Sequence record: PQ871103.1
Length of the DNA stretch: 64,000 nucleotides
Reading direction: 5' to 3' (one strand)
Origin: Escherichia phage vB_Eco_ZCEC15
In this document: positions 1 to 64,000 of the stretch, piece by piece
Numbering within the stretch: position 1 is the stretch's first letter
How the letters are laid out: each line of letters begins with the position of its first letter
The notes under the pieces: model-generated
The model's database searches: none
Told to the model about the DNA's origin: nothing
Seen by the model: only the letters and a program-made list of their open reading frames with translations
Made by a program: the position numbers and the translations under genes

Positions 1-30
1 CTCATTATCAATCCAAGGTATTGATGACAT
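1..30 (-). CDS. 61: DNA primase gp61, first 10 codons only (gene continues beyond window start)
   Basis: Minus-strand reading from ATG at 30 gives MSSIPWIDNE, matching the T4 primase N-terminus as I recall it; truncated by window edge. Confidence 0.55.
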   Translation of the reverse strand, partial: MSSIPWIDNE

Positions 31-32
31 TT

Positions 33-197
33 TTACTCTTCTTTTTCTTTAGATTCCTCTTTTTTCTTTTTAGGAATCTGTTCAGGACCTTTATTTACTA
101 CAGCGCCTGATGTTGTTCCAGTGGAGATATTTTCAGGATTACCACCTGAATCTCCAGCTACCATATCTTCTTTAATAAATTCTTTATATGTTTTCAT
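33..197 (-). CDS. small protein, 54 aa (61.1 position), N-terminus MKTYKEFIKE
   Basis: Own translation of minus strand: ATG at 197, TAA at 33-35; below the 60-aa cutoff of the ORF track; tightly packed between gene 61 start and next ORF. Confidence 0.45.
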   Translation of the reverse strand: MKTYKEFIKEDMVAGDSGGNPENISTGTTSGAVVNKGPEQIPKKKKEESKEKEE

Positions 198-198
198 A

Positions 199-555
199 TT
201 AACCTCTATTCATAAAAGCATTAAAAATTTGGTCATCAATCGATGGAACAGCAACCTTTTCGGCATCATTTAGCAAATCATTAATTTCATCAGATAGCAT
301 AACGCATGTACCTTTATTTCCTGTAATTGTTACTGCACAATTACGAACGTTTTCTTTATCAAATTTTAGGTTAATATTTTCGTAGTGAAAATCCTTTAAT
401 GCCGAATATATTTTTAAAATGAAATTGTCTTTTACTGCAATAAACCCAACTTCACTATTAAAACGTGGTTCATGGAAACTGTAATAAACCTTTTCATCTA
501 TAAAATCGTATGAAATTTTTTCCATTTTTAAATATGAAAATTCAGAACTGTACAT
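199..555 (-). CDS. hypothetical protein, 118 aa (61.2 position)
   Basis: ORF track; fills gap in minus-strand gene string. Confidence 0.6.
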   Translation of the reverse strand: MYSSEFSYLKMEKISYDFIDEKVYYSFHEPRFNSEVGFIAVKDNFILKIYSALKDFHYENINLKFDKENVRNCAVTITGNKGTCVMLSDEINDLLNDAEKVAVPSIDDQIFNAFMNRG

Positions 556-567
556 ACTAACCTCTAA

Positions 568-861
568 TTACTCACCTACCACTTCAGCGATGATATTTTT
601 ATTATTAAAGTTTTTATCGCAATACAGAACATAATTATACTGCATTACACCGCCAGACTTAAGCTGTTTTTGCACTTCAGCTTTCATTTCAGGACGATCA
701 CGCTCAACGATATTCATAATATCTGCTTCAATTTGAGTTTCAACCTCAGTCTGATCTGCAGTCATAGACCATTCACACAAATCTTTGTCATAACCCGCCA
801 TAGCAGGCTGAGCAGCACAAGAAGATAAAGCAAAAATTGCAGCAAAGATAAATTTTTTCAT
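568..861 (-). CDS. sp: Spackle (Sp) periplasmic protein, 97 aa, signal peptide
   Basis: N-terminal signal peptide MKKFIFAAIFALSSCAAQPAMA; length and position match T4 sp. Confidence 0.75.
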   Translation of the reverse strand: MKKFIFAAIFALSSCAAQPAMAGYDKDLCEWSMTADQTEVETQIEADIMNIVERDRPEMKAEVQKQLKSGGVMQYNYVLYCDKNFNNKNIIAEVVGE

Positions 862-919
862 GATAATCTCCTCAGTAGTTTATGTTTATAGTATCTCAAT
901 TTCCAATAAAAGTAAACAA

Positions 920-1177
920 TTATTTTAAAACTTCTGCATAATCACATGTTACAAACTGTTTCTCTAACTTGACGATTTTACGAAAGTATCTTTTGCATTG
1001 GCGAATCTGCCGCTTTGTAGGGCGCACAGCAAACTTAATAAATTCCACTCGACCAAATGGAGGACTTTCTTCTGCTGGAATATCTAACACCAATTCCCAC
1101 GTATCTGCAATAAGTGCTTTGAATTGAGTATTTTTCCTGACATTATACGGAGTAGGTTTAAATAAAACGATATGCAT
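920..1177 (-). CDS. hypothetical protein (61.4 position), about 85 aa from internal Met
   Basis: ORF track 920..1219; start at Met15 (ATG at 1177) has GAGGA SD and avoids overlap with dmd. Confidence 0.5.
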   Translation of the reverse strand: MHIVLFKPTPYNVRKNTQFKALIADTWELVLDIPAEESPPFGRVEFIKFAVRPTKRQIRQCKRYFRKIVKLEKQFVTCDYAEVLK

Positions 1178-1178
1178 A

Positions 1179-1361
1179 TTATCCTCGGCAATCCACTTCA
1201 CATACTTTCTTGTCATCAATGAAAGCTTTAACTAATGCTTTATTAACTTCAGCGTATTGATTAGTAGCCCATTGAACGTCATCTTTCATCATTGTGATTT
1301 CTTTAGTAAACATGCTTTCGTTCTTAAACCACCCCATAAAAACTACCTTTACCAATTCCAT
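1179..1361 (-). CDS. dmd: Dmd (discriminator of mRNA degradation; RnlA/LsoA antitoxin), 60 aa
   Basis: 60-aa ORF immediately downstream of gene 41, as in T4. Confidence 0.8.
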   Translation of the reverse strand: MELVKVVFMGWFKNESMFTKEITMMKDDVQWATNQYAEVNKALVKAFIDDKKVCEVDCRG

Positions 1362-1419
1362 AACAATCTCCTCATTTAACCAACAAGACTACTATACCAT
1401 AGTCTTGTTGGCTTGTAAA

Positions 1420-2847
1420 CTAAAATTTTAATTCATTCGCTAAAGCATCTAACTGAGCTCGAGCGGATTCGTTTCTTTGATAGCGATTCTGTTCAGCCTG
1501 AATCTGCTGTGAACCTGCTACTTCGTTCACTTCAGTTGGAGTAGAATCTTGTTCAATTTCTACCCATTTCTGATTTCCTTTTTGAACACCCATCAAAAAC
1601 TTATTCCATTTATTCTTATCACCGTATCGTGATTTGATTTGCTTAATGAGTTGTTGTTCAGCAGCTGCTAGCTCCTCGGTTTCAATGACCGCAAGCATAA
1701 AATCGGCTGTTGCTGGAAGGCCGGCAGATTCTGCAATATCGCTCATGTTAACATCAGAAGAGTCCCAAGCTTGTTTACCAACCTGTGCTGCGGTCCAAAG
1801 AACAGTTTCGGTTTCAACAGCCAGAGCACGCAATTCCTCTGCGATAGCTTTAACAGTTGTGTAACTATTTTCTGAATAAACTCTAATGCGACAAGATTTA
1901 CAAATACCCAGATAGTCAACAATAATGATTGTTGGAACAAAATTCTTCTTGAGCTTCAATTCATTCAAGAGAGACCTGAATGTATTAGCGTCTGCTCCAC
2001 CAGTAGGATACTGTTTAACGATTAAACGGCCGAGAGTAGATTTCTCACGCCATTTTTCCATTTTTCCTTTATACTCAGCGTAAGAAATATGCCCATCATC
2101 AATGTCATCAAGAGAAACATCAAGCATATTAGCGTCAATACGCTTAGCACAGACTTCTTCTGCCATTTCCATGGAAATGTAAAGAACATTATGTCCGAGC
2201 TGCAAATAATCTGCTGCCAATGAACACAGACCTAATGACTTACCGACGTTAACACCAGCCATTAAAACGTTCAGTGTTCCAGTTTCAGCTCCGCCTTTAG
2301 TAATTTTATTTAGAATTTTGAGTCTAAATGGAACCTTACGAGCTTTATTCATATAAGATAGCCAACGTGCTTCGTAGTCATCCATCCAATCATGACCAAC
2401 GTAACTATCAAATGAAATTGATAATGCTTGGCGCATGATGTCAGGAATAGCACCAACATCTGGCATTTTCTTATTTCGTTTTTCCGGAGGAAGCTCAGCA
2501 TTAGTTTGAATTTCAATTATTTTAGACGTAGCATTAAACATCGCCCTTTGCTGAACATATTTTTCTGTTTCTTTTACTAACCAGCTGTGGTCTTCTGGCG
2601 AATCGGCCAGTTTTGAAATAAGTGTTTTTACACCAGAATATTCTGTTTCAGTAAATGAACTATTTTCTAATGCAACATTTAACGCATTAATAGATGGAAC
2701 GCTATGGTATTCATTAACATGAGATTTAATTAATTTGAATGTATTTTTAGCTGGACCACTTTCAAAATATTCTGAATCCATATATGGCCAAACTTTTGAA
2801 AAATAAGCTTGATCAAATATGAGATGAGAAAGAATAATTTCTACCAC
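1420..2847 (-). CDS. 41: replicative DNA helicase gp41 (DnaB family), 475 aa
   Basis: Walker A GVNVGKS; length and sequence match T4 gp41. Confidence 0.95.
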   Translation of the reverse strand: MVEIILSHLIFDQAYFSKVWPYMDSEYFESGPAKNTFKLIKSHVNEYHSVPSINALNVALENSSFTETEYSGVKTLISKLADSPEDHSWLVKETEKYVQQRAMFNATSKIIEIQTNAELPPEKRNKKMPDVGAIPDIMRQALSISFDSYVGHDWMDDYEARWLSYMNKARKVPFRLKILNKITKGGAETGTLNVLMAGVNVGKSLGLCSLAADYLQLGHNVLYISMEMAEEVCAKRIDANMLDVSLDDIDDGHISYAEYKGKMEKWREKSTLGRLIVKQYPTGGADANTFRSLLNELKLKKNFVPTIIIVDYLGICKSCRIRVYSENSYTTVKAIAEELRALAVETETVLWTAAQVGKQAWDSSDVNMSDIAESAGLPATADFMLAVIETEELAAAEQQLIKQIKSRYGDKNKWNKFLMGVQKGNQKWVEIEQDSTPTEVNEVAGSQQIQAEQNRYQRNESARAQLDALANELKF

Positions 2848-2856
2848 ACTTACTCC

Positions 2857-3201
2857 TTAAAAGAATTTAAATTTTTTCTTTGACCTTTTATTAAATGCAT
2901 CTTGTAGTTGCATTGTAATACATTTTTCTACATGAGGAGCTAACTCAGCTTTTCTTTCTTGGTCAAGAACAGCAAAGTCCATTACGACTTTTCCATCAAC
3001 CCAATCTAATTTTGTCACATACACAATGTGTGTAGAACCATCTTCTAGTTTAATGACAATCTCCTGGATAACATTTTCCATGGCAGATTTAATTATCTTA
3101 AGAGATTCATTAAAAAGACGTTCTTTTCTTTCTTCTTCCCCCTCCGAAGAGGGGGATTCATCGATAATTTCTAGATCTAAATCTAAATCATCTTTATTCA
3201 T
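2857..3201 (-). CDS. 40: gp40 head vertex assembly chaperone (likely 114 aa from internal Met)
   Basis: Position between 41 and uvsX; ORF track gives 2857..3219. Confidence 0.65.
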   Translation of the reverse strand: MNKDDLDLDLEIIDESPSSEGEEERKERLFNESLKIIKSAMENVIQEIVIKLEDGSTHIVYVTKLDWVDGKVVMDFAVLDQERKAELAPHVEKCITMQLQDAFNKRSKKKFKFF

Positions 3202-4375
3202 TAAATTCTTCCATATCACTTAACTGATCTAGGTCAGTTTCTAAATCAGCTGCTGATTTACTTTTACTTTCTGGAGATTTAAATTTTTCAACCTTTGAGT
3301 TAATCAACTCATCAACTTCAGCTTCAACAATTTCATTACTATCAATAGCACCTAACTGATAAGCACGTTTAATAGCATCTCGGAATGGCTGATGCTTAAA
3401 TAAAGGACCCCAGAATGTAGTGCAGTTGGTATCTTTTGCACGCCAAGATTTTTCTTCTCGAATCATCTCGCCAGTTTCTTCGTCAAGAAATTCACGAGCA
3501 TACCAACCATTTTTAGGTTTTACCACAAATCCTAATTCAAGAGCCATATCTAACAATCCAGAATAAGGATCGATACCACCGTCAAATTTAACATCAATAA
3601 AGAATTTACTTTTTTCTTTAACGGTACGAGATTTTTCTACATTTAGAACAAATTGATACCCCTGAAGATCAGAACCATCTTTAATCTGGCGCTTACCGAT
3701 AATGAATACAGTATCAGCCGAATACATTACGCCTGTACCACCTGTCATCACGGTTTTACTGAACATTTCAATTGTTTCAATTGTATGGTTAACCGCAACG
3801 CATGGAATGTTTTTAATACTAAAATAAGGAGTAACAATACGGAATAATGACTTCAGTGATTTAGCACGAGTCATATCTGCCACAGATTTTTCATTCAAGG
3901 CATCTTCCGTTTCTTTCTTAGAAGCCATATTACCGATTGAGTCGATGAATACAATAACTTTTTCACCACGCTCAATAGCTTCAAGCTGATTCACCATATC
4001 AATTTTCAGCTGTTCAACTGACTGAATTGGTGTATGAATTACTCGTTCCGGGTCAACTCCCATGGATCGCAAATAAGCTGGAGTAATGCCAAATTCGCTA
4101 TCATAAAATAGACATACCGCGTCAGGATATTTGTTCAAATACGCCGCAACCATAGTCAAAGACATATTTGATTTAAAGTGTTTAGAAGGACCTGCAAAAA
4201 TGGTTAAACCAGACTGCATACCACCATCAATCGCACCAGAAATAGCAATATTAAGCATTGGGATTTTTGTACGGATTACATCCTTTTCATTAAAGAATTT
4301 AGATGTAGTCAGTTCAGCAGTCATTTTAGAAGTGGAAGCTTTAATCAAACGGGATTTTAAATCTGCAATAGACAT
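3194..4375 (-). CDS. uvsX: UvsX recombinase (RecA/Rad51 family), 393 aa
   Basis: Sequence closely resembles T4 UvsX but is not identical at N-terminus. Confidence 0.95.
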   Translation of the reverse strand: MSIADLKSRLIKASTSKMTAELTTSKFFNEKDVIRTKIPMLNIAISGAIDGGMQSGLTIFAGPSKHFKSNMSLTMVAAYLNKYPDAVCLFYDSEFGITPAYLRSMGVDPERVIHTPIQSVEQLKIDMVNQLEAIERGEKVIVFIDSIGNMASKKETEDALNEKSVADMTRAKSLKSLFRIVTPYFSIKNIPCVAVNHTIETIEMFSKTVMTGGTGVMYSADTVFIIGKRQIKDGSDLQGYQFVLNVEKSRTVKEKSKFFIDVKFDGGIDPYSGLLDMALELGFVVKPKNGWYAREFLDEETGEMIREEKSWRAKDTNCTTFWGPLFKHQPFRDAIKRAYQLGAIDSNEIVEAEVDELINSKVEKFKSPESKSKSAADLETDLDQLSDMEEFNE

Positions 4376-4452
4376 TCATTTTTTCCATAGGCATCATTAT
4401 ATTTTCCTCACTGGTTAAAGATAAAGTAATTATAACACAATAAATTTAGGCA

Positions 4453-5295
4453 TTAATCAACTGCTATTGGATGAATAGCATTAAACTTATGAAATGCTTC
4501 TGATTTTTCTTTGCGCGAAACACACATGCGAAGAACCTTTAATGGCTCGTCTTCTTCACCCAACGATTTTCTCTTTTCAATATTCGATGTTTTCCAACGA
4601 GCTTGCTCTGGAAACTCTCTATTGATTTGCTCAAGAGCTCTATTATGTTTTGAATTACTACGAATTGAACTGCACCCGCCCGGAGCCTGTGCTTTTCCAG
4701 ATACAACCAGATATTTGAACAGGGCCAAATGCGGATAACCTTGATTAATTAAATTGAGAAATGCATACATATCTTCGCATAAATCAATTTTTCCATACCC
4801 AATTTGTTCTGTTGTAAGTTTTCCGAGGTCATACCATGTATTCGTGAATCCATATGAATTTTCACGATAATTACCCCAAGATGAAGTAATTTTAAAAATT
4901 GGTAAACGAGCATGACCATGATAATACCCGCAATCCATGGCATCTTCAACGTATTGAATCAATTCATAGAACTGTTCACGAGTTAACTGATTAATTTTAT
5001 CTACGCAGCGACGATCATCTTTCTTTCGCATTGAACTCATACGAATAGTAGTATCATCATCAATCATCCAAATTCGTTGACCTGCATACATATCAGTAAT
5101 TGCTTTACGAGTACCGGCAATTCCGTTTACATCATCAGGAATAGTTATAATTTTAGCTCTAGACCCATAGGCATCATAATAAGCTTTTTCTTCATGTTCA
5201 CGCACTACAATATGGGGTTCATAATCAGTCGGAAACATATCAAGGGCAGAAACTGCCCCGACACGCTGATAACTTGGAATTACGAATTGAATCAT
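4453..5295 (-). CDS. GT-A fold glycosyltransferase, 280 aa (candidate beta-glucosyl-HMC-alpha-glucosyltransferase of T2/T6 type)
   Basis: N-terminal VIPSYQRV and DxD motif IWMIDDD typical of GT-A enzymes; occupies the locus of T4 beta-gt but is unrelated in sequence. Confidence 0.6.
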   Translation of the reverse strand: MIQFVIPSYQRVGAVSALDMFPTDYEPHIVVREHEEKAYYDAYGSRAKIITIPDDVNGIAGTRKAITDMYAGQRIWMIDDDTTIRMSSMRKKDDRRCVDKINQLTREQFYELIQYVEDAMDCGYYHGHARLPIFKITSSWGNYRENSYGFTNTWYDLGKLTTEQIGYGKIDLCEDMYAFLNLINQGYPHLALFKYLVVSGKAQAPGGCSSIRSNSKHNRALEQINREFPEQARWKTSNIEKRKSLGEEDEPLKVLRMCVSRKEKSEAFHKFNAIHPIAVD

Positions 5296-5933
5296 TTAAG
5301 TGCCTTACATTTGTCAAAATGGTATCTTGTCATATTTGGCCCACGTCCTTTTAGTCCGCAATGCGGACATATTTTTTCTATCAAATTATGAGGTTTTCCT
5401 TTACGATTTTTAGACATCGTTTCTTTAATTATTTTAGCTTTTTCTGCGCCAAAAATTTCTTCATAAGTTTTACCAGAATTTTCCTTTGCTCGATTTATAA
5501 TTCCATATGCCTGCTCATTTTTACCATACATTGGATTACCTTCGCCTTTCATTCTTTTAGAATGATCAGGACGCTTGATTCCACGAAAGGCATTTCCGCA
5601 CTTATATCTTTCTTCTGGAGATAGTTTTTTACCGTACATTCCATTTAATTTGCCTGGAAAACTTCCTCCCCATGCTTCATTCTTTAAATTATATGAATCC
5701 GGACAATTAGCAGCATCTAAACAAGTTAAAATAATTTCTTCAACCTGTCTAAACATTGGTCCTTCATATAATATTTCTTTATTAAAGGATTTTATTCCAT
5801 ATTTCTTTTTAGCATGTTGCCAAACTACACCCGAACCATCATAATTTGGGTTGTGACCATCATGACTTCCTATATACCACTTTTTAGTTTTAGGATGTTT
5901 ATACTTATAAACATGTGGCACATTTACTTCCAT
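5292..5933 (-). CDS. GIY-YIG homing endonuclease (seg-like), 213 aa, C-terminal zinc finger
   Basis: VYKY...WYIGS GIY-YIG motif, NUMOD3-like G-K-x-S/P-E repeats, C-terminal CPHCG...RYHFDKC. Confidence 0.75.
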   Translation of the reverse strand: MEVNVPHVYKYKHPKTKKWYIGSHDGHNPNYDGSGVVWQHAKKKYGIKSFNKEILYEGPMFRQVEEIILTCLDAANCPDSYNLKNEAWGGSFPGKLNGMYGKKLSPEERYKCGNAFRGIKRPDHSKRMKGEGNPMYGKNEQAYGIINRAKENSGKTYEEIFGAEKAKIIKETMSKNRKGKPHNLIEKICPHCGLKGRGPNMTRYHFDKCKALK

Positions 5934-6664
5934 TTTCCAGTATAATCCTTTTTAGCAATATGAGTTTCACCAGTGTTCCACCAATGGTCAACTAAATAAA
6001 ACTGATTTTCGTACACATGAAGACTTCCAACGTTCCATATAATAGAACCTGCTTTATATTGCCGCGATGGGTCGCCTGCATTCAAATCAGATACTAATTT
6101 ATCTAGTACGTATTTTTGCCATGCATAATCATTACGATAGCCTGCCCAGCAGTCATTGCTTCTCATATTAACAACTGCATTGACTTTCTTGTCACGAATC
6201 AGATACTGTACGGTATTCGTACACATGAAATCTGACATACCATCTTTATTGTAGTCAAACTGCATAGATGGACGAGTATAAATCATGATACCACGTCGAG
6301 AATCAGGATTTTGACCAAGTTCAGCTAAACACATATCATACTGGGCATAGTTATCTTCTGACCAGATGGCCCAACCATAATTCGAGTTAATTTCGCCTTT
6401 AGAAGATGCTACCTGCTGCCAAATCTTCGGTGTTTCACCCGGAATATCTTTAACAAACAAACTTTTAGATTTATACCATTCAAGTTCACGTTGAATGTAT
6501 TCATCATTAAGAGCGCCAAAAATAAACGGTTCATCTGCTACAAATGATGCGCCAATAATTTCAATAGTTTTAACGCCAGTTTTATCAACTACGAAATCTT
6601 TTTCCTTTAATGCAAGCCCCAAATGAAGACGGATTTCTTCAACTGTCATAGAGTCACTAATCAT
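5924..6664 (-). CDS. 42: dCMP hydroxymethylase gp42, 246 aa
   Basis: Sequence and length match T4 gp42. Confidence 0.95.
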   Translation of the reverse strand: MISDSMTVEEIRLHLGLALKEKDFVVDKTGVKTIEIIGASFVADEPFIFGALNDEYIQRELEWYKSKSLFVKDIPGETPKIWQQVASSKGEINSNYGWAIWSEDNYAQYDMCLAELGQNPDSRRGIMIYTRPSMQFDYNKDGMSDFMCTNTVQYLIRDKKVNAVVNMRSNDCWAGYRNDYAWQKYVLDKLVSDLNAGDPSRQYKAGSIIWNVGSLHVYENQFYLVDHWWNTGETHIAKKDYTGKWK

Positions 6665-6817
6665 TTAAACCTCAATTGATACATTCATATTTAACTTGTA
6701 ACAGTAATAAACCCCAACCTATAATAAGTGTCGGAATCATACAAGGAACCGTTACGCTATAGTATATACTTATTATAATCATCAAGATTAAAAGCAATAC
6801 TGCTAAAATTTTGCTTT

Positions 6818-7069
6818 TCATTCCTTCTCTCTGATGATAATTACTTGATTTGGTTGTGCGGATTTTTTAGTTTCACCCGCAATTGACCAAATAAATGTAA
6901 TAAACCAACCAATAATTGACCAATTAAACAGTAAAGATGTGAAAAAGATTCCTACTGTCGATTTTGACCCGCGCATCAAGGCGATGAACCATGGAAGCAT
7001 GTATATAATAATAGCCAACACGCCTGAAACTAAAACCATAAAAATTGAACCTGCTACTAAAGTTTCCAT
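6818..7069 (-). CDS. imm: Imm superinfection immunity membrane protein, 83 aa
   Basis: Two hydrophobic helices, 83 aa, position downstream of 43. Confidence 0.8.
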   Translation of the reverse strand: METLVAGSIFMVLVSGVLAIIIYMLPWFIALMRGSKSTVGIFFTSLLFNWSIIGWFITFIWSIAGETKKSAQPNQVIIIREKE

Positions 7070-7076
7070 ATTTTCC

Positions 7077-7457
7077 TCACTTAGTCAAATTTTTTACACA
7101 TGAATTATAAGAATTCACTACATACTCCATCGGAGCATTTTTACCTGTACGCCACTGGTAATTATTAGCCCAATTTGCCCAAAGTTCAGCGCAGTAGTTT
7201 TCAATTTTTTCTTCGCGTGTAATTACATCTGAATTACGATATGCTTGAGCAGATTCATCTGGACGAATAGCTTCGTCAAAATTCGCCTGCATTTGTTCTA
7301 CTGTTTGCTTTGGAGCTTCTTTATAACACTTGACATTAGGATTATAAAATTTGCTTGAACAGTTTACAATTTTTCCTGCATCAGACTGATTTACTACCGG
7401 TCCTTGAGCTACACAACCAGTAAGACCTAATGCAATAACCAAAATAGCGATTTTCAT
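7077..7457 (-). CDS. predicted lipoprotein, 126 aa (imm.1 position)
   Basis: Signal peptide with lipobox LTGC; Cys-rich mature part. Confidence 0.6.
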   Translation of the reverse strand: MKIAILVIALGLTGCVAQGPVVNQSDAGKIVNCSSKFYNPNVKCYKEAPKQTVEQMQANFDEAIRPDESAQAYRNSDVITREEKIENYCAELWANWANNYQWRTGKNAPMEYVVNSYNSCVKNLTK

Positions 7458-7467
7458 AATAATTTCC

Positions 7468-7716
7468 TCAAATGCAAGTAGTAATTACTCCAGTAGTGCT
7501 TATGCAGGTATTACCCATTTGCACACCTAAAGATCCATTTGTATTCACATGAAGATTATCATCAATTTTAACTGATATTTTACCATTAGTGTGAATAACG
7601 GTGCTAGATTCAATCACAGGTTGAGTATCATTTTCAACACTAACAAATGGAACTGCTGCTAATGCAACTAAACAAACTGCTAAGCATCCCATAACAATTT
7701 TCATTTCATTCTCCAA
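7468..7716 (-). CDS. small exported protein, about 78-82 aa
   Basis: Signal peptide; GGAG SD before ATG at about 7704; early promoter module immediately upstream. Confidence 0.5.
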   Translation of the reverse strand: MENEMKIVMGCLAVCLVALAAVPFVSVENDTQPVIESSTVIHTNGKISVKIDDNLHVNTNGSLGVQMGNTCISTTGVITTCI

Positions 7717-7741
7717 ATCCGTATCAGTAGTTGATAGTTGT

Positions 7742-7771
7742 ATAGTACCATAGAAGAACAGGGATGTAAAC
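7742..7771 (-). promoter_or_regulatory. sigma70-type early promoter (TTTACA-17-TACTAT on minus strand)
   Basis: GTTTAC -35 and TACTAT -10 read on minus strand; same module repeated at 50572..50601. Confidence 0.55.
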
Positions 7772-7850
7772 AGTTTTGTGAAAAAATTTTTAGGGAATCC
7801 AAAGGGTCCAGAATCATCTCTTTTTCATAAGTATAGATTTATATTACTTG

Positions 7851-7876
7851 TATGAAAAAGGGACCTGGAGGTCCCT
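7851..7876 (-). terminator. intrinsic terminator downstream of gene 43 (stem AGGGACC/GGTCCCT plus U-run)
   Basis: Perfect 7-bp inverted repeat with 4-nt loop followed by U-run on minus-strand transcript. Confidence 0.6.
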
Positions 7877-7888
7877 AGATTTATTCTA

Positions 7889-10585
7889 TCAGCCAAACAG
7901 GAAGTCTAACGAAGCTTTTTCTTCATAGTCCATGCCAGCCGATTCACACATACCCGCAAGCGGTTTAACAAACGATTTTTGGAACAAAGTTGAGTGGTCA
8001 ATCCAAGATAGCACATCAGAACGAATTTCTTTTGGAAGTTCTGTACCCGATGGCCAAGCAATGCACTTGTCACCAAATGGATTTCCTTCACGTAATGGAA
8101 GAACCATTACTTTATTTCCATCCAAAATTGGAGCTACACCCAGACCACTAACAGCTCGACGATAAGTTAGCACACCGCGAATATGGAACGGGCATTTAAA
8201 TCCTGGCCAACCTTTATCATCATATTTCGCTATATCGTTCGCAGTTTTTACTTCAGCAATAACTTTATAGTCAAGTTGACGATATTCTTTCTCGAAGTTC
8301 TTGTAGTATTCTTGGACAGACTCTTCACCTTCTTGAAGAATACGACGAATACTTTCTTCGAGAGCTTCTTGCACTGCTTTTGGTGTTGAACTCTGCTGAG
8401 TTTCCATACCCATGATTTTTAGATGCGGTTCAGCAAATCGTTTATCTTCCATATCATAAACGTTCAGAGCATAACGCTTTTTCGCTTTCCAAAATCCACC
8501 AACACCCTTTGAACCAAGTGGAGGGCAAGAAATAGCTTCACGGTCCATATGCATCAGATGCTCGCGGTTATTCATATAATCACATAACTCACGATATGCA
8601 ACATCAATCATAGGTTCCATCTTTTTCTTACCGAACTGATTCATGAATTCAACTAAATCGTTCTGCTCTTTGAATCGGTCAAGACCAACTTTTTCAATAA
8701 CTTTATCTACACAAACATATACCGAATCAGTATCACCTGCTGCGATGAAATCTTCACCATTAGTTCCGCATACTTTATTCAGATATTCATTAATTTTACG
8801 AGCAATCCACTGAATACCAACTTGGCCGAAAATTGTGATAGCAGTAGCATTTCGCAAATCATAGTAACGAAAATGAATATTACCAAGAGCACCGTAAAGA
8901 CTGTTAATAAGAATTTTACGGTTCAGCTGATTTGTGTTAGCAAGTGTAGCTGCTTTTTCACATTCTTCAATCAAACTATTGAGAACAGATTCAGTGTAAT
9001 TCGATAGTTCATTTAAGAAATCATCACTGAACTTAACATATCGTTCAACTTCAGGTTTAGTTGAACAAGACCCTGCGCCTTTCATAATAATCTTTTTAAT
9101 AGCTTCGGCATTCATTTCTTCAGCGAACATTTTCTTTTTCCAATCTTTACGCTGGAAAAATACTTTAGCGATTTCCTTTGGAATGATACCTTCTTGATGC
9201 TTATCATACATCCATCCATTCGGAGAACAAGAATATTCATCACTCGGTTTAGGAGCTGTTCCTGCGATATATTCATGAATTGGATGAACTTTAAACTGAC
9301 CACGAATAGTCTCAGGACTAATGTTAACCTGACGAATAATGCTCGGATACAGAGACGTCAAGTCAAAACTCATAATATATCGACGAGCAATTGGTTTAGG
9401 TTCAAATACAAATGCACCCGGAAAACTTTGTTTAACGTGCGAACCTTGTTGAGGAATAACCTTATGTTCACCTTTCAGTGAGTTAAAAATAATAGCGTCC
9501 CAAGTTTTAATAGGACTCATTACACCAGAAAAAGGCATTTTAGCGTAATAAGACATACTTAAAACTAGATCGATAAACCCACGAATTTTATCAATTGCTT
9601 GAACTGATTCTACGTCAATGATGTTATAACTAATGTATCGTTGATGATTAGTCTCACGAAGTTTATTAATAGGACCATCGTACGGCAATTTACCTTTTTT
9701 GGTTTCATGTTGAGCAACTGATTCCAACGAGAACGATGGCAAATTAGTAAATGCGAACTTCTTGTATAAATCTAAATAATCAAGAATAGATACGCCATCA
9801 ATAGAATAAATTTCTTTGCTACCGTACATATTTTGAATTAGTTTAGATTTTACTCGACCGATTGGAGAGAAGCGTTTCATACTACGTTCACCGAGAACCA
9901 TTTTAACGCGATTCATGATATACGGAACGTCAAATCCCTCAATATTCCAACCAGTAAAAATAGCAGGTCGTTTCTGTTCCCAGAGATTGATATATTCCAT
10001 GAGCATATCACGCTCATTATCGAATGGCATATAAATTACTCGGTCAAGAATTTCTTGAGGAACTTCATCACCACCTTCACAGTCAAGCTTAGCAGCTAAC
10101 TTTGCATCCCATTTTGATACTGAACCGTACATTGAATTCAACAAATCAAAGACGTAAAAACGGTCGTCAATTGAATCGTAATGAGTGATAGCATCAATTT
10201 CATATTCTGCTTTCATTGGGTCAGGAAATTTATCACCAGTAACCTCAATGTCGCAGTTAGCTACACGAACAAATTTTCGGTCATAAACAATTTCTGAACC
10301 ATATGTATCACTGATATAAGCGAGTTTAAAATCGTTCATACCGAGAGCTTCGAGACCGATGTCTTCCATTCGCTTCATCCAGTCTCGTGCATCTTTCATT
10401 GATGGAAATTTTTGAGGAGCGCAATTTTTACCATAAATGTCTTTGTATTTTGACTCTTCCTTACAATGCCTAAACATAGTCGGAAGATATTCTACTTCAC
10501 GAGTACGTTCCTTTCCGTTTTCATCAATATAACGTTCAACAATATTATTTCCGACTGTTTCGATAGAGATATAAAATTCTTTCAT
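7889..10585 (-). CDS. 43: DNA polymerase gp43 (family B), 898 aa
   Basis: Near-identical to T4 gp43 over full length as recalled. Confidence 0.98.
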   Translation of the reverse strand: MKEFYISIETVGNNIVERYIDENGKERTREVEYLPTMFRHCKEESKYKDIYGKNCAPQKFPSMKDARDWMKRMEDIGLEALGMNDFKLAYISDTYGSEIVYDRKFVRVANCDIEVTGDKFPDPMKAEYEIDAITHYDSIDDRFYVFDLLNSMYGSVSKWDAKLAAKLDCEGGDEVPQEILDRVIYMPFDNERDMLMEYINLWEQKRPAIFTGWNIEGFDVPYIMNRVKMVLGERSMKRFSPIGRVKSKLIQNMYGSKEIYSIDGVSILDYLDLYKKFAFTNLPSFSLESVAQHETKKGKLPYDGPINKLRETNHQRYISYNIIDVESVQAIDKIRGFIDLVLSMSYYAKMPFSGVMSPIKTWDAIIFNSLKGEHKVIPQQGSHVKQSFPGAFVFEPKPIARRYIMSFDLTSLYPSIIRQVNISPETIRGQFKVHPIHEYIAGTAPKPSDEYSCSPNGWMYDKHQEGIIPKEIAKVFFQRKDWKKKMFAEEMNAEAIKKIIMKGAGSCSTKPEVERYVKFSDDFLNELSNYTESVLNSLIEECEKAATLANTNQLNRKILINSLYGALGNIHFRYYDLRNATAITIFGQVGIQWIARKINEYLNKVCGTNGEDFIAAGDTDSVYVCVDKVIEKVGLDRFKEQNDLVEFMNQFGKKKMEPMIDVAYRELCDYMNNREHLMHMDREAISCPPLGSKGVGGFWKAKKRYALNVYDMEDKRFAEPHLKIMGMETQQSSTPKAVQEALEESIRRILQEGEESVQEYYKNFEKEYRQLDYKVIAEVKTANDIAKYDDKGWPGFKCPFHIRGVLTYRRAVSGLGVAPILDGNKVMVLPLREGNPFGDKCIAWPSGTELPKEIRSDVLSWIDHSTLFQKSFVKPLAGMCESAGMDYEEKASLDFLFG

Positions 10586-10644
10586 AGATATTCCTTAGTT
10601 TATAGCCCGAGTTATTAGGCTCTTGATATATTATACTCCAAATA

Positions 10645-10662
10645 AGGGGCCGAAGCCCCTTG
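10645..10662 (-). terminator. UUCG-tetraloop hairpin (GGGGC-UUCG-GCCCC on minus-strand RNA) between regA and 43
   Basis: Plus strand reads aaggggccgaagcccctt; U-rich tract follows on minus strand. Confidence 0.55.
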
Positions 10663-10663
10663 C

Positions 10664-11032
10664 TTAATTACCAATCGTATATTTAGGAACGAGTTTCCAT
10701 TCATGTTTTTGTTTAAAAGAAATAACTCGGAAATTATTAGTTAAATCTTTCATAAAAGTTCTTTGACCAGGAACGATTTCAATCAGTCCCCAATCTTCTA
10801 ACAGCCATGCAATCGAATCACGACGAACTTCATCTTCTTCTGTCATTTCAACTTGGCGACCATCCATACGAAGCATTTCTTTAAAATGAACGATATAGTA
10901 TAGTCCTTTTTTCTGAAGAATATGACAGGACTGATACAGAACTTTATCTTTATTATTAGCAATTCCCATACGAGTCAAAGTTTCTTTTACTTTCAGAAAA
11001 TCTTCAGGTTTTTTAAGAGTAATTTCAATCAT
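10664..11032 (-). CDS. regA: RegA translational repressor, 122 aa
   Basis: Length and position (between 62 and 43) as in T4. Confidence 0.9.
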   Translation of the reverse strand: MIEITLKKPEDFLKVKETLTRMGIANNKDKVLYQSCHILQKKGLYYIVHFKEMLRMDGRQVEMTEEDEVRRDSIAWLLEDWGLIEIVPGQRTFMKDLTNNFRVISFKQKHEWKLVPKYTIGN

Positions 11033-11033
11033 T

Positions 11034-11597
11034 TTACCATTCCAATGCTAGTTTTTTGAGTTGTTTCTGTTCTTTTACGTTCTTAGTCACTTCTTTTAAA
11101 AAATCATCCGTGACTAAACCTTTTAGTTCTTTTAATACTAAAGGAAGTTTTCCATTTTTAGCAAGAATTGATTTATAGTTAATTGCATCATTTGTATTAA
11201 CTTGATACCGCTTAGCAAGTAACTTAATAATCAATACTTCAGTAGAATCTTCGACCAGTTTTGCCCATTTACCATATCTTTTACCCCGAGGAACAGCAGC
11301 CATCAGATAATTAAAATGGGCTTCATCGCTTAAACCTGATCCAATTAAATTCATAGCATATACAGCTGGCATGCACTCAGGAAATTGTGATAATGCATTC
11401 TCAACCATGTATTTTGAATAATCTTTTTGAGCAATAGAGCATTTAGTTTTATTATTAATAGCTCCAATTATTTCAAAAAATTCATTTTCAGCTTTTTCCT
11501 TAAAAGAATCAGCAGCAGATTGGACAGCTGTCCAATCTTTTGAATACCAAGCAACTTGATGCTCGTTTAATTGAATATCATCTTCAAATAAGCTCAT
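11034..11597 (-). CDS. 62: clamp loader small subunit gp62, 187 aa
   Basis: Length and position as in T4. Confidence 0.9.
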
Positions 11598-11598
11598 A

Positions 11599-12573
11599 TC
11601 ACTTCCACTGCATTTCGCATGCTAATTGAATGAAAAGATATGCTAAATGTAATTCCGTATTAGCCGCAATTCCATGATACTGGTTATTTTCACCAACAAT
11701 TTCATACATACGAATAATACTTTGCGGAGTTACACGTGTATAGATTTCTTCGGCAAGTTTACCTACGAACCACGAATAATCAGCTGCATATTTTGGCGCT
11801 AAAGCTCTGAGCTGTTTAACATCTTTATTTTTGAGAGACTCAAGAACATCATCAATAGCACCACGATCGTTAGTAACCAGTGATAAAATACCAGCATCCA
11901 AAACACCTTTAGATGAATAACTATCGAGCTCACCAATAGTTTTACGAAAATCAGGAAAATTCTTTTTAACCAAAGCTGCTACAACTTTCATATCAGCTAT
12001 AGCAATTCCTTCATGCTTGCAGATTTCAGTCAATCGACGAATCATCTGCTTCATCATTTCAATTTTATCTTCATCAGTCGGTTGACCGAACGTAATAACT
12101 CGGCAGCGTGACTGAAGCGGTTTAATAATACCATCAATATTGTTAGCAGTAATAATAATACTACAGTTTGAACTATAAGCTTCCATAAAAGAACGAAGAT
12201 GTCGCTGAGACTCTGCTAACCCTGAGCGGTCAAATTCGTCAATAACGATTACTTTTTGACGACCATCAAATGAAGCTGCACTAGCAAAATTAGTCAAAGG
12301 ACCACGAACGAAATCAATTTTACAATCTGATCCATTCACAAACATCATATCAGCATTTACATCATGACACAATGCTTTTGCTACAGTTGTTTTACCTGTT
12401 CCTGGAGAAGGAGAATGAAGAATAATATGTGGAATCTTACCTTTACTTGTAATAGATTTAAAGGTTTCTTTATCAAAGGCGGGAAGAATACATTCATCGA
12501 TAGTAGATGGACGATATTTTTGTTCAAGAATGTGTTCTTTTTCATTTACAGTAATCATAATTTCCTCATTCAA
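11599..12573 (-). CDS. 44: clamp loader ATPase gp44 (AAA+), 324 aa in track (T4 is 319 aa; start may be Met6)
   Basis: Walker A GTGKTT, Walker B VIVIDEFD. Confidence 0.95.
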
Positions 12574-12589
12574 GTTTTAGTGTAAATTT

Positions 12590-12605
12590 AAGGGCCGAAG
12601 CCCTT
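12590..12605 (-). repeat. UUCG-tetraloop hairpin (plus strand aagggccgaagccctt) between 45 and 44
   Basis: Inverted repeat with cgaa loop; one of six related copies. Confidence 0.5.
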
Positions 12606-12607
12606 TA

Positions 12608-13294
12608 TTAAAAGTCGTGGGTAGAATCAGCTTCAAGAGCTACTACATAATTCGCGTGTTCACCTTCAAATTTAGCAGCACCTTGTTTACCTTTTGCCCA
12701 GAGCAGAAGTTTATAATTTCCTGGTTGCATTTTCATATTTGCCATATTGATAATGAAATTAAATGTATTTTCACCATCATAATCACCAAGAGTCAAAGAA
12801 TATTTAACACGGGTCAAAGCAGAATCTTCTACTTTATTAAAACCGTTAATTACGATTTTACCTTCTTTTACTGTGATAGCAATTGTATCAATCTGCAGAC
12901 CACGAGATACACGCAACAGTTGTTGAAGGTCTTCAGCTTTAATTTCAGTAACAACAGATGCTACCGGGAATGGAATTGGTTTATTAGGAGCCACTACTGT
13001 GCTCGGATCAGCTGCTGGCCAAAAAATTGTTGAACGAGCATCAGCAATTTTAATATTTCCATCTTCTGACTGGGAAATTTCTGCATCGTCATTAACTAGG
13101 GACAGAATACCGAGAAAACCGTTCAAATCGTAAATTGCTACATCAAAATCAATAGTGTCAGAAATATTTGCTTCCGCATAAGTTGTACCATTAACTGCGC
13201 GAGTCATAATAAATTGACCAGATTTAAGCATAATACCAGAGTTAATAGTAGCGAAATTTTTAAGCAGAGCAGTAGTATCTTTAGACAGTTTCAT
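12608..13294 (-). CDS. 45: sliding clamp gp45, 228 aa
   Basis: Sequence and length match T4 gp45. Confidence 0.95.
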   Translation of the reverse strand: MKLSKDTTALLKNFATINSGIMLKSGQFIMTRAVNGTTYAEANISDTIDFDVAIYDLNGFLGILSLVNDDAEISQSEDGNIKIADARSTIFWPAADPSTVVAPNKPIPFPVASVVTEIKAEDLQQLLRVSRGLQIDTIAITVKEGKIVINGFNKVEDSALTRVKYSLTLGDYDGENTFNFIINMANMKMQPGNYKLLLWAKGKQGAAKFEGEHANYVVALEADSTHDF

Positions 13295-13349
13295 GTAATT
13301 TCCTTCAATTCAAATGAGATTTAATTTTATAACTAATTTAATAAAGCAA

Positions 13350-13739
13350 TTAACGATTAAAATCAGCAGCAATTGTTTCAGCAACAATTTGAGCAGCAAC
13401 AATTAGACGTTCATCTGCATTACCGCAATAATCGTCTTCAAGGCGTTCACCGCATGAAGTCATAATAAATTTAGCACCAGCATTTAAAGATTCTGTCGTA
13501 TGTTTGCGCATTAGTTCAATCCATTTATTACTTACTTCACGATCGATAGCTTCATAATACGCATGACGAGCAGGTGCAGATTTAATTTTGTTCTGAATAA
13601 CTTCCATTGCGTTATCAGAAAGAGACAAAACCCATGCTCGACGAATTTTATTTTGGTTTTGCGGATTTGATTCAGAACGCACGTGTTTTGGCTGAATATC
13701 TTTTACATCAACAGTATAATTCACAGTAATTTTAGTCAT
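13350..13739 (-). CDS. rpbA: RpbA RNA polymerase-binding protein, 129 aa
   Basis: Length and position upstream of 45 as in T4. Confidence 0.65.
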
Positions 13740-13748
13740 AATACACCT

Positions 13749-13940
13749 TTAGTCATAATAATCAGTAACAGTCCAAGCTTCATTCCTGTTGGACATTATT
13801 TTCGTATATTCTGATTTAAATGCATTCTTAAGCATAGATTCAGTAACTATATGCTCTTCATTAGAAAAATTATTTCTCAGAATATATCGTTTTATTTCAG
13901 GAATAGTTAATAGATGCTGTCCAGTTGAATATTCTGCCAC
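13749..13940 (-). CDS. hypothetical protein, 63 aa (45.2 position)
   Basis: ORF track; position. Confidence 0.55.
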   Translation of the reverse strand: MAEYSTGQHLLTIPEIKRYILRNNFSNEEHIVTESMLKNAFKSEYTKIMSNRNEAWTVTDYYD

Positions 13941-13950
13941 AGTTCCTCCG

Positions 13951-13958
13951 TATAAATA
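13951..13958 (+). promoter_or_regulatory. late promoter TATAAATA (plus strand) upstream of HNH endonuclease gene
   Basis: Exact TATAAATA about 33 nt upstream of ATG at 13992, with AAGGA SD between. Confidence 0.5.
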
Positions 13959-13991
13959 TGTTTATCACTCGCTGTATCAAAAGGATATGTT

Positions 13992-14708
13992 ATGAATTAT
14001 AAACTAATTTATGAAAAGTTAATCTCTAATGCTAAATCTCGAAAACTTGATTGCTATACTGAATCTCATCACATTATACCACGCTGTTTAAATGGTAGCG
14101 ATGATGCTTCAAACTTAGTAGATTTAACACCAGAAGAGCACTATGTAGCTCATCAACTTTTAGTAAAAATTTATCCTTCTGAACCAAAATTAGTCTATGC
14201 TGCTAACATGATGACAGTTTCTACGAAATACGCTAAACGTAACAATAAAACTTTCGGCTGGATTCGTCGTAAACTCTGGGAAATAGAAAAGAATAAAGAG
14301 TTCTCCCAAGAGACACGAAAGAAAATGTCCGACGCAGTAGCTAATAAAGCAAGACTAACTTGTCCACATTGCGGTAAGTCTGGATTAAGCGGGAATATGA
14401 ATCGATGGCATTTTGATAACTGCCCAAATCATCCCAATCCTAAAGTTAGACCGCCAATGTCTAAAGAACACAGAAATAATATCTCAAACGGACTTAAAGC
14501 AATCGTTCTTGAAGAAACATCCTGCGAATTCTGCGGAATGATAGGCAAGAAATGCGTTATCGCAGCGCATAGAAATTTCTGCAAGAAAAATCCAAATGGA
14601 CGCAAGAAAACTGAAAAGACTGGTACTTGCGTCCATTGTGGTAAAGTTACCACTTTCGGAAATTTATCAAGATGGCATAATGATAATTGTAAATATAAAC
14701 CTAGCTAA
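13992..14708 (+). CDS. HNH homing endonuclease, 238 aa, three C-terminal zinc-finger repeats
   Basis: HNH core ESHHIIPRCLNGSDDASNLVDLTPEEHYVAH; opposite strand to flanking genes; absent from this position in T4 as I recall. Confidence 0.8.
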   Translation: MNYKLIYEKLISNAKSRKLDCYTESHHIIPRCLNGSDDASNLVDLTPEEHYVAHQLLVKIYPSEPKLVYAANMMTVSTKYAKRNNKTFGWIRRKLWEIEKNKEFSQETRKKMSDAVANKARLTCPHCGKSGLSGNMNRWHFDNCPNHPNPKVRPPMSKEHRNNISNGLKAIVLEETSCEFCGMIGKKCVIAAHRNFCKKNPNGRKKTEKTGTCVHCGKVTTFGNLSRWHNDNCKYKPS

Positions 14709-16389
14709 TCTTAGCTAAACTAAATCTACCAACTTTTTCCATTTGAATGTGCTGACCATATTCCTGTGGGTCATGGTCTTTATGCGAAATTATGAAGAAG
14801 TTGGTATCCTTCAAACCATCTAAAATTTTAGCCACATTTTTAATACCTTCAGCATCAAATGCACCGTCATACACTTCATCAAGAAATAAACAACTTATTT
14901 TAACACCTGAAACTTTTTCAGCAATATCACGCCAAGTAAATAGAAGAGCAATATCAATTCGTGCTTTTTCGCCTTGACTGAATGAAGCATAACTAAAATC
15001 TTCGCGACCACGGGATTTAATTGTCTCATTAAATTCTTCATCTAATGTAAACACATAATCCGCTTCCATTATTTTAAGATAATGGTTAATCTGCTTATTA
15101 AATAATGGAATGTACTTTTTAATAATAGCACCTTTAATACCAGAATCTTTGAGCATATCAGTCAAAATTCCTCTGTGGTATTTTTCCATTACCAAATTAG
15201 TTTTTGTCTTAACAATTTTATCAAGTTCTTCTTGAAGCAGTGCTATTTCATCAGCATGGTCAATAAACTCAGAAGATGCTTTTTCTATAGCCGCTTTAAC
15301 CTTTTTAGCTTTATCTACCGTCGTGATTAAAGATTGCTTTTTATTGCGAATATCATTCGCCAACGTCTGCTGGGTTTTAATATTATCTCGGTATTCATCA
15401 ACGAGAACTTTTAAATTATCACGATGCGTTGAAAGCTGTTCAAACGAATGCGTACATTCAGAAACTTTATCTTTAATTTTAGAAACAACTTTATCACCGG
15501 AACTTAACTGTGACAAGCAGGTTGGACATAATCCACCTTCGTGATACATATTAATGACTTTATTATACGAGTCAATTTTTGATTTAATTAAAACTGCTTC
15601 TTGACCGATTTTATTAAATGCATCAGTCGGGTCTTCATCTAAAACAATATTAACTAATCTTTCATTAGCTTTTTCTATTTCCGATTTTAGCGTTCTAGCT
15701 TCTTTTGCCAAATCATCATACATATTTTGCAGACGAGTAAGATTGTCACCCGTTAATTTTTTCTGGCGTTCAACGTTATCATTATATATTTTAATTTGTT
15801 GGATAATACTATCTTTTTTAACGTCAAGCACTTGGTTTTGTGAATTTAATTCACGTATTAGTGCTTTATTAAGCTTATCCATTTCAGCTAATGTTCCTAC
15901 CTCAAGCAGGTCTTCCACAAGCTTTCTTCGCGCAGGGGTCGACAAACCCATGAAAGGGGTATACCCTGCTGTACCAAGGACAACAATCTGCTTGAAACTG
16001 GCATATGACATTCCGATAAGCTGTTCAAATTCTGCTTGGAAATCTTTACTGCTGGCAGATTCATTAAGACGTGTACCGTTAACGGTGATTTCAAAAACGT
16101 TCGGTTTTTGTCCTCTTTTGATATAGTACTTTTTCTCATCATATTCCATCCACAGTTCAACTAAAAGTTCTTTCTTATTTGTGCTGTTTATTAATTGGCC
16201 TTTCTTTACATCACGAAATGGCTTGCCAAAAAGCCCAAATGTGATGGCTTCTAACATAGTAGACTTACCACCGCCATTTCGTCCAGTAATAAGAGTTTTT
16301 TGAACCTTATCTAATTGAATGTCAATAGGATTTCCACCTACTGACATTATATTTTGATACCTAACTCGGTTTAGTTTAAAATTCTTCAC
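14701..16389 (-). CDS. 46: recombination nuclease subunit gp46 (Rad50/SbcC-like), 562 aa
   Basis: Walker A GRNGGGKS, CPTC zinc hook, C-terminal signature/Walker B. Confidence 0.95.
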   Translation of the reverse strand: MKNFKLNRVRYQNIMSVGGNPIDIQLDKVQKTLITGRNGGGKSTMLEAITFGLFGKPFRDVKKGQLINSTNKKELLVELWMEYDEKKYYIKRGQKPNVFEITVNGTRLNESASSKDFQAEFEQLIGMSYASFKQIVVLGTAGYTPFMGLSTPARRKLVEDLLEVGTLAEMDKLNKALIRELNSQNQVLDVKKDSIIQQIKIYNDNVERQKKLTGDNLTRLQNMYDDLAKEARTLKSEIEKANERLVNIVLDEDPTDAFNKIGQEAVLIKSKIDSYNKVINMYHEGGLCPTCLSQLSSGDKVVSKIKDKVSECTHSFEQLSTHRDNLKVLVDEYRDNIKTQQTLANDIRNKKQSLITTVDKAKKVKAAIEKASSEFIDHADEIALLQEELDKIVKTKTNLVMEKYHRGILTDMLKDSGIKGAIIKKYIPLFNKQINHYLKIMEADYVFTLDEEFNETIKSRGREDFSYASFSQGEKARIDIALLFTWRDIAEKVSGVKISCLFLDEVYDGAFDAEGIKNVAKILDGLKDTNFFIISHKDHDPQEYGQHIQMEKVGRFSLAKIS

Positions 16390-16649
16390 AAAAGATTCCT
16401 TTTAATGTATCTTTTAGACCATTCTATCATATCATCATAATCTAAAAAGTATTCATCAAATTCAGCCATGCAAACAACGCCTTGTGCTGTTTTTGATGTA
16501 ATATAAATTATTCCAACATATCTAGAATCTTCTTCGGTGTAATCAATATTTGCTATGAATTCATCGTTAATGTCAAATGTCGAAAACTTCACAGTATGCA
16601 TCCTTAATACAAGATACAGCCATATCTTGTAATGATTTAGGTGTGTCAT
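16386..16649 (-). CDS. hypothetical protein (46.1 position); start uncertain
   Basis: ORF track; overlaps next ORF by 77 nt so true start is probably internal. Confidence 0.45.
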   Translation of the reverse strand: MTHLNHYKIWLYLVLRMHTVKFSTFDINDEFIANIDYTEEDSRYVGIIYITSKTAQGVVCMAEFDEYFLDYDDMIEWSKRYIKRNLL

Positions 16650-16836
16650 TATCTAAAATGTTGAAGTTAAAAGATACAGCCCAATCTGTACAGACCGTAA
16701 CCTTTTTAATACAATTATCTTCAACCTCTAACGGTTCAAACCAGTATTCAATAGTTTCTTTATGCCCAATATCATCTTTTACTTCGCATTCAAAATGCTG
16801 ACTCATCATAACATTTTTAAATTCATCAAAAGTCAT
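16573..16836 (-). CDS. hypothetical protein, 87 aa (46.2 position)
   Basis: ORF track; stop overlaps gp47 start. Confidence 0.5.
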   Translation of the reverse strand: MTFDEFKNVMMSQHFECEVKDDIGHKETIEYWFEPLEVEDNCIKKVTVCTDWAVSFNFNILDNDTPKSLQDMAVSCIKDAYCEVFDI

Positions 16837-17852
16837 TGTGTTGCCTCTACATATAACTGATTTGCATATTGAATAAGTGCTTCACGGTCAGAATCAGTGA
16901 TGTCTGGAATTGCATTAATGTATTCTTCCATCAATGTCTGAAGCGATTGAACTTCAACTTCTTCACTGTCATCTGACTCGACAGAGTTATCAATCTTTGA
17001 CACAACTCGTAATGAATGCACAACTTTTTCTAGTTCAGATTCGAACTTCGTTAGATTTTTGTCTACTTCAGTTACTATAACACGTACTGATAGATTTGTA
17101 AAATCTTTATAGTCAATTTTTCCTTTAAATGGATAATGAATTCTACGATGCCAGGTAGTGTTGTTTGGAATAAATTCCATTCGTTCTGTTTCTGTATCAA
17201 ACATCCAGAACCCGCGAGGGTCATTCTCGTCACCTGCAGTTAGTGTCCATGGTGTCCCAATATATCTGACGTTAGCAGCCTCAGAGATAGTATGGAAGTG
17301 ACCAGACCACACCTCTTTATAAGTCTTAAGGAAATCAGGTTCAAGACCGTGAGATTTCATTCCTTTATAAAAATAAAATCCATTCAGTTCCCAGTGACCA
17401 ACACAAAAAGAAGCAGATGAAGTTTTGATGTGTTCAAGAATTTCACCAGTATTTTCTTCGCACATCCAAGGAATTAAATCAATCAAACATCCGTCAAAAT
17501 CTACTGTAGTAGGCTTATCATATACTTCAACATTAGGATATTTAGCCAAAAGCTCAGTAGAAGCATTTGGATGCATTACATTTTTGTAGTGGAGATCGTG
17601 ATTTCCTACAATAGTATGTAATGTGATTCCAGCGTCATCAAGCATTTGAACTATTTCACGGGCAAACTCCATTGTTTTATGCGTGATCGCTTTTCGCACA
17701 TCAAAAATATCACCATATTGAATCCATACAGTAATTCCATTTTTCTTAGAATATTCTATCGCTTGCTTAATTCCATCAATTTGAATACCGCGAATCCACT
17801 CATCATCAGCTTTAACGCCTAAATGCCAATCACCCAAGTTTAGTATTTTCAT
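16833..17852 (-). CDS. 47: recombination nuclease gp47 (Mre11-like phosphoesterase), 339 aa
   Basis: Calcineurin-like motifs (GDWH, GNHD, GHxH); length as T4 gp47. Confidence 0.95.
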   Translation of the reverse strand: MKILNLGDWHLGVKADDEWIRGIQIDGIKQAIEYSKKNGITVWIQYGDIFDVRKAITHKTMEFAREIVQMLDDAGITLHTIVGNHDLHYKNVMHPNASTELLAKYPNVEVYDKPTTVDFDGCLIDLIPWMCEENTGEILEHIKTSSASFCVGHWELNGFYFYKGMKSHGLEPDFLKTYKEVWSGHFHTISEAANVRYIGTPWTLTAGDENDPRGFWMFDTETERMEFIPNNTTWHRRIHYPFKGKIDYKDFTNLSVRVIVTEVDKNLTKFESELEKVVHSLRVVSKIDNSVESDDSEEVEVQSLQTLMEEYINAIPDITDSDREALIQYANQLYVEATQ

Positions 17853-17962
17853 GGTGTCTTTTCCATCCTAATTTAGCTGCTTTTGAAACCAGTTCTTTAA
17901 TTTTTCCTTTTGTCCATTCAGGACCAGGAGGTTCATGACATAACATTTGCTTAACTCCGTTA

Positions 17963-18454
17963 TTATACCATTTTTTTACCTTTATTATGTGATGAAGCTT
18001 TAAATTTATTTGACCTTCCTTTTACATAACCTTTTGGAATATAAGGCAAAAAGGCAGATTTTCCTGTTAATGGATCATGTGAATGTATATTTCCTTTACA
18101 ATTATGAGAACCATATAATGGATGATTTTGTCCTTTATTATCTCTTCCAAATGAACCTTTTGGAGCAGCATATGACATATTAAAGAATAATGGATTTTTA
18201 ACTGCATCATGCAATCGTTGATAATATAACTCGCATTTAATAGCTTCTTCACGCGTATCAAATTCAGCTAAAATGCATGAATCAAATAAGTGAGGATTAT
18301 CTGAAAGCTCTTTATTATAAATTTTCTTATACTTTTTAGATAAAACTGAACCATGATATCCAGCTAAATGCCTATCTAAAGACGTAGATCCAATATAAAA
18401 AGGAGGAAGTTTATCTCCACTATATATTGTTAAATAAGTTATATATTTTTTCAT
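17963..18454 (-). CDS. GIY-YIG homing endonuclease-like protein, 163 aa
   Basis: YLTIYSG...FYIGST and FDSCILAEFDTREEAIKCELYYQ resemble the I-TevI catalytic core; NUMOD3-like repeats. Confidence 0.75.
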   Translation of the reverse strand: MKKYITYLTIYSGDKLPPFYIGSTSLDRHLAGYHGSVLSKKYKKIYNKELSDNPHLFDSCILAEFDTREEAIKCELYYQRLHDAVKNPLFFNMSYAAPKGSFGRDNKGQNHPLYGSHNCKGNIHSHDPLTGKSAFLPYIPKGYVKGRSNKFKASSHNKGKKMV

Positions 18455-18591
18455 ATATCAAGAACCGTCATTGAAATGCAAAATAAAATTATTGAAATAA
18501 ATCCATCTGGAGTGCTAAAAAACCCAACCCAACATGCTCTAGTGAATAGATAAAATGCGAGAAAAAGTATCACATATCCAAGAAATATCAT
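18451..18591 (-). CDS. small hydrophobic protein, 46 aa (own translation)
   Basis: ATG at 18591, TGA overlapping ATG of downstream GIY-YIG gene (ATGA coupling); not in ORF track. Confidence 0.3.
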   Translation of the reverse strand: MIFLGYVILFLAFYLFTRACWVGFFSTPDGFISIILFCISMTVLDI

Positions 18592-18614
18592 TATATCAAA
18601 CTCCGTATAAAGCT

Positions 18615-18632
18615 AAAGGGCCGAAGCCCTTT
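18615..18632 (-). repeat. UUCG-tetraloop hairpin (aaagggccgaagcccttt) at a-gt stop codon
   Basis: Inverted repeat with cgaa loop. Confidence 0.5.
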
Positions 18633-19833
18633 ATTTTGTAATAATGTCAAACTGTTCTTTAAAGCAGAAGCTTGAATCTTGATGCTGATACAAAAATTCA
18701 TAAGCTTTTTCGCGTTCACGGTCATAAAGATTTCGGTCAGATGACAGTTCTTTAATACGCTCAAATGTTGATTCCATGTCATTTTCATCAAACCAAACGA
18801 TACCGCTATCATGAGAAATTAACGGAGTATTATCAACACGGAATTTTAAATTTTCGCCAGTAGATTTCCAAAATACTGGAATTGTTCCACACGCACCAAG
18901 CTCGAGATGAGTATATTCTAAAGAACGTTGTAGATATTTTTTATCCAACTTACTCAACTGATAACCAAAACCGGATTTACTCATGCGTTCAAGCATTTCG
19001 CTATTTACATAACGATCAAGAATTTGCGTTGGCAAATTAGGAGCAATTTTAATTTGGTCTACTTGATGAAGACGATAATACTCGTATGGAATTCCTTTTT
19101 CTTTAATAGGAATGAACGCTGGAGAACGTTCCAGACCTTCCATAATAGTACTTAGTCCTGCAGGTTTAAGATGTTTTTCGTGAAAATCAAACATCTGATA
19201 AAAACCTTTCCATGTAGTCGTACGACCAATCCAACGGTTAACATTCATGTTAATTTCAGAAACATCTTTCCAGTAGGTTGACCGAACCTTCGCAATATCC
19301 ATAGGAGGCTGAAAGTTATATACTGTCGGTGCTTCTTCAATATCATCAAACAGAGAAACAGTTTCTGGATACCATTCTTTCATCAGAACTTTATTAAAAT
19401 CACCATTATCAGAATGACTAAAAATAACATCAGCTCGACGAACAGTTTCTTCTAATCCCAAATTTCGACGCAAAGAAAGAGAAGAATGGTCATGTTGATA
19501 AACTACAACACGAACAGAAGGTTTAATGTTATCAATAATTTTTTTATAGTTATTAATAGTGTCTTCTTCAACCGAAGTAGCAGGAACTGAATTGATAATT
19601 AGAATATCACAATCATTTACCAGCTTAAGTGTTTTATCATATTCTTTTGCCAATAAAACCGGAATTGAAAATGATTTATAATCATGCGCGCAATTACGAG
19701 TAAATGATTTATCTTTAGCATAAACCAAAGTTACTTCATGACCATTCTTAATAAACCAATCACGTTGCTCAAGAGAAAATTTAGTTACACCACAACCTTC
19801 AAGACCTCGAGCCATAAAAATACATACTTTCAT
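18631..19833 (-). CDS. a-gt: alpha-glucosyltransferase (a-gt), 400 aa
   Basis: N-terminus and length match T4 alpha-gt. Confidence 0.95.
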   Translation of the reverse strand: MKVCIFMARGLEGCGVTKFSLEQRDWFIKNGHEVTLVYAKDKSFTRNCAHDYKSFSIPVLLAKEYDKTLKLVNDCDILIINSVPATSVEEDTINNYKKIIDNIKPSVRVVVYQHDHSSLSLRRNLGLEETVRRADVIFSHSDNGDFNKVLMKEWYPETVSLFDDIEEAPTVYNFQPPMDIAKVRSTYWKDVSEINMNVNRWIGRTTTWKGFYQMFDFHEKHLKPAGLSTIMEGLERSPAFIPIKEKGIPYEYYRLHQVDQIKIAPNLPTQILDRYVNSEMLERMSKSGFGYQLSKLDKKYLQRSLEYTHLELGACGTIPVFWKSTGENLKFRVDNTPLISHDSGIVWFDENDMESTFERIKELSSDRNLYDREREKAYEFLYQHQDSSFCFKEQFDIITK

Positions 19834-19883
19834 TTAATATCCTCTTTGTTTTGGTTTATTTTACCAAAAATTTATAAAGCAAT

Positions 19884-19903
19884 ATAGGAGCCGAAGCTCC
19901 TAT
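19884..19903 (-). repeat. hairpin ataggagc-cgaa-gctcctat upstream of a-gt
   Basis: 8-bp inverted repeat with cgaa loop. Confidence 0.45.
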
Positions 19904-20076
19904 CCACATAATACGCCATACAGAGGCTCGTTAGAACTTTTAAATTTTATGCGCTTATATTTTATAGTTCCTTCTGCTTTAGCTTTATCATGAGACGCTT
20001 TAAAGAGTCTCATCATTTCCTCTTTAGAGGAACGAATTTTATTATAATCTATTTCAGAAGTCTGGGTGTTCATCTT

Positions 20077-20283
20077 TCATAACTGCCACCATTTTTTGAC
20101 TTGATAAGAATCAACCCACACTTTCATATTAGGGTCTGCTCTTACAATAGGAGGATTAACTTCTTTAATTGAACTATCATGGTATTCTTTTTCAGAAATT
20201 TTCACACAAAGATGACCATTCAAAGATTCAGTAAATCCTGCATTAATTTTAAGACGCTTGAATTTTACGTGTGTAAGCATCAA
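20077..20283 (-). CDS. hypothetical protein, 68 aa
   Basis: ORF track. Confidence 0.5.
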   Translation of the reverse strand: MMLTHVKFKRLKINAGFTESLNGHLCVKISEKEYHDSSIKEVNPPIVRADPNMKVWVDSYQVKKWWQL

Positions 20284-20566
20284 TCATATCCTCAATTTGC
20301 GATCTAGTAGTCTTCCAAAGAATACTGATGAGTTCATCGTTATATGGCTGTTTTAGAATATCCCGACTTTTCTTGATAGCATATTCGTATTGAGCAAAAT
20401 TATTGTTTTCAGCTGCAATCTGAGCGTGCTTATAAAGACGGTTCAGTTCGCGTTTGTTTTTAGACAATAACTTATTTGCTTTTCTTTCTGCTTCAAGACG
20501 GTTCTTTTCTTCAATAGAAGAAATAAGCTTTTCCACTTCATCATTAATTTCGGGTTTATCAGTCAT
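20249..20566 (-). CDS. hypothetical protein, 105 aa
   Basis: ORF track. Confidence 0.55.
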   Translation of the reverse strand: MTDKPEINDEVEKLISSIEEKNRLEAERKANKLLSKNKRELNRLYKHAQIAAENNNFAQYEYAIKKSRDILKQPYNDELISILWKTTRSQIEDMIDAYTRKIQAS

Positions 20567-20567
20567 A

Positions 20568-20786
20568 TTATTTCTCTAATATAAAATAAAAATCATCATC
20601 TGTTAAATGATACCGATAGTTTAATTCTACGCCATTAGATTTAAAAGCGGTATCATACGGATTTTCTGGATCAATATCAATGTCAAGAGCTAAAACTTCC
20701 CTGAGATACATTTTAAGTAAATAGGGAATAGCTTCAACTTCAGGTATTTCTTCCAAGAATCCGGAGAGGTTAATCGTTAGCCTCAT
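20568..20786 (-). CDS. hypothetical protein, 72 aa
   Basis: ORF track. Confidence 0.55.
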
Positions 20787-21333
20787 ATAAAAAATCCAAA
20801 CTAGGAGAATCGTCTACAACACTTTTCTTTTCAGCCCCCGGTGTTCTATAGGTTGATTCTTCGTAATGCGTCATTTTATCGTAGATGTCTTGAATAAAAG
20901 TTTCATCTACTAACGCAACCATATCGTCGTCACGACTGTCATAGACATTGTGAACGAAGTAACTGTATTTCTTTGCAACTTCCTTACGTTCTTTTTTAAT
21001 ACGTTGGACGAATGCATTAAAACAAGCTTGAGTTATATATGCATGCGGGTTTTTATATTTCGTTTCATCAAAATTATGAAGCCCCTTAATAGAAGCTTCT
21101 ATACCATCTGCAATCATTTCTTGTTTCCAGGATTGGGTGTATCCTGAAAAGTTGAAACGTTTAGATAAGCCTTCTGCAATAAGCATAATGGCTAATCCGA
21201 TAGTATCATTCTGACGAACTACTTTATTTGGGTCTTTATTATTTGCTAATTCTGTTTTCCAATCAATAATAGCTTGTAAAAGCTCTTTATTGTTTACGTA
21301 ATTATATTTAGGCTTAGTTTCTGACATTTTCAC
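20770..21333 (-). CDS. 55: late-transcription sigma factor gp55 (likely 185 aa from Met3)
   Basis: Sequence from [10 protein letters not shown] onward matches T4 gp55. Confidence 0.95.
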
Positions 21334-21405
21334 CTCTTAGCTCAATTCATAGATCTATTATATCATAATATTTGAAGATCTATCTTAAAGCATAGAGGAT
21401 ATCAG

Positions 21406-21675
21406 TTATCTAAGTAAGCAGTATGCCTGGAACACTTTCTCCATCATCTTTTTAAATTCATGAATATCTATATAATGACTAGTTAAATCAGCATGATATA
21501 AAAAGTCTAAAAACTTTTCATGTGTGCTAGCATATTCACTTTCATTTAATTCAGAAACATGGCTTTCCCAATATCCAACACCAGTCTTATTTGGGAAAAA
21601 TGAAATTTTCATGTATTGATCAACATAGAAAATGCCATAATTTTCAATAGTAATAGAAATATTAATAAATTTCAT
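21406..21675 (-). CDS. hypothetical protein, 89 aa (55.x)
   Basis: ORF track. Confidence 0.55.
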   Translation of the reverse strand: MKFINISITIENYGIFYVDQYMKISFFPNKTGVGYWESHVSELNESEYASTHEKFLDFLYHADLTSHYIDIHEFKKMMEKVFQAYCLLR

Positions 21676-21893
21676 GCATTCATCAACTTAGCCGCTTCAA
21701 GAGCTGCATCTAGTGAATCAAACTGGTCAACGTATTCAATCAATTCGCCATAATTAGCGTATAACCACCATTGGCTAAATTCATACTCAAGGATGAATCC
21801 ATTTCCTTCAATTTGAGTTAAACCAATGCCGTTTGTATTTACTTCATATCCGGCAAGACGCAAATCGTTAATAAGAGCTTCGTTCATATTCAT
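21672..21893 (-). CDS. hypothetical protein, 73 aa (55.x)
   Basis: ORF track. Confidence 0.55.
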   Translation of the reverse strand: MNMNEALINDLRLAGYEVNTNGIGLTQIEGNGFILEYEFSQWWLYANYGELIEYVDQFDSLDAALEAAKLMNA

Positions 21894-21911
21894 ACCTTAG
21901 CAATTTTCAGG

Positions 21912-22217
21912 TCAGCAAATTTTTTTCTTGCGTTGATTTTTCATACGACGAATAGTTTTATCGGAAATTTCATGCTTTTGATAAGCTTTAGATTCTACAC
22001 CAAAAGCTTTAACATCAAATTCTGACAAGATATATTGAACCAACAATTCGCGGACAGTATTGCGTCCAATCTTCTGATCGTTTTGTTTCATCGTCTGATG
22101 AAGCTCTTTTTCCCATTTATCCAAAATTTGAGGAGTTACAATATCGCCTTTTTCTAGCAAAGAAACCACTTTATCATATGCGTAAGAATTGATGGCGTTT
22201 TTAATTTGAATAGTCAT
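21912..22217 (-). CDS. hypothetical protein, 101 aa (55.x)
   Basis: ORF track. Confidence 0.55.
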   Translation of the reverse strand: MTIQIKNAINSYAYDKVVSLLEKGDIVTPQILDKWEKELHQTMKQNDQKIGRNTVRELLVQYILSEFDVKAFGVESKAYQKHEISDKTIRRMKNQRKKKIC

Positions 22218-22255
22218 ACATTATCCTCAATTGCGTTAAAATTTTATTATCCAAA

Positions 22256-22271
22256 AAGGGCCGAAGCCCTT
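22256..22271 (-). repeat. UUCG-tetraloop hairpin (aagggccgaagccctt)
   Basis: Inverted repeat with cgaa loop right after stop of 22270..22470 ORF. Confidence 0.5.
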
Positions 22272-22470
22272 AGCTAAACTGTTTGGCGCCCTTCCAGCCT
22301 TCGTACATCATTGCGGCTGATATTAATATTGCTCCTGAGCAACTTGAATATTTGTGATTCCAAAACCAGTTTAGAAAAACTTCGTCATCAATACCTTGAG
22401 CTATCATATTTTCAAAGAACTGACGACGAGCTTCAGCAATTCGTTGCGATAATTTAGATTCAGGATTCAT
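22270..22470 (-). CDS. hypothetical protein, 66 aa
   Basis: ORF track. Confidence 0.5.
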   Translation of the reverse strand: MNPESKLSQRIAEARRQFFENMIAQGIDDEVFLNWFWNHKYSSCSGAILISAAMMYEGWKGAKQFS

Positions 22471-22686
22471 TTAAATTTTCCAGTTACCATTTTCATCAAT
22501 AAATTTAATCCAGTCATTTACTGACCACTTGGTCGTATCGCCTTTTGGAGCAACATTTAAAGTGTATAATCCTTGTTTAAAAAGCATGCGTTTGATATTC
22601 ATATTTTCCTCAGCTGTAACGATAGCACTCGTTTGATTTACGCTTAGCAACTCGTTGAGAAGTATTGTAATCAAAATCATCGTCAA
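22471..22686 (-). CDS. hypothetical protein, 71 aa
   Basis: ORF track. Confidence 0.5.
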   Translation of the reverse strand: MTMILITILLNELLSVNQTSAIVTAEENMNIKRMLFKQGLYTLNVAPKGDTTKWSVNDWIKFIDENGNWKI

Positions 22687-22948
22687 TGTAAACTGATTTT
22701 TTCAACTTTCTTACTTCACCACGTAATTGGCGATTTAACTCATCTTTAACTTCTGAATCAATGCCTTTCATTCTACGCCATTTATCAGAGCGAAAAATGT
22801 TTTCGACCATATCTTTATGACTTACACCATCAGGAGCTTTACGCTTTCCAAAATAGTCATAATCACGCACTTTTAAATCTTTACGACGATACGTTTTACC
22901 CATGGAGTTTAATTTCCTTAGCAACTGAACTAAATACAGCACGATCAC
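22610..22948 (-). CDS. basic hypothetical protein (true start probably internal Met at about 22903, 97 aa)
   Basis: ORF track; overlap with neighbour suggests internal start with AGGAA SD. Confidence 0.45.
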   Translation of the reverse strand: MIVLYLVQLLRKLNSMGKTYRRKDLKVRDYDYFGKRKAPDGVSHKDMVENIFRSDKWRRMKGIDSEVKDELNRQLRGEVRKLKKSVYIDDDFDYNTSQRVAKRKSNECYRYS

Positions 22949-23078
22949 AAATCATCTGTTTATGTAACTTGAGTATAAGATAATAAACTTCAAAGCCGTT
23001 TACATAAGTAACACGAACAACATTACCATTAATAAAATAATACTGTCCCTTTTTAATTTCTTTATCAACCACAACCAT
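22896..23078 (-). CDS. hypothetical protein, 60 aa
   Basis: ORF track; early promoter upstream. Confidence 0.45.
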   Translation of the reverse strand: MVVVDKEIKKGQYYFINGNVVRVTYVNGFEVYYLILKLHKQMICDRAVFSSVAKEIKLHG

Positions 23079-23108
23079 ATCAATTCCTCAAAGGCAATTC
23101 ATGTGTTA

Positions 23109-23137
23109 ATAATACCACAGTTTGAACTTCTTGTAAA
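23109..23137 (-). promoter_or_regulatory. early promoter (TTTACA-17-TATTAT with TGG extension, minus strand)
   Basis: GTTTAC and TGGTATTAT read on minus strand. Confidence 0.5.
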
Positions 23138-23216
23138 CAACTTTGTGAAAATTATTTTAGGGAATGATAAGAAGGGAACGATAGTTAGAATGGTAATATA
23201 CAGAATGTGAGAAAGA

Positions 23217-23234
23217 AAGGCCCAGAGGGCCCAT
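23217..23234 (-). terminator. hairpin ggccc-aga-gggcc downstream of nrdH
   Basis: GC-rich inverted repeat immediately after nrdH stop. Confidence 0.4.
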
Positions 23235-23235
23235 C

Positions 23236-23544
23236 TTAGTCTTCTATGATATCTCTATCATATCCAAGTGAAATGAGAGTTTCTTTGAAGTGTTTAATGT
23301 TCTTTTGTCTAGAATCATTGATGAAAATGACTGGATAACGAATGTTAAGAGATGTGAATCCAGCGCGTTTAGCAAGAGATACAATCAGTGGACGATCATA
23401 CTCAATCTTACCATTATTTGTAAGAACTTTATAGAAAGTAAAAGGAGCATTGAGCTCCTTTAGAAGTTTTGTAACTGATTGACATCCAGGACAACGACCT
23501 ACTTCATCTGGAATTCCATAGACTTCAATCTTGTTTTGTTTCAC
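23236..23544 (-). CDS. nrdH: NrdH glutaredoxin-like protein, 102 aa
   Basis: CPGC redox motif; position upstream of nrdG/nrdD. Confidence 0.8.
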   Translation of the reverse strand: MKQNKIEVYGIPDEVGRCPGCQSVTKLLKELNAPFTFYKVLTNNGKIEYDRPLIVSLAKRAGFTSLNIRYPVIFINDSRQKNIKHFKETLISLGYDRDIIED

Positions 23545-23546
23545 AA

Positions 23547-23759
23547 CTATTCCTTACTAAGAGCAGCATTCAGCTTATTAGTAATTTTATCCAGACGCTC
23601 ATTGAACTCGCTAGAAGATAGTCCTTTTTCTGGAGAAATTAAGCTAATCACGAAAAATATAGCAATAAAAGGAATAAGAAAAATAGCACCAACTGCCATA
23701 AACAAAAAGAACGTTACAGTTGTAAGAAAATCAGCTAAACCTTTACGAAATTTATACAT
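23547..23759 (-). CDS. small membrane protein, 70 aa
   Basis: Long hydrophobic segment. Confidence 0.55.
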   Translation of the reverse strand: MYKFRKGLADFLTTVTFFLFMAVGAIFLIPFIAIFFVISLISPEKGLSSSEFNERLDKITNKLNAALSKE

Positions 23760-23874
23760 ATTTTACCCTTAATTGATTAACCAAGCATTGATAAGCACTA
23801 AACTATATTGTGAATAAAATTCTGGACCAAAATGAAAAATCATATCATTTATAGTGTCCATAATATAATTCAAT

Positions 23875-24345
23875 TTAATCATGTTTCCACACCCCATCGG
23901 TATTTGACCAAAGTCGCTGATTATCTGATCCTCGCCACAGCTTTTTGGTCGGAAGATTTTTCTCATACTTCCCATCAATAATAACATCAACATATTTAAG
24001 CATTTCTAGTTGTTTAATATCCTCAAACTTATATCCTGTCCACAACCAAATGCTTTTATTTGGATAAAGATTTTTTACTGTTTGAACAATGCAATGAATA
24101 ACATCTCGGTTATCAGGATAGAGAGGGTCTCCTCCAGTTATAGTCAATCCTTCTATATAATCATTATTCAAACATTCAATTAATTGTTCCAGTGTTTCAC
24201 CAGTGAATGGAACGCCATTTCTAGCATTCCATGTTGATTTATTATAACACCCTTCGCATTTATGCAAACAACCTGTAACGAAAAGAACGACCCTGCATCC
24301 AGGGCCATTCACAAAATCACAAGGATAAAATCTATCATAATTCAT
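23875..24345 (-). CDS. nrdG: anaerobic RNR activating enzyme NrdG (radical SAM), 156 aa
   Basis: Cys cluster CLHKCEGC; adjacent to nrdD. Confidence 0.9.
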   Translation of the reverse strand: MNYDRFYPCDFVNGPGCRVVLFVTGCLHKCEGCYNKSTWNARNGVPFTGETLEQLIECLNNDYIEGLTITGGDPLYPDNRDVIHCIVQTVKNLYPNKSIWLWTGYKFEDIKQLEMLKYVDVIIDGKYEKNLPTKKLWRGSDNQRLWSNTDGVWKHD

Positions 24346-26159
24346 TGGTGTTTAACCCTATGCATGATTTCTTTATTTTTTCCAAGATTAAATCCGCGTT
24401 CATTCGGATTTCCCAAATAGCCACAAGTTCTTCTTATTGTGTTCATCTTTTTAGGATCAGTTTCTCCACAAATAGAACAAACAAACCCGTTTTCAGTAGG
24501 AGTCATTTCATGGGTACTTCCGCATGTAAAACATTTATCTACTGGCATATTAACACCAAAATAATCTAAATGTTGTGCAGCATAATCCCATACAGCCTCA
24601 AGACCTTTTAGGTTATTTTTCATATCAGGAAGTTCAACATAAGAAATGTGACCACCTGTCGCAATGAAATGATATGGGGCTTCGCGAGAAATCTTTTCAA
24701 ACGGAGTAATATTTTCTTCTACTGAAACATGGAAACTATTAGTGTACCAGCCTTTATCAGTAACATCCTTTACACTTCCATATTTCTCAGTATCAAGTTT
24801 ACAGAAGCGATAGCACAGGTTTTCAGCAGGAGTAGAATACAAGCTAAAAGCAAAACCGGTTCTTTCAGTCCACTGCTTAAGACGAGCATTCATTTTAGTT
24901 AAAATTTCCTGTCCAATATCACGACCGACAAGAATATTCAATTCGTGAATACCAATGTATCCTAAGGACACTGAACTTCTACCGTTTTTAAATAACTCAA
25001 TTATGTCGTCATCAGGTTTAAGACGAACCCCAAATGCACCTTCTTGGTAAAGAATAGGAGCAACAGTCGCTTTAACTCCTTTTAAGGAACTAATTCTACA
25101 CATCAAAGCTTCAAAACACAAATCCATTCGTTCATTGAACAATTCAGCAAATTTCTGTTCATTGAACTGTGTTCCAATATAAGAATCTAACGCAATGCGA
25201 GGAAGATTCAGTGTTACAACGCCAAGATTATTACGTCCATCAAGAATTTCATTACCAGTCGAATCTTTCCATACGCTCAAGAAACTACGGCAACCCATTG
25301 GAGAAACAGGAATAGATGAGCCGGTGATAACTTTATTGTTCTTAGCTGAAATAATATCAGGATACATTCTTTTGCTTGCACACTCTAAAGCAAGCTGCTT
25401 AATATCATAGTTCGGATCGTCCTTATAAAGATTAACACCTTCTTCAACGAACATAACAAGTTTAGGGAAAATAGGAGTTATCCCATCACGGCCAAGGCCT
25501 TTAATACGATTTTTCAGAATTGCTTTCTGAATCATTCGTTCAGTCCAGTCAGTTCCCGTACCAAATGTAATTGTTACAAAAGGCGTTTGTCCGTTTGAAC
25601 TAAAGAGAGTATTTACTTCATATTCATAAGCTTGGAATGCATCGTATACGTCTTTTTCTGTTTTAGATTGGGCATAATTCAATGCATCGGCGATTTGCCA
25701 TTTTTCTGCATCCTCAATATGTTTTGCATAGGTGCGTTTAACATATGGAGAAAGTACTTTATCTACATTCGCAAAAGTCGTTCCGCCATATTGATGAGAA
25801 GCAACCTGTGCAGTAATTTGTGCCATAATTGCAGTAGCAACGCCGATTGATTTAGGAGTTTCAATCTGCGCATTACCGAGCTTAAATCCGTTCTCAAGCA
25901 TTCCTTTTAAATCTACTAAACAGCAATTAGTAAATGGAAGAGCAGGGGAATAATCAATATCGTGGAAATGGATAATTCCGCTTTCATGCGCTTTCATAAT
26001 AAAAGACGGGACCATATTTTTGGCAATGTGTTTAGACACAATACCAGCCATAAGGTCCCGTTGAGTTGGAAAAACACGAGAATCTTTATTAGCATTCTCG
26101 TTCAAAAGGTCTTTATTAGTTTTATGAATCAATCCTTCAATTTCTTTTTCAATCGTCAT
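24342..26159 (-). CDS. nrdD: anaerobic ribonucleoside-triphosphate reductase NrdD, 605 aa, uninterrupted
   Basis: C-terminal glycyl-radical motif RTCGYLG and zinc ribbon; single continuous ORF. Confidence 0.95.
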   Translation of the reverse strand: MTIEKEIEGLIHKTNKDLLNENANKDSRVFPTQRDLMAGIVSKHIAKNMVPSFIMKAHESGIIHFHDIDYSPALPFTNCCLVDLKGMLENGFKLGNAQIETPKSIGVATAIMAQITAQVASHQYGGTTFANVDKVLSPYVKRTYAKHIEDAEKWQIADALNYAQSKTEKDVYDAFQAYEYEVNTLFSSNGQTPFVTITFGTGTDWTERMIQKAILKNRIKGLGRDGITPIFPKLVMFVEEGVNLYKDDPNYDIKQLALECASKRMYPDIISAKNNKVITGSSIPVSPMGCRSFLSVWKDSTGNEILDGRNNLGVVTLNLPRIALDSYIGTQFNEQKFAELFNERMDLCFEALMCRISSLKGVKATVAPILYQEGAFGVRLKPDDDIIELFKNGRSSVSLGYIGIHELNILVGRDIGQEILTKMNARLKQWTERTGFAFSLYSTPAENLCYRFCKLDTEKYGSVKDVTDKGWYTNSFHVSVEENITPFEKISREAPYHFIATGGHISYVELPDMKNNLKGLEAVWDYAAQHLDYFGVNMPVDKCFTCGSTHEMTPTENGFVCSICGETDPKKMNTIRRTCGYLGNPNERGFNLGKNKEIMHRVKHQ

Positions 26160-26629
26160 TTTAAACTCTTTCTAAGCTGCTTCTTAAATGAAGCTATTAA
26201 TTGTGTTTTAGTGTCAGATTCATTATATTCAAATCCTCTTTGAAGCATCTCAGCCATCATTTCCTCTTTTCCTAAACGAGAAAATTCCTTTGATTTATCT
26301 CCAACGAAGTTAGGGTGAATATTATTTTGGGTGTAATCGGATTTTAAATAAGTAAGTAAATTTTCTAACCATTCAAGATAATCAACGCCTTGCCCCTTTA
26401 AGCCAGAACGATTAAATTTGTGTTTCATTTGACCTTCCGCTGCATTGCAGAGATTACAGAGCAATCCACGTACCTTTCCTGCTTTTGGTCCATTTAATTC
26501 ATGGTCATGGTCAAGGTGATTAGCTTGAACATCAGGATTTAGTTCTCGTTGGCAAATTAAGCATTTACCGTTTTGTGCGTTATAAAATTTCTGTTTTTCT
26601 TCTTTGTATAATTTGCCAGTCAATAACAT
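26156..26629 (-). CDS. 49: endonuclease VII gp49 (Holliday junction resolvase), 157 aa
   Basis: Sequence and length match T4 Endo VII. Confidence 0.95.
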   Translation of the reverse strand: MLLTGKLYKEEKQKFYNAQNGKCLICQRELNPDVQANHLDHDHELNGPKAGKVRGLLCNLCNAAEGQMKHKFNRSGLKGQGVDYLEWLENLLTYLKSDYTQNNIHPNFVGDKSKEFSRLGKEEMMAEMLQRGFEYNESDTKTQLIASFKKQLRKSLK

Positions 26630-26847
26630 AATAAAATCCTTACCTTGAATAGATAAGGATATTTATTATTTTCAAGTATTGTAAAACATTCGATGCAATC
26701 GCTTATATTGTCGAATCATCTTTTTAGTAGGACGAGAATAAGTTCCTACACAAGTGGTCATATTAGGGTCAGTAGGACTTCCTTTAATAAAAAGTTTCCA
26801 GACTTTACCACCATTTAGCTTTTCAGTATAAATCAATTCAGTTTTCA

Positions 26848-27312
26848 TTAGAATGGCCTATCAGAAAAAGAAATTTGAGTTTCAAGCCATTCAATGTATT
26901 CTGCCGCAGCTTGCATCAAATTTCCTTCATAACCATCGTTATTTTCTTGTGCAGCTAATTTAGCTAATGCGTATGAAATGCGTTCACCTTGAAAAGCGGC
27001 TTTAGGTTTATGAATAACTTGATCAACTCGTTCTACAACTTCTTCAATTTCGCCATTTTCCGCTGATTCAGTATTCCACAAGCACCAATACGTAATTGGC
27101 TTATCATAGATGTTAATAATCTTTCCATTAGAAAGTTCAATTTCAATAATTCCAGTATCAGGTTCTATATCATCTTCGCATTCTTTTGCAAGTTCACGAA
27201 CTTTAAAGACAGTACCTGCACTAAGTTCCGGCCAGTAATTACACAGCCCTTTATCAGCACGATTAATTCTAAACCACTTATCTACTGCAATCATGTCCCA
27301 TCTCCATATCAA
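26848..27312 (-). CDS. hypothetical protein, 154 aa (pin/49.x region)
   Basis: ORF track. Confidence 0.55.
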   Translation of the reverse strand: MIWRWDMIAVDKWFRINRADKGLCNYWPELSAGTVFKVRELAKECEDDIEPDTGIIEIELSNGKIINIYDKPITYWCLWNTESAENGEIEEVVERVDQVIHKPKAAFQGERISYALAKLAAQENNDGYEGNLMQAAAEYIEWLETQISFSDRPF

Positions 27313-27417
27313 TTAAGTCGTTTATCGTCGGTTCATTATATACTGTTTCTTCATCAGTGTAAACCGGTTCTTCCGGCTCTGGCTCTACTGTTTCCCATCT
27401 AGCCGCCCACCAAGGTT

Positions 27418-27738
27418 TTATAGCGTAATCCATTCTCGTACTGTCTGAGTTACTACACGTTCACGGGGCTCGACTAGTTCAACAGTCGGAACTGCATAAT
27501 ACCAGTCAGAATGATAAGAACCTGAGCGAGATTCATTTACGGAAACATGTACATTGTGTTTTGGACTAAAATAAACACACTGACGATATTGGCATTTACC
27601 ATCTTGCACCCAGTCTTCTATTTCGATAGGTTTAAGATAATCCGAAAAATCGAAATCATAATTTTCTGAAAATGCATCATGGTCTTCGATGATTTCACTC
27701 AGAACTGCATCAACATCTAATTTATTTTCAATATTCAT
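27418..27738 (-). CDS. hypothetical protein, 106 aa
   Basis: ORF track. Confidence 0.55.
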   Translation of the reverse strand: MNIENKLDVDAVLSEIIEDHDAFSENYDFDFSDYLKPIEIEDWVQDGKCQYRQCVYFSPKHNVHVSVNESRSGSYHSDWYYAVPTVELVEPRERVVTQTVREWITL

Positions 27739-27748
27739 TTTTCACCAA

Positions 27749-28138
27749 TTAATTTCGCAATTTATTAAGTTCTTCATAATCAATCCAGGATTCTAGTCCT
27801 GATGGCAAATCAGATTCAATTTCCCAAAGAAGTTCTTCAATTTTCTGAAGACGATCTAATTCTTCAGCAGGAATAGTAACCATTGACGGAGTTCTTGATA
27901 CGCTAATATCGTAAATCATATTTACCCCCAGTTTGACCATACAATCGCCATATTTCCATTTAGAAATAGACTTTTCACCATTAGAATAATAAACTTCAAG
28001 TTTAGCACGATTATTTTTAATTTGAATAACCTTTGCTGTCATCAAAGTTCCATACCCATAATAAACTGTAACCTCATCACCTACATATACCGCGCTTCCG
28101 CGGTAGTCATGGATATAATCAGTTCCTTCGAGCATCAT
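27749..28138 (-). CDS. hypothetical protein, 129 aa
   Basis: ORF track. Confidence 0.55.
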   Translation of the reverse strand: MMLEGTDYIHDYRGSAVYVGDEVTVYYGYGTLMTAKVIQIKNNRAKLEVYYSNGEKSISKWKYGDCMVKLGVNMIYDISVSRTPSMVTIPAEELDRLQKIEELLWEIESDLPSGLESWIDYEELNKLRN

Positions 28139-28398
28139 TTAAAGTATTCCCGCAATTGGTCAAATCCACCAATATGACTTCCATCAGGAGCAAATACTTG
28201 CGGCATTGTCAAACCAATTTGAGTATCACGACCTAGTTTCGTCAGAAGCTCAGCGATTTTCTCATCATCAAAAACACCTTTTTCCGGCATAATGTTGATA
28301 AATTCAAACGGCTGTTTCTTCACAGTCAAAAGACGTTTTGCATTATCACAATACACGCATTTATGGATACTGCTATCATAACCATATACTTTAAACAT
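28135..28398 (-). CDS. nrdC: NrdC thioredoxin/glutaredoxin, 87 aa
   Basis: CVYC active site; matches T4 NrdC. Confidence 0.9.
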   Translation of the reverse strand: MFKVYGYDSSIHKCVYCDNAKRLLTVKKQPFEFINIMPEKGVFDDEKIAELLTKLGRDTQIGLTMPQVFAPDGSHIGGFDQLREYFK

Positions 28399-28399
28399 A

Positions 28400-28657
28400 T
28401 TATTCCTTAATTCCTAGTACTTGTTTAAAAGTCTCGTCGTAATCAAGACTTTGGCCAGTTTGTTCTTTATGTTTGTATATAATATCACTTACTTCTGATA
28501 GCATATTTTTATATGAACGAGTTAAAGCAGATTTAAGCACGCTGTATCTATCAGGAAATTTACCATGTTCATAATAATAAGCTATTGCTAATTCGCGGAC
28601 TGCCATTTCAGCAGTCTTCATATATTCTTTACGCTTGGACATTTTCTTCTCTCTCAA
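28400..28657 (-). CDS. hypothetical protein, 85 aa (nrdC.1 position)
   Basis: ORF track. Confidence 0.55.
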
Positions 28658-28946
28658 ATCGGTGTTTACAATGACGACATTTATAACGAAGATTACTAGT
28701 CTGCCAATGAACTAATTGTACCTGTTCAGTACCGCATTCAGGACAATTAGGAACGCTTTTAGAAGCCCTTTCGCGACGTTCAACCATAGCCATAATGGCA
28801 TCCCAAGCTGGAGGTTTAAAATCTAAATCATCGCAACCATGAATCTTTCCACGCATTTCCAGATCGTCTTCTTCACCAGCCATAATAATTTTAATTAGAC
28901 TGGAATTACTTGAAGCTGCAATATCTTCTAATAAGCGCTTTTTCAT
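28629..28946 (-). CDS. zinc-ribbon protein, 105 aa
   Basis: CPECG...CRHCKH four-Cys motif. Confidence 0.55.
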
Positions 28947-29872
28947 TTCAATACCTCAATAGCATTACGTAAACCATTTGCTTTTGCATTAAGAGCTTTT
29001 AACAATTTGGTGTGTTCGGCAATCTGGGCTTCAACTTCAATTAAACGAGCATTGAGATATTCACGTTCTTCGCTCAGGTTATCAACCTTTTCTACTTTAG
29101 GTTCTTTTACAGCTGTCTTATATGTATTAGGGTTCTTCAGTTTAATTAGAATGCGTGAACTGTATAACATTGAACCATTATCTTCGGTTTCGTCATACAT
29201 TTCTACTACGTCCATGATTTTTAACATCATGCGGAGTTTATAAGACAACGAACGAATAGTTTTGTTGTGCTTATTAATTTCTCTAGAGTTCATGGTGCCG
29301 AGATTACGTGAGTAATAATAAGGAACCTGGATATTAATTAGCACTGATGAACCACCTGGCTTATGTGTTACTTCATCAGCAATAACCCAGTCCTTAACAT
29401 GAACTGTATTTGTACGGTCATCACCAGCAGTAAATAGTTTGCGAGCATGCTTAAAAAGCATATTCACTTGGGTATTGAATTGACAAGCAAATTGACAAGC
29501 AAATTTAGTTTCAGGAATGGTAGATAACCAATCAGCCAAATGGGTCTTTTTAACATCGTTAACAATAGTAAATTTAACCAAATCGGTTATAGATGTCGTA
29601 GATTTAATGAAGCTCGGCTTCATAAAGTTTTTAATGTTATCGCGAGCTACAGTAGAAGATAACATACGAGAACGTTTAAACCATTCAAGCAAATTGCCTA
29701 ACGAATGAGAATAAGCGTTTTGAGTATCTTTACAGATATGATTTTCCTGGCCAACATATTGAAGGAAATCACGAAGAATATTATTGATTACTGCTCTGTG
29801 TCCGATATTATAATTACGGTGTTTAGTAATAAGGCTGTCAAAATAATCAATATAATGTTTACGAGTTTTCAT
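28943..29872 (-). CDS. hypothetical protein, 309 aa, C-terminal coiled coil (paralogue family member 1)
   Basis: ORF track; C-terminal heptad-like region. Confidence 0.6.
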   Translation of the reverse strand: MKTRKHYIDYFDSLITKHRNYNIGHRAVINNILRDFLQYVGQENHICKDTQNAYSHSLGNLLEWFKRSRMLSSTVARDNIKNFMKPSFIKSTTSITDLVKFTIVNDVKKTHLADWLSTIPETKFACQFACQFNTQVNMLFKHARKLFTAGDDRTNTVHVKDWVIADEVTHKPGGSSVLINIQVPYYYSRNLGTMNSREINKHNKTIRSLSYKLRMMLKIMDVVEMYDETEDNGSMLYSSRILIKLKNPNTYKTAVKEPKVEKVDNLSEEREYLNARLIEVEAQIAEHTKLLKALNAKANGLRNAIEVLK

Positions 29873-29924
29873 GTTCTTCTCACTTGGTTAATGATTTATA
29901 CTCCGAGCCATCCTTGGCTTTAAA

Positions 29925-30926
29925 TTACTTAATTAACTGTAAAGCTTGTTCAAGACGATCCAGGCGATTAACAGATTCTTCCCAAATCCTTTTAGCTTGC
30001 TCATATTCTTTCTGCGCTTTATTAGAAATTTCTAGAACTTCTTTATAAGCTTTTTCTAATGCAATAACTTCTGGACGAATTTCTACCGGTTCAGGTGAAT
30101 CGTCAAGACATTCCATTAGTTCCTCAAGGGTAGTTTCTTCTTTAGGAGTATTCACAATTTCTTCACATTTTTGTTGATAAATTTCTTTATCAGTCGGTGA
30201 GTACGCACACTTTACTTCACGGAGACTAACTACAATTTTATATCCTTCCCAACCGCATATATTCTTAAAAGGATAAGTATGAATATTTTCTACTGTTTCC
30301 ATACAAAGTAATGCGGTCTCTAACTGACGAGTTATATCGCTAGCAATTGAGAAAAATTTATTAATGTTCTTTTGATTAGCTTCTGGTGTAAAAAATTCAT
30401 AATTCACAAAAATAGCTGCTTTATTTTTATCAAGTTCATATTCTTTTATGATAATCATATCAGAAGCCCAAGGATGAATTTGACGATAATCGCCATAGCA
30501 TAATTTAGAAGCTGATTTTAGAATTTGCTTTTTGAAAAGTCTGAAATTACTAATCCAACGACGAGTAAAAATATTCTTAGTGTCTTCTTTATTATTAAGA
30601 TGATATGAATTAACATCACCGAACCAATTATATCCTACTACATCTTTAGTTCGTTTAATTTCTTTCCCAAATTTACCGAGAATATCTTGGTTAACTAAAT
30701 ATGAAAGAAGACGAGAACCTTTGAAGGTTTCCTTAATATCATCTTTATATTCGCGACTAGAAATTTTATGAACTTCATGAATAAATTTGTTGGAAGAGAC
30801 AATACTTGCATCAGTATTATTGAGCCATTGATTGATAATGGAAATAACACTATTCTGACTAGACACAGGTTTAACTTTATCATCAATAACGCTATTGAAT
30901 GATTTGATATATTCGTTACGAGTCAT
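29925..30926 (-). CDS. hypothetical protein, about 333 aa from Met18, C-terminal coiled coil (paralogue 2)
   Basis: GAGGAG SD before ATG at 30926; motif RRWISNFRLFKKQILKSASKL shared with next ORF. Confidence 0.6.
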   Translation of the reverse strand: MTRNEYIKSFNSVIDDKVKPVSSQNSVISIINQWLNNTDASIVSSNKFIHEVHKISSREYKDDIKETFKGSRLLSYLVNQDILGKFGKEIKRTKDVVGYNWFGDVNSYHLNNKEDTKNIFTRRWISNFRLFKKQILKSASKLCYGDYRQIHPWASDMIIIKEYELDKNKAAIFVNYEFFTPEANQKNINKFFSIASDITRQLETALLCMETVENIHTYPFKNICGWEGYKIVVSLREVKCAYSPTDKEIYQQKCEEIVNTPKEETTLEELMECLDDSPEPVEIRPEVIALEKAYKEVLEISNKAQKEYEQAKRIWEESVNRLDRLEQALQLIK

Positions 30927-30983
30927 ATTAATCTCCTCAGTAGAAAGTAAGAACATTATACCACATCCTTGTGGCAAAGTAAA

Positions 30984-32006
30984 CTAGTTTAGTGCATTTA
31001 GTGCATTGTTCAGTTTAGAACGTTGCTTCGTAAGATTTTTGACTTTTTCTTGAGCTTTTTCTAGCATCTTTTCAGCTTCTAACACTTCATTAGTTGCTTT
31101 AACGAGTTCATCATCTACTGCCTTGATAGACTTCTCAATCGCATCCGCATGCCATTTTTCAACAGGTTTAAGACTCGGATTTTCAACAGGAAGAAAATTC
31201 ACTTTATTGAATTTCCATGCATCTTTATTACTTGAACTATACATCCAAAATTTAGGATCGTTTGATGAGTAATTGGATAAATTTAAGTTATCTTGCACTT
31301 CCTGCTTTTTCTCTTGTGGGACTTCGTCCTTTCTCAAAAAACCGTATTTAAATGAAACGATCATATCAAGTTCATACGTTGTTGTATGTTCCCAATTTCG
31401 CTCAAAATGAGGTAAAATCTTAGACTGAACAGCGGCAACAACATCCATATACTTAAATGCTTCTGTCAACTGTGATTTAAGGCATTCGCAAATTGAAAGA
31501 GAATTTTTTGTATTAGGTTTAAAGCTAATTCGCGCAGTTCTGTTATTTTCTTTTAATGGTCTTACTTCCATCTGAAGAGTATAACCATCAAATTTCAGGT
31601 TCTTTAAGTTAATGTCAGAACCTTTTAATCGACTAGCCGTCGACAAAATTTGCTTTAATTGTTTACGGAATAGAGCAATAAATCTCCATTCAAGACGGTA
31701 ATGATTTGGATTGAAAAATCCAGATGATAAATCGACCTTACTTTGGCCAACACCTTGAACAAATAGAGGATTTTTATAATCAATAGTTTTACAGAAATCA
31801 GTGAGCTGCTCACGAGCCGTCATTTGTGTAATATATCCTGCTTGGTTAAAATTGCGCACCCATTCACTGCTGTTCAGATGTTTAAAGGCATGAATGGAAC
31901 AATTAACTTTACCAAGGTCTAAATTATTTTCACACAAAAACGTCATAGCATCACGAGTATAGCTGGCATTACGAACCATATCTTCAATTTGAGAACGAGT
32001 TTTCAT
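30984..32006 (-). CDS. hypothetical protein, 340 aa, C-terminal coiled coil (paralogue 3)
   Basis: Motif RLEWRFIALFRKQLKQILSTASRL shared with previous ORF. Confidence 0.6.
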   Translation of the reverse strand: MKTRSQIEDMVRNASYTRDAMTFLCENNLDLGKVNCSIHAFKHLNSSEWVRNFNQAGYITQMTAREQLTDFCKTIDYKNPLFVQGVGQSKVDLSSGFFNPNHYRLEWRFIALFRKQLKQILSTASRLKGSDINLKNLKFDGYTLQMEVRPLKENNRTARISFKPNTKNSLSICECLKSQLTEAFKYMDVVAAVQSKILPHFERNWEHTTTYELDMIVSFKYGFLRKDEVPQEKKQEVQDNLNLSNYSSNDPKFWMYSSSNKDAWKFNKVNFLPVENPSLKPVEKWHADAIEKSIKAVDDELVKATNEVLEAEKMLEKAQEKVKNLTKQRSKLNNALNALN

Positions 32007-32014
32007 GGTATTCC

Positions 32015-32926
32015 TTAAGATTTAAGTAAATCGACAATTTTAATTAACTTTTCACGCTCAGATTTAGCTTTACTACTCAGTCCAGATAGTCTGAAAATTT
32101 CATCATCATATTGTTGAATAGAAATATTCAGCTCTTCAATCTGTTTATTAAAATAATCAATTTGTTCAGAATGTTTTTCGTTACTACGAACTGATACAGG
32201 TTTCGTAGGCAATGTAGTTGAACTGGATTCATCCGGGCGATAAATTAAAATACAACTTGAACCAATAGGGCATTTTGCACCAGATGAATATTCTAATGTT
32301 CCAGCTTCTTTTAAAACTTCAAAAGCTAAACAGAGATGATGCCCCATATTGACATAATCTGTAGAGCGAGCTCTGATATAATAATCATCTCCACGAATAC
32401 TAAATTTAAAGCATTTAAGGTCTTCTGTATTATTGGTCTTAAAAATCATTTGTTTATCTAGACCTTTAGCTAATCGAGCGCCTAATGCTAATAATCGTCT
32501 TTGATTTTCCCACAAATCCGCAATCATTTGATCGAATGATAATTTTGGCATTAGTCGACCATAAAGGTCATATCCTTTATTATAATTACGAAGGATTTCA
32601 CTCGCGTTAATACGAGACAATGCTCCAATTTTATTAAGGGCTTTCATAATGCGATTAGATAAACTCATTCCAGATCCGTTTGTTCGCTGCAAATGTTTTT
32701 CTAATCCAAATCCAATATCAACTTTAAACTTATCTAAAATTTCTGCATGAACATCTCTGTCAATAACATTCAAATCCAAAGTTGGGTTAAATCTATGAAA
32801 AAATTTATCCGGCTCTCCACGGCGAAATACAGTCCATTCATTCATCATTTTTTTATTAACTAAAGATTTAATTACTGCATTGACATTATTAATTACTACT
32901 GACATATTTTCCTCACTCAATTTCAA
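32015..32926 (-). CDS. hypothetical protein, 303 aa, C-terminal coiled coil (paralogue 4)
   Basis: ORF track. Confidence 0.6.
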   Translation of the reverse strand: MKLSEENMSVVINNVNAVIKSLVNKKMMNEWTVFRRGEPDKFFHRFNPTLDLNVIDRDVHAEILDKFKVDIGFGLEKHLQRTNGSGMSLSNRIMKALNKIGALSRINASEILRNYNKGYDLYGRLMPKLSFDQMIADLWENQRRLLALGARLAKGLDKQMIFKTNNTEDLKCFKFSIRGDDYYIRARSTDYVNMGHHLCLAFEVLKEAGTLEYSSGAKCPIGSSCILIYRPDESSSTTLPTKPVSVRSNEKHSEQIDYFNKQIEELNISIQQYDDEIFRLSGLSSKAKSEREKLIKIVDLLKS

Positions 32927-33320
32927 TTTTACTAAATATACAGAATAAGATGGAACAGACTATATAAGCACCACACACAGATTGAACTAATACCATTCCA
33001 AAGAACCAAACAATATTATCAAACAATGTCTGTTTTACGTCGAAAGGACGTAAACTTACAGTAATATTATCACCTTTTTCTATTGAAGAATACATCTCTG
33101 GGGAAATATATTCACTAAATCTATAACCGTCTTTTAGTTCATATACGGCAATAAACGATAAACTAGACCCTTTTCCTTGTGTTCCTGTAATGGTATTAAC
33201 TACAGTAACATCATAATCTTTATAATGCATATAATCATTAATTGCGTAATAACCATATGCAACTACTACACATAAACAACATATCAATAAATTCAATCTT
33301 TTAATTATCAACTGTTTCAT
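32913..33320 (-). CDS. membrane protein, 135 aa
   Basis: Two hydrophobic helices. Confidence 0.55.
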   Translation of the reverse strand: MKQLIIKRLNLLICCLCVVVAYGYYAINDYMHYKDYDVTVVNTITGTQGKGSSLSFIAVYELKDGYRFSEYISPEMYSSIEKGDNITVSLRPFDVKQTLFDNIVWFFGMVLVQSVCGAYIVCSILFCIFSKIEIE

Positions 33321-33375
33321 AATAATCTCAATTAAAAGGGCTTAGAACCATTATACCATCCTTGGTATAAAGCGG

Positions 33376-33903
33376 TTATGCGAGTACCGTCTTTAACCGT
33401 TCTTCAAACTTCCGAAGAGTATTTTGGCGTTCAGCTCTTTGCTTTTTGTAAGTTTCAATACGCTCTGAAATGAGAGTGTATCGTTCATTTACTGATTCTT
33501 TCATAAAATCAGGAATTTCACGAGAAGCTTTAATCTCGTCAAATTTATCAATAACAGCTTGCTCTTCAGCAATTAAGTTATCATACATTAAAATATCTTT
33601 CTTGATGAACTCAATATCTTCTTGAGTTACACGAGATAATTTAGATGCTTTATCCTTTTTGTACTGTTCGTTAGTATCACGAGACCAGTGTAATGTACGA
33701 TTTTTATTCGTATTCTTGTAAATTTCTACAATACCGATCTCATCAATAATAACGATCCAATTCCAACGGGATTTGTAAATTTGTCCTCCATCAACAGTGA
33801 TTTCACCTCCGATTGAGATGTCATTAAAGAACTTGCTTTGTGCCTCAGATTTAAATTTACCATCGTTGTAATTTACCAAGTTGAAAATATCTTTAGCGTT
33901 CAT
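33376..33903 (-). CDS. hypothetical protein, 175 aa
   Basis: ORF track; early promoter module and SD upstream. Confidence 0.6.
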   Translation of the reverse strand: MNAKDIFNLVNYNDGKFKSEAQSKFFNDISIGGEITVDGGQIYKSRWNWIVIIDEIGIVEIYKNTNKNRTLHWSRDTNEQYKKDKASKLSRVTQEDIEFIKKDILMYDNLIAEEQAVIDKFDEIKASREIPDFMKESVNERYTLISERIETYKKQRAERQNTLRKFEERLKTVLA

Positions 33904-33931
33904 TTTGTGTTCCTCCGTAGTTGATAGTTGT

Positions 33932-33960
33932 ATAGTACCACAGAGGAACAGTCTTGTAAA
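33932..33960 (-). promoter_or_regulatory. early promoter module (copy of 7742..7771 type)
   Basis: tatagtacca...tgtaaa on plus strand. Confidence 0.5.
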
Positions 33961-33963
33961 CCA

Positions 33964-34278
33964 CTAAAAGAAACTTCTTTCACAATTTTTTCCACTGAAC
34001 CATGCACTTACCGCTTTCTTGGTCTCAGGAGCAGTGTTATCCATAAACCATTCAAAGGCAGCCTTTTTGTGATTCTGGAGGGCTTCTCGGGCTTTAATCT
34101 GCTCACGGTCTATTAACACTAACATATGAGCCTTTCTTGTCACCATGGGCTTCTTATGATTTTTTGAATACTCCCAGTCATTTGTCCATCGCATTGTCGT
34201 TGCAAACTGAAATACTGCTTCTTTAATTTTAGTTTCGTAAATTTCACGAGCCTTTGAGTATAACATCATTACCTCCAT
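33964..34278 (-). CDS. hypothetical protein, 104 aa
   Basis: ORF track. Confidence 0.5.
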   Translation of the reverse strand: MEVMMLYSKAREIYETKIKEAVFQFATTMRWTNDWEYSKNHKKPMVTRKAHMLVLIDREQIKAREALQNHKKAAFEWFMDNTAPETKKAVSAWFSGKNCERSFF

Positions 34279-34367
34279 TCACCAGTTTAATTCTAGTCAT
34301 CTTTTTAATGGCAGTCCATATAATCTATTTCTGAACTGCCTTTTTGTTATAGAAGTCCTCTTATGAA

Positions 34368-35354
34368 TTATTTCAGAAGAGTAACCTCAGCGATTTCTTC
34401 CCAACCGTTTTTGTCGGTCATAATAAAGTCAGCAAGATAAAGAGCAGTACGCAGTGAAACATTGCGTAAACGATTAACATTAACTTTCATCCATGATAAT
34501 GCTTTATAAGTTTCTTCATCAGAAAGACCACGCTTTTGCATCATGTCAGTTGAAAGAATAACATCTTCAACCCTGACCATAATTTCTTCATTAGTGTGAA
34601 CACCCAAATCTAAATAAACCGAGCGGGACACTAATGCTTGTAAATGTGGAGCAAGTTTAGTACCACGGTCTAATTCGCGGTCAATGTCAACGTTTGTGAT
34701 AAAAACAATCGTTCCTTTAAATTCAAACTCACGCTCAATGCCTTTTTCTTCTAAGTAAGAAGACGCAGTGCTCCAGCAGACTTTACGGGTCTCTCCAGTG
34801 TCCAGAGCGGCTTTTAGAAGATTAAGAATGTCCATATCAGAGAAAACATCCACATCATCAATCAAAAGGACAGAATTCTCTTCACGATTATTCCAAAGCT
34901 GCTCATAAAGACCAATACCAGAGATTTTACCATTAATGCTTTTATATTCAATGTATCCAATATCATTTGCTTTATTTAAAGCTTTATCTAAAGAATACGT
35001 TTTACCAATACCTGCTGCACCAGAGATAATCAATGAACGAATATTTCCATTAATAATACCATTCGTCATCATTCCCATAACATTAAATCTTTTATTAATG
35101 CGGGTTTTCATATCTTCATATGATTCTTTAACTTCTTCAACTTTTACACCATCATATGAAATATCTGATTTGTAAACCCAAACACCGCGACGTTTACCGT
35201 CAATTTCAACAAAAACTTTACCATCTCCTTGTGCATCTACCGGAGCATTATCTGGGAACCATTCGCCTAAGAGCTCAAAAGTTCCAGAGATTTCTTTACC
35301 GAAGTAGATACCCTTATTGATAGTTACAGTTTTCATTTTATTCTCCAATTTCAC
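34368..35354 (-). CDS. P-loop NTPase, 328 aa (Walker A GAAGIGKT, Walker B LLIDDVD)
   Basis: Motifs read directly from translation. Confidence 0.65.
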   Translation of the reverse strand: MKLENKMKTVTINKGIYFGKEISGTFELLGEWFPDNAPVDAQGDGKVFVEIDGKRRGVWVYKSDISYDGVKVEEVKESYEDMKTRINKRFNVMGMMTNGIINGNIRSLIISGAAGIGKTYSLDKALNKANDIGYIEYKSINGKISGIGLYEQLWNNREENSVLLIDDVDVFSDMDILNLLKAALDTGETRKVCWSTASSYLEEKGIEREFEFKGTIVFITNVDIDRELDRGTKLAPHLQALVSRSVYLDLGVHTNEEIMVRVEDVILSTDMMQKRGLSDEETYKALSWMKVNVNRLRNVSLRTALYLADFIMTDKNGWEEIAEVTLLK

Positions 35355-35405
35355 ATTTGTTTTGATAGGGTAATAGTATCACACTACTACCCTACTGTAA
35401 ACAAT

Positions 35406-35669
35406 TTATTTTAGTGTTTGCCAAATTTTTACTGCTTCGCGACGAGATACTTCTACAGCTCCAAGTTCTACGGCTTTTTGACGTCGGCGAGCATGTAAGT
35501 CATAATGTTTAATGCGTTTATCTTGAAACCAAGAACGTTTCATTCCTATTGCTTCTGCCATTTCATGGAGCTCTTCAATATCTCCATCAGTGAACATATG
35601 ACAATTTTTAGTTAGATGACCGCGAAGTTTCCATCCATGATTCATTAAAACATCTACGTAAACTGTCAT
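35406..35669 (-). CDS. small protein, 87 aa, DUF4031-like
   Basis: Motif pattern GMKRSWFQ...HYDL...GA resembles the DUF4031 family as I recall it; stop overlaps upstream gene by 4 nt. Confidence 0.5.
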   Translation of the reverse strand: MTVYVDVLMNHGWKLRGHLTKNCHMFTDGDIEELHEMAEAIGMKRSWFQDKRIKHYDLHARRRQKAVELGAVEVSRREAVKIWQTLK

Positions 35670-36859
35670 TGATTCTGCTCCAAATATGTTTCTATAATTT
35701 TCTGAGCGAGATAAACTGCGTTATCTTCAGTTGCATCTTCTAAGAAATTTTCAAAATAAGCTGAAATTTCTTCTGTGTCAATCAACTTTTTTACTTCAAT
35801 TAACGTAGTTTTCATTTTATTCCCCAAATCCGTATCAGTTGATAGTTGTATAGTACCATATCGGTGGTTTTCAAGATAAACCCTCTCAAGGAAGTCATCC
35901 CAGAACCCCATGTCTACTTTTTGCTGCATACCGTTCTTAGAAGCTTCAATGGATGCTGCTTCTACTTGATCGACCACATCTTCCAAAAACTCTTGAACCG
36001 TTTTAAATGGATGTTTACCCAGCTTCACGTCGAGAATAAATGAAGCATCTTGAAGTGGATAGACCAAGTCACCAGTTTTGTAAATTTCCAATAGTTGGAG
36101 TCCACCACGACAAGCATGACTCAGGGCTTTCCAGTCAATGCCCTCATTCGCCTCAGCCTTACGAGCACGTTCGCCGTATTCAGCATCTAATTTGTTCAGT
36201 GACTGCTTAAGCTCAATAAGAGAAAGCGTTGTCTGATATTTACGACCCAACACCGTATAGAATGTTTGTGGGCCTGTTTTCTCATGATTATGGAATACCC
36301 ATTCACAGAATTCGTTTTCTGGAAGACGATGCTTAATATCTTCTACCTTAGTCCGACGTAAACGATCTGGAATGCCTTCTTGATAATCAACCCATTGTTC
36401 AGGAATCTGGTTAACAATTTCCAATACACCACGCAGTGCAGCCAATCGAGAACCCTTAACGCCGTATTTAGAAGCTTGCTTGCGAACATATCCTAAATAG
36501 GATTTCATGTTAGTCGTATAAAAACGAGAACGATTGTCTTGAACAAATTTCCATACATCAGGCAAATCAGATTTAACTACCAGTTCAGGTGGAGTGTGGA
36601 GCATATCCAATGCTACAGTTTCACCATCTGCTGCTAATTTAAAGAAATACTTAAGACTGTATAGTTCATGGTCAATATCATCTTTAGTGTTTTTAGATGA
36701 TGTGCTGTTAGTGTTTTTACTCATATGCTCTTTAACATTTCCGATAAGAATATCACGAGCAGGAGGAACAAAGATTTCTTTAAAATCTACATCAGATTCT
36801 GGAGTAGAAGTTCCATAAAGATGACTACCAAAATAGCTTTTCATTACTGTTTTCATCAT
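35666..36859 (-). CDS. Pol-beta-superfamily nucleotidyltransferase-like protein, 397 aa
   Basis: N-terminal GS-x8-DVD motif (YFGSHLYGTSTPESDVDF) typical of minimal nucleotidyltransferases. Confidence 0.6.
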   Translation of the reverse strand: MMKTVMKSYFGSHLYGTSTPESDVDFKEIFVPPARDILIGNVKEHMSKNTNSTSSKNTKDDIDHELYSLKYFFKLAADGETVALDMLHTPPELVVKSDLPDVWKFVQDNRSRFYTTNMKSYLGYVRKQASKYGVKGSRLAALRGVLEIVNQIPEQWVDYQEGIPDRLRRTKVEDIKHRLPENEFCEWVFHNHEKTGPQTFYTVLGRKYQTTLSLIELKQSLNKLDAEYGERARKAEANEGIDWKALSHACRGGLQLLEIYKTGDLVYPLQDASFILDVKLGKHPFKTVQEFLEDVVDQVEAASIEASKNGMQQKVDMGFWDDFLERVYLENHRYGTIQLSTDTDLGNKMKTTLIEVKKLIDTEEISAYFENFLEDATEDNAVYLAQKIIETYLEQNQ

Positions 36860-37341
36860 TCAGCCTTATATTCAATAACAGGACATACTTTAGCTTTATG
36901 CGCTTTTAAAAATTCGACGATAATAGATTTCTTGGGTTGAATAGGCTCAAGTCCATTTTTGATTCGTTCTTCGTTTTGTACAATGAGCTCAATTTCTTTA
37001 TTGAGCTTTCGGTCGTTATATTTGTCTAACAACCAGGAAGGACCAATTACCGCCCCGACAGCAATAAGAACCATGACCGATAATGCTAAAATGCCTATAC
37101 CAATTGAAGCTGGAATTAATGTCCATAGACTACTAAAGACAAAGAATTTAATTAAAATTTCTTGGCCAATTATTGCAGCACCTGTTAAAGTTGCAAATCC
37201 AACAATTGAAACCGCTAATACCGGGAGAAACGTTTTCCAAAAATAAGCACATAACGTTTTTGGACGATTCCATGTGCTGTTAAATGCCGAGTAAATTTTA
37301 AAGTGCCAAGAGTTTTCATTAATAATCATAATTATAATCAT
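36856..37341 (-). CDS. membrane protein, 161 aa
   Basis: Three to four hydrophobic helices. Confidence 0.6.
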   Translation of the reverse strand: MIIIMIINENSWHFKIYSAFNSTWNRPKTLCAYFWKTFLPVLAVSIVGFATLTGAAIIGQEILIKFFVFSSLWTLIPASIGIGILALSVMVLIAVGAVIGPSWLLDKYNDRKLNKEIELIVQNEERIKNGLEPIQPKKSIIVEFLKAHKAKVCPVIEYKAE

Positions 37342-37859
37342 CCTTTCATTGAAGGTGTAACAGTTGTTAAATACTTAATCATAGCTTCAGCTTCTGATTT
37401 TGATAATGAAATTTCTCCATTGTTTTGACGAATAGAAATAAAATCCGGATGACGGTCACCACCAGCTTTTAAAACACACATATAAGTATCAGTTTCATCT
37501 TCAATATCTGAAATGATTGAAGCAGTTCCACATGAATGTGGTTTTTGATAAATCAATACAGCTTTTCTTCCACCGTTTGACTGTTCATAAACTTTTAACA
37601 CATCAAACAAATCGCTTCTTTTATCAATAGCTAAGATGTTGTTTTCATCTTCAATATTAAATCCTTCGGATACTTCATAAAGTGTCACCCATAAATCACC
37701 AATATCAATAACAGCGTTCACTTTTCCATGACTTTCAAGAGCATTACAAATTTTCTTAATTTCATCATAACTCATTTTAATAATATCATCTCCTTGAATA
37801 AGGAAGATGTCATTTTTAAATTCAACACGAATTAAACCACTTCCACTTGAAATAAACAT
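37338..37859 (-). CDS. hypothetical protein, 173 aa (tandem paralogue A)
   Basis: C-terminus SKSEAEAMIKYLTTVTP resembles next ORF. Confidence 0.55.
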   Translation of the reverse strand: MFISSGSGLIRVEFKNDIFLIQGDDIIKMSYDEIKKICNALESHGKVNAVIDIGDLWVTLYEVSEGFNIEDENNILAIDKRSDLFDVLKVYEQSNGGRKAVLIYQKPHSCGTASIISDIEDETDTYMCVLKAGGDRHPDFISIRQNNGEISLSKSEAEAMIKYLTTVTPSMKG

Positions 37860-37865
37860 ATTTCC

Positions 37866-38420
37866 TCACTTTGAAATCATAGTTGGAATGACAGAATCAA
37901 GATAAGTCTTTAGCGCAATAGCTTCGTCTTTGGTAAATGTGACAATATGTGCTCGAGAATCATCAATTTGGCGAACAAGTACGACATCACCATCTTCATA
38001 AGAAGTTTTGACATCCAAAGTCGTAGTATAGTTTGCAGCTACTGGATTAATAATGCTAGCACTGCGATCTTTAGCCCATTGAAGTTTAGCCTTTTCGGAT
38101 GTTTCGGCTGATTCAGATTCCAAGAATTCTTTCACCTTAACAACGAATGTTGCCCAATTATCGATAGAAAGACACGCAAGTTCAGTTTCAATATTACCAC
38201 CGTGAGTGCCACGATAAAAACGAACTTGGAGGTCGCCTGTGATATTAGTTACACTGGTAACTCCTGAGGGAGTATAAGATAAAATCGCAGCTAGTTCCAT
38301 AGGAAGAATAGTAATACTATCGTCTTCCTGTGTCAGAACGTATGCATTACCACGTTTTTCGATAACTAGATCACCGAACAAATCAGTTGTTTCAATTACA
38401 GCTTTCATATTATTTACCAA
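37866..38420 (-). CDS. hypothetical protein, 184 aa (tandem paralogue B)
   Basis: C-terminus TKDEAIALKTYLDSVIP resembles previous ORF. Confidence 0.55.
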   Translation of the reverse strand: MVNNMKAVIETTDLFGDLVIEKRGNAYVLTQEDDSITILPMELAAILSYTPSGVTSVTNITGDLQVRFYRGTHGGNIETELACLSIDNWATFVVKVKEFLESESAETSEKAKLQWAKDRSASIINPVAANYTTTLDVKTSYEDGDVVLVRQIDDSRAHIVTFTKDEAIALKTYLDSVIPTMISK

Positions 38421-38604
38421 TTAAAGTTTCAATATAAGAATCAAGATGTACTTTAGCTTCTTCCATAAGAGTTTTGTATTTAATCTTAATCTTATTAGCA
38501 TGTCTGGAGAAAGCTGATTCTTCATCAATAACTGTTGATGCATGAACAGCTTTACTATAAATCTCAATTAATTCTCTTAACTCAAAAGCTTGTTCATTTG
38601 TCAT
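38410..38604 (-). CDS. hypothetical protein, 64 aa
   Basis: ORF track. Confidence 0.45.
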   Translation of the reverse strand: MTNEQAFELRELIEIYSKAVHASTVIDEESAFSRHANKIKIKYKTLMEEAKVHLDSYIETLIGK

Positions 38605-38767
38605 TACATGCTCCTTTGAATAATATCAATAATGTTGTTCACCAGATTATAAGTAAACATTGGGTAATTATATTGAATCATCACATACACAACAAACAAA
38701 ACTTTCATTCTCTTCTCCTTGGAAGTTGACAAGATTACTATATCATAACCTTGCCAACTTGTAAACC

Positions 38768-38941
38768 ATTAAATGACGTTTTCAATAAAATTCTGAAGCT
38801 TTGTGTGAGCATTAACCATGATTTTCATTTCTTCCTTTGCGAAAGCTGTACCTCTTTCTCGAGCAGAATACTCATAGTCAGAAACTGCATTAGCATATTC
38901 TTCAATTAGCTTCATTAAAAACATCTGCTTTTCAGTTTTCA
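38768..38941 (-). CDS. small protein, about 57 aa (own translation, MKTEKQMFLMKL...)
   Basis: Minus-strand ORF not in track; coordinates approximate. Confidence 0.3.
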
Positions 38942-39126
38942 TTATTCCACCTAATCATTTCAAGATATTGAACTAACTTAGCTTTGGATTTATCCAAATC
39001 CTTTTTAGCTGCTTCTATACCATCGTATGAGTATCCTTCACAATGCTCAACTGCTAATTGGTATGAATCTATTTCAATATCACGTGCTAATTTAATGATT
39101 TTTTCAAACTGTTCACTTGTCAGCAT
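38932..39126 (-). CDS. hypothetical protein, 64 aa
   Basis: ORF track. Confidence 0.45.
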   Translation of the reverse strand: MLTSEQFEKIIKLARDIEIDSYQLAVEHCEGYSYDGIEAAKKDLDKSKAKLVQYLEMIRWNNEN

Positions 39127-39128
39127 AC

Positions 39129-39368
39129 TTAAACTCTCGTATTATGATCGATAATTTCATCAAGAAACATATCTAAAGCTTCTACAGCATTATTAACTTT
39201 AGCTTCAAATTTTTCAATACCTTTATTTGCAATGCCTGCCGAAAACCAAGCAAAGTCACTAAGTTCCTCATCTGCTTTGCGAATTAAAGCTACCAATTCT
39301 TTAATTTTATCTGCTTGTTCAATTCTAGTCATTATTCCACCACATATGAAAGAGAGAATATTGCACAC
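39129..39368 (-). CDS. hypothetical protein, 79 aa
   Basis: ORF track. Confidence 0.45.
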
Positions 39369-39520
39369 GCCATATGAGTTGCAGCTTCATCACACATATC
39401 ATAACGTTTCTTAAGAAGTTCTACAAGTTCTTCACTAGTAACTTCATCCATGTCGACGAAAAAATCACCATTAATGATGACGTAGATATTTCCTTCTTGA
39501 TTGAGTGCTTCAATTTTCAT
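39332..39520 (-). CDS. hypothetical protein, about 62 aa from Met16
   Basis: GAGGAG SD before ATG at 39520; track gives 39332..39565. Confidence 0.45.
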
Positions 39521-39589
39521 GATGTTCTCCTCTTTATCCGATGGTTGTATAGTATCACGGCTCAAATTGAAAGTAAACTGGTAAAATGA

Positions 39590-39610
39590 AAAAAGTCTCC
39601 CGAAGGAGAC
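39590..39610 (-). terminator. intrinsic terminator (GUCUCC-UUCG-GGAGAC plus U-run on minus-strand RNA)
   Basis: Inverted repeat gtctcc/ggagac with cgaa loop and A5 on plus strand. Confidence 0.6.
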
Positions 39611-39615
39611 TAATG

Positions 39616-40002
39616 TTATTCGAGGGAAAGAAGATATTTGCTCTGGTAAAACATCCCAGTAATATCATCTATCGTGCTTTGAATGGCTGGAGGCATTTCT
39701 TTATAAATGCTGTTAGATTGGTCTAGTATGTGATCAATCATTTTAATTGTGTCGGTAGGAAGTTTACTGGCATCTGGAATAGAAGGCGTGTATTTTCTAC
39801 CAGAATACCCTAAATATTGCTCACCAAATTTATCAATCAAATCTGGCAATTCAGAGAAAATAAAATCGTATGCTTTGTGTCTAGCATAACTTTTAGTTTC
39901 AAAATGTGCAGAATGAAAATAAGCTTGTGCAGCCATTAATAAACCTAAGTATTCATCTGCCTTTGAAGGTTTTCCACTTTGTGAAAAGTCGCTGAATTTC
40001 AT
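39616..40002 (-). CDS. hypothetical protein, 128 aa (rI.-1 position)
   Basis: ORF track; position. Confidence 0.55.
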
Positions 40003-40292
40003 TCAGTCTCCAATTTAATGTTCATAATTCTAGCGTATGATTGTGCCATCTCCGCGCCTCGCTCTATACATTCAAAATCGGAAGAGCACGGGTCATTTTT
40101 ATAAGTCGTTCGCATAAAACTATAGAACTGTTCAGATGATTCTACGCTTTTATTTTCAAAAAGCATATAAACGTGTCTAATACCAGATTCCATAAATTTA
40201 TCAAAATGAGGATCGACATTCGCTTCAATTGGTGGAGATAAAGCAAACGCTAATCCTAGCATGGCAAATAGTGCCGTTGCTTTTAAGGCCAT
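39999..40292 (-). CDS. rI: RI lysis-inhibition regulator, 97 aa, signal-anchor
   Basis: Sequence close to T4 RI as recalled. Confidence 0.8.
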   Translation of the reverse strand: MALKATALFAMLGLAFALSPPIEANVDPHFDKFMESGIRHVYMLFENKSVESSEQFYSFMRTTYKNDPCSSDFECIERGAEMAQSYARIMNIKLETE

Positions 40293-40304
40293 AAAGGCCT
40301 CCTA

Positions 40305-40517
40305 TCATTTTTGTCCTGTATTTACTTTATGCCGATGCACGGCCTTAACTTTATCAAGGTATTTTTCAAAATTTCGCAATCTAGTATAGTCTGCCGGAGA
40401 TTGGTTGAGTGATACTTCTCGACGCAAAGCTGAAATGATATTTCCAACTTCCCTACGAATTTCATCTAATTGAAGAACAGTAAGATTGCGAAGTTGCTTT
40501 TCAGTTAATTGTAGCAT
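40305..40517 (-). CDS. hypothetical protein, 70 aa (rI.1 position)
   Basis: ORF track. Confidence 0.55.
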
Positions 40518-40559
40518 ATATACCCCTTTAGTTAGATAAACCTATTTATAACTTTTGCA

Positions 40560-41141
40560 CTAACCGAGCTTTTTAGTTAATTCATTCCAATGTTTTCTAC
40601 ACAAAGAAACATAAATTTCATCACCAATACAGATTTGATTACCTTCTTTAACTGGTGTTCCATCTTCCATTAATCGAGCTGTCATAATAGCTTTTTTACC
40701 ACAATGACAAACTGCCTTTAGTTCAATAAGTTTATCTGCAATCGCCAAAAGTTCTTTAGAACCTTCAAATAATTTTCCAGCGAAATCAGTCCTTAGTCCA
40801 TAAGCCATAACAGGAACATTATATGTATCAACAATTCGGCTTAATTGATGCACCTGTTCAGTTTTTAAAAACTGGGCTTCATCTACAAATACACAATGAA
40901 TATCTTTTTGTGCTTCAGCCCATTTATAGAACTCAAAAATATCCATATCATCCGTAATAATATTCGCTTCCTGCTTAATTCCAATGCGAGAAACGACTTC
41001 ACAGACAGAATCACGAGTATCAATAGCAGGCTTAAGAACTAATACACCCATTCCGCGTTCTTTATAATTATGTGCAGCAGTCAAAAGAGAAGCAGATTTT
41101 CCAGCATTCATTGCTGCGTAAGTAAAAATTAAACTCGCCAT
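40560..41141 (-). CDS. tk: thymidine kinase, 193 aa
   Basis: P-loop AMNAGKS and zinc motif; matches T4 Tk. Confidence 0.95.
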   Translation of the reverse strand: MASLIFTYAAMNAGKSASLLTAAHNYKERGMGVLVLKPAIDTRDSVCEVVSRIGIKQEANIITDDMDIFEFYKWAEAQKDIHCVFVDEAQFLKTEQVHQLSRIVDTYNVPVMAYGLRTDFAGKLFEGSKELLAIADKLIELKAVCHCGKKAIMTARLMEDGTPVKEGNQICIGDEIYVSLCRKHWNELTKKLG

Positions 41142-41150
41142 ATCACCTTC

Positions 41151-41336
41151 TTAAAGCGTATTCACATAAGCTATTAATTCATTTTCTTTCTTATCAAACC
41201 GATCAGCAAATTCTTCCTGCTGTTCGGGAGATAGCGGGCCATATTCATCATAAAAGGTGTTTGCTTCTGTATGCTCATCTAGAAGTTCATGGATAAGCTC
41301 AAACAATTTATCTTTTTGTTCTTTACTCAGACTCAT
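41151..41336 (-). CDS. hypothetical protein, 61 aa (tk.1 position)
   Basis: ORF track. Confidence 0.5.
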   Translation of the reverse strand: MSLSKEQKDKLFELIHELLDEHTEANTFYDEYGPLSPEQQEEFADRFDKKENELIAYVNTL

Positions 41337-41506
41337 ATATTAATTTCCAGGAGTTTTAAAATAATTCGCTTTTGCTTAAATATTTCCATAGTTAAATGAC
41401 CAGTATCTTTTTGACCGATTCCAATGGCAAAACCTTTATTGACAGCGAGTTCAATTAAATTATCAAGCTCACATAACACTTCATATTGTAACTCAAAACT
41501 ATTCAT
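41333..41506 (-). CDS. small protein, about 57 aa (own translation, MNSFELQYEV...)
   Basis: ATGA start/stop overlaps with both neighbours; not in ORF track; coordinates approximate. Confidence 0.35.
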   Translation of the reverse strand: MNSFELQYEVLCELDNLIELAVNKGFAIGIGQKDTGHLTMEIFKQKRIILKLLEINI

Positions 41507-41730
41507 TTTGGTTTACCTTCTTTAACGAAATCGGGATAAGGATAAAATCCTGAATAAAATCCTTCACCTTTATGATTGATGCATCCTTTATTAGAACAAT
41601 AGCACCAATAATCGAAATCACAAGCCATTTCATCATTACATAAAGCAAAAACAACTGGCCATTCACACTTTTCGCAGTGGGCATTTTTAAGAATACTTGT
41701 TTGGCTCATAACCATGTAACCTTTAAACAA
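41503..41730 (-). CDS. Cys-rich small protein, 75 aa
   Basis: Multiple Cys/His (CEKCEW, CDFDYWCYCSNKGC). Confidence 0.5.
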   Translation of the reverse strand: MFKGYMVMSQTSILKNAHCEKCEWPVVFALCNDEMACDFDYWCYCSNKGCINHKGEGFYSGFYPYPDFVKEGKPK

Positions 41731-41918
41731 TATTCTTCTACGTGTTGTTTACGACCTTTCTTATCAATAAAGGTATATTCAACGAATGTTCCAATATAGT
41801 CTTTATCTACACCATGTGGACTATTAATTGGGCATTTAGTACGGCAAATGCGTTCCCATTGACGAATAATTTCCACTTTGTTTTTAGGATCAAACGGATG
41901 CGGGTAATGTACTTTCAT
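41706..41918 (-). CDS. hypothetical protein, 70 aa
   Basis: ORF track; GGTGGA SD upstream. Confidence 0.5.
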   Translation of the reverse strand: MKVHYPHPFDPKNKVEIIRQWERICRTKCPINSPHGVDKDYIGTFVEYTFIDKKGRKQHVEEYCLKVTWL

Positions 41919-42369
41919 AATCCACCACTATTAAATCAATATCAGGAGTAAACATGTCGATTAATTTAGAAACCTTATCCCAATCGCCGCCAGCAATACC
42001 GCAACCTATACGTGGAATGTAAATTACTGGTTTAAACAAAAGGGTTTCTGCCTGTAGATTTAATTCTATCATGCAGTTTACTAAAGCACCATAATCAAGA
42101 TTAGGACCCGGTTCGTATTGTGTATACAGGTTATAGCATATACCAAATCCCGTAGGACTATGTTTAAAAACAATAGACATATCGCCTAATTTATCACGAG
42201 AACCGTACTCGGTAGTGGTTTTATCTATTTCTAAAATTTTGGGATAGGCTCTTGCTAATTGACCCGCTACGCCAGAGCCCATTGTGTGGAAGCAATTGCA
42301 CCCGTGCGCAATAATATTACCTTGAAGAAATAGGGCGACAATATCGCCCTTGATATATTTTACAATCAT
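41890..42369 (-). CDS. macro-domain protein, 159 aa (tk.4 position)
   Basis: Motifs IAHGCNCF and GCGIAGG resemble macro-domain ADP-ribose-binding loops. Confidence 0.6.
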   Translation of the reverse strand: MIVKYIKGDIVALFLQGNIIAHGCNCFHTMGSGVAGQLARAYPKILEIDKTTTEYGSRDKLGDMSIVFKHSPTGFGICYNLYTQYEPGPNLDYGALVNCMIELNLQAETLLFKPVIYIPRIGCGIAGGDWDKVSKLIDMFTPDIDLIVVDYESTLPASV

Positions 42370-42713
42370 CTAGTACTCAATCCTCGATTATAAGAATCTA
42401 CTAAACGGTCAACCATTGAATGACAAGCGGCTTTATCTTTCTCCTCCGCAACTGAACATTCTAAGGTATTCCACTTTTTAGCATATCGTTTTAACAATGT
42501 ATCATTTTTGTATCTGCTTGATTTATCTCTTTCTCCGTCTTTATATGCATATATTAATTTCTGCGCAAATTCAGCTTGGCATGCTTTATTTTTCCCACAA
42601 TAATCCGCGGCAGTACGGTTTACATACTCTCTAATTTCAGTATATGATGTATCTGCTAACGCAGAAGCAGAAAATGAAATTAATCCTATACATAAAACCA
42701 AAATTTTAGTCAT
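42366..42713 (-). CDS. vs: Vs valyl-tRNA synthetase modifier, 115 aa, signal peptide
   Basis: Length and position as T4 vs. Confidence 0.7.
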   Translation of the reverse strand: MTKILVLCIGLISFSASALADTSYTEIREYVNRTAADYCGKNKACQAEFAQKLIYAYKDGERDKSSRYKNDTLLKRYAKKWNTLECSVAEEKDKAACHSMVDRLVDSYNRGLSTR

Positions 42714-43251
42714 TTACTATTTCCAAAAGTTTATTATTTTTAAGGTAATTAGCCTTTTCTAGGACTTCAGAAGCATATTTAGAACCTGCTTTAACATTCC
42801 ATCCCGAATTATAAGAGGATATCGCCTTTCTTATATCGCCCTTATGTATATTTAACCAATAAGAAAGTTCAATGTACGCCCAGGAAGCTGAATTGGACCG
42901 TTTATTCAACATTCTTTTTATTTCAGCATCGGTCATATTATAACCAAGTTCCTTAACTCTTGCTCGCATAGTAGGCAAATAATTTTGGAACATTCCATAG
43001 GCATGATGCTTTGGTTTAGATTTTAAATTAACTCCGGCAGAGCTTTCTTGCCATAAAATAGCAGCCATTATATGACCCAATCCGCTCTTGTGGATATTTT
43101 TGTGTGTTTTATATTTTCCATCCTTAGAAAATTGTTCCCCGAATTGATACGCGTAACGCATGTTATCGAGTTGGACATTACTGAAAGTATGCTCGGAGCT
43201 ATGCGCCATCATTGAAATGGCCAATAGACCAGCGAGTAGTGCTTTTCTCAT
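42706..43251 (-). CDS. secreted lytic transglycosylase-like protein, 181 aa (vs.1 position)
   Basis: Signal peptide; SLT-like motifs QESS, YGMFQ, SYNSGWN. Confidence 0.6.
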   Translation of the reverse strand: MRKALLAGLLAISMMAHSSEHTFSNVQLDNMRYAYQFGEQFSKDGKYKTHKNIHKSGLGHIMAAILWQESSAGVNLKSKPKHHAYGMFQNYLPTMRARVKELGYNMTDAEIKRMLNKRSNSASWAYIELSYWLNIHKGDIRKAISSYNSGWNVKAGSKYASEVLEKANYLKNNKLLEIVND

Positions 43252-43258
43252 GCTTACC

Positions 43259-43720
43259 TCATTGAGTTTTAATTACTGCTTTAGAAGCCTTTCCTGGTAA
43301 ACGACGACTGTTGATAATTGCCATCCTGCATTGAAGCGACGGGTCTTTGAACTTCGCATTAGGTTTACAAACTGTAAATCCAAGCCAAAGATTTCCATCT
43401 GTGATTTCTAAACGTCCAGGGCGATATTCAACCCCATCAATAAAATCCTCGTCAATGTCAGGACGCGGAGGCATACTCAGGAATTCATTAACTTCTAAAA
43501 CATGGTCTTTTATTTTGTGGAATAATTCAAAAACATATGTCTCATCAATCTCCCGTTGAATTGCACGATCAAGAAGATGCTGAGAATATTTTAGATGAAA
43601 CGATGAGACCCCTGCTGCTTTTGATGCCTCACGAATCTCATTGTTAATTTGACGAAACTCCGACTCAAAGTGACGACGAAGCTTATTTCGACGGATAAAA
43701 ACTTCTGTGTTGATAGTCAT
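43259..43720 (-). CDS. regB: RegB endoribonuclease, 153 aa
   Basis: Length and position as T4 regB. Confidence 0.85.
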   Translation of the reverse strand: MTINTEVFIRRNKLRRHFESEFRQINNEIREASKAAGVSSFHLKYSQHLLDRAIQREIDETYVFELFHKIKDHVLEVNEFLSMPPRPDIDEDFIDGVEYRPGRLEITDGNLWLGFTVCKPNAKFKDPSLQCRMAIINSRRLPGKASKAVIKTQ

Positions 43721-43779
43721 GTTATTCTCCTCTTAACTGATAGAAAAATTATACCACAGTCAAGAGGAAAAGTAAACAG

Positions 43780-44100
43780 TTATTCTTTAAATCTAATCAA
43801 TTTATTCATAGACTTTGAAACTTCTGCACGGACCTCATGTAGGTTTTTAAGCTGTTCAAGACGCTGCTCATAGTAAGCAATTTCATCTTCTTCGAGACAG
43901 TCCTGTGAATCTTCTTTAAGATAACGTGCATAGTCCTGGAAAGCTTTACGGACTACTTCTTGGAAGTCATCAAGACTTTGAATTTTCTTAGGAGCAACAG
44001 ATACACGACGAGGGGCAGTATAATACTCATAACCAAACCCTGCGCTTAATTGAGCCATTAATATTTTTCCTCTGGTTGGAACACAGCACGACAAGCCCAC
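43780..44100 (-). CDS. hypothetical protein, 106 aa (vs.3 position)
   Basis: ORF track. Confidence 0.55.
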
Positions 44101-44360
44101 ATACTAGCTTCTTTGAGTTTCGTTTTAGCAATAGTTAACTGATCGAGGCTTTCAGCATAATTCTTTGCGAATTCGTAGTCTTCACAATTATCTAGTGCTT
44201 CCCAGAATTCATCATATAAAGCGTCAAAGATAAGTCCTAAACGAACTTCAGCGTCTTTGATAGCATTCACTTTATCGATTTTCTCTTCAGTGTGCGGCTT
44301 ATAACCTTTAATATCTTCAATCATATTTGACTTCCTCGCCCGTTCCCAAATCATATTCAA
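44058..44360 (-). CDS. Vs.4-position protein, about 94-100 aa; candidate Acb2-type cyclic-oligonucleotide sponge
   Basis: Position corresponds to T4 vs.4, which is the anti-CBASS protein Acb2; identity not verified by alignment. Confidence 0.5.
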
Positions 44361-44538
44361 CTAAACGAATAGGTTCATAAATGCCATATCCCTGAACAGA
44401 AATTTCTGTCGTAGGATAAATTCCACTAATATCACCCATATTCCACGCTTCATTAAATTGCTGTTCGCCTGAATTACTAAACCATTCTGCGAAAGCATTT
44501 AACACATCTTTAGAACCTTCAATAATTATCTTTGCCAT
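44317..44538 (-). CDS. hypothetical protein, 73 aa (vs.5 position)
   Basis: ORF track. Confidence 0.5.
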   Translation of the reverse strand: MAKIIIEGSKDVLNAFAEWFSNSGEQQFNEAWNMGDISGIYPTTEISVQGYGIYEPIRLVEYDLGTGEEVKYD

Positions 44539-44900
44539 TACAAGCTCTCAGTAAAGGTACGAGCGATAACGTCGCGCTGCTGTTCCGGAGTCAGAGAGTT
44601 AAAGCGAACTGCATAACCGGATACACGGATGGTCAGCTGCGGATATTTTTCCGGATGCTTAACTGCATCTTCCAGAGTTTCACGACGCAGAACGTTAACG
44701 TTCAGGTGTTGACCACCTTCAATTTTAACTGTAGGTTGTGGTTCAATTTCAATTTCACGGGTGTGCAAACCGTAGAAAATTTCTGGGTCTACAAAAGAAT
44801 CCTCTTTAAAGGTTTTAGAAACAATAATTCGTGCTTGAATACCATCTTCAAAATAAATAGTACCTTTATGTGTGCCTTCAAGAATTTGATATGCTTTCAT
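44538..44900 (-). CDS. autonomous glycyl-radical cofactor GrcA/YfiD-like protein, 120 aa
   Basis: Glycyl-radical motif RVSGYAVRF; C-terminal half essentially identical to E. coli GrcA as recalled. Confidence 0.85.
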
Positions 44901-44906
44901 ATAACC

Positions 44907-45287
44907 TCAATTAGAAAATAAATTTATCCAAGATTGTTCTTTAATTAAAAATGGCTCAGAATCGTATGCCATTAAACTTTGGGTGATTAGTCCTTTAAAA
45001 GGTCCATCAATAAATTCCATGGTAAAATATGGAATTTTATTCATTAATCTTGCATTAGGAGCAGTACACAAAACTCTGCATCCTTTGAATACACCTTTTT
45101 GCAATTTGTATTGCTTAGGATAAAATTCGCTCAAGACGTTGTTATTTGCCAAAATTTCAAAATGATTCACCAATTTATTTTTAATAGTTTTTGGCGAAAA
45201 ATAAAGATATTCGAAAAGCTGTGTGTCTGTCATCATTGCATTCCGATTACGAAAAACTGCGGACGAGTAATACCACCAATGCAACAT
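44907..45287 (-). CDS. hypothetical protein, 126 aa (vs.7 position)
   Basis: ORF track. Confidence 0.55.
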   Translation of the reverse strand: MLHWWYYSSAVFRNRNAMMTDTQLFEYLYFSPKTIKNKLVNHFEILANNNVLSEFYPKQYKLQKGVFKGCRVLCTAPNARLMNKIPYFTMEFIDGPFKGLITQSLMAYDSEPFLIKEQSWINLFSN

Positions 45288-45823
45288 TTACTATTACAGC
45301 AGTGTTGCACAGTTTCAATATGAATATCGTAAATTTTATCCATATCAGGAGATTTAACAGGCTCATCGATTATATACAAAATTCGCGAAAGAGATAAACC
45401 TCTGAACTTGCTTCCTTTATTACCGATAAAACTACGGACAGAATCAGTAAATAAACGGAATCGAATATCATCGCTAGAATAACGAGAAAATTCTTTTTTA
45501 ATGTGGTCCGCAGAAATTTTAGCGTAAGATGAAGTATTAGAAAGAACAATAACTGTTCCACCGTCATACAACCAATTAGCAGCAAAGTTAGTCACAGCAA
45601 TTGATTTACCGGATTGACGTCCACCATCTAGTCGAAGTGTGCAGTATTCTTTAAATAAATGTGGCGAATCAGGTACATAAAATCCACTATTACAAATTTC
45701 TTCTACTCTAGCATCAGAATGGTGTGTAAAAGCATTCATCAGGGATAGATAAGGACCAGTTAAAAATGTTCTCATTTTGTTATCTCTAAATTTGGGCCAT
45801 TCCATGGCGCATGAATTTTCCAT
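45233..45823 (-). CDS. P-loop-containing hypothetical protein, 196 aa (vs.8 position)
   Basis: GGRQSGKS Walker-A-like motif. Confidence 0.55.
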   Translation of the reverse strand: MENSCAMEWPKFRDNKMRTFLTGPYLSLMNAFTHHSDARVEEICNSGFYVPDSPHLFKEYCTLRLDGGRQSGKSIAVTNFAANWLYDGGTVIVLSNTSSYAKISADHIKKEFSRYSSDDIRFRLFTDSVRSFIGNKGSKFRGLSLSRILYIIDEPVKSPDMDKIYDIHIETVQHCCNSKCCIGGITRPQFFVIGMQ

Positions 45824-45920
45824 TTCTGTATTTACCCATTACCGCACTTGGGCTCGACCTTATTACAGGTTGGCGGGAATCCCTCATAGAATCATGAGGT
45901 CCAGCTTGTTCCCATGTTAT

Positions 45921-46337
45921 TTAAATGTAAATATTTTTGCCGTAATACTTATACCAGTGTGGCTTCATTAAAATTTTTTCATCGAGTCGTTGTTGACTCA
46001 ACTTAATAGCTGATTTGCATGGATTATAATCATTTTTCCATTCTACTGGAATATCGCTGATGTCAGGAACTTCAGTATCTTTTATACTGAACCCGCGTTT
46101 TAAGCATTCCGTTATAATGTCCGATTGACGCTTTCGCAAAAATTCTAACTTATCATAAAAGAACGTAACATGACCAGAACCTAAAATAAACTCGGAAGAT
46201 ATTTTAAAATCTTTAACCCGCTTACCATTTGCTACATGTTTACGAACTATACCAAAAACACGCGGCAATTCACGGTATTCTGCGATTAAATGTTGATCAG
46301 CAAGTTCAGATACTAAAGTCAAATTAATACGAGTCAT
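45921..46337 (-). CDS. denV: endonuclease V DenV (pyrimidine-dimer glycosylase), 138 aa
   Basis: N-terminus [17 protein letters not shown] and length match T4 DenV with substitutions. Confidence 0.9.
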
Positions 46338-46351
46338 TTTATCCCTCCAAG

Positions 46352-46390
46352 CAATTGTGAATATACTATCACAATTCTAGGAGAAAGTAA
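46352..46390 (-). promoter_or_regulatory. early promoter with dyad ATTGTGA/TCACAAT flanking the -10 region, upstream of denV
   Basis: GTTTAC -35, inverted repeat around -10, GGAGGG SD before denV ATG. Confidence 0.45.
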
Positions 46391-46396
46391 ACAACT

Positions 46397-46927
<531 letters not shown>

Positions 46928-47383
46928 TTAAAAGAGGCTGTTCATTATTCGGTAAAGTGAAGGGCCCATCACATATTGCCACTGAGTACGAGGAATAAGA
47001 GCAAAAGCATCCATCTCTGGAATCATAACGCCATCTTTATTTTCAAAATAAGACTCGCAATGGCAATTTCTAAACATCTCATGCTCTACTGGAATCGTAT
47101 AATAAAATAACTGTAAGTCTTTATTACTAGAATATTTAAATACACCTAAGTCTTCTAGAAGGTCTGGATTATAATTGCTAAAGCCAGTCTCTTCTAAGCA
47201 TTCTCTTCGTGCTGCATCTAGTGCGCTTAAATCAGAACTTTCTACACGCCCCTTTGGAATATCCCAGCGATGTGCCATCATTCCATGTTTACGAGAACCA
47301 GTAACTCGTCCCATAAATAAATCTTTATCTTCTGTCATAAAGATAATACCAGCTGATAGTGTTTTCATTTTAATTTCCTGCAT
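46928..47383 (-). CDS. nudE: NudE Nudix hydrolase, 151 aa
   Basis: Nudix box GRVESSDLSALDAARRECLEETGF. Confidence 0.9.
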   Translation of the reverse strand: MQEIKMKTLSAGIIFMTEDKDLFMGRVTGSRKHGMMAHRWDIPKGRVESSDLSALDAARRECLEETGFSNYNPDLLEDLGVFKYSSNKDLQLFYYTIPVEHEMFRNCHCESYFENKDGVMIPEMDAFALIPRTQWQYVMGPSLYRIMNSLF

Positions 47384-47853
47384 TCAGTGATAAAATTATT
47401 TAAATTTTGAGCATATTTCTTTTCATCAAAAATCTTTTGTTGTCTGCGCATCCGCCATGGCATTTCAATGAACATGTACCATATTCCTGATAATATTGAT
47501 GCTGTAAAAATATTAACAAGTATGGTTAAAAGAATCCAATCTCCTATTCTGTCCATTGGATTTTTTATAAAAAAGTAAAATACGAATGATGACACAGGAA
47601 GACTAATGATATACCACAGAATCATAATCTTATCTGTGAACCATTCAGCATTCGTTAACTTAGCACGACCATTATGAATACACACGAATTTATCATCTGT
47701 TACAGTAGATGGCTTAACTGCTTGATATCCCATTCTAAACTCCCTAATTAATCGTTTCTTTGTATCTTCAGAACAGCCGCTCCAGTCAACTCTATCAACT
47801 GAAATGCCATCGTCCCCATCATCTAAATCATACCAGTGAGTTTTTAAAATCAT
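47365..47853 (-). CDS. membrane protein, 162 aa, C-terminal CRKLK (e.2 position)
   Basis: Hydrophobic helices; C-terminal motif shared with next three ORFs. Confidence 0.6.
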   Translation of the reverse strand: MILKTHWYDLDDGDDGISVDRVDWSGCSEDTKKRLIREFRMGYQAVKPSTVTDDKFVCIHNGRAKLTNAEWFTDKIMILWYIISLPVSSFVFYFFIKNPMDRIGDWILLTILVNIFTASILSGIWYMFIEMPWRMRRQQKIFDEKKYAQNLNNFITECRKLK

Positions 47854-48224
47854 TTAATTTTCCTACAATCACTCACAAACTCTTCCATTGATTCTTTTTC
47901 AATATAAGACATATAGCTATTATATTCCTTTAATTGTATTTTGTAATCCTTTTTTCTTTGCCAATTTATTTTAAAATTATCATAATGAAAATATAACACG
48001 GTACCAAAGAATGAAAATAATGAAATTGCTATAGTATAATGAAGTTCACTCCAAACTTCTATTATATCTACTATACCGCTGACGTTACTGCGGATGTTTA
48101 AAATAAAACAGTCAATTAACAATCCAATAAAACTACCCGCAAGAGCTGCAGCCAATGCCACAGCAAAAATTGAAAATGACTCAGAAAAAGAATATTTGAC
48201 TTTATTTAGTTTTGGCTTTTGCAT
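47850..48224 (-). CDS. membrane protein, 124 aa, C-terminal CRKIK (e.3 position)
   Basis: As above. Confidence 0.6.
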   Translation of the reverse strand: MQKPKLNKVKYSFSESFSIFAVALAAALAGSFIGLLIDCFILNIRSNVSGIVDIIEVWSELHYTIAISLFSFFGTVLYFHYDNFKINWQRKKDYKIQLKEYNSYMSYIEKESMEEFVSDCRKIK

Positions 48225-48619
48225 CGTGATTCCTTAACAAATTTCATAATTTCATCAAATTCATACATATCTAGCTTAAGCTGGTGTTCCTTTTTAATCT
48301 TTTTACACTGAGCTTTCCAATCACGTACGCGTTTACGATAATGCCTTCCTTGATACCAGTATCCTACCCAATTTACGGGTACTAATAAAAGTGGAACTAT
48401 TAATGGAAGAATTAGCATTAACACAAGTATTTCGCCAGAATCAATATCAGTCATAACATCTAAAACACCTCCAATAATCAATAGAATTACAAATGATATG
48501 AGTATAACAGGACCTATTAACACATCAGTAGAAATTATCTGACGCTTTGGTTCATACTTCAACGGTTTACTTGGAAGGTATAGTGATGGCTTTGACATAT
48601 TCTCTACATTCCTTAACAA
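48206..48619 (-). CDS. membrane protein, 137 aa, C-terminal CKKIKK and CKSQN (e.4 position)
   Basis: As above. Confidence 0.6.
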   Translation of the reverse strand: MLRNVENMSKPSLYLPSKPLKYEPKRQIISTDVLIGPVILISFVILLIIGGVLDVMTDIDSGEILVLMLILPLIVPLLLVPVNWVGYWYQGRHYRKRVRDWKAQCKKIKKEHQLKLDMYEFDEIMKFVKESRCKSQN

Positions 48620-49181
48620 ATTTTTCTAATAATAAATCGCTTTCAAAATTGGGATTTTCTACGAATTTATCAAAAAGATCATCAACAATAGTTAAGATAT
48701 TCTTTTTACTAAGAATACGCTTATTTTCATATTTTGTTTCAGAGTCAACTATAAGAGTAAAGAAATATTTCTTTCCCTGAAATTTTACCGTAGTATCAAT
48801 ATAAAATAAATTTGATTTTTGTAAATTACGTTTAAACCATGCATCACTTAAACTATAAACGCCAAGATAATCATAATCGTCGTTTAAATAACAAACCGTC
48901 CATTCAGGAGAAATGAAATCAGTAAATTCAACATCAAAATCACACGTCAATGAATGAATTGATTCAATACTGTTAATAAGTATTCCAGGACGTATTAAAG
49001 ACTTTTTACCTCTAGAAAATCTTCCGGAAAGACTTTCATCAGTTTCATATGAAGACCCCCAATAGTAATTACGTCCTTCTGCCATACGTTTAAGAGCATT
49101 TAGTAATTGGTCTGGAACATCAACCTGTCTTTGGAACTCTTCAAACATTGAATTGAAATCACTTTGCATTTTCATTTTCAT
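48567..49181 (-). CDS. hypothetical protein, 204 aa, C-terminal KECREYVK (e.5 position)
   Basis: ORF track. Confidence 0.6.
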   Translation of the reverse strand: MKMKMQSDFNSMFEEFQRQVDVPDQLLNALKRMAEGRNYYWGSSYETDESLSGRFSRGKKSLIRPGILINSIESIHSLTCDFDVEFTDFISPEWTVCYLNDDYDYLGVYSLSDAWFKRNLQKSNLFYIDTTVKFQGKKYFFTLIVDSETKYENKRILSKKNILTIVDDLFDKFVENPNFESDLLLEKFVKECREYVKAITIPSK

Positions 49182-49200
49182 TCCTATTTACTCCAAGTAT

Positions 49201-49218
49201 AAGGGGCCGAAGCCCCTT
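49201..49218 (-). repeat. UUCG-tetraloop hairpin (aaggggccgaagcccctt)
   Basis: Same hairpin as at 10645. Confidence 0.5.
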
Positions 49219-49222
49219 ATCA

Positions 49223-49815
49223 TTATTTCAGAGAATTAATGTATTCCTGAACATCGGCAGAGGTAGTTTCAACCCCAGAAATATTACCATTAAAGGTTTC
49301 AACTCGAGCAAGGGTATCTTCAATATCAACCTTAGTCAGTGCTGCAATTTCAACTACATCATCTGCAGCACTAATTCCAAGGGCATTTGCCGCACGAGTT
49401 TCACGGATATATTCCAATTTAACTGCAAGCTCTTGACGAGCATCATCTAACTCAACTACTTTCTTGGCGATTTCAATTCGCATTTCAGCATAACCGTCAG
49501 CCTTAGTAGTCAACTGCTCAGCTGTTCGACGATATAGTAAACCAAGTTTAGCATGCATTGTTACATCTTGACCTTCGGAAAGAAGTTTACGAATTTCACG
49601 CTCTTTTGATTCAGCCTGTCGATTCTTTTCGACAATAAGTTCACGAATACGTTTTTCTTCATTAATAGATTTAACAGAAGCAGTTTTAGATCTTTAATTT
49701 TATCAAGTAGTTTTGCTGCCGCAGCAGTATACTGTTCTTCAACAGATAAATTTTTAGCCATAGCAGAACCAAGTTTAGTGCGAATAAACTCAACAATTTT
49801 CTTCAGTGTGTTCAT
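49223..49815 (-). pseudogene. gene split by a 1-nt frameshift in a T4 (plus) / A4 (minus) run near 49684-49687; joined product about 196 aa
   Basis: Upstream ORF turns into low-complexity out-of-frame sequence after DKIKDLK; the frame of the downstream ORF is open and protein-like for about 40 codons before its ATG. Confidence 0.45.
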
Positions 49816-49872
49816 AGTATTTCCTTAGGTTGATACAATTAGATAATATCACGTTTTTAATAGATTGTAAAC

Positions 49873-50208
49873 TTATTCTTCGTCTATCTCATCGATAAAG
49901 ACGTCAATGGCCTCGATAACGGCATCATTGATAGCCAATAAAGTAAAATCATCGTCAGTGCCTTTAGAAGATTCTAAAGCATTGATATATGCTTGGTTAG
50001 CAAGTTCCCAAGCCTTTTTAAAATAAGGAGCTTCATCATCAGGGCCAACGAAACGTACACCTTCAAAGATACGGTTAGCATAATCCAATACCCACTGTAC
50101 AGGCATGTTTTGAGAGCGTTCGTTAAACTCTTTAAATTCCTTAGATTCAAAAAGCTCTTCGGGATAATAATTTCGATTACAAAAAGCTTTACTAAAGTTA
50201 CGTTTCAT
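49873..50208 (-). CDS. acidic hypothetical protein, 111 aa
   Basis: ORF track. Confidence 0.55.
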   Translation of the reverse strand: MKRNFSKAFCNRNYYPEELFESKEFKEFNERSQNMPVQWVLDYANRIFEGVRFVGPDDEAPYFKKAWELANQAYINALESSKGTDDDFTLLAINDAVIEAIDVFIDEIDEE

Positions 50209-50263
50209 AATGTTCTCCTCAAGTTACAGGCTCATAATATCTCAATCATGAGCCTGTGTAAAC

Positions 50264-50581
50264 TTATTTCATATTATTGAAATATTCTTCTGCGATTTCG
50301 TCGTTATCATGGTAAACTTTAGAAGACAGTTTAACATAACCTTCTGCTGTGAACATATTAATCACAACTTTTACAGTATACCACTGACCGTCTTCATTAC
50401 CCATTACTGCGTAAGTTTCAAACATCGGATGATCAGGACCGATAACTTTAATATCATTCACTGTACGACCGAAATCTTCTGAAACGCATTTCATAAAGAA
50501 GTTGAACAGTTCGCCGTAATTATCCATTTCATTCTCCAAGTTGTTTTTCTGTATCAGTAGTTGATAGTTGTATAGTACCAT
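50264..50581 (-). CDS. hypothetical protein (likely 87 aa from Met19 at about 50527)
   Basis: GGAG SD precedes internal ATG; promoter module upstream. Confidence 0.5.
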   Translation of the reverse strand: MVLYNYQLLIQKNNLENEMDNYGELFNFFMKCVSEDFGRTVNDIKVIGPDHPMFETYAVMGNEDGQWYTVKVVINMFTAEGYVKLSSKVYHDNDEIAEEYFNNMK

Positions 50582-50601
50582 GGAAGAACAGGGATGTAAA
50601 C
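50572..50601 (-). promoter_or_regulatory. early promoter (duplicate of 7742..7771)
   Basis: About 80 bp near-identical to 7717..7800. Confidence 0.55.
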
Positions 50602-50735
50602 AGTTTTGTGAAAAAAATTTTTAAAAAGTTTTAGGGAATTCTAGGGTCAGGAGGGACAATTAAAAGGTAGGATAATATATTATAAAGGGTATAAACTAAA
50701 TGATGCCTAGAGAGACAAGGAAAGGCCTAGATACC

Positions 50736-50763
50736 AAAAAGCCCCAACCTTTTGGTCGGGGCT
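50736..50763 (-). terminator. intrinsic terminator (10-bp stem plus U-run on minus strand)
   Basis: aaaaagccccaacc-tttt-ggtcggggct on plus strand. Confidence 0.6.
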
Positions 50764-50770
50764 AAGAATG

Positions 50771-51232
50771 TTATTTGATTTGTTTAGCAGACCAAATGCG
50801 GTCTTTGATGATTTTTTGGAGGTCTTCAACATACTCTAGGTCATGAGCATGTGGATTATCTTTGAAACTATGAGCTCGCGCAAGTTTCTGGCCTTCGGTC
50901 TTAATTATCAAAAGTTCTTTAAGAATTGCTTCATACCTAGAGATAATTCCTTTAGCAATATTTTTTTCTTGTGCTGCTTTAGGGTCAGCCTTAGGAGCAG
51001 GTTTACCAGAAGGTTTTTCGAAAGCCGCGCCAGTAGCAACCAGGCTTTTCCAGGCGGTGGTAACATAGTTACCCACAAAGCCTTCAGCTCTCATATCGTC
51101 GTAGAACTTGTACCGAGATTCGTCAGAAGCATCTTTATAAGAATATTTACCAGCTTTAATAGCAGCAGTTGCTACAGCGCGAACATCTGAAGCGGATGCT
51201 TCGGTCATTAAAAATTGAGCATAAGTTTTCAT
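50771..51232 (-). CDS. internal-protein-like protein, 153 aa, N-terminal MKTYAQFLMTEA
   Basis: N-terminus resembles the capsid-targeting sequence of T4 internal proteins; late promoter upstream. Confidence 0.55.
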   Translation of the reverse strand: MKTYAQFLMTEASASDVRAVATAAIKAGKYSYKDASDESRYKFYDDMRAEGFVGNYVTTAWKSLVATGAAFEKPSGKPAPKADPKAAQEKNIAKGIISRYEAILKELLIIKTEGQKLARAHSFKDNPHAHDLEYVEDLQKIIKDRIWSAKQIK

Positions 51233-51260
51233 TGTTATTTCCTGTGTTAATTAACTCATC

Positions 51261-51268
51261 TATTTATA
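51261..51268 (-). promoter_or_regulatory. late promoter TATAAATA (minus strand)
   Basis: tatttata on plus strand about 29 nt upstream of ATG at 51232. Confidence 0.5.
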
Positions 51269-51270
51269 CT

Positions 51271-51298
51271 AAAAAGCCCCAACCTTTCGGTCGGGGCT
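51271..51298 (-). terminator. intrinsic terminator closing the tRNA/stable-RNA transcription unit
   Basis: agccccaacc-tttc-ggtcggggct with GAAA loop on RNA and A5 on plus strand. Confidence 0.6.
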
Positions 51299-51305
51299 AA
51301 GCCTT

Positions 51306-51612
51306 GCGGCAACCTTGTCGGGGTTCCACCTGCTAAGGCAAGTGTTTGTACGAAACGCCGGGATTCGAACCCGGTTATTAAGTAGTTGACGCTACTCAAT
51401 ATTTTTAAAAGGCCATATCTCGACCATATCCGAACGTTCCGTCAAAAACGCTACTCGGCTTACGGCAAAGATATTTCCTCGAATCGATAATTCGGTGCGC
51501 CGTTTCTGCTGTGATGTAAGAGGGCATCAATAAACGTGAAGATTATTAACGCAATTCCTTACTCAGGGAACATCAGTCCGACGACTTACCGGTAGCGACC
51601 CGGTTTCTTGTT
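51306..51612 (-). ncRNA. stable small RNA region (species 1 / species 2, RNA C and RNA D-like)
   Basis: No protein-like ORF; tRNA-like T-arm CCGGGTTCGAATCCCGG at 51359-51374 without a full cloverleaf; position downstream of tRNA-Arg as in T4. Confidence 0.4.
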
Positions 51613-51689
<77 letters not shown>

Positions 51690-51692
51690 TAA

Positions 51693-52358
51693 TTAAAATT
51701 TCATTTTTCTACCTTTAAACCATCCTTCTGGAATTGGGTCAGTTTTCTTAATACGTTTAGAAACTTTTTCATCTAATGAATGAATCCACATCATACCAAA
51801 TTGGGAATTCTTTTCACCTTGTTGGTGTTTATTTTTGGCGTGAGATTCTTTCATTTTATTAATAGTTTCAGGAGTATGATGCTTATTTAAAAATCTGCTA
51901 TTATTTAAAAATTTTTCCCTGTATTCAGGAGTTGACCACAAACGTTTAAATACATTTGAACCATGTTTACGATATTTTTCTTGAAGTAAAATATCATTTT
52001 TAAAACGTGACTTAAACGATTTAGCTCCTTTTAAACTAGCGTCTTTCTTCTGATTTAGCATCTCAGGAATATTTATATGGTCCCATCCACCTTCACCACC
52101 AAGTTTTAAATTATACACATCTGGTCTATTTAAAAACTCTTCTGTGACAATATTTTTCTCGGCTTCAAGCATAGATTCTTTATCATCAAAATACTCTAAT
52201 ATTTCTTTAGAGAAATTTTCTATACCATACTTGTCTTGGGCTCTTTTTAATAATTTACCAGAACCCATATATCCATCATCTAAATTTTCGGTAGAATGCA
52301 CACCAATATAAATTTTATTATTAATTTTATTTGTTATTTTATAAGTGTAATGGAACAT
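51693..52358 (-). CDS. segB: GIY-YIG homing endonuclease SegB, 221 aa
   Basis: YTYKITNKINNKIYIGVHS motif; sits between tRNA subclusters as in T4. Confidence 0.85.
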   Translation of the reverse strand: MFHYTYKITNKINNKIYIGVHSTENLDDGYMGSGKLLKRAQDKYGIENFSKEILEYFDDKESMLEAEKNIVTEEFLNRPDVYNLKLGGEGGWDHINIPEMLNQKKDASLKGAKSFKSRFKNDILLQEKYRKHGSNVFKRLWSTPEYREKFLNNSRFLNKHHTPETINKMKESHAKNKHQQGEKNSQFGMMWIHSLDEKVSKRIKKTDPIPEGWFKGRKMKF

Positions 52359-52418
52359 AAATATCTCCTATTTCTAAGAGTATTTATGTTCCCAAAATAT
52401 GGCCCTGGGTGGAATTGA

Positions 52419-52490
52419 ACCACCATCTGGCGATTATGAGTCGCTTGCTTGAACCTTCCAGCTACAGGGCCTTGGTGCTGATTGACGGAA
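52419..52490 (-). tRNA. tRNA-Ile (anticodon CAU, lysidine type), CCA not encoded
   Basis: Acceptor GGCCCTG/CAGGGCC, T-arm GGTTCAATTCC, anticodon loop CTCATAA. Confidence 0.7.
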
Positions 52491-52491
52491 T

Positions 52492-52567
52492 CGAACCGCC
52501 GACGTCCTCATTACAAGTGAGGTGCTCTACCTACTGAGCTAAATCAGCGAAATTACGGAGGCGATAG
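52492..52567 (-). tRNA. tRNA-Thr (anticodon UGU), CCA encoded
   Basis: Acceptor GCTGATT/AATCAGC, anticodon loop CTTGTAA. Confidence 0.8.
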
Positions 52568-52574
52568 GATTTGA

Positions 52575-52661
52575 ACCTATGAGTCGCCGGAGCGACTGCC
52601 GGTTTTCAAGACCGGTGCATTAAACCACTCTGCCACGCCTCCAGTCTCCATACAAGGATTT
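52575..52661 (-). tRNA. tRNA-Ser (anticodon UGA), long variable arm
   Basis: Acceptor GGAGGCG/CGCCTCC, anticodon loop CTTGAAA. Confidence 0.8.
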
Positions 52662-52663
52662 GA

Positions 52664-52821
<158 letters not shown>

Positions 52822-52826
52822 GGACT

Positions 52827-52913
52827 CGAACCCACAAGGAAATCATTCCGCAGCATTTTAAGTGCTGTGCCTTTACCAATTTGACCATTCTCGCGCTGGG
52901 AATAAAGGACTCG
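52827..52913 (-). tRNA. tRNA-Leu (anticodon UAA), long variable arm, CCA encoded
   Basis: Acceptor GCGAGAA/TTCTCGC, anticodon loop CTTAAAA. Confidence 0.8.
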
Positions 52914-52914
52914 A

Positions 52915-52987
52915 ACCTTTGCATCCTGGAATCAAAATCCAGTGCCTTACCAACTTGGCTAATTCCCAATTATTAACAAAGGCTCTT
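52915..52987 (-). tRNA. tRNA-Gln (anticodon UUG)
   Basis: Acceptor TGGGAAT/ATTCCCA, anticodon loop TTTTGAT. Confidence 0.8.
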
Positions 52988-53054
52988 AAGCAAGAACCCT
53001 TGATGATAGAGGGTATTAATCAGTGCGATATGAGTTAATAATAACAAATAATTC

Positions 53055-53579
53055 TTAAAGCAAATTAAACATTTTAACGGTCGGCAAAACAATTTCTTCT
53101 TCTATATAAGAGTATTTAACACTCTCAACTACACGCAAAAAATCATAATCATAATACTCAGAAGCATTACCTAAAATATTAATAAGTCCTTCAAGCACCT
53201 TATTACTATTCACAAAGAATAAGTCAAATACACGTTCTTCATCTTCTTCAGATTTATTACCAAGATCAACTTCTATGCGAAAGACCTTTTTAATGAATTC
53301 TGGATAAAGCTGATCTGAGAACAGTCCTTCAACCAAGTATTCATAAATAAAAAGAGATTGCTCGCTGAACAAACCATTACCACAATAGCGCTCAATTTTA
53401 GTACTAGAATATCTGCTTTTAAACTTCTTTAAAAGATACTGAAATTGTAAGATTTCATGCTCTTCTACGCCAAACAGTGTTTTGGTTTTATAGTTGTCAC
53501 CATCATTTTCCCAGGTAGTGACATCAATTACGTAACCCTGCGGAATTGTAGTACCCAAACAAATATTCATTTTCACCAC
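53055..53579 (-). CDS. hypothetical protein, 174 aa
   Basis: ORF track. Confidence 0.55.
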   Translation of the reverse strand: MVKMNICLGTTIPQGYVIDVTTWENDGDNYKTKTLFGVEEHEILQFQYLLKKFKSRYSSTKIERYCGNGLFSEQSLFIYEYLVEGLFSDQLYPEFIKKVFRIEVDLGNKSEEDEERVFDLFFVNSNKVLEGLINILGNASEYYDYDFLRVVESVKYSYIEEEIVLPTVKMFNLL

Positions 53580-53863
53580 GCTGCATTAATGTAAGTATAT
53601 TTAATACATTCAAGACCCAAAGGATTCTTGAAAATATCATATTCAAGAGGACCTTTTTCTGTTTCGATAAAGAAATCAAAATTTACTGTATTAAATTTAC
53701 GGTCTTCCTTCACTAATTTAACTTGTGAAGATGAACGGTCAATGTAAACCTTTTCAACTTCAAAATATGTTAAAATGCCATAATCATCAATCAAAGCTTT
53801 AGCCGCGTCTTGATCATATTTATATCCATTTTCAATGGATGATACTTTCGCATAAAGAATCAT
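53573..53863 (-). CDS. hypothetical protein, 96 aa
   Basis: ORF track. Confidence 0.55.
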   Translation of the reverse strand: MILYAKVSSIENGYKYDQDAAKALIDDYGILTYFEVEKVYIDRSSSQVKLVKEDRKFNTVNFDFFIETEKGPLEYDIFKNPLGLECIKYTYINAAW

Positions 53864-53865
53864 TA

Positions 53866-54264
53866 TCAGCCTTCATCAACAATAGTGTGAGTATTAGCAT
53901 TTACAATTTGCCACCAATCAAAGCGATTAGAATCCATCGGTTTGTTTTCATTTTCTTTGATAATGTCACGGAGTTCATCTTCAGAGAATGCTTTAGCAAT
54001 TAAATCGGTATACCCACCACGGGGATAATAATTATCACCTGCAAACAAAAGGAAATTTACCTTCCCGGAAGCAACATATGCTTCCTTAGGATACTTGTTT
54101 CCTGCGTGGTCAACCACTTCAATATAACGGTAAGGAATATCGGTTCTTTCAACCCATTGCCATGCCGCCGCAGGGGAATCGAAAGCATCTACACCTAAAC
54201 GATTATCTTCATCTTTAGACGGATTATTTTCGTAATCCGCATATACATAATATTCAACGTTCAT
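53866..54264 (-). CDS. hypothetical protein, 132 aa
   Basis: ORF track. Confidence 0.55.
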   Translation of the reverse strand: MNVEYYVYADYENNPSKDEDNRLGVDAFDSPAAAWQWVERTDIPYRYIEVVDHAGNKYPKEAYVASGKVNFLLFAGDNYYPRGGYTDLIAKAFSEDELRDIIKENENKPMDSNRFDWWQIVNANTHTIVDEG

Positions 54265-54449
54265 TATTCACCTTTAGAAATTTTATCCATAACAATAGCA
54301 ATTAAACCAATTAAAAATGCTACTACAAGTGAAAACACATTTTCTGCTGTAGTCAATAATCCACATATAAATCCAACAAACATTGAAAAACTAAAAGCGG
54401 AAGCAGAAATTGCAATAGCAACATTTCGAATTAATTCACAACGTTTCAT
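54264..54449 (-). CDS. small membrane protein, 61 aa
   Basis: Hydrophobic throughout. Confidence 0.5.
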   Translation of the reverse strand: MKRCELIRNVAIAISASAFSFSMFVGFICGLLTTAENVFSLVVAFLIGLIAIVMDKISKGE

Positions 54450-54464
54450 TTTATTCTCCTCAGT

Positions 54465-54495
54465 AGTAAATAGGGTAATAGTATCACTACCCTAT
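54465..54495 (-). promoter_or_regulatory. promoter-early stem-loop (PeSL-like) module: dyad AGGGTA/TACCCT around -10, GTTTAC -35
   Basis: Inverted repeat flanking atagtatcac core; compare 54763 and 55093. Confidence 0.5.
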
Positions 54496-54507
54496 CTAAA
54501 AGTAAAC

Positions 54508-54741
54508 TTATTTTTTACGAAAAATTGATTTATTTTCTGCTGCCCATTTTTCAATAACTGCAGCAGGACCAGTAACAACAATTTTATCACCGTAATCTTC
54601 TGCGGCGAGTTGACCGAAATTATCTAATGCATCACGAAGAACTCCATGAGGCATTTCACCCATTTTATCTTTCTTGCCAGTGTAAATAAACTCAACTTTT
54701 ACATCAGCAGTTTCAGCAATAAATTCTTGGTAAGTTTTCAT
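54508..54741 (-). CDS. internal-protein-like protein (about 77 aa from MKTYQEFIAE)
   Basis: N-terminus MKTYQEFIAE resembles the T4 internal-protein capsid-targeting sequence. Confidence 0.6.
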   Translation of the reverse strand: MKTYQEFIAETADVKVEFIYTGKKDKMGEMPHGVLRDALDNFGQLAAEDYGDKIVVTGPAAVIEKWAAENKSIFRKK

Positions 54742-54762
54742 TTTGATTTCCATTTGGTTTTG

Positions 54763-54795
54763 TTTTGATAGGGTAATAGTATCACAACTAAAACC
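54763..54795 (-). promoter_or_regulatory. PeSL-like module: dyad ATAGGGT/ACCCTAT around -10
   Basis: As above with different arm sequence. Confidence 0.5.
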
Positions 54796-54817
54796 CTATG
54801 TAAACAACTTTGTGAAA

Positions 54818-55075
54818 TTATTTTAAATCTTCTAATCGTTTCTTCATCTTAGAACCATTTTTAGCAATTTCTCCTGCATCGGAGCATAATGCTAAAAGTG
54901 CTTTAACTTTAGTTTGGTCTCCTTTAAAAGATGAAGGATCGACCGCAGCAGCAAGTTCTTTAATACGAGAGAAAAGACGCTCAGCTTCAGCTAAAGCCAT
55001 TCCAAGCTTTACTTCCATACCGTGGGAAGATTCAGTGATAGTAGTTTTTGTAGCAAACTCTTTGAAAGTTTTCAT
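54818..55075 (-). CDS. internal-protein-like protein, 85 aa, N-terminal MKTFKEFATK
   Basis: CTS-like N-terminus; flanked by PeSL-like modules. Confidence 0.55.
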   Translation of the reverse strand: MKTFKEFATKTTITESSHGMEVKLGMALAEAERLFSRIKELAAAVDPSSFKGDQTKVKALLALCSDAGEIAKNGSKMKKRLEDLK

Positions 55076-55092
55076 TTTTATTTTCCTAATTA

Positions 55093-55125
55093 ATTTTGAT
55101 GAGGTAATAGTATCACTACCTCATC
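55093..55125 (-). promoter_or_regulatory. PeSL-like module: dyad GATGAGGTA/TACCTCATC around -10
   Basis: 9-bp arms flanking atagtatcac; GTTTAC -35 at about 55122-55127. Confidence 0.5.
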
Positions 55126-55148
55126 AGTATGTAAACAACTTTGTGAAA

Positions 55149-55833
<685 letters not shown>

Positions 55834-55834
<1 letters not shown>

Positions 55835-56559
55835 TATAGTACCTTTAGTGTATTTTTAATTTTAGAAAAAAGTTCTTCAAGAGAACCATCGTTTGTAATT
55901 ACTAAATCGCCATCACGAATTGGCAATCCAGCTTCTGTAATATGTGTATCATTGGATTTTTGACCAGGACGAACTACATGAATTACTGTAGCACCCATCG
56001 CCCTAGCCGCATCCATTTCATGATCTTGACGGGTATCAGGAACGATATAATAATCATAACCTGAGTTAAATTTATCAAGATAATCTAAAGCAAATAATTT
56101 TACCCAGTACATGCGGTCGAAGTTATTAACAATCAAATCCGTACCTAGGGCTTGCATCAGACGACGGACTGACCATTGATCTTCAATATTATTTATAACG
56201 TCAATAATCTTGTTAAATGCTACGGAATTAACTGATTCTTGTCCTTCGTCATCAAAAACAAACACACCTTTAATTGGGCTTTTACCATTAAGATAGCAAA
56301 ATGCTTGTTCCATAATCGTGATTACTTCTAATTTAGTTAGATTTAAATTAGTCTCACGATCATAGTCAATTCCTTCAAACTCTTTACGAGTTAAGCAAGG
56401 ATAGTCGGTATTTGCTGCAAATACTCCCCATGCATAAGCCAATGCATCCTTAATAGGACCAGCAAGTTGGTATTTAACTGCAGAATAATTGCTCATGATA
56501 AAATCTGCAGTAGTATCTTTTCCACTACGCTTTACACCGCTTAAAAAGATTAGTTTCAT
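55834..56559 (-). CDS. 1: dNMP kinase gp1, 241 aa
   Basis: P-loop GVKRSGKDT; matches T4 gp1. Confidence 0.95.
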
Positions 56560-56608
56560 ATGTTTATCCTCAAATTTAGTTAAGATTATAACACATGAAA
56601 CTGAAGCA

Positions 56609-57139
56609 TTAAACTTCCGCTATAATTTTTCCATCTTTTTCTACTTGAAAATACGTATAAGGAATCGTTGCTGTACATACTAAAGCTGGGTCTGAATCTT
56701 CCGTGTAGCTAAATTCTACTTCAGACAGGTCAGAAACCCAAGGCTTATAAAAATTTATTGACATCACGATTTCAGTTTTACTATTATCTAAAATGTAAAG
56801 CGTAATGTATTCAGGACCTGTTTTTTGGGCAGTATTTTCGCCTGTAAGATAGTTACTAGTTCCTAGCATCCATTCATACATTCCTATCCACGACTTAAGC
56901 TCTTCATCAACTATAAATCTCACGATGAGTGGATCGTACTCAAACGTAACTCCTGGACGCTGTGCTCGACCTAGTCCAAACGGCCCAGTCACGGTATCAG
57001 TAACAGGTATTCTAATTCCTGGAATAGGAACTGACTGAGCATTTAAAGTAAAAGCAGATGTAGTATTACTATGTGGTATTGATACTACAAAGTTAGTTGT
57101 ATTTGCTTGGTTAAAAATTTGTTGCAGTGCTTGCGACAT
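56609..57139 (-). CDS. 3: tail tube terminator / sheath stabiliser gp3 (176 aa from MSQALQQ)
   Basis: GAGGAA SD before ATG at 57139; track ORF extends to 57220. Confidence 0.8.
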   Translation of the reverse strand: MSQALQQIFNQANTTNFVVSIPHSNTTSAFTLNAQSVPIPGIRIPVTDTVTGPFGLGRAQRPGVTFEYDPLIVRFIVDEELKSWIGMYEWMLGTSNYLTGENTAQKTGPEYITLYILDNSKTEIVMSINFYKPWVSDLSEVEFSYTEDSDPALVCTATIPYTYFQVEKDGKIIAEV

Positions 57140-57245
57140 ATATTCCTCATAATGCTTTATAAATGTTGGTGGTATAATGGGTCTAAGTCCCTTCCATTCA
57201 ATTCCAATTAGAACAAACAATAGAAAAGAATGGAAGATAATAGAA

Positions 57246-58070
57246 TTAGATATTTGACCAGACTTTGTTTGCAGAGAAACGTTTTCCTTTTGAAACGAAC
57301 TGCTGAAGTGGCATTAACACAACGTTCGCCCAGTCTTTCGGGGCGATTTCAACAAGGCTACCCATAATATTACCGGGGATATATGCCTTAATCATTTGGT
57401 CTGCACCTCTAAATCCTTTCACTTGACTCCAATCAATTTTTAATTTCGTTTTATTAGTAATAGTAGGTGTATTTGAATATTGCTTTAAAAGCTCTTCTAG
57501 AAATTGCTGACGAGCTTTAGGTGGAATATAGTGCAAGTTCAATCCGTACATTAAATTATGCTTACCTAAACCAAGGTAAATTATCAAAGGAAATTTATCC
57601 CAGTAAGGAAGAGTTTCCTTGTGTTTAGCATCATAAGCAAAAGCATATATTCGTCCCGGCTGCGGGCGAACAACTTTATGTCCTTTTACTTGCTTAATAG
57701 TTTCAGCAAACCACTTTCTGGTTTTATTATTAATTGCTGCACCTTCATTACGAATTTTATCACGCAATGTTTGTCTGAATGAATTTATCATAAGCAGTTG
57801 TCTTTCTTGCTTATTGAGTTTATTCATTGGTTTTGATTCAAGCTTTTGAATCTTTTCAGCCGTTTTAATTCCTGAAGCATATTTTGACATTGCTGAAGTA
57901 AACGTAGAGTATTTGATTCCTCTTTCTTCAGCAAATTGCTTTCCTGTCATTCCTTTTGCTTTGGCCTTTTTATATTCAAGACCTATCTGAATCCATTTCT
58001 TCTCGTTTAATGATTGCTTAACCTTTGGAACTTGGGGAGTGCTTTCATTAATTATTTGAAAAATAGCCAT
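57246..58070 (-). CDS. 2: DNA end protector gp2, 274 aa
   Basis: Length and sequence match T4 gp2. Confidence 0.9.
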
Positions 58071-58522
58071 TATGCCCCCTTAAAGCCAAGAGCTCGTAAT
58101 CCATCTTCTGTTAGAATTCTAAATTTTATTCCACGCTTTTCAGCTAAAGATTGTGCTGCTTTCCATTTGTCAGTATTAACAGAATATGTATAAATTTCAT
58201 TCATAAATCTTTTCTTCGCTGCAGTTGTTAGATGTGCCGGTTTAACTGGTGGTTGTGTTTCTTTTTTAGGTTTTATTTCAATAAAAAATTCTTGTCCAGA
58301 AGAATCTTTCATCCAAATATCCATGAAGTATCTACGTTTTTTCCCTTCTGCATTACAAAAATAAGGAATTACTGCTGTTTCACTACCCCATGCAATAATT
58401 TCTGGATTTTTATCTAACCATTCAAAAAAGAATTTTTCCCAATTTGATCTATACGTAATTTTTTTAGGGTCACCTCTATATTTTGATATATTTTTAGGAA
58501 CCCATTTTCCAGAATATGCCAT
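58070..58522 (-). CDS. 4: head completion protein gp4, 150 aa
   Basis: Length and sequence match T4 gp4. Confidence 0.9.
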
Positions 58523-58533
58523 TGGATTCTCCT

Positions 58534-58541
58534 TATAAATA
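58534..58541 (+). promoter_or_regulatory. late promoter TATAAATA for gene 53 (plus strand)
   Basis: Exact TATAAATA about 28 nt upstream of gp53 ATG. Confidence 0.6.
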
Positions 58542-58548
58542 GATAATA

Positions 58549-58556
58549 TATTTATA
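58549..58556 (-). promoter_or_regulatory. late promoter TATAAATA for gene 4 (minus strand)
   Basis: tatttata on plus strand about 27 nt upstream of gp4 ATG; divergent with the gene-53 promoter. Confidence 0.6.
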
Positions 58557-58569
58557 AACAGGAGGGCCC

Positions 58570-59160
58570 ATGCTCTTTACATTTTTTGATCCGATTGAAT
58601 ATGCGGCCAAAACGGTGAATAAAAACGCGCCGACTATTCCTATGACAGATATTTTTAGAAACTATAAAGACTATTTCAAACGTGCTCTTGCGGGATACCG
58701 CTTACGTACTTATTATATTAAAGGTTCACCACGTCCGGAAGAATTAGCAAATGCTATATATGGAAATCCGCAGTTGTATTGGGTTTTATTGATGTGTAAT
58801 GATAATTATGATCCGTATTATGGATGGATTACTTCGCAAGAAGCTGCTTATCAAGCATCTATACAAAAATACAAAAACGTAGGTGGAGACCAAATAGTAT
58901 ATCATGTGAATGAGAACGGTGAAAAATTTTATAATTTAATATCATACGATGATAATCCATATGTTTGGTATGACAAAGGCGATAAAGCTAGAAAATATCC
59001 TCAATATGAAGGAGCACTTGCTGCTGTTAATACGTATGAAGCTGCTGTTCTTGAAAATGAAAAACTTCGTCAAATAAAAATAATAGCAAAATCAGACATC
59101 AATTCATTTATGAACGACCTTATACGTATAATGGAGAAATCTTATGGAAATGATAAGTAA
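58570..59160 (+). CDS. 53: baseplate wedge protein gp53, 196 aa
   Basis: Length and position as T4 gp53. Confidence 0.9.
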   Translation: MLFTFFDPIEYAAKTVNKNAPTIPMTDIFRNYKDYFKRALAGYRLRTYYIKGSPRPEELANAIYGNPQLYWVLLMCNDNYDPYYGWITSQEAAYQASIQKYKNVGGDQIVYHVNENGEKFYNLISYDDNPYVWYDKGDKARKYPQYEGALAAVNTYEAAVLENEKLRQIKIIAKSDINSFMNDLIRIMEKSYGNDK

Positions 59161-60871
59161 TAACCTTAATTGGTTTGTTGGTGTTGTTGAAGATAGAATG
59201 GACCCATTAAAATTAGGTCGTGTTCGTGTTCGTGTAGTTGGTCTGCATCCACCTCAAAGAGCACAAGGCGATGTAATGGGTATTCCAACTGATAAATTAC
59301 CGTGGATGTCAGTTATTCAACCCATAACTTCCGCAGCAATGTCTGGAATTGGAGGCTCCGTTACTGGTCCGGTAGAAGGAACTAGAGTCTATGGTCATTT
59401 TTTAGACAAATGGAAAACTAACGGAATTGTCCTTGGCACGTATGGTGGAATAGTTCGCGAAAAACCTAATAGACTTGAAGGATTTTCTGATCCGACTGGA
59501 CAGTATCCTAGACGTCTAGGAAATGATACTAACGTATTAAACCAAGGCGGAGAAGTAGGATATGATTCGTCTTCTAATATTATCCAAGATAGCAATCTAG
59601 ACACTGCGATAAATCCCGATGATAGACCGCTATCAGAAATTCCAACTGATGATAATCCAAATATGTCAATGGCTGAAATGCTTCGCCGCGATGAAGGATT
59701 AAGACTAAAAGTTTATTGGGATACTGAAGGATATCCGACAATTGGTATTGGTCATCTTATCATGAAGCAGCCAGTTCGTGATATGACCCAAATTAATAAA
59801 GTTTTATCAAAACAAGTTGGTCGTGAAATTACTGGAAATCCAGGTTCTATTACAATGGAAGAAGCGGTAACTTTATTTGAACGTGATTTGGCTGATATGC
59901 AACGTGACATTAAATCACATTCTAAAGTTGGCCCAGTTTGGCAGGCAGTTAATCGTTCTCGTCAAATGGCATTAGAAAATATGGCATTTCAGATGGGCGT
60001 TGGTGGTGTAGCTAAATTTAACACAATGTTAACTGCTATGTTAGCTGGAGATTGGGAAAAGGCATATAAAGCTGGTCGTGATTCATTGTGGTATCAACAA
60101 ACAAAAGGCCGTGCATCTCGTGTTACCATGATTATTCTTACAGGTAATTTGGAATCATACGGTATTGAAGTGAAAACACCGTCTAGGTCTTTGTCAGCAA
60201 TGGCTGCTACTGTAGCAAAGTCTTCTGATCCAGCTGATCCTCCTATTCCGAATGATTCGAGAATTTTATTTAAAGAACCTGTTTCTTCATATAAAGGTGA
60301 ATATCCGTATGTTCACACAATGGAAACTGAAAGCGGTCATATTCAGGAATTTGATGATACCCCTGGGCAAGAACGATACAGATTAGTTCATCCGACTGGA
60401 ACATATGAGGAAGTATCACCCTCAGGAAGAAGAACAAGAAAAACTGTTGATAATTTGTATGATATAACAAATGCTGATGGTAATTTTTTGGTAGCCGGTG
60501 ATAAAAAGACTAACGTCGGTGGGTCAGAAATTTATTACAATATGGATAATCGTCTCCACCAAATAGATGGAAGCAATACAATATTTGTACGTGGCGATGA
60601 AACTAAGACGGTTGAAGGTAATGGAACTATCTTAGTCAAAGGTAATGTTACTATTGTAGTTGAAGGTAATGCTGACATTACAGTTAAAGGAGATGCTACC
60701 ACTTTAGTTGAAGGAAACCAGACTAATACAGTAAATGGAAATCTTTCTTGGAAAGTTGCTGGGACAGTTGATTGGGACGTTGGTGGTGATTGGACGGAAA
60801 AAATGGCATCTATGAGTTCTATTTCATCTGGTCAATACACAATTGATGGATCGAGGATTGACATTGGCTAA
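59144..60871 (+). CDS. 5: baseplate hub / tail-associated lysozyme gp5, 575 aa
   Basis: Internal lysozyme domain closely resembling gpe; C-terminal VxGxxxV beta-helix repeats. Confidence 0.97.
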   Translation: MEMISNNLNWFVGVVEDRMDPLKLGRVRVRVVGLHPPQRAQGDVMGIPTDKLPWMSVIQPITSAAMSGIGGSVTGPVEGTRVYGHFLDKWKTNGIVLGTYGGIVREKPNRLEGFSDPTGQYPRRLGNDTNVLNQGGEVGYDSSSNIIQDSNLDTAINPDDRPLSEIPTDDNPNMSMAEMLRRDEGLRLKVYWDTEGYPTIGIGHLIMKQPVRDMTQINKVLSKQVGREITGNPGSITMEEAVTLFERDLADMQRDIKSHSKVGPVWQAVNRSRQMALENMAFQMGVGGVAKFNTMLTAMLAGDWEKAYKAGRDSLWYQQTKGRASRVTMIILTGNLESYGIEVKTPSRSLSAMAATVAKSSDPADPPIPNDSRILFKEPVSSYKGEYPYVHTMETESGHIQEFDDTPGQERYRLVHPTGTYEEVSPSGRRTRKTVDNLYDITNADGNFLVAGDKKTNVGGSEIYYNMDNRLHQIDGSNTIFVRGDETKTVEGNGTILVKGNVTIVVEGNADITVKGDATTLVEGNQTNTVNGNLSWKVAGTVDWDVGGDWTEKMASMSSISSGQYTIDGSRIDIG

Positions 60872-60905
60872 TATACTTCCAATGAGCGCTGATTTAGGAG
60901 AATCC

Positions 60906-61400
60906 ATGGAAGGTTCTTCTATCGACGTCACCTTTACCGCTCAATTAGAAACAGGTGAAACGTTAGTATCTATAAATATAACTAGTTACGAAGAAACTCC
61001 TGGGGTTTTAGTAGAAGAAAATCGTTTATATGGAACGTATGAATCTGTGTTTGGATTTGGAAATGATGCGTTGAAATATCGTTTAGATAATGAATTTAAA
61101 ACTGCTGCTTCATGGGAAGACCTTCCAACTGATTCTAATACTCAGTTATATTTATGGAAAGCTCCTCAGAACCTCCAGAAGACATTCACTTACGAAGTAA
61201 CATTAATATATGACTACCAAGAACAAAGTGAATCTGGAGGTTCTGGTAGTAATTCTAGGTCATCTTCTGATACCACTGAACCAACTGATCCTCCAGCTCC
61301 AATAAGAAAAACTCTTGTTAAAAATTACACAAAAACTATAGTTGGAAATTGGAGTCGTTGGGCTAATAAATTGAGAAGCTACGTGTATGAGAGGCAATAA
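60906..61400 (+). CDS. gp5.1-position protein (about 164 aa from ATG at 60906 with GGAG SD)
   Basis: Track ORF 60843..61400 overlaps gp5; internal start preferred. Confidence 0.6.
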   Translation: MEGSSIDVTFTAQLETGETLVSINITSYEETPGVLVEENRLYGTYESVFGFGNDALKYRLDNEFKTAASWEDLPTDSNTQLYLWKAPQNLQKTFTYEVTLIYDYQEQSESGGSGSNSRSSSDTTEPTDPPAPIRKTLVKNYTKTIVGNWSRWANKLRSYVYERQ

Positions 61401-61694
61401 ATGTCAGGATTAAGCTATGATAAGTGTGTTACTGCTGGCCATGAAGCATGGCCTCCAACAGTTGTGAATGCTACACAAAGTAAAGTATTCACTGGAGGAA
61501 TTGCTGTTCTCGTAGCAGGCGATCCAATTACAGAACATACAGAAATTAAAAAGCCATATGAAACACATGGCGGAGTGGCACAACCTAGAACTTCTAAGGT
61601 ATATGTCACTGGAAAGAAAGCTGTTCAAATGGCTGATCCAATATCATGCGGTGATACTGTGGCTCAGGCATCATCTAAAGTATTCATTAAATAG
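61401..61694 (+). CDS. 5.4: gp5.4 PAAR-repeat spike-tip protein, 97 aa
   Basis: Length and position; Gly/Val-rich PAAR-like sequence. Confidence 0.8.
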
Positions 61695-61702
61695 GATTTA
61701 AA

Positions 61703-63685
61703 ATGGCAAATACCCCTGTAAATTATCAATTAACAAGAACAGCAAATGCTATTCCCGAGATATTCGTCGGGGGTACATTTGCTGAAATAAAACAAAACCT
61801 CATTGAATGGCTTAATGGCCAAAATGAATTTTTGGATTATGATTTTGAAGGCTCAAGATTAAACGTTCTGTGTGACCTTTTGGCTTATAATACATTGTAC
61901 ATTCAGCAGTTTGGTAATGCTGCCTTGTATGAAAGCTTTATGCGTACTGCTAATTTACGTAGTTCAGTAGTTCAAGCTGCACAAGATAATGGATATTTAC
62001 CTACTTCAAAATCAGCTGCTCAAACTGAAATTATGCTAACTTGTACAGATGCATTGAATAGAAATTACATTACTATTCCTCGTGGTACTCGCTTTTTAGC
62101 ATATGCAAAGGATACTTCCGTTAATCCTTACAACTTTGTATCTACCGAAGATGTTATTGCTATTCGTGATAAAAATAACCAATATTTTCCACGTTTAAAA
62201 TTGGCCCAGGGGCGTATAGTAAGAACTGAAATCATTTATGATAAATTAACACCTATTATCATTTATGACAAAAATATAGATAGAAACCAAGTTAAACTAT
62301 ATGTCGATGGAGCAGAATGGATTAACTGGACAAGAAAGTCAATGGTTCATGCTGGTTCTACATCAACAATTTACTACATGCGTGAAACTATTGATGGAAA
62401 TACTGAGTTTTATTTTGGTGAAGGCGAGATTTCTGTTAATGCGGCAGAAGGAGCATTGACTGCTAATTATATTGGAGGTCTTAAACCTACCCAGAACTCT
62501 ACGATTGTTATTGAGTACATCAGTACTAACGGTGCAGATGCGAATGGCGCAGTCGGATTTTCATATGCAGATACATTAACAAATATAACTGTCATCAACA
62601 TTAATGAAAATCCAAACGATGACCCAGATTTTGTTGGGGCAGATGGCGGCGGCGATCCAGAAGATATTGAACGTATTCGCGAATTGGGTACTATTAAACG
62701 CGAAACCCAGCAACGCTGCGTAACTGCGACTGACTATGATACATTCGTTTCAGAGAGATTTGGTTCTATTATTCAAGCAGTTCAGACGTTCACTGATTCT
62801 ACTAAACCTGGTTATGCATTTATTGCTGCTAAACCTAAATCAGGACTATATTTAACTACTGTACAGCGCGAAGATATTAAAAATTATCTCAAAGACTATA
62901 ATTTAGCTCCTATTACGCCATCAATTATTTCTCCTAATTACCTTTTTATTAAGACTAATTTAAAAGTCACATATGCTTTAAATAAGCTGCAAGAATCCGA
63001 ACAGTGGCTCGAAGGTCAAATAATTGATAAAATTGATCGTTATTATACCGAAGATGTAGAAATTTTTAACTCATCTTTCGCTAAATCTAAGATGTTGACA
63101 TATGTAGATGATGCAGATCATTCTATCATTGGCTCATCCGCGACAATTCAAATTGTTCGTGAAGTACAAAACTTCTATAAAACGCCTGAAGCAGGTATTA
63201 AATACAATAATCAAATAAAAGACCGTTCTATGGAATCTAATACGTTTTCATTTAATTCTGGACGAAAGGTTGTAAATCCTGATACTGGTTTAGAAGAAGA
63301 TGTATTATATGACGTTCGCATAGTATCAACAGACCGAAATTCTAAAGGAATTGGTAAAGTTATTATTGGTCCATTTGCTTCTGGCGATGTTACAGAAAAT
63401 AAAAACATTCGTCCATATACAGGAAACGATTTTAACAAATTAGCAAATTCTGATGGACGCGACAAATACTATGTTATCGGTGAAATAAATTATCCAGCTG
63501 ATGTGATTTATTGGAATATCGCTAAAATTAATTTAACATCTGAAAAATTTGAAGTTCAGACCATTGAATTATATTCTGACCCAACCGATGATGTTATCTT
63601 TACTCGCGATGGTTCACTGATTGTATTTGAAAATGACTTACGTCCACAATACTTAACTATCGATTTGGAGCCTATATCACAATGA
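61703..63685 (+). CDS. 6: baseplate wedge protein gp6, 660 aa
   Basis: Length and position as T4 gp6. Confidence 0.95.
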   Translation: MANTPVNYQLTRTANAIPEIFVGGTFAEIKQNLIEWLNGQNEFLDYDFEGSRLNVLCDLLAYNTLYIQQFGNAALYESFMRTANLRSSVVQAAQDNGYLPTSKSAAQTEIMLTCTDALNRNYITIPRGTRFLAYAKDTSVNPYNFVSTEDVIAIRDKNNQYFPRLKLAQGRIVRTEIIYDKLTPIIIYDKNIDRNQVKLYVDGAEWINWTRKSMVHAGSTSTIYYMRETIDGNTEFYFGEGEISVNAAEGALTANYIGGLKPTQNSTIVIEYISTNGADANGAVGFSYADTLTNITVININENPNDDPDFVGADGGGDPEDIERIRELGTIKRETQQRCVTATDYDTFVSERFGSIIQAVQTFTDSTKPGYAFIAAKPKSGLYLTTVQREDIKNYLKDYNLAPITPSIISPNYLFIKTNLKVTYALNKLQESEQWLEGQIIDKIDRYYTEDVEIFNSSFAKSKMLTYVDDADHSIIGSSATIQIVREVQNFYKTPEAGIKYNNQIKDRSMESNTFSFNSGRKVVNPDTGLEEDVLYDVRIVSTDRNSKGIGKVIIGPFASGDVTENKNIRPYTGNDFNKLANSDGRDKYYVIGEINYPADVIYWNIAKINLTSEKFEVQTIELYSDPTDDVIFTRDGSLIVFENDLRPQYLTIDLEPISQ

Positions 63686-64000
63686 CAGTAAAAGCACCTT
63701 CAGTCACTAGTCTCAGAATTTCCAAGTTATCCGCAAATCAGGTGCAAGTACGCTGGGATGACGTTGGTGCTAATTTCTACTATTTTGTAGAAATCGCTGA
63801 GACAAAGACAGACTCGGGGGAAAATCTCCCGAGTAATCAATATAGATGGATTAACTTAGGATATACTGCAAATAACAGCTTCTTTTTTGACGATGCTGAC
63901 CCATTGACATCATACATTATTAGAGTAGCTACAGCTGCACAAGATTTTGAGCAGTCTGATTGGATTTATACCGAAGAGTTTGAAACTTTTGCTACAAATG
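63682..64000 (+). CDS. 7: baseplate wedge protein gp7, N-terminal part (continues beyond window end)
   Basis: ATGA overlap with gp6 stop; N-terminus MTVKAPSVTSLRISKL. Confidence 0.85.
   Translation, partial: MTVKAPSVTSLRISKLSANQVQVRWDDVGANFYYFVEIAETKTDSGENLPSNQYRWINLGYTANNSFFFDDADPLTSYIIRVATAAQDFEQSDWIYTEEFETFATN

What the first reader, a model, noticed from the sequence alone, without database searches (positions are those of the whole stretch)
4453..5295. GT-A type glycosyltransferase replaces the T4 beta-glucosyltransferase
At the locus where T4 encodes the 351-aa GT-B fold beta-gt, this phage encodes a 280-aa protein with GT-A features (DxD motif, N-terminal IPSYQR). The alpha-gt gene is retained. 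This predicts a different HMC glycosylation pattern, possibly the T2/T6-type gentiobiosyl modification, with consequences for sensitivity to host restriction.
Basis: partly seen in the sequence, partly recalled or inferred. Interest (0 to 1): 0.55.

Follow-up and report, generated by a model that had tools for sequence, protein, structure and literature searches.

The report
T2/T6-type second glucosyltransferase of T-even phage
This gene is the long-known T2/T6-type enzyme that adds a second glucose to already glucosylated phage DNA; it is the usual arrangement in T4-like coliphages, so the finding is correct but ordinary.

Summary
Window 4453-5295 (- strand) is a 280-aa ORF between uvsX and gene 42, in the slot where T4 has beta-gt. 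It has IPSYQR at residues 6-11 and DDD at 79-81. It shows no similarity to T4 beta-gt, and an alpha-gt gene 91% identical to T4's is retained at 18631-19833.

The protein is 98-99% identical to the beta-glucosyl-HMC-alpha-glucosyltransferases (ba-gt/ggt) of T2 and T6, and 100% identical to annotated proteins of two other phages. It matches Pfam PF20691 (TAGT) and PHROG 842. An AlphaFold model matches GT-A/GT2-type transferases.

The most likely mechanism is that alpha-gt puts alpha-glucose on 5-hmC, and this inverting GT-A enzyme then adds a beta-1,6 glucose from UDP-glucose, giving gentiobiosyl-hmC. About a quarter to a third of hmC would stay bare. A phage whose enzyme is 98.9% identical (QOTSP) has about two-thirds gentiobiosyl-hmC by published HPLC/MS.

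Nothing here is new. 471 phage records carry a copy at 95% identity or more. A 2026 survey found alpha-GT or beta-GT plus TAGT to be the common state and T4's alpha+beta pair the rarity (6 of 753 genomes). The extent of the second glucosylation, T2-like 5% or T6-like 72%, cannot be read from the sequence. Interest is low.

The parts
4453..5295 (-). ba-gt / ggt: glucosyl-DNA beta-glucosyltransferase ('beta-glucosyl-HMC-alpha-glucosyltransferase', Pfam TAGT), 280 aa, GT-A fold, DDD at residues 79-81
   Evidence: ORF. PF20691 at 1.2e-9 and 38.8 bits against a cutoff of 27.5. PHROG 842 at 5.6e-89. 100% identical to the GEP001 and UFV06 proteins, 98.6% to T2, 98% to T6. GT-A structural matches.
18631..19833 (-). 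alpha-gt: DNA alpha-glucosyltransferase (GT-B), which makes the alpha-glucosyl-hmC acceptor for ba-gt
   Evidence: PF11440 at 1.6e-235. 91% identity to T4 alpha-gt over 400 aa.
5924..6664 (-). Gene 42, dCMP hydroxymethylase, which supplies hm-dCMP for hmC DNA
   Evidence: PF00303 at 7.3e-15. About 91% DNA identity to gene 42 of T4, T2 and T6.
5292..5933 (-). Seg-like GIY-YIG homing endonuclease ORF (213 aa) inserted exactly between gene 42 and ba-gt. It is not part of the glucosylation pathway but belongs to this locus's anatomy. Its stop overlaps the ba-gt start (ATGA).
   Evidence: PHROG 314 at 1.8e-31. 37% identity to the N-terminal part of T4 SegA. Window 5298-5927 has no counterpart in T2 or T6.

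Best explanation
The ORF encodes the T2/T6-type glucosyl-DNA beta-glucosyltransferase, known as ba-gt, ggt, 'beta-glucosyl-HMC-alpha-glucosyltransferase' or Pfam TAGT. By my recollection its EC number is 2.4.1.28. The proposed pathway has three steps. Gene 42 makes hm-dCMP, so the phage DNA carries 5-hmC in place of C. The retained alpha-gt transfers glucose from UDP-glucose in alpha linkage to part of the hmC residues. This GT-A enzyme then adds a second glucose in beta-1,6 linkage onto the alpha-glucose, giving gentiobiosyl-hmC. I infer that D79-D81 bind the divalent metal and the UDP diphosphate, and that catalysis is inverting as in GT2 enzymes. The invariant D175, preceded by the nearly invariant E174, in the LCED stretch is a plausible catalytic base. 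With no beta-gt, the hmC sites that alpha-gt cannot reach stay unglucosylated, about 25-33% in relatives. What is shown here is the identity of the gene, its fold, the presence of the partner genes, and the absence of beta-gt from the window. What is taken from experiments on near-identical orthologues is the reaction and the product. What is my inference is the roles of individual residues.
For: Identity to characterised enzymes:
- 99% identical to the T2 enzyme and 98% to the T6 enzyme.
- Identical to proteins annotated as this enzyme in GEP001.
- PHROG 842 at 5.6e-89 and PF20691 above its gathering score.

Fold:
- The DDD motif is invariant in homologues.

Partner genes:
- alpha-gt and gene 42 are present.
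- T4 beta-gt has no hit in the window.

Experiments in the literature:
- T6 with ba-gt deleted is described as carrying only alpha-glucosyl-hmC; the paper states the proportion (75%) as presumed (PMC11078745).
- Phage QOTSP, whose enzyme is 98.9% identical (H13), has about 1/3 5-hmdC, about 2/3 alpha-gentiobiosyl-mdC, and no beta-glucosyl form by HPLC/MS. Its TAGT sits at the position syntenic with T4 beta-GT (PMC13390438).
- An AF3 model of the T6 TAGT was classified as GT-A, sister to GT2 (PMC13216743).
Against: - No direct evidence exists for this particular phage's DNA.
- The model has low confidence in three loops (residues 87-100, 130-149, 194-210), and no solved structure of the family exists, so residue roles are unverified.
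- The protein has two substitutions, K92 and I101, not seen in T2, T6 or QOTSP. They are conservative and are shared with other phage records that hold an identical protein.
- Only 64 kb of a roughly 168-kb genome was seen, so a beta-gt elsewhere cannot be excluded from sequence alone. [quoted passage not shown]
Confidence: 0.95

Rival explanations
1. The gene is intact, but this phage has a T2-like pattern in which the enzyme modifies only a few percent of sites. The DNA would then be essentially alpha-monoglucosylated and the second transferase would have little effect on restriction sensitivity.
For: T2 and T6 enzymes are about 98% identical, yet T2 DNA has about 5% gentiobiosyl-hmC and T6 about 72% (PMC6024577; PMC11078745). 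At the three positions where T6 differs from T2 (40, 55, 106), the window has the T2 residues Y40, D55 and R106.
Against: QOTSP also has Y40, D55 and R106, yet about two-thirds of its cytosines are gentiobiosylated (PMC13390438). These positions therefore do not determine the extent. All ten Durham Tequatroviruses measured there had substantial gentiobiosyl-hmC (about 40% or about 67%). At position 251 the window has P like T6 and QOTSP, where T2 has S.
Confidence: 0.2
2. The enzyme uses a different donor sugar or acts directly on hmC, as a solitary TAGT might, rather than adding the second glucose.
For: The TAGT family is diverse. Many phages carry TAGT homologues without alpha- or beta-GT, and homologues at about 65% identity occur in Klebsiella, Enterobacter, Citrobacter and Salmonella phages of uncharacterised chemistry (PMC13216743).
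Against: At 98-100% identity to the T2, T6 and QOTSP enzymes, with alpha-gt present, a change of specificity is very unlikely.
Confidence: 0.02
3. It is a diverged homologue of T4 beta-gt (GT-B) that makes beta-glucosyl-hmC.
For: Only the shared genomic position.
Against: There is no sequence similarity (E=3.4). The structural matches listed in both searches are nucleotide-diphospho-sugar (GT-A-type) transferases, and neither T4 glucosyltransferase appears among them. Relatives carrying this gene lack beta-glucosyl-hmC (PMC13390438).
Confidence: 0.01

Closest known systems
Beta-glucosyl-HMC-alpha-glucosyltransferase (ba-gt / ggt) of phages T2 and T6. To my recollection the genes were sequenced by Winkler and Rueger in 1993. 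Gentiobiose in T6 DNA was reported by Kuno and Lehman in 1962, as cited in PMC13216743.
   Same: Length of 280 aa, 98-99% identity, the same position downstream of gene 42 and upstream of uvsX, and the same partner alpha-gt.
   Different: There are only a few conservative substitutions: R11 (H in T2), K92 and I101. In addition, a seg-like homing endonuclease gene is inserted between gene 42 and this gene; T2 and T6 lack it.
Pfam PF20691 TAGT (TET-associated glycosyltransferase), GT-A fold, close to CAZy GT2
   Same: The match is full-length (residues 3-207 to profile positions 2-205 of 205) and above the gathering score. The structural neighbours have the GT-A fold.
   Different: The phage T-even branch is a distant member of the profile (38.8 bits). 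It works with a 5-hmC-synthesising thymidylate-synthase homologue rather than a TET/JBP oxygenase.
T4 beta-glucosyltransferase (GT-B, PF09198, CAZy GT63 by my recollection)
   Same: It occupies the same genomic slot, uses UDP-glucose, makes a beta linkage, and acts on hmC DNA.
   Different: The fold is unrelated and there is no sequence similarity. The acceptor is hmC itself rather than alpha-glucosyl-hmC, and the product is a monoglucoside.

Membership tests
T2/T6 ba-gt (glucosyl-DNA beta-glucosyltransferase) | Close full-length sequence similarity to the T2 and T6 enzymes | tested here: met
   99% identity to T2 over 280 aa, and 98% to T6 over the 261 aa annotated in that record. PHROG 842 at 5.6e-89.
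T2/T6 ba-gt (glucosyl-DNA beta-glucosyltransferase) | Genomic context: the uvsX to gene 42 interval of a Tequatrovirus that makes hmC, with alpha-gt present to supply the acceptor | tested here: met
   uvsX, gene 42 and alpha-gt were all identified in the window. The layout matches T2 and T6 apart from the inserted seg-like ORF.
T2/T6 ba-gt (glucosyl-DNA beta-glucosyltransferase) | Catalytic activity: transfer of beta-1,6 glucose from UDP-glucose onto alpha-glucosyl-hmC in DNA, giving a gentiobiosyl-hmC product | not testable with these tools
   Inferred from experiments on orthologues. T6 with ba-gt deleted is described as carrying only alpha-glucosyl-hmC (PMC11078745). QOTSP, with a 98.9% identical enzyme, has about 2/3 gentiobiosyl-mdC (PMC13390438).
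GT-A fold glycosyltransferases / Pfam TAGT PF20691 | Score above the Pfam gathering threshold | tested here: met
   38.8 bits against a cutoff of 27.5, E=1.2e-9, over the full profile length.
GT-A fold glycosyltransferases / Pfam TAGT PF20691 | Single Rossmann-like nucleotide-diphospho-sugar transferase fold | tested here: met
GT-A fold glycosyltransferases / Pfam TAGT PF20691 | DxD metal and nucleotide-sugar binding motif at the end of a core beta-strand | tested here: met
   D79-D80-D81 directly follow the predicted strand at residues 74-79 and are invariant in all 10 homologues aligned. Metal binding itself was not tested.
T4 beta-gt (GT-B, PF09198) | Sequence or fold similarity to T4 beta-gt | tested here: not met
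   BLASTP best E=3.4, no Pfam PF09198 hit, and GT-A rather than GT-B structural neighbours.

The most novel reading that the evidence does not exclude
The most novel reading that remains concerns T4 rather than this gene. T4 keeps a 24-of-25-nt relic of the 3' end of ba-gt (reading HRIAVD-stop against HPIAVD-stop) between beta-gt and segA. This suggests that the T4 lineage once carried ba-gt in this slot and that beta-gt displaced it, possibly in a homing-endonuclease-associated exchange. The locus would then be a hot spot where seg-type endonucleases drive swaps of DNA-glycosylation genes. For the window itself, the only open question is whether the private K92 and I101 substitutions or the inserted seg ORF (through translational coupling) alter the extent of gentiobiosylation.
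Probability: 0.3. Interest if true: 0.3.

Novelty: already known. Interest (0 to 1): 0.08.

Why it matters
The sugar pattern on hmC decides which host defences can attack a T-even phage. The published examples are these:
- Gentiobiosyl-hmC resists the Brig1 glycosylase in vitro.
- It also resists the BapA deglucosylase.
- The roughly 25-33% of hmC left bare is a target for hmC-specific enzymes such as Brig3 and McrBC-type systems.
- GmrSD-type enzymes still cut gentiobiosylated DNA.

These points come from PMC11078745, bioRxiv 10.64898/2026.02.25.707755 and PMC13216743. Knowing that this phage has the alpha-gt plus ba-gt genotype is therefore useful for predicting host range and for phage-therapy cocktails. 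It is routine annotation and not a discovery.

Tried and rejected
- A sequence search of the PDB found no solved relative (best E=0.76), so fold assignment needed a model.
- Single-sequence AlphaFold gave an unusable model (pLDDT 39.7). I replaced it with a run on a 10-sequence alignment.
- The large protein-database search returned only 11 clusters, so the alignment is shallow.
- The promoter and terminator scan of 4300-6900 found no more sites than shuffled sequence (13 promoter-like sites against 12.3 expected) and was not informative.
- I tried to predict a T2-like or T6-like extent of gentiobiosylation from the variable residues. This failed, because QOTSP shares the T2-type residues yet has a T6-type pattern (with PMC13390438).
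- The reading that this is a diverged beta-gt was rejected.

Full report
**What is there.** Window 4453-5295 on the - strand holds a clean 280-aa ORF starting MIQFVIPSYQRVGAVSALDMF. IPSYQR occupies residues 6-11, and an Asp triplet (WMIDDDT) occupies residues 79-81.

The gene order on the - strand is typical of a T-even phage:
- gene 41 helicase (1420-2847)
- gene 40 (2857-3219)
- uvsX (3194-4375)
- this ORF (4453-5295)
- a 213-aa GIY-YIG seg-like ORF (5292-5933)
- gene 42, dCMP hydroxymethylase (5924-6664)
- imm-region ORFs
- gene 43, DNA polymerase (7889-10585)

In T4 (NC_000866) the same interval reads uvsX, segA, b-gt (351 aa), 42.

**Retained alpha-gt and absent beta-gt.** Window 18631-19833 (-) encodes a 400-aa protein. 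It matches Pfam PF11440 (DNA alpha-glucosyltransferase) at E=1.6e-235 and is 362/400 identical to T4 alpha-gt. T4 beta-gt finds nothing in the window by tblastn even at E<=10. BLASTP of the 280-aa protein against T4 beta-gt gives only noise, with a best E of 3.4.

**Identity of the protein.**
- Pfam gives PF20691 (TAGT, TET-associated glycosyltransferase) at 1.2e-9 and 38.8 bits against a gathering score of 27.5, over the whole profile.
- PHROGs gives family 842, 'beta-glucosyl-HMC-alpha-glucosyltransferase', at 5.6e-89.
- tblastn against 50,697 phage records finds 689 records. Of these, 177 are at >=99% and 294 at 95-99% identity.
- The protein is 100% identical to annotated proteins of Escherichia phages GEP001 and vB_EcoM-UFV06 and 98.6% identical to the T2 protein. 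It is 98% identical to the T6 protein over the part annotated in that record.
- A second group at about 64-66% identity occurs in Klebsiella, Enterobacter, Citrobacter and Salmonella T4-like phages.
- The surrounding 5 kb is 97-98% identical to many Tequatrovirus genomes.

**Fold.** No solved structure is detectable by sequence. A single-sequence AlphaFold run was useless, with pLDDT 39.7. With a 10-sequence alignment of homologues down to 32% identity, the model reached pLDDT 70.9 and pTM 0.75. Three loops remain poorly predicted.

**Mechanism.** The function has been established experimentally for orthologues that differ by three or four residues.
- In T2 and T6, alpha-GT glucosylates hmC. 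The ba-gt enzyme then adds a second glucose in beta-1,6 linkage to the alpha-glucose, giving gentiobiosyl-hmC (PMC6024577; PMC13216743).
- T6 with ba-gt deleted is described as carrying only alpha-glucosyl-hmC and is more sensitive to the Brig1 glycosylase (PMC11078745).
- Phage vB_Eco_QOTSP has an enzyme 98.9% identical to the window's (H13; alignment). By HPLC/MS it contains about one-third 5-hmdC, about two-thirds alpha-gentiobiosyl-mdC, a trace of alpha-glucosyl-mdC and no beta-glucosyl form.
- That paper explicitly notes a TAGT at the position syntenic with T4 beta-GT (PMC13390438).

Making a beta linkage from UDP-alpha-glucose fits an inverting GT2-like GT-A enzyme; that is an inference from family knowledge. 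The predicted DNA of this phage therefore carries bare hmC, alpha-glucosyl-hmC and gentiobiosyl-hmC, and no beta-glucosyl-hmC.

**What cannot be predicted.** T2 (about 5% gentiobiosyl) and T6 (about 72%) have nearly identical enzymes. The window shares Y40, D55 and R106 with T2 and P251 with T6. QOTSP has the same residues at these four positions and shows the T6-type high level (PMC13390438). The extent of the second glucosylation therefore cannot be read from these residues. K92 and I101 are private to the window's allele among the four sequences compared.

**Comparison with what is known, and novelty.** This is the enzyme itself and not a relative of it. It passes every membership test that can be run on sequence: identity, context, Pfam threshold, fold and DxD motif.

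The word 'replaces' is T4-centric. A 2026 survey found that phages typically carry alpha-GT or beta-GT alone or with a TAGT, and that only 6 of 753 genomes carry alpha-GT plus beta-GT as T4 does (PMC13216743).

**Consequences for restriction, from the literature.**
- Gentiobiosyl-hmC resists Brig1 in vitro (PMC11078745).
- It also resists the BapA deglucosylase (bioRxiv 10.64898/2026.02.25.707755).
- GmrSD still targets it (PMC13216743).
- The bare hmC fraction is a substrate for hmC-specific enzymes such as Brig3.

**Side observations.**
- *Seg-like insertion.* The seg-like ORF at 5292-5933 is a precise insertion between gene 42 and ba-gt. Window 5298-5927 has no counterpart in T2 or T6, where the gene 42 stop overlaps the ba-gt start. 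Copies at >=95% identity occur in 77 phage records, against 471 with ba-gt at that level. The insertion is absent from GEP001 and QOTSP.
- *T4 relic.* T4 retains a 24-of-25-nt copy of the last codons and stop of ba-gt just upstream of segA. BLAST gives E=3e-6, and it translates HRIAVD** against HPIAVD*. This hints that ba-gt was the ancestral occupant of the slot in the T4 lineage.
- *T6 stop codon.* The T6 record MH550421 has TAG at codon 10 of ggt and is annotated from M20.
- *Other endonuclease ORFs.* Three further homing-endonuclease-like ORFs lie at 13992-14708 (+), 17963-18454 (-) and 51693-52358 (-).

Noticed in passing
window 5292-5933 (-): A 213-aa GIY-YIG seg-like homing endonuclease ORF (PHROG 314 at 1.8e-31; 37% identical to the N-terminal part of T4 SegA) is inserted exactly between gene 42 and ba-gt. 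Stop and start codons overlap on both sides. It is absent at this site in T2, T6, GEP001 and QOTSP. Copies at >=95% identity occur in 77 phage records, and one record labels it segD.
   Followed up: partly
L001 (T4 NC_000866) 4239-4263, between b-gt and segA: T4 carries a 24-of-25-nt match to the last codons plus stop of ba-gt (window 4451-4475). It reads HRIAVD** against HPIAVD*. The downstream element TTTATCTTTAACC (window 4413-4425) also recurs in T4, but on the other side of the relic, at L001 4361-4373. This suggests that the T4 lineage once had ba-gt in this slot and that the region was later rearranged.
   Followed up: partly
L003 (T6 MH550421) about 3951-3953, codon 10 of ggt: The deposited T6 genome has TAG in place of the Gln-10 codon (MIQFVIPSY*RVG), and the gene is annotated from Met-20, which would remove the first beta-strand of the fold. 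This may be a stock-specific amber mutation or a sequencing error. It is odd for the phage known for about 72% gentiobiosylation.
   Followed up: no
window 17963-18454 (-): A 163-aa GIY-YIG-type endonuclease ORF (PF01541 exactly at threshold; PHROG 10820 at 1.6e-79) lies between gene 47 and alpha-gt, where T4 has only the small 47.1 ORF.
   Followed up: no
window 13992-14708 (+): A 238-aa homing-endonuclease-like ORF (PHROG 655 at 8.6e-69) lies on the opposite strand to all its neighbours, in the rpbA/45.2 to gene 46 interval. T4 has no such gene there.
   Followed up: no
window 51693-52358 (-): A 221-aa ORF whose N-terminal part is 56% identical to T4 SegA residues 9-98. It is another seg-family gene elsewhere in the window.
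   Followed up: no
homologues of window 4453-5295 in other phages: A distinct group of about 200 records (Klebsiella, Enterobacter, Citrobacter, Salmonella and Serratia T4-like phages) carries a homologue at 60-80% identity in the same slot next to gene 42. Their sugar chemistry is mostly uncharacterised.
   Followed up: no

Follow-up and report, generated by a model that had tools for sequence, protein, structure and literature searches.

Why should some 80 bp of DNA, running from a promoter through to a start codon, be present twice and almost unchanged at sites tens of kilobases apart in the same phage? This question is raised by the stretch of Escherichia phage vB_Eco_ZCEC15 analyzed here (PQ871103.1; 64,000 nt, referred to below as the window), for which a sequence-only reading had proposed such a duplication and had suggested that it can drive recombination and gene shuffling. 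The two copies are designated A and B, and the coordinates of the features discussed are collected in Table 1.

By its sequence, the window is a Tequatrovirus (T4-like phage). The region from 7000 to 9000, which includes the gene 43-imm locus, is 99.8% identical to that of Shigella phage ESh29 and 95 to 99% identical to those of several hundred T4-like phages, and the early genes of the window are carried on the minus strand, as are the early genes of T4.

Table 1. Positions of the module copies, their elements, and adjoining features in the window
Feature	Position	Strand	Basis or remark
Core repeat block, copy A (D4 reference)	7718-7791	-	Repeat search
UP-element region, copy A	7772-7800	-	Sequence; A/T-rich, ggattccctaaaaattttttcacaaaact
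-35 G-TTTACA, copy A	7765-7771	-	Consensus scan
Extended -10 TGG-TACTAT, copy A	7742-7750	-	Scan; 17-nt spacer
Predicted 5' leader, copy A	7705-7735	-	Putative +1 about 7 nt past -10
GGAG Shine-Dalgarno, copy A	7711-7714	-	Sequence
Core repeat block, copy B	50548-50621	-	96% to A; UP-proximal part to 24 nt past -10
GTTTAC, copy B	50596-50601	-	Scan
TGG-TACTAT, copy B	50572-50580	-	Scan
Distal leader, copy B	50525-50547	-	Gapped alignment; 7-nt insertion versus A
GGAG, copy B	50534-50537	-	
ATG, copy B	50525-50527	-	
Intrinsic terminator hairpin after gene 43 (DNA polymerase)	7859-7876	-	7-bp stem, 5 GC pairs, T-run
Terminator hairpin upstream of copy B	50740-50763	-	138 nt from copy B -35
Third member, nrdC.8 promoter	33908-33981	-	GTTTAC 33956-33961, TGG-TACTAT, leader acaactatcaactacGGAGG, ATG 33903
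Fourth member, nrdC.10-type, truncated	35811-35860	-	Extended -10, leader, SD, and ATG only
78-aa ORF (ORF78; MKIVMGCLAV..., phrog_4189, no assigned function)	7468-7704	-	First gene after copy A
imm.1 homologue	7077-7457	-	Second gene of copy A unit; 98.4% identical to T4 imm.1
e.8 homologue, 87 aa, phrog_2678	50264-50527	-	Gene driven by copy B

Extent and copies of the repeat

A repeat search of the 64-kb window places the copies in one family (D4), in which copy B matches the reference, copy A, at 71 of 74 positions and a third copy is 69% identical to that reference. The 21-mer GGTACTATACAACTATCAACT occurs four times in the window, each time on the minus strand (7729, 33919, 35837, and 50559), and in none of 100 dinucleotide-preserving shuffles, which rules out a chance origin of the repeat. 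When copies A and B are aligned with their T4 counterparts and gaps are allowed, an unbroken block extends from the A/T tract upstream of the -35 element to ...ACTGATAC. Beyond a 7-nt indel, identity between A and B restarts over TTGGAGAATGAAATG (7702-7716 and 50525-50539), and the module consequently spans the UP region to the start codon. The proposed duplication of about 80 bp is therefore real, its match being regained through the Shine-Dalgarno sequence and the ATG. The shorter copies that had been placed at 33905-33960 and 35815-35860 are present as well, at 33908-33981 and 35811-35860.

The identity is not confined to the -10 and -35 hexamers, as the alignment shows that the spacer and the transcribed leader match too. 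To place this in context, 21 promoter-like sites of the window were anchored on their -10 hexamers and compared pairwise over 90 nt without gaps (210 pairs). The A-B pair is a clear outlier at 86%. It can be asked whether convergence or selection alone could have produced this likeness, with both sites separately optimized as sigma-70 promoters of the greatest strength and as efficient translation starts and no exchange between them. T4 early promoters do share a consensus that reaches past the hexamers (PMC2988021), and many unrelated early promoters of the window have GTTTAC, TG-TAYTAT, and ACTAC(T)GAGGAG-like leaders in common. Against such an origin, the other promoter pairs of the window reach a median of only 41% and a maximum, in the runner-up pair, of 73%, and the identity of A and B covers 12 spacer bases without base-specific contact as well as the first 20 or so nucleotides to be transcribed.

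One part of the sequence-only reading has to be corrected. The open reading frame starts that it had used, a TTG at 7716 and an ATG at 50581, are artefacts of mechanical longest-ORF calling, the latter being the 'catGG' of the copy B extended -10. The real start codons are the ATGs at 7704 and 50527, each of which lies 7 nt past GGAG and agrees with the annotated gene lengths in phage e11/2 (237 and 264 nt). There is a lesson for annotation here, in that mechanical ORF calls extend into promoters of this kind.

Outside the window, a 101-nt module query matched 1328 places in 530 phage records, the e.8 promoter of Mosigvirus RB69 among them, and a scan of IMG/VR with the 21-mer GGTACTATACAACTATCAACT returned a handful of T4-like contigs.

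Promoter architecture and downstream genes

On the minus strand, the module reads ccctaaaaattttttcacaaaact-GTTTAC-atccctgttcttc(t/c)a-TGG-TACTAT-acaactatcaactactgatac...GGAGAATGAA-ATG. A consensus scan recovers TTTACA-17-TACTAT in both copies (minus strand, 7770-7742 and 50600-50572), with TG ahead of the second hexamer, so that the extended -10 of A and B reads TGGTACTAT. Directly 5' of GTTTAC in both copies, the A/T-rich ccctaaaaattttttcacaaaact forms the UP-element region at about -40 to -60, which copy A has in common with copy B except for an indel of about 11 nt. Taken with a terminator upstream, GGAG-N7-ATG downstream, and a position on the early-gene strand, these elements bear out the earlier assignment of a -10, a -35, and a ribosome-binding site. 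The hairpin that terminates gene 43 lies 87 nt upstream of the copy A -35 and is annotated likewise in e11/2 and G8.

Copy A sits between this terminator and the 78-aa ORF, with imm.1 and imm next in line, and the predicted promoter would express these three genes. Copy B, also a predicted promoter, would serve e.8 and the genes that follow it. T4 has the orthologous copies at about 27.06 kb, ahead of imm.1, and at about 70.67 kb, ahead of e.8. The T4 regB annotation names GGAG, the sequence of these ribosome-binding sites, as the site at which RegB cuts a subset of mRNAs.

Several observations concern the surroundings of the two units. The 78-aa ORF (phrog_4189) encodes a probable secreted or membrane protein. 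A 49-aa hydrophobic ORF (6672-6821) lies between imm and gene 42. Its annotation in e11/2 and G8 is that of a hypothetical protein, and the T4 record leaves about 150 nt unannotated at this site. An eight-tRNA cluster (51613-52968; Arg, Met, Thr, Ser, Pro, Gly, Leu, and Gln) differs in content from that of T4, in which Ile takes the place of Met(cat), and a segB-like GIY-YIG homing-endonuclease ORF (51693-52358) is placed between tRNA-Arg and tRNA-Met.

The module has further relatives, and T4 holds additional ones upstream of nrdC.10 and cef. In the nrdC.10 copy of T4 and e11/2, the hairpin directly abuts the UP region. The fourth member in the window has lost its -35, UP region, and terminator through an 84-nt deletion seen in this window only. 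Relative to T4 and e11/2, this deletion (junction near 35861/35862) has also removed the nrdC.11 stop codon together with the terminator hairpin, and the nrdC.11-like ORF (35666-36859) continues in frame across what is left of the promoter and joins the small ORF that follows, giving 397 aa versus 336 aa in T4. None of the top-ranked matches listed carries the deletion, all of them aligning in two pieces, and it is a mutation specific to this isolate or else a mistake in the assembly.

On the same strand, the window has about 17 similar GTTTAC-N18-TAnnnT sites, with a Shine-Dalgarno sequence and an ATG behind each. In 6 of 17 other early promoters of the window, perfect inverted repeats of 7 to 12 bp straddle the -10 (minus strand, -35 at 55136, 54507, 50263, 46392, 35402, and 1420), for example, CCAACAAGACTA-tggtatag-TAGTCTTGTTGG; a repeat of at least 7 bp is reached in 1.4% of shuffled sequences. 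No dyad across the -10 is present in copies A and B. It is conceivable that these dyads could form a hairpin in read-through transcripts or be the 'SL' part of PeSLs (promoter-early stem-loop cassettes). A second early-promoter subfamily, which reads TTTTGATAGGGTAATAGTATCAC on the plus strand, is repeated at a spacing of about 300 bp (D1-D3 and D5; 35336-35430, 54470-54516, 54739-54833, and 55070-55164) and adjoins the ipI-like slot and nrdC.10, where the gene contents of the window and T4 differ.

Could the leader itself be what is conserved? Folding of three leader types predicts them to be unstructured (z = 0.18, 1.08, and 1.08, with 0.18 for copy A), and an Rfam gathering search of the whole window returned eight tRNAs only, leaving the leaders without a family match. 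A structured RNA leader or riboswitch is rejected on these grounds.

The same results bear on the broader proposal that A and B share a cis-regulatory element, such as an operator bound by a host or phage factor or an Alt-stimulation determinant, or a functional RNA leader through which the imm.1 and e.8 units are coregulated. Between window positions 50264-50770 and the 72300-74600 region of Mosigvirus RB69, module B (96.5%) is more alike than its own e.8 coding region (93.6%) and far more alike than the sequence just upstream (83.7%), a gradient that a conserved cis element would fit and that suggests either cross-genus exchange or strong constraint at the e.8 locus. It is also the case that Alt stimulation of certain early promoters hinges on positions yet to be identified (PMC2988021). 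With leaders that are predicted to be unstructured and match no Rfam family, a locus A that tolerates several spacer and leader alleles across phages, and no candidate binding protein known, we nonetheless regard such an element as very unlikely to explain the repeat.

Variation of the two loci among related phages

Orthologous sites were compared over a 72-nt core at locus A in ten genomes and at locus B in nine, with both loci represented in eight; ACG-C40 and HY03 contribute locus A only, and the ECp13 copy at locus A was left out of the allele analysis. Mean identity is 96.5% among the B orthologues, RB69 included, and 85.8% among the A orthologues. Copy A of the window agrees with the B copies of any genome at 67 to 70 of the 72 positions and with most A orthologues at 59 to 68, the exception being the identical allele of e11/2. 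Inside one genome, A-B identity ranges from 58/72 in BGP to 69/72 in the window and e11/2. To judge from these alignments, locus B is stable, and locus A combines B-type with nrdC.8-type segments in mosaic fashion.

The spacer illustrates this patchwork. At locus A, it is B-type (ATCCCTGTTCTTCTATGG) in the window, e11/2, G8, and HY03, where the promoter would drive ORF78, and nrdC.8-type (AAGACTGTTCCTCTGTGG) in T2 and BGP, where RB51ORF048 and ORF78, respectively, would be driven. In T4, the first part is nrdC.8-type and the second part B-type (AAGACTGTTCTTCCATGG), and in IME339 the first part is B-type and the second nrdC.8-like (ATCCCGGTTCCTTTGTGG), with imm.1 the gene directly driven in both. 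Locus A of T2 has an nrdC.8-type leader and Shine-Dalgarno sequence too (acaactatcaactacGGAGGaacacaaaATG), yet it keeps the A-specific upstream half. As this chimeric allele is found in 31 database records, independent T2 sequences included, it is not an assembly artefact.

At the nucleotide level, either state of spacer block positions 2 to 4 (TCC or AGA) is found with either state of site 11 (T or C), so that all four combinations exist. A segment-level incompatibility test (UP by spacer by leader type) gave combinations that still fit a tree, and it is only the nucleotide-level four-gamete pattern, together with positional orthology, that argues for exchange. T4 and the window match at 100% over the 87 nt that lie upstream of module A and at 98 to 99% in the genes on either side, yet module A itself has five differences within its 18-nt spacer, four of them in the first five bases. 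Such clustering of differences in the spacer amid 98 to 100% identical DNA speaks against convergence, as does the way in which A alleles match different paralogues block by block, leader indels included (T2 versus nrdC.8). We thus consider separate optimization of the two sites an unlikely explanation.

Our preferred reading, to which we assign a probability of roughly 0.85, is that the repeat is a T4-type early promoter cassette and that the near-identity of A and B reflects common descent and repeated nonallelic exchange. In the mechanism proposed, the host sigma-70 RNA polymerase would fire the cassette right after infection, transcription would start about 7 nt past TACTAT, and the leader would be short and unstructured, with the GGAG ribosome-binding site and then the ATG. 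Paralogous early promoters would swap sequence through gene conversion or cassette swapping, and the crossovers would fall inside the invariant cores TTTTCACAAAACTGTTTAC and TGGTACTATACAACTATCAACTAC. We infer recombination as the cause of the mosaic alleles, and some of the A-B similarity could stem from strong selection for an optimal promoter.

The form that such exchange can take is constrained by what lies between the copies. The two form direct repeats at a distance of 42.8 kb, with genes 43, 62, 44, 45, 46, 47, and 55 in the interval. In T4, all of these genes are essential. A reciprocal crossover between A and B would therefore produce a lethal deletion or an unpackageable duplication, and it follows that only nonreciprocal conversion or local cassette exchange would have viable outcomes. 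The appearance of the mosaic alleles points to conversion or cassette exchange between paralogous copies.

Gene content also varies at the cassettes. The slot behind promoter A, 7468-7704 in the window, is polymorphic: the 78-aa ORF lies between the promoter and imm.1 in the window, e11/2, G8, ACG-C40, BGP, PYPS2T, and HY03; T2 has a different, unrelated 83-aa ORF, RB51ORF048; and the promoter stands directly before imm.1 in T4, IME339, and ECp13. The T4 junction left by the absence of ORF78 falls within the 8-nt ATGAAAAT that ORF78 and imm.1 both have at their start. Near copy B, a 153-aa ORF (50771-51232; phrog_2280, no assigned function) is bracketed by 36-nt direct terminator repeats with 94% identity and a spacing of 535 bp (family D9; 50731-50766 and 51266-51301). 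In T4 the ORF is missing and there is just one terminator, whose loop base is that of the upstream copy and whose tail base is that of the downstream copy, with the outer flanks matching each side. This seemingly chimeric terminator fits excision or insertion through recombination within the hairpin repeat and, with two discriminating sites only, is suggestive rather than conclusive.

Comparison with related genomes thus indicates that genes and pieces of promoter have been swapped at the copies. As to the suggestion of recombination and gene shuffling, the mosaic A alleles, the three downstream arrangements, and the junctions in shared ATG or terminator repeats support it by way of comparison. 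Set against T4, the window shows 19 structural differences that are 40 nt or longer, and in only 4 of these does an edge fall within an early-promoter module, where a uniform null expects 1.0 (P about 0.016); this is a weak enrichment, and the null is a naive one, as it ignores that viable indels are confined to gene boundaries.

Most of the remaining differences between the window and T4 are homing-endonuclease genes present in T4 only, and one may ask whether homing-endonuclease coconversion or another mobile element spread the copies. The abundance of such genes among the T4-specific insertions would suit this idea, as would the segB-like gene 1.1 kb upstream of copy B and the unusual likeness of the e.8 locus in the window and Mosigvirus RB69. 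Coconversion, however, shifts allelic flanks between genomes and leaves a nonallelic identity across 43 kb unexplained, and no endonuclease gene adjoins copy A in the window. We consider this origin extremely improbable.

Relation to known early promoter cassettes

T4 early promoters (Pe) are reportedly the subject of work by Liebig and Rueger in 1989 and by Wilkens and Rueger in 1996; our literature search on T4 transcription-start mapping found nothing relevant. These promoters have been described as 'uber' UP/-35/TGn/-10 promoters with extra consensus regions, which compete extremely well for the host sigma-70 polymerase and some of which are stimulated by Alt ADP-ribosylation (Hinton 2010; PMC2988021). 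The module shares with them its UP region, GTTTAC, 17-nt spacing, TGn and TAYTAT, GGAG-type Shine-Dalgarno sequence, and location on the early strand before early genes, and T4 holds both copies at orthologous sites, in the upstream regions of imm.1 and e.8. There is no essential difference, the A-B pair being far more alike (96% over 74 nt versus a typical value of about 41% over 90 nt).

The closest precedent, for the sequence and also for the mechanism of exchange proposed above, is the PeSL. Promoter-terminator cassettes of about 100 bp have been reported in RB49 and phi1, with crossovers between the -10 and the ATG or Shine-Dalgarno sequence and with mini-circles detected (Arbiol et al. 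2010; PMC2839356). The concept was extended to the PST/T4 pair, for which the consensus is TTTACW-N17-TAYWAT with an AT-rich 5' region and a Shine-Dalgarno sequence and ATG at the 3' end (Comeau, Arbiol, and Krisch 2014; PMC4122927). TTTACA-N17-TACTAT matches this consensus exactly. The copies resemble PeSLs in being conserved composite units about 100 bp long and in recurring within hyperplastic regions; the small ORFs next to them vary among close relatives, and crossovers fall either in the AT-rich part or in the stretch from the -10 to the ATG. The cassette is multicopy, with four members of the subfamily and about 17 early promoters in 64 kb, and junctions between relatives lie inside it, with modest enrichment (4/19).

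In other respects the correspondence with the PeSL is less clear. Copies A and B do have hairpins, but these lie 87 and 138 nt upstream and do not abut the promoter. Mini-circle excision is inapplicable to a pair 43 kb apart with essential genes between its members, and the evidence at locus A consists of conversion-like patchworks at one locus and not of excision.

Similar to this is the shuffling at the T-even internal protein (IP) locus (Repoila et al. 1994, as cited in PMC4122927), which reportedly trades small variable genes across regulatory repeats that are themselves conserved. In the window, early promoters likewise bound the ipI and ipII/ipIII slots, although these slots use the other promoter subfamily (D1-D3), which has a dyad across the -10.

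The feature is thus already known, as a T4 early promoter of the PeSL type. Little in it is new, since T4 early promoters and PeSLs as recombination-prone cassettes have been described and T4 has this exact pair. It could be speculated that the identity of about 100 bp is maintained by something besides recombination and marks a site for a trans-acting factor that couples the ORF78-imm.1-imm unit with the e.8 unit, and candidates could be an Alt-dependent stimulation determinant, an early shut-off factor, or a site-preferring recombination function. We hold this to be quite improbable; if true, ectopic gene conversion over 26 to 43 kb would be a means of copying the site between loci.

The added value of the repeat, read as an early promoter cassette, is modest and lies in a clean example in which the alleles of the gene 43/imm.1 locus appear as patchworks of two other early promoters. 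Across Tequatroviruses, this locus downstream of gene 43 drives three gene arrangements. The patchworks would fit ectopic conversion between promoters that lie tens of kilobases from each other, and not just the local mini-circle excision on which the literature has dwelt.

Follow-up and report, generated by a model that had tools for sequence, protein, structure and literature searches.

The DNA analysed here (the window; 64,000 nt, PQ871103.1) is a segment of a Tequatrovirus (T4-like) genome, and phage SYGD1 is its best match over positions 13300-15300 (98.9% identity). Genes 62, 44, 45, rpbA, 45.2, 46, 46.1/46.2 and 47 follow one another in this order on the minus strand. Between 45.2 and gene 46, on the strand opposite to these neighbours, lies a free-standing gene for a Mob-like HNH homing endonuclease (HEG), as the preliminary description of the sequence had proposed. 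The features of the locus, in window coordinates, are the following.

13749..13940, minus strand: gene 45.2, the left neighbour, with a start codon changed by the insertion
13935..14720, no strand assigned: DNA without a counterpart in T4 by pairwise alignment, replacing a 55-bp spacer, the 45.2 start codon and the last gene 46 codons
13951..13958, plus strand: TATAAATA, an exact match to the T4-type late promoter motif, 34 nt upstream of the HEG ATG
13981..13985, plus strand: Shine-Dalgarno sequence AAGGA, 6 nt before the HEG ATG, by direct reading of the sequence
13992..14708, plus strand: Mob-like HNH homing endonuclease gene (HEG), 238 aa, ATG start, between 45.2 and 46
14061..14153, plus strand: HNH catalytic core (E24, H26, H27, N41, H50, H54), invariant in the alignment
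14361..14423, plus strand: CCHC zinc finger 1, residues 124-144, CPHCGKSGLSGNMNRWHFDNC, found by regular expression and folded as a beta-beta-alpha unit in the model
14476..14501, minus strand: TGCTTTA-N13-TATTAT, a motif resembling a MotA-type middle promoter, within the HEG and antisense to it
14523..14582, plus strand: CCHC zinc finger 2, residues 178-197, found by regular expression and in the model
14628..14690, plus strand: CCHC zinc finger 3, residues 213-233, invariant in the family and aligning with the C-terminus of MobE
14701..16389, minus strand: gene 46, which codes for a Rad50/SbcC-like recombination nuclease subunit and is convergent with the HEG
14709..14985, minus strand: divergent 3'-terminal allele of gene 46 that is linked to the HEG (from Walker B to the H-loop, plus the C-terminus), a candidate target or immunity region

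The HEG and gene 46 overlap tail-to-tail by 8 nt, and the 5' leader of the HEG (tttatca..gctgtatcaaa.aagga) is kept in its orthologues. The isolation of the gene on its strand was assessed with a size cut-off of 110 aa. In the first 58.5 kb, every further plus-strand ORF that reaches this length is nested in a longer minus-strand gene, so that at this cut-off the HEG is indeed, as had been claimed, the only plus-strand gene in 58 kb. That 13992..14708 might be a chance ORF was ruled out by homology and conservation.

The HEG protein belongs to PHROG 655 ('homing endonuclease', E 8.6e-69), and BLASTP aligned it end to end with MobE of T4 (35% identity, E 3e-34, residues 1-238 versus 1-231). Its HNH domain covers approximately residues 1-75 and is followed by a helical linker and then by three CCHC fingers. 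The HNH core expected from the first reading of the sequence is intact, with the catalytic His and Asn in place: across 34 aligned homologues, which share 35-63% identity with the query, there is no variation at E24, H26, H27, P30, N41, H50, H54, C213, C216, H229 or C233. A group II intron maturase has an HNH domain to which the HNH motif could also be aligned. The Pfam HNH profile (PF01844) scored 16.9 bits, under its cut-off of 21.4, and the match to NUMOD3 was faint (E 0.14). In the AlphaFold (AF2) model (mean pLDDT 90.7), residues 24-27/42-45/47-60 form a beta-beta-alpha unit, and beyond the helical linker three further beta-beta-alpha fingers coincide with the three CxxC..HxxxC motifs. 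Searches of the PDB by sequence and by fold returned nothing significant, HNH domains and zinc-finger arrays appearing only among the weak matches.

The three C-terminal zinc-finger repeats reported earlier were recovered by regular expression as three CCHC motifs of the form CxxC-x(10-12)-HxxxC, at the residues listed above. Finger 1 is present in the lineage that occupies the gene 46 site, and in more distant homologues fingers 1 and 2 are swapped for NUMOD3-type repeats, which is the modular design known for this class. Comparison of the window allele with that of RB51 gave 19 synonymous versus 5 non-synonymous codon differences, indicating that the protein is under purifying selection. The two alleles end differently, with YKPS in the window and HKH in RB51.

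The same gene is annotated at the same site in RB32 (RB32ORF054w), RB33, RB51, RB68 and about 50 other Tequatrovirus records, with 97-99.5% DNA identity and 98.7-100% protein identity to the window copy. The record labels vary, from 'putative site-specific intron-like DNA endonuclease' in RB32 (2006) to 'similar to mobB' in RB51 and 'homing endonuclease' in RefSeq. In the tally of Petrov et al. (2010), RB32 has two mob-like HNH genes and RB51 has one (PMC2993671). The HEG thus already has the label of a putative homing endonuclease, and that 2010 inventory included it in its mob-like genes. Apart from this tally, a literature search that included the 2010 review of T4 mobile elements and the 2023 paper on HEG islands returned nothing on the HEG or its site. 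The same search found no functional study of the gene and no paper naming the gene, the site-specific lineage, its target or a promoter swap.

To our knowledge, MobE is the only studied member of the Mob-type HNH class. It is the free-standing HNH homing endonuclease of T4 encoded between nrdA and nrdB (Wilson and Edgell 2009, PMC2790892). MobE-dependent nicks map to a conserved stretch of nrdB that is polymorphic in mobE carriers, and activity of the protein in vitro was never obtained (PMC2790892). MobE and the HEG protein share the HNH core at the N-terminus and the CCHC finger at the C-terminus, and both genes are free-standing in a spacer between essential genes, sporadic in T-even phages and located beside a polymorphic stretch of a conserved gene. 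They differ in position (45.2/46 for the HEG, nrdA/nrdB for mobE) and in the DNA-binding part, which consists of three CCHC fingers in the HEG protein versus NUMOD3-type repeats and one finger in MobE. Moreover, the HEG runs opposite to its neighbours behind a late-promoter motif of its own, whereas mobE is promoterless and co-transcribed with nrdA (PMC2790892). The extended two-part design, with an HNH domain, a linker and DNA-binding modules, is also found in I-HmuI, the intron-encoded HNH nicking endonuclease of SPO1, which was proposed as the structural model for MobE (PMC2790892). Unlike the HEG, I-HmuI is encoded in an intron and lacks CCHC fingers, and it gave no significant sequence or fold match to the HEG protein in the PDB searches.

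In T4, genes 45.2 and 46 are separated by a 55-bp spacer that holds no gene. The preliminary description was thus correct that T4 has nothing at this place, and most relatives also lack the HEG. In the pairwise alignment, the left flank is about 99% identical to T4 up to 13934 and homology comes back near 14721, at 63-83% identity as far as about 14985 and at about 100% from there on. The replacement affects both neighbours. Gene 45.2 starts with GTG-GCA (63 aa) in the window versus ATG (62 aa) in T4, and gp46 ends in ..GRFSLAKIS versus ..GRFTVMV because homology resumes inside the last codons of gene 46.

The HEG has a sporadic distribution, being carried by 59 of about 526 Tequatrovirus records that match the surrounding region, including RB32, RB33, RB51 and RB68. 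This pattern supports the proposal that it is a mobile insertion. The 760-bp insert itself is present in 59 phage records and reaches at least 95% identity in 58 of these, and the protein is at least 95% identical in 59 records, with nearly full-length matches. The HEG alleles are mutually 97-99.5% identical. Among the IMG/VR loci that have a gp46 relative and include the junction, 1 of 30 carries the gene. At least four other T4-like lineages have diverged orthologues (42-65% identity) at this same 45.2/46 junction, likewise convergent with gene 46:

Mosigvirus, 45.2/46 junction: HEG orthologue, 58% identity
Klebsiella phage Roth67, 45.2/46 junction: HEG orthologue, 65% identity, split into two ORFs
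IMG/VR locus L022, 45.2/46 junction: HEG orthologue, 64% identity
Slopekvirus phT4A, 45.2/46 junction: HEG orthologue, 42% identity
Pseudotevenvirus EC-F1, 45.2/46 junction: HEG orthologue, 44% identity

Two of the database records deserve a comment. In Roth67 (L006, PQ657814; 2501..3235) the HEG is annotated as two ORFs of 270 and 402 nt and its translation stops after 89 aa, so that it is probably either a decaying copy or the product of a sequencing frameshift. In phage Ac3 (L040, OK040907) the HEG protein is that of RB51, while at the DNA level the identity over the HEG and gene 46 reaches only about 75-78%; the differences in the HEG are consequently all synonymous. Ac3 was rejected as a divergent natural allele, since an RB51-identical protein with about 75% DNA identity everywhere makes the record look recoded or back-translated.

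The exact late promoter motif noted earlier in front of the gene is conserved across genera. In T4 late genes such a motif stands at -10 and is used by gp55-RNA polymerase. RB51, Klebsiella phage Roth67, a Mosigvirus and IMG/VR locus L022 all have TATAAATA at the corresponding place, so that it is kept upstream of the HEG in four of the six orthologous lineages. The Slopekvirus and Pseudotevenvirus orthologues have cTTAAATA and CCTAAATA in its place, and the empty 45.2/46 site of T4 is without it. In the window as a whole the motif is not enriched (11 matches versus 10.3 expected), so that the case for a late promoter of the HEG rests on position and conservation. From these, TATAAATA is considered the putative late promoter of the gene.

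The insertion may also have changed the transcription of 45.2. In T4, in phage KMB22 and in loci L009 and L012, the spacer upstream of 45.2 contains TGCTTTAATTTATTAGAGTATAAT, a textbook MotA-type middle promoter. The HEG-positive Tequatroviruses are without it and have TGCTTTA-N13-TATTAT inside the HEG instead. Judging from this exchange, the antisense motif may replace the middle promoter of the T4 spacer; a genuine site would have a parallel in the nrdB middle promoter that lies within mobE of T4 (PMC2790892). A single MotA-type site within the HEG could be due to chance, about 0.04 being expected in 760 nt. Across the window, the MotA-box pattern TGCTTNA-N10-13-TANNNT was found 21 times versus 6.15 expected, with 17 of the 21 on the minus strand; this enrichment fits a dense set of real middle promoters in the early/middle gene region.

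The 3' end of gene 46 next to the HEG stands out from the rest of that gene. This patch is 63-83% identical to the HEG-less Tequatroviruses, versus 95-100% for the remainder of gene 46. Its identity is bimodal in the database: 59 records reach at least 95%, 440 lie at 80-90%, and the range of 90-95% between them is empty. The patch allele (95% or more) and the HEG are linked nearly one-to-one, as 58 of the 59 records with the former also carry the latter. The sole patch-only record, KMB22 (L041, OR539217; 2380..2900), has a T4-type empty junction and a T4-type sequence in the last 65 nt or so of gene 46, and is carrier-type from about 14770 to 14985 in window coordinates. KMB22 is a natural recombinant that has most of the patch without the HEG, an outcome that is expected if the cut lies away from the insertion point. 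Similar breaks were observed outside the Tequatroviruses. In the carrier/non-carrier pairs L007/L013 (Mosigvirus) and L022/L026, gene 46 is 97-100% identical and then falls to 43-80% up to the stop codon. The break near gene 46 nt 1460-1480 recurs in three independent carrier/non-carrier pairs.

These comparisons bear on the question of whether the gene moves or is simply inherited. In the latter case the HEG would be a domesticated or tolerated HNH gene of one Tequatrovirus subclade, vertically inherited and no longer mobile, and its link with the patch would reflect common descent. Common descent also predicts that the HEG and the patch always travel together, and the high mutual identity of the HEG alleles (97-99.5%) would suit it as well. 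However, the flanks have a history unlike that of the HEG, the closest matches of both the left (12600-13930) and the right (15400-16830) flank being mostly HEG-less phages. Likewise, the first 60 nt of gene 46 in the window are 100% identical to those of the HEG-less L009, L012 and L014, versus 75% for the HEG-positive SYGD1 and RB51. The identity breaks are sharp on both sides of a module of about 1.05 kb, made up of the HEG and the patch, and the structure of this module recurs in two other lineages. A module that is decoupled from its flanks and has a recurrent breakpoint shows the pattern of a homing cassette with a short co-converted tract, which argues against simple clade inheritance. 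Vertical inheritance is accordingly rated as rather unlikely, and the HEG, on the pattern of these sequences, is probably mobile.

A further alternative is a decaying homing endonuclease gene that is already inactive and heading for loss, at a late stage of the homing cycle. The split orthologue of Roth67 provides an example of such decay, and I-TevIII of T4 shows that relics of this kind persist (PMC2790892). In the Tequatroviruses, however, the ORF is full length in all listed records, the catalytic and zinc-binding residues are intact and the allele differences are mainly synonymous (19 versus 5), which makes decay of the window copy improbable. Even less credit is given to another primary role of the gene, either as a nuclease acting on competing phages or host DNA or through a late antisense transcript regulating gene 46. 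In its favour, a late transcript would extend into the 3' end of gene 46 as antisense RNA, a scan downstream of the HEG ORF found no terminator, and ICP1 offers examples of HEG-derived genes that serve in defence (PMC10448857). Nevertheless, the architecture of HNH domain and fingers, the full-length homology to MobE and the strict conservation of the site across genera fit site-specific homing better, and no data point to a general nuclease; such a role is therefore held to be very improbable.

Taken together, we estimate at roughly three in four the probability that the ORF belongs, as a free-standing homing endonuclease gene, to the Mob (HNH) family of T4 and to a lineage specialised for the 45.2/46 junction of T4-like phages, and that it is expressed late and homes by way of a cut in the 3' part of gene 46. 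According to this homing model, late transcription of the HEG would start at its own TATAAATA promoter and run against the direction of all of its neighbours. The three CCHC fingers would bind DNA and the N-terminal HNH domain would nick or cut the 3' part of gene 46 in an HEG-less co-infecting phage, as suggested by MobE and by the population pattern. The T4 recombination machinery would then repair the break from the carrier genome, copying the HEG together with about 270 nt of divergent gene 46, and the copied patch would presumably make the carrier allele uncuttable. The marker exclusion against related phages that the preliminary description had suggested as possible is backed indirectly by the nearly one-to-one link between the HEG and the divergent gene 46 allele, and by flanks that are closest to HEG-less phages. 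The decoupling of the module from both flanks, and KMB22 with its patch but no HEG, would also be consistent with super-Mendelian inheritance of the HEG and its flanking markers in mixed infections, as predicted for a homing endonuclease.

SegG and SegF of T4 are examples of 'intronless homing' and of localized marker exclusion. The biology predicted for the HEG resembles theirs in that a free-standing gene beside a conserved gene would cut the HEG-less allele, possibly at a distance, with co-conversion of the flanking markers. For SegG, a cut at a distance from the insertion point has been published, going by a title cited in PMC2993671. In contrast to the HEG protein, SegG and SegF are of the GIY-YIG family, not HNH, and their homing was shown experimentally.

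Since the left flank is nearly identical and the right flank is divergent, the target is probably on the gene 46 side. From the KMB22 and L012-type alleles, the carrier-specific part can be narrowed to roughly 14765-14892. Carriers and non-carriers were compared column by column, and two 20-mers emerged at which all carriers differ from a sequence conserved in the HEG-less phages:

gene 46 nt 1501-1520, opposite window positions of about 14870-14889: candidate 20-mer 1, Walker B region, weak prediction
gene 46 nt 1639-1660, opposite window positions of about 14730-14751: candidate 20-mer 2, weak prediction

Together with the divergent patch, these weak candidates are indirect evidence for a site-specific nick or double-strand break in the HEG-less allele. 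The 'CLFLDE' variant of Walker B occurs in HEG-less genera too, so it does not provide a clean target signature. Neither 20-mer is secure, on account of this variant and because KMB22 is T4-type at the second site. In addition, 33 of the first 34 residues of the patch match Roth67. To judge from this resemblance, it is equally possible that the patch is a passenger, brought in with the HEG from a Roth67-like donor, and not an immunity determinant.

The predicted target region sits in the gene for the recombination nuclease itself. A more tentative possibility is that this HNH lineage is a long-standing specialist of the 3' end of gene 46 in at least five T4-like genera, targeting the segment from Walker B to the H-loop, and that the Tequatrovirus cassette may also fit the local transcription, having removed the 45.2 middle promoter and brought an antisense replacement. 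If this were true, the lineage would target the Rad50-like nuclease on which its own homing pathway depends.

The genomes of T-even phages are mosaic owing to many homing endonuclease genes, to which the HEG adds another, and in this respect the present results are mostly confirmation. With some 59 carriers, some 470 non-carriers and a single recombinant that has only the patch, the locus is a clean natural system in which the intronless homing of a Mob-type HNH enzyme can be studied. The three-finger DNA-binding array could be of interest to nickase engineers, provided that the enzyme is active and specific.

Other putative homing endonuclease genes were observed in the window and in SYGD1. 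A 163-aa ORF at 17963..18454 on the minus strand, between gene 47 and a-gt, matches PHROG 10820 ('HNH endonuclease', E 1.6e-79); T4 has only the 46-aa gene 47.1 at this position. With this ORF and the HEG, genes 46-47 of the window are bracketed by two HNH genes, an arrangement that resembles the 'HEG islands' of ICP1. SYGD1 (L002, MW883059) carries at 6106..6960, between 46 and 47, an extra annotated 'homing endonuclease' that is absent from the window, so the content of such genes varies even among near-identical phages. A 213-aa ORF at 5292..5933 on the minus strand, between gene 42 and a glucosyltransferase gene, matches PHROG 314 ('homing endonuclease', E 1.8e-31) and, weakly, the 45.2/46 HEG family; it is a third putative HEG in the first 20 kb. 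The adjacent gene at 4453..5295 encodes a beta-glucosyl-HMC-alpha-glucosyltransferase, which suggests DNA glucosylation of the T2/T6 type.

Follow-up and report, generated by a model that had tools for sequence, protein, structure and literature searches.

A putative Seg-like GIY-YIG homing endonuclease gene, probably decayed, between genes 47.1 and 47 of a T4-like phage

The window analysed in this work, a stretch of 64,000 nucleotides from a Tequatrovirus (T4-like) genome, harbours between genes 47.1 and 47 an additional gene that is quite probably a free-standing, Seg-like GIY-YIG homing endonuclease gene (HEG), established at a fixed site in a minority of Tequatrovirus phages and present here as what is most likely a decayed copy. 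The existence of an extra GIY-YIG endonuclease-like gene at this locus, put forward in an earlier note on the same DNA, is confirmed by our analysis: T4 has no gene of any kind at the corresponding position, and thus no conserved non-nuclease homologue there.

Layout of the locus

All the genes of the locus lie on the minus strand, where they follow the order a-gt, hairpin, 46-aa ORF, 163-aa ORF, 38-aa ORF, gene 47, 46.2, 46.1 and gene 46. The features relevant to the analysis are as follows:

18631..19833, minus strand: a-gt (alpha-glucosyltransferase), the upstream neighbour
18614..18633: hairpin after a-gt
18451..18591, minus strand: gene 47.1, 46 aa, a small predicted membrane protein (T4/RB5 annotations; PHROG 6693, E=1.8e-31)
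17853..18454, minus strand: HEG cassette, 602 bp, a clean 602-bp gap in the alignment with T4
17963..18454, minus strand: truncated endonuclease ORF, 163 aa (207 aa in intact homologues)
18164..18454, minus strand: GIY-YIG domain, approximately residues 1-97, with a linker and the first beta-hairpin module after it
17971..17977, minus strand: poly-A run, A7 (T7 on the plus strand), the site of the frameshift; A6 in intact copies
17830..17946, minus strand: leftover ORF of 38 aa, residues ~170-207 of the 207-aa endonuclease
17835..17846, minus strand: codons 3-6 of gene 47, ATA CTA AAC TTG, a candidate cleavage-resistant form of the homing site
16833..17852, minus strand: gene 47 (SbcD/Mre11-like recombination nuclease subunit), the conserved neighbour of the cassette and its presumed target gene

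The cassette is inserted exactly between the stop codon of gene 47.1 and the start codon of gene 47, where T4 lacks precisely these 602 bp, and a 7-nt repeat (ATGAAAA) is found at both of its ends, at the start of the HEG and at the start of gene 47. The 1.2 kb around the locus are matched by 516 phage records, the best of which are Shigella phages ESh16 and ESh34 (99.2%), and over a wider region of 22 kb no record matched above ~97%.

The hydrophobic 46-aa ORF had been regarded in the earlier note as coupled to the endonuclease. The ORF and the overlap of its stop codon with the endonuclease start (ATGA) are indeed there, but the role of partner does not stand: gene 47.1 is found in identical placement in T4 and RB5, which have no endonuclease at this point, and hence it must be seen as a resident T4 gene. 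In T4, the 47.1 stop likewise overlaps the start of gene 47. This arrangement suggests that the endonuclease would be translated within a coupling chain leading from 47.1 to 47, with its ATG overlapping the 47.1 stop and its own stop lying inside gene 47. No sigma-70 promoter signal above shuffled expectation was detected for the endonuclease gene, the search of the locus against Rfam returned no match, and RNA structure at the 47.1/endonuclease junction was no better than in shuffled sequences (z=0.83).

Family, fold and catalytic residues

The 163-aa product matches PHROG 10820 with E=1.6e-79 and the Pfam GIY-YIG profile with E=1.4e-4, exactly at the gathering score, and the intact protein (P0001) attains 20.6 bits against the Pfam profile, under its cut-off of 22.6 bits. 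An AlphaFold model of an intact homologue, computed with 32 homologues as input, has a mean pLDDT of 85 (mostly above 90 over residues 1-100) and displays the alpha/beta fold of GIY-YIG proteins, a three-stranded sheet flanked by helices; the fold search returned GIY-YIG proteins only. Taken together, the Pfam and PHROG 10820 matches and the AlphaFold model make the fold assignment a sound one. Among the other ORFs of the window, only SegB was found by an HMM of the N-terminal domain of the family (E=3.4e-4), and hhalign aligned this domain to the SegB of the window with a probability of 92.8% (E=4e-7).

A close resemblance of the catalytic core to that of I-TevI, as had been proposed, survives at the level of the fold but not at that of sequence. 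No PDB chain was matched by the intact protein (phmmer) or by the family profile (HMMER), and hhalign against I-TevI left the N-terminal domain unaligned and matched only a NUMOD3-like C-terminal stretch, with a probability of 16%. A search of IMG/VR yielded no relative of the endonuclease protein.

Of the 32 homologues, 17 combine the N-terminal domain with NUMOD3, and other relatives have it joined to an I-TevI-type zinc finger or to an I-HmuI NUMOD-like module. This joining of one N-terminal domain to varied DNA-binding modules is the modular pattern of homing endonucleases. Judging from its sequence, the most fitting description of the protein is that of a free-standing GIY-YIG endonuclease, Seg-like and with a family of its own, PHROG 10820. 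The RefSeq/PHROG label of this family is "HNH endonuclease" (e.g. NC_054916, NC_054933); neither an HNH/beta-beta-alpha-Me motif nor an HNH Pfam match was found in it, and the label is a misnomer. Another database label already attached to the gene is "putative homing endonuclease". In our literature search, neither the PHROG 10820 subfamily nor any endonuclease gene ahead of gene 47 was found described. As a gene of a known kind that is as yet uncharacterised, it is an ordinary find in a T-even genome.

The Tyr, Tyr, Glu and Asn residues of the GIY-YIG set are all four present in the window ORF. Across the 32 homologues, which extend down to ~35% identity, the invariant positions are Y7, T9, Y11, G13, Y20-I21-G22-S23, Y33, G35, S39, E75 and N92, and K40, Y42 and R68 are nearly invariant. 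With regard to the catalytic Arg and Glu that the earlier note had singled out, the Glu is well supported by the invariance of E75, but the canonical Arg cannot be placed. R28, near the position expected from R27 of I-TevI, is variable (R, K, N, Q or E across the family), the R27 helix of I-TevI comes out as an insertion in a MAFFT alignment, and hhalign sets R39 of SegB opposite K41, beside the near-invariant K40. An unusual and improbable possibility is that the PHROG 10820 family constitutes a GIY-YIG lineage in which a Lys (K40) stands in for the canonical Arg.

Distribution, mobility and target site

The cassette is present in 68 phage records, and 436 of the 504 records matching the junction have an uninterrupted 47.1/47 junction; about one in eight T4-like phages carries the endonuclease gene just upstream of gene 47. 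As in Seg-like genes, presence and absence are thus polymorphic at a fixed intergenic site. Partial matches in KNP1 and KNP5 were considered as internal deletions of the cassette and rejected, for they correspond to a run of N's at an assembly gap.

Among eight copies of the cassette, 5 of ~622 positions vary, against 13 variable positions in the adjacent 180 nt on the upstream side (47.1). Downstream, HEG-bearing sequences do not differ at all in the first 100 nt of gene 47, and their diversity regains the background level by ~150-250 nt. To judge by these sequences, the pattern resembles that of an element that has been spreading recently, with co-conversion confined to short tracts. By analogy with SegB, SegF and SegG, the 207-aa enzyme would cut the endonuclease-free allele during a mixed infection, at or near the 47.1/47 junction or in the first codons of gene 47, and T4 recombination would then mend the break with the endonuclease-bearing genome as template, so that the cassette is copied together with the first ~100 bp of gene 47. 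Cleavage of the carrier genome would be prevented by the insertion itself and by four synonymous changes in codons 3-6 of gene 47.

These codons read ATA CTA AAC TTG in all eight HEG-bearing sequences examined and ATT TTA AAT TTA, the T4 type, in all 11 of the HEG-less sequences sampled, which amounts to four synonymous differences within 11 bp, directly beside the insertion. The presumed target in HEG-less phages hence differs from the HEG-linked sequence, next to a flank with apparent co-conversion, and the variant codons occur also in at least seven phages with an empty site. These were identified by searching the phage records with a synthetic query, an empty junction with variant codons, which was matched at 100% by SHFML-26, Ec_YwIITB1, BCPEco_001 and BCPSen_003 and at 99% by three more; in SHFML-26 (L025, 1201..1297) and Ec_YwIITB1 (L027, 1201..1297) the variant codons come directly after 47.1, with no endonuclease. 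The cassette was never encountered beside T4-type codons in the sequences examined, and this is the pattern that would be expected if the T4-type sequence were the cleavable target.

The alleles of SHFML-26 and Ec_YwIITB1 are candidates for a cleavage-resistant or a post-loss state. Variant-type empty sites could equally be products of loss, since a deletion between the ATGAAAA repeats gives exactly this junction, and the codon variant could reflect ancestry rather than resistance, as it appears in empty sites as well. With the variant-type empty sites, the alleles at this locus come to four: T4-type empty, variant-type empty, intact element and broken element.

Three other T4-like groups, represented by Klebsiella phage SmallBear, Dhakavirus QL01 and Mosigvirus AV109, have homologues of the same architecture (60-70% identity) directly ahead of gene 47, and in QL01 and AV109 there is no a-gt beside them. 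Hence, the constant partner of the endonuclease is gene 47 and not a DNA-modification gene, and the proximity to a-gt, which the earlier note had pointed out, is incidental. According to one paper (PMC8056088), variation near the base-modification genes of Tevenvirinae is mostly a matter of putative homing endonuclease genes being present or absent, a finding that covers the earlier remark on DNA-modification neighbours. Other members of the family have settled elsewhere: in Yersinia phage TG1 a 44% homologue precedes the topoisomerase gene, and some phages have several copies, with Agrobacterium phage OLIVR6 presenting them in five places. On the far side of a-gt, T4 has the HNH gene mobB (L002, 3091..3599), and in its place the window (19834..20300) has only small ORFs (a-gt.2-like and others); the surroundings of a-gt thus hold different selfish genes in different phages.

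A different view of the gene would make it a domesticated protein of GIY-YIG fold, non-mobile and catalytically incompetent, that acts as a DNA-binding regulator or as a translation spacer for gene 47. Most close relatives, T4 included, do without such a protein, and its position tied to one target gene across genera and the sweep-like diversity speak against this view. The canonical Arg is admittedly not identifiable (R28 is variable, and the Arg of SegB falls opposite K40/K41), Pfam support is borderline and the gene forms part of the 47.1-47 coupling chain, all of which domestication would accommodate. Nonetheless, the Y/Y/E/N residues are invariant over deep divergence, the domain is tied to nuclease-type DNA-binding modules and frameshifted copies are tolerated, and we consider domestication highly improbable. 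A mobile, Seg-like homing endonuclease gene is the reading retained below.

The frameshift in the window copy

The intact homologue of phage PaulHMueller, annotated as "putative homing endonuclease", is a CDS of 624 nt (207 aa) that reaches 23 nt into gene 47. Compared with it, the window has one extra A (A7 versus A6 at 17971..17977) and reads GGT AAA AAA ATG GTA TAA TAA, where intact copies have GGT AAA AAA TGG TAT AAT AAC. The protein changes from ...HNKGKKWYNNG... to ...HNKGKKMV-stop, and the ORF ends at residue 163 of 207. The 44 C-terminal residues cut off in this way are part of the presumed DNA-binding region and comprise, in the predicted model, the second beta-hairpin (161-172) and the C-terminal helix (186-203); by this model, the loss would amount to about half of that region. 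Intact members of the family combine an open frame with catalytic and DNA-binding parts, and the window copy does not. As it keeps the catalytic domain but has lost the second beta-hairpin module and the C-terminal helix, the window copy is most likely inactive or crippled, a recently decayed allele. We know of no trans-acting helper for it.

The severed end is still recognizable in the 38-aa ORF, which agrees throughout with the 3' end of the PaulHMueller gene and matches the last 24 positions (191-214) of the PHROG 10820 profile; the annotation of ESh16 shows the same split into two ORFs. For annotation, the 163-aa and 38-aa ORFs are to be treated as one disrupted gene, of which 47.1 is not a part. 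Since a GGAG lies 9 nt ahead of the ATG of the 38-aa ORF, and the stop of this ORF is again situated 23 nt into gene 47, the frameshifted allele may retain the coupling to that gene.

The A7 run is found also in ESh16, ESh34 and ESh36, on a different haplotype. Of the 60 HEG-bearing records listed, all have the 601-nt (A6) length except these three and KMB22, the cassette of which (600 nt) has another indel, and the endonuclease gene is intact in three independent Logan assemblies. In all other respects the window cassette belongs to the haplotype of KNP5, PaulHMueller and G2540, at most one SNP apart, and the ESh16/36 allele is separated from that of the window by 3-4 SNPs, located on both sides of the A-run. 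A change from IPEGY to IPKGY (E to K) was considered as private to the window and rejected, being common to KNP5. With A7 on two distinct haplotypes, the extra base either arose twice or was mis-read twice.

On the whole, we find it rather likely that A7 is a real mutation. Runs of six A's are the textbook frameshift hotspot of T4 (Streisinger model), and ESh30 and ESh31, which stem from the same study as ESh16, read A6, which argues against a systematic platform bias at the A-run. The opposite reading, in which the frame is really open over all 207 aa and the extra A came into the window through a sequencing or assembly error at the homopolymer, is possible but doubtful. It draws on the nature of the site, a homopolymer of 6-7 nt, on the absence of the extra A from every one of the 60 HEG-bearing records listed besides ESh16/34/36, and on the fact that these three A7 GenBank records are flagged UNVERIFIED; the exact 163-aa product was also absent from a large protein collection, and the window has another nearly private +1, in the T-run at 21920. 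Against an error, the large essential genes of the window are intact, and a further +1, at 27925, is natural, being common to five independent phage genomes.

The extra A could also be envisaged as a leaky or regulated frameshift, in which a +1 slip of tRNA-Lys on AAA-AAA-A, or slippage of RNA polymerase, would still yield a little full-length enzyme and so keep a toxic nuclease at a low level. A +1 shift after AAA AAA would re-pair perfectly on AAA and read TGG TAT AAT AAC, the intact frame, and the occurrence of A7 on two different haplotypes would fit such a device. However, no stimulatory structure or motif was found (folding was no better than in shuffled sequences, and there was no Rfam match), a run of seven A's is short for slippage to be efficient, A6 prevails overwhelmingly and plain mutational decay explains the data, all of which renders this scenario extremely unlikely. 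We attach little credence, too, to the idea that the A6 tract is a recurrent on/off slippage site, switching or throttling the toxic nuclease and gp47 expression, and not a site of plain decay. Such a switch could touch gp47 as well because the endonuclease gene sits in the translational-coupling chain feeding this essential recombination nuclease. Plain decay of a formerly intact homing endonuclease gene is thus the explanation we favour for the window copy.

Other insertions and indels in the window

Another insertion polymorphism is found at 5292..5933 (minus strand; insert ~5298..5927), at a gene that the earlier note had likewise counted as GIY-YIG, where ~630 bp are missing in ESh16 and G2540. 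The insert sits between gene 42 (5924..6664) and a gene for a 280-aa glucosyltransferase (4453..5295, minus strand). Its product has a Seg-like N-terminus, a NUMOD3 match (E=0.0026) and a sub-threshold TIGR01453 match (E=1.5e-5), and gave no match to Pfam GIY-YIG. As for the glucosyltransferase beside gene 42, its length may point to a second glucosyltransferase of T2/T6 type, the beta-gt of T4 being 351 aa long.

At 13992..14708 (plus strand), an ORF of 238 aa is convergent with gene 46 and overlaps its 3' end by 8 nt. The ORF is present in G2540 and absent in ESh16, which has 73 nt in place of ~787 nt, and it encodes an HNH-like motif (ESHHIIPR...N...EEHYVAH) and repeated CxxC...H..C modules. 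The ORF probably represents a Mob-like HNH homing endonuclease gene; if so, the 46-47 block would be bracketed by selfish elements.

Two single-base indels were noted in other homopolymers of the window. At 27925 (C5 run), an extra C/G relative to G2540 and ESh16 merges two overlapping ORFs, of 71 aa and ~58-64 aa, into one frame; the variant is common to five other phages (UGKSEcP2, Killian, EPIMAM01 and others), and it is therefore a natural polymorphism. At 21920 (T7 run), an extra A on the coding strand relative to G2540, ESh16 and nearly all of the 502 matching records swaps the last 9 residues of a 109-aa ORF (…KKKFADLKIAKV to …KKKIC-stop), and may be either a private mutation or a homopolymer error. 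The notion that the window assembly is generally prone to homopolymer errors was rejected: of its three +1 indels, one is natural, one is shared with the ESh phages and one is nearly private.

Comparison with known systems

The closest parallel to the cassette is offered by the Seg proteins of T4. Intronless homing by Seg endonucleases has been documented (PMC2330249; for background, see PMC1564403), and SegB, the counterpart of which in the window lies at 51693..52358, is an experimentally proven endonuclease (PMC2330249). Like the T4 Seg genes, the cassette gene is free-standing and intergenic in a T-even genome, encodes an N-terminal GIY-YIG domain with the motif 'YIG..(x)..GYxGS' and a small modular C-terminal part, and combines presence/absence between related phages with short apparent co-conversion of a flanking conserved gene. 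It departs from them in belonging to a separate sequence family, PHROG 10820, in being absent from T4, in lacking a Pfam NUMOD3 match in the subfamily of the cassette and, with respect to SegB, in having Lys-Lys at the position of the Arg.

The relationship to I-TevI, encoded in the T4 td intron, is more distant. The fold is common to both, but similarity between the catalytic domains went undetected by HMMER and hhalign, the R27/H31 helix of the I-TevI arrangement is missing from the cassette endonuclease, the DNA-binding region is different and the gene is not intron-encoded.

The window copy can also be placed among decaying HEGs. The truncated I-TevIII in nrdB of T4 provides a precedent for a defunct homing endonuclease (PMC1865063, PMC2790892), and a cycle of invasion, decay and loss of homing endonuclease genes is described in PMC13619312. 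As in decaying HEGs, the window copy has a frameshift that, from its sequence, is presumably inactivating, intact copies circulate in sister phages, and empty sites with a resistant-looking sequence exist. Unlike them, the decay in the window consists of a single homopolymer base, a change that may have recurred and may be artefactual.

Free-standing homing endonuclease genes abound in T4-like phages, and one more is unsurprising. The value of the present case is modest and lies in the prospect of following a whole homing-endonuclease life cycle at a single locus in sequenced phages, through four allele types: susceptible-looking empty, resistant-looking empty, intact and apparently recently spread, and frameshifted. 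It also offers a candidate for a new Seg-type enzyme that would be convenient to test, with a target that can be predicted (the 47.1/47 junction), inasmuch as the cassette adjoins gene 47, the product of which acts in the very recombination that homing relies on.
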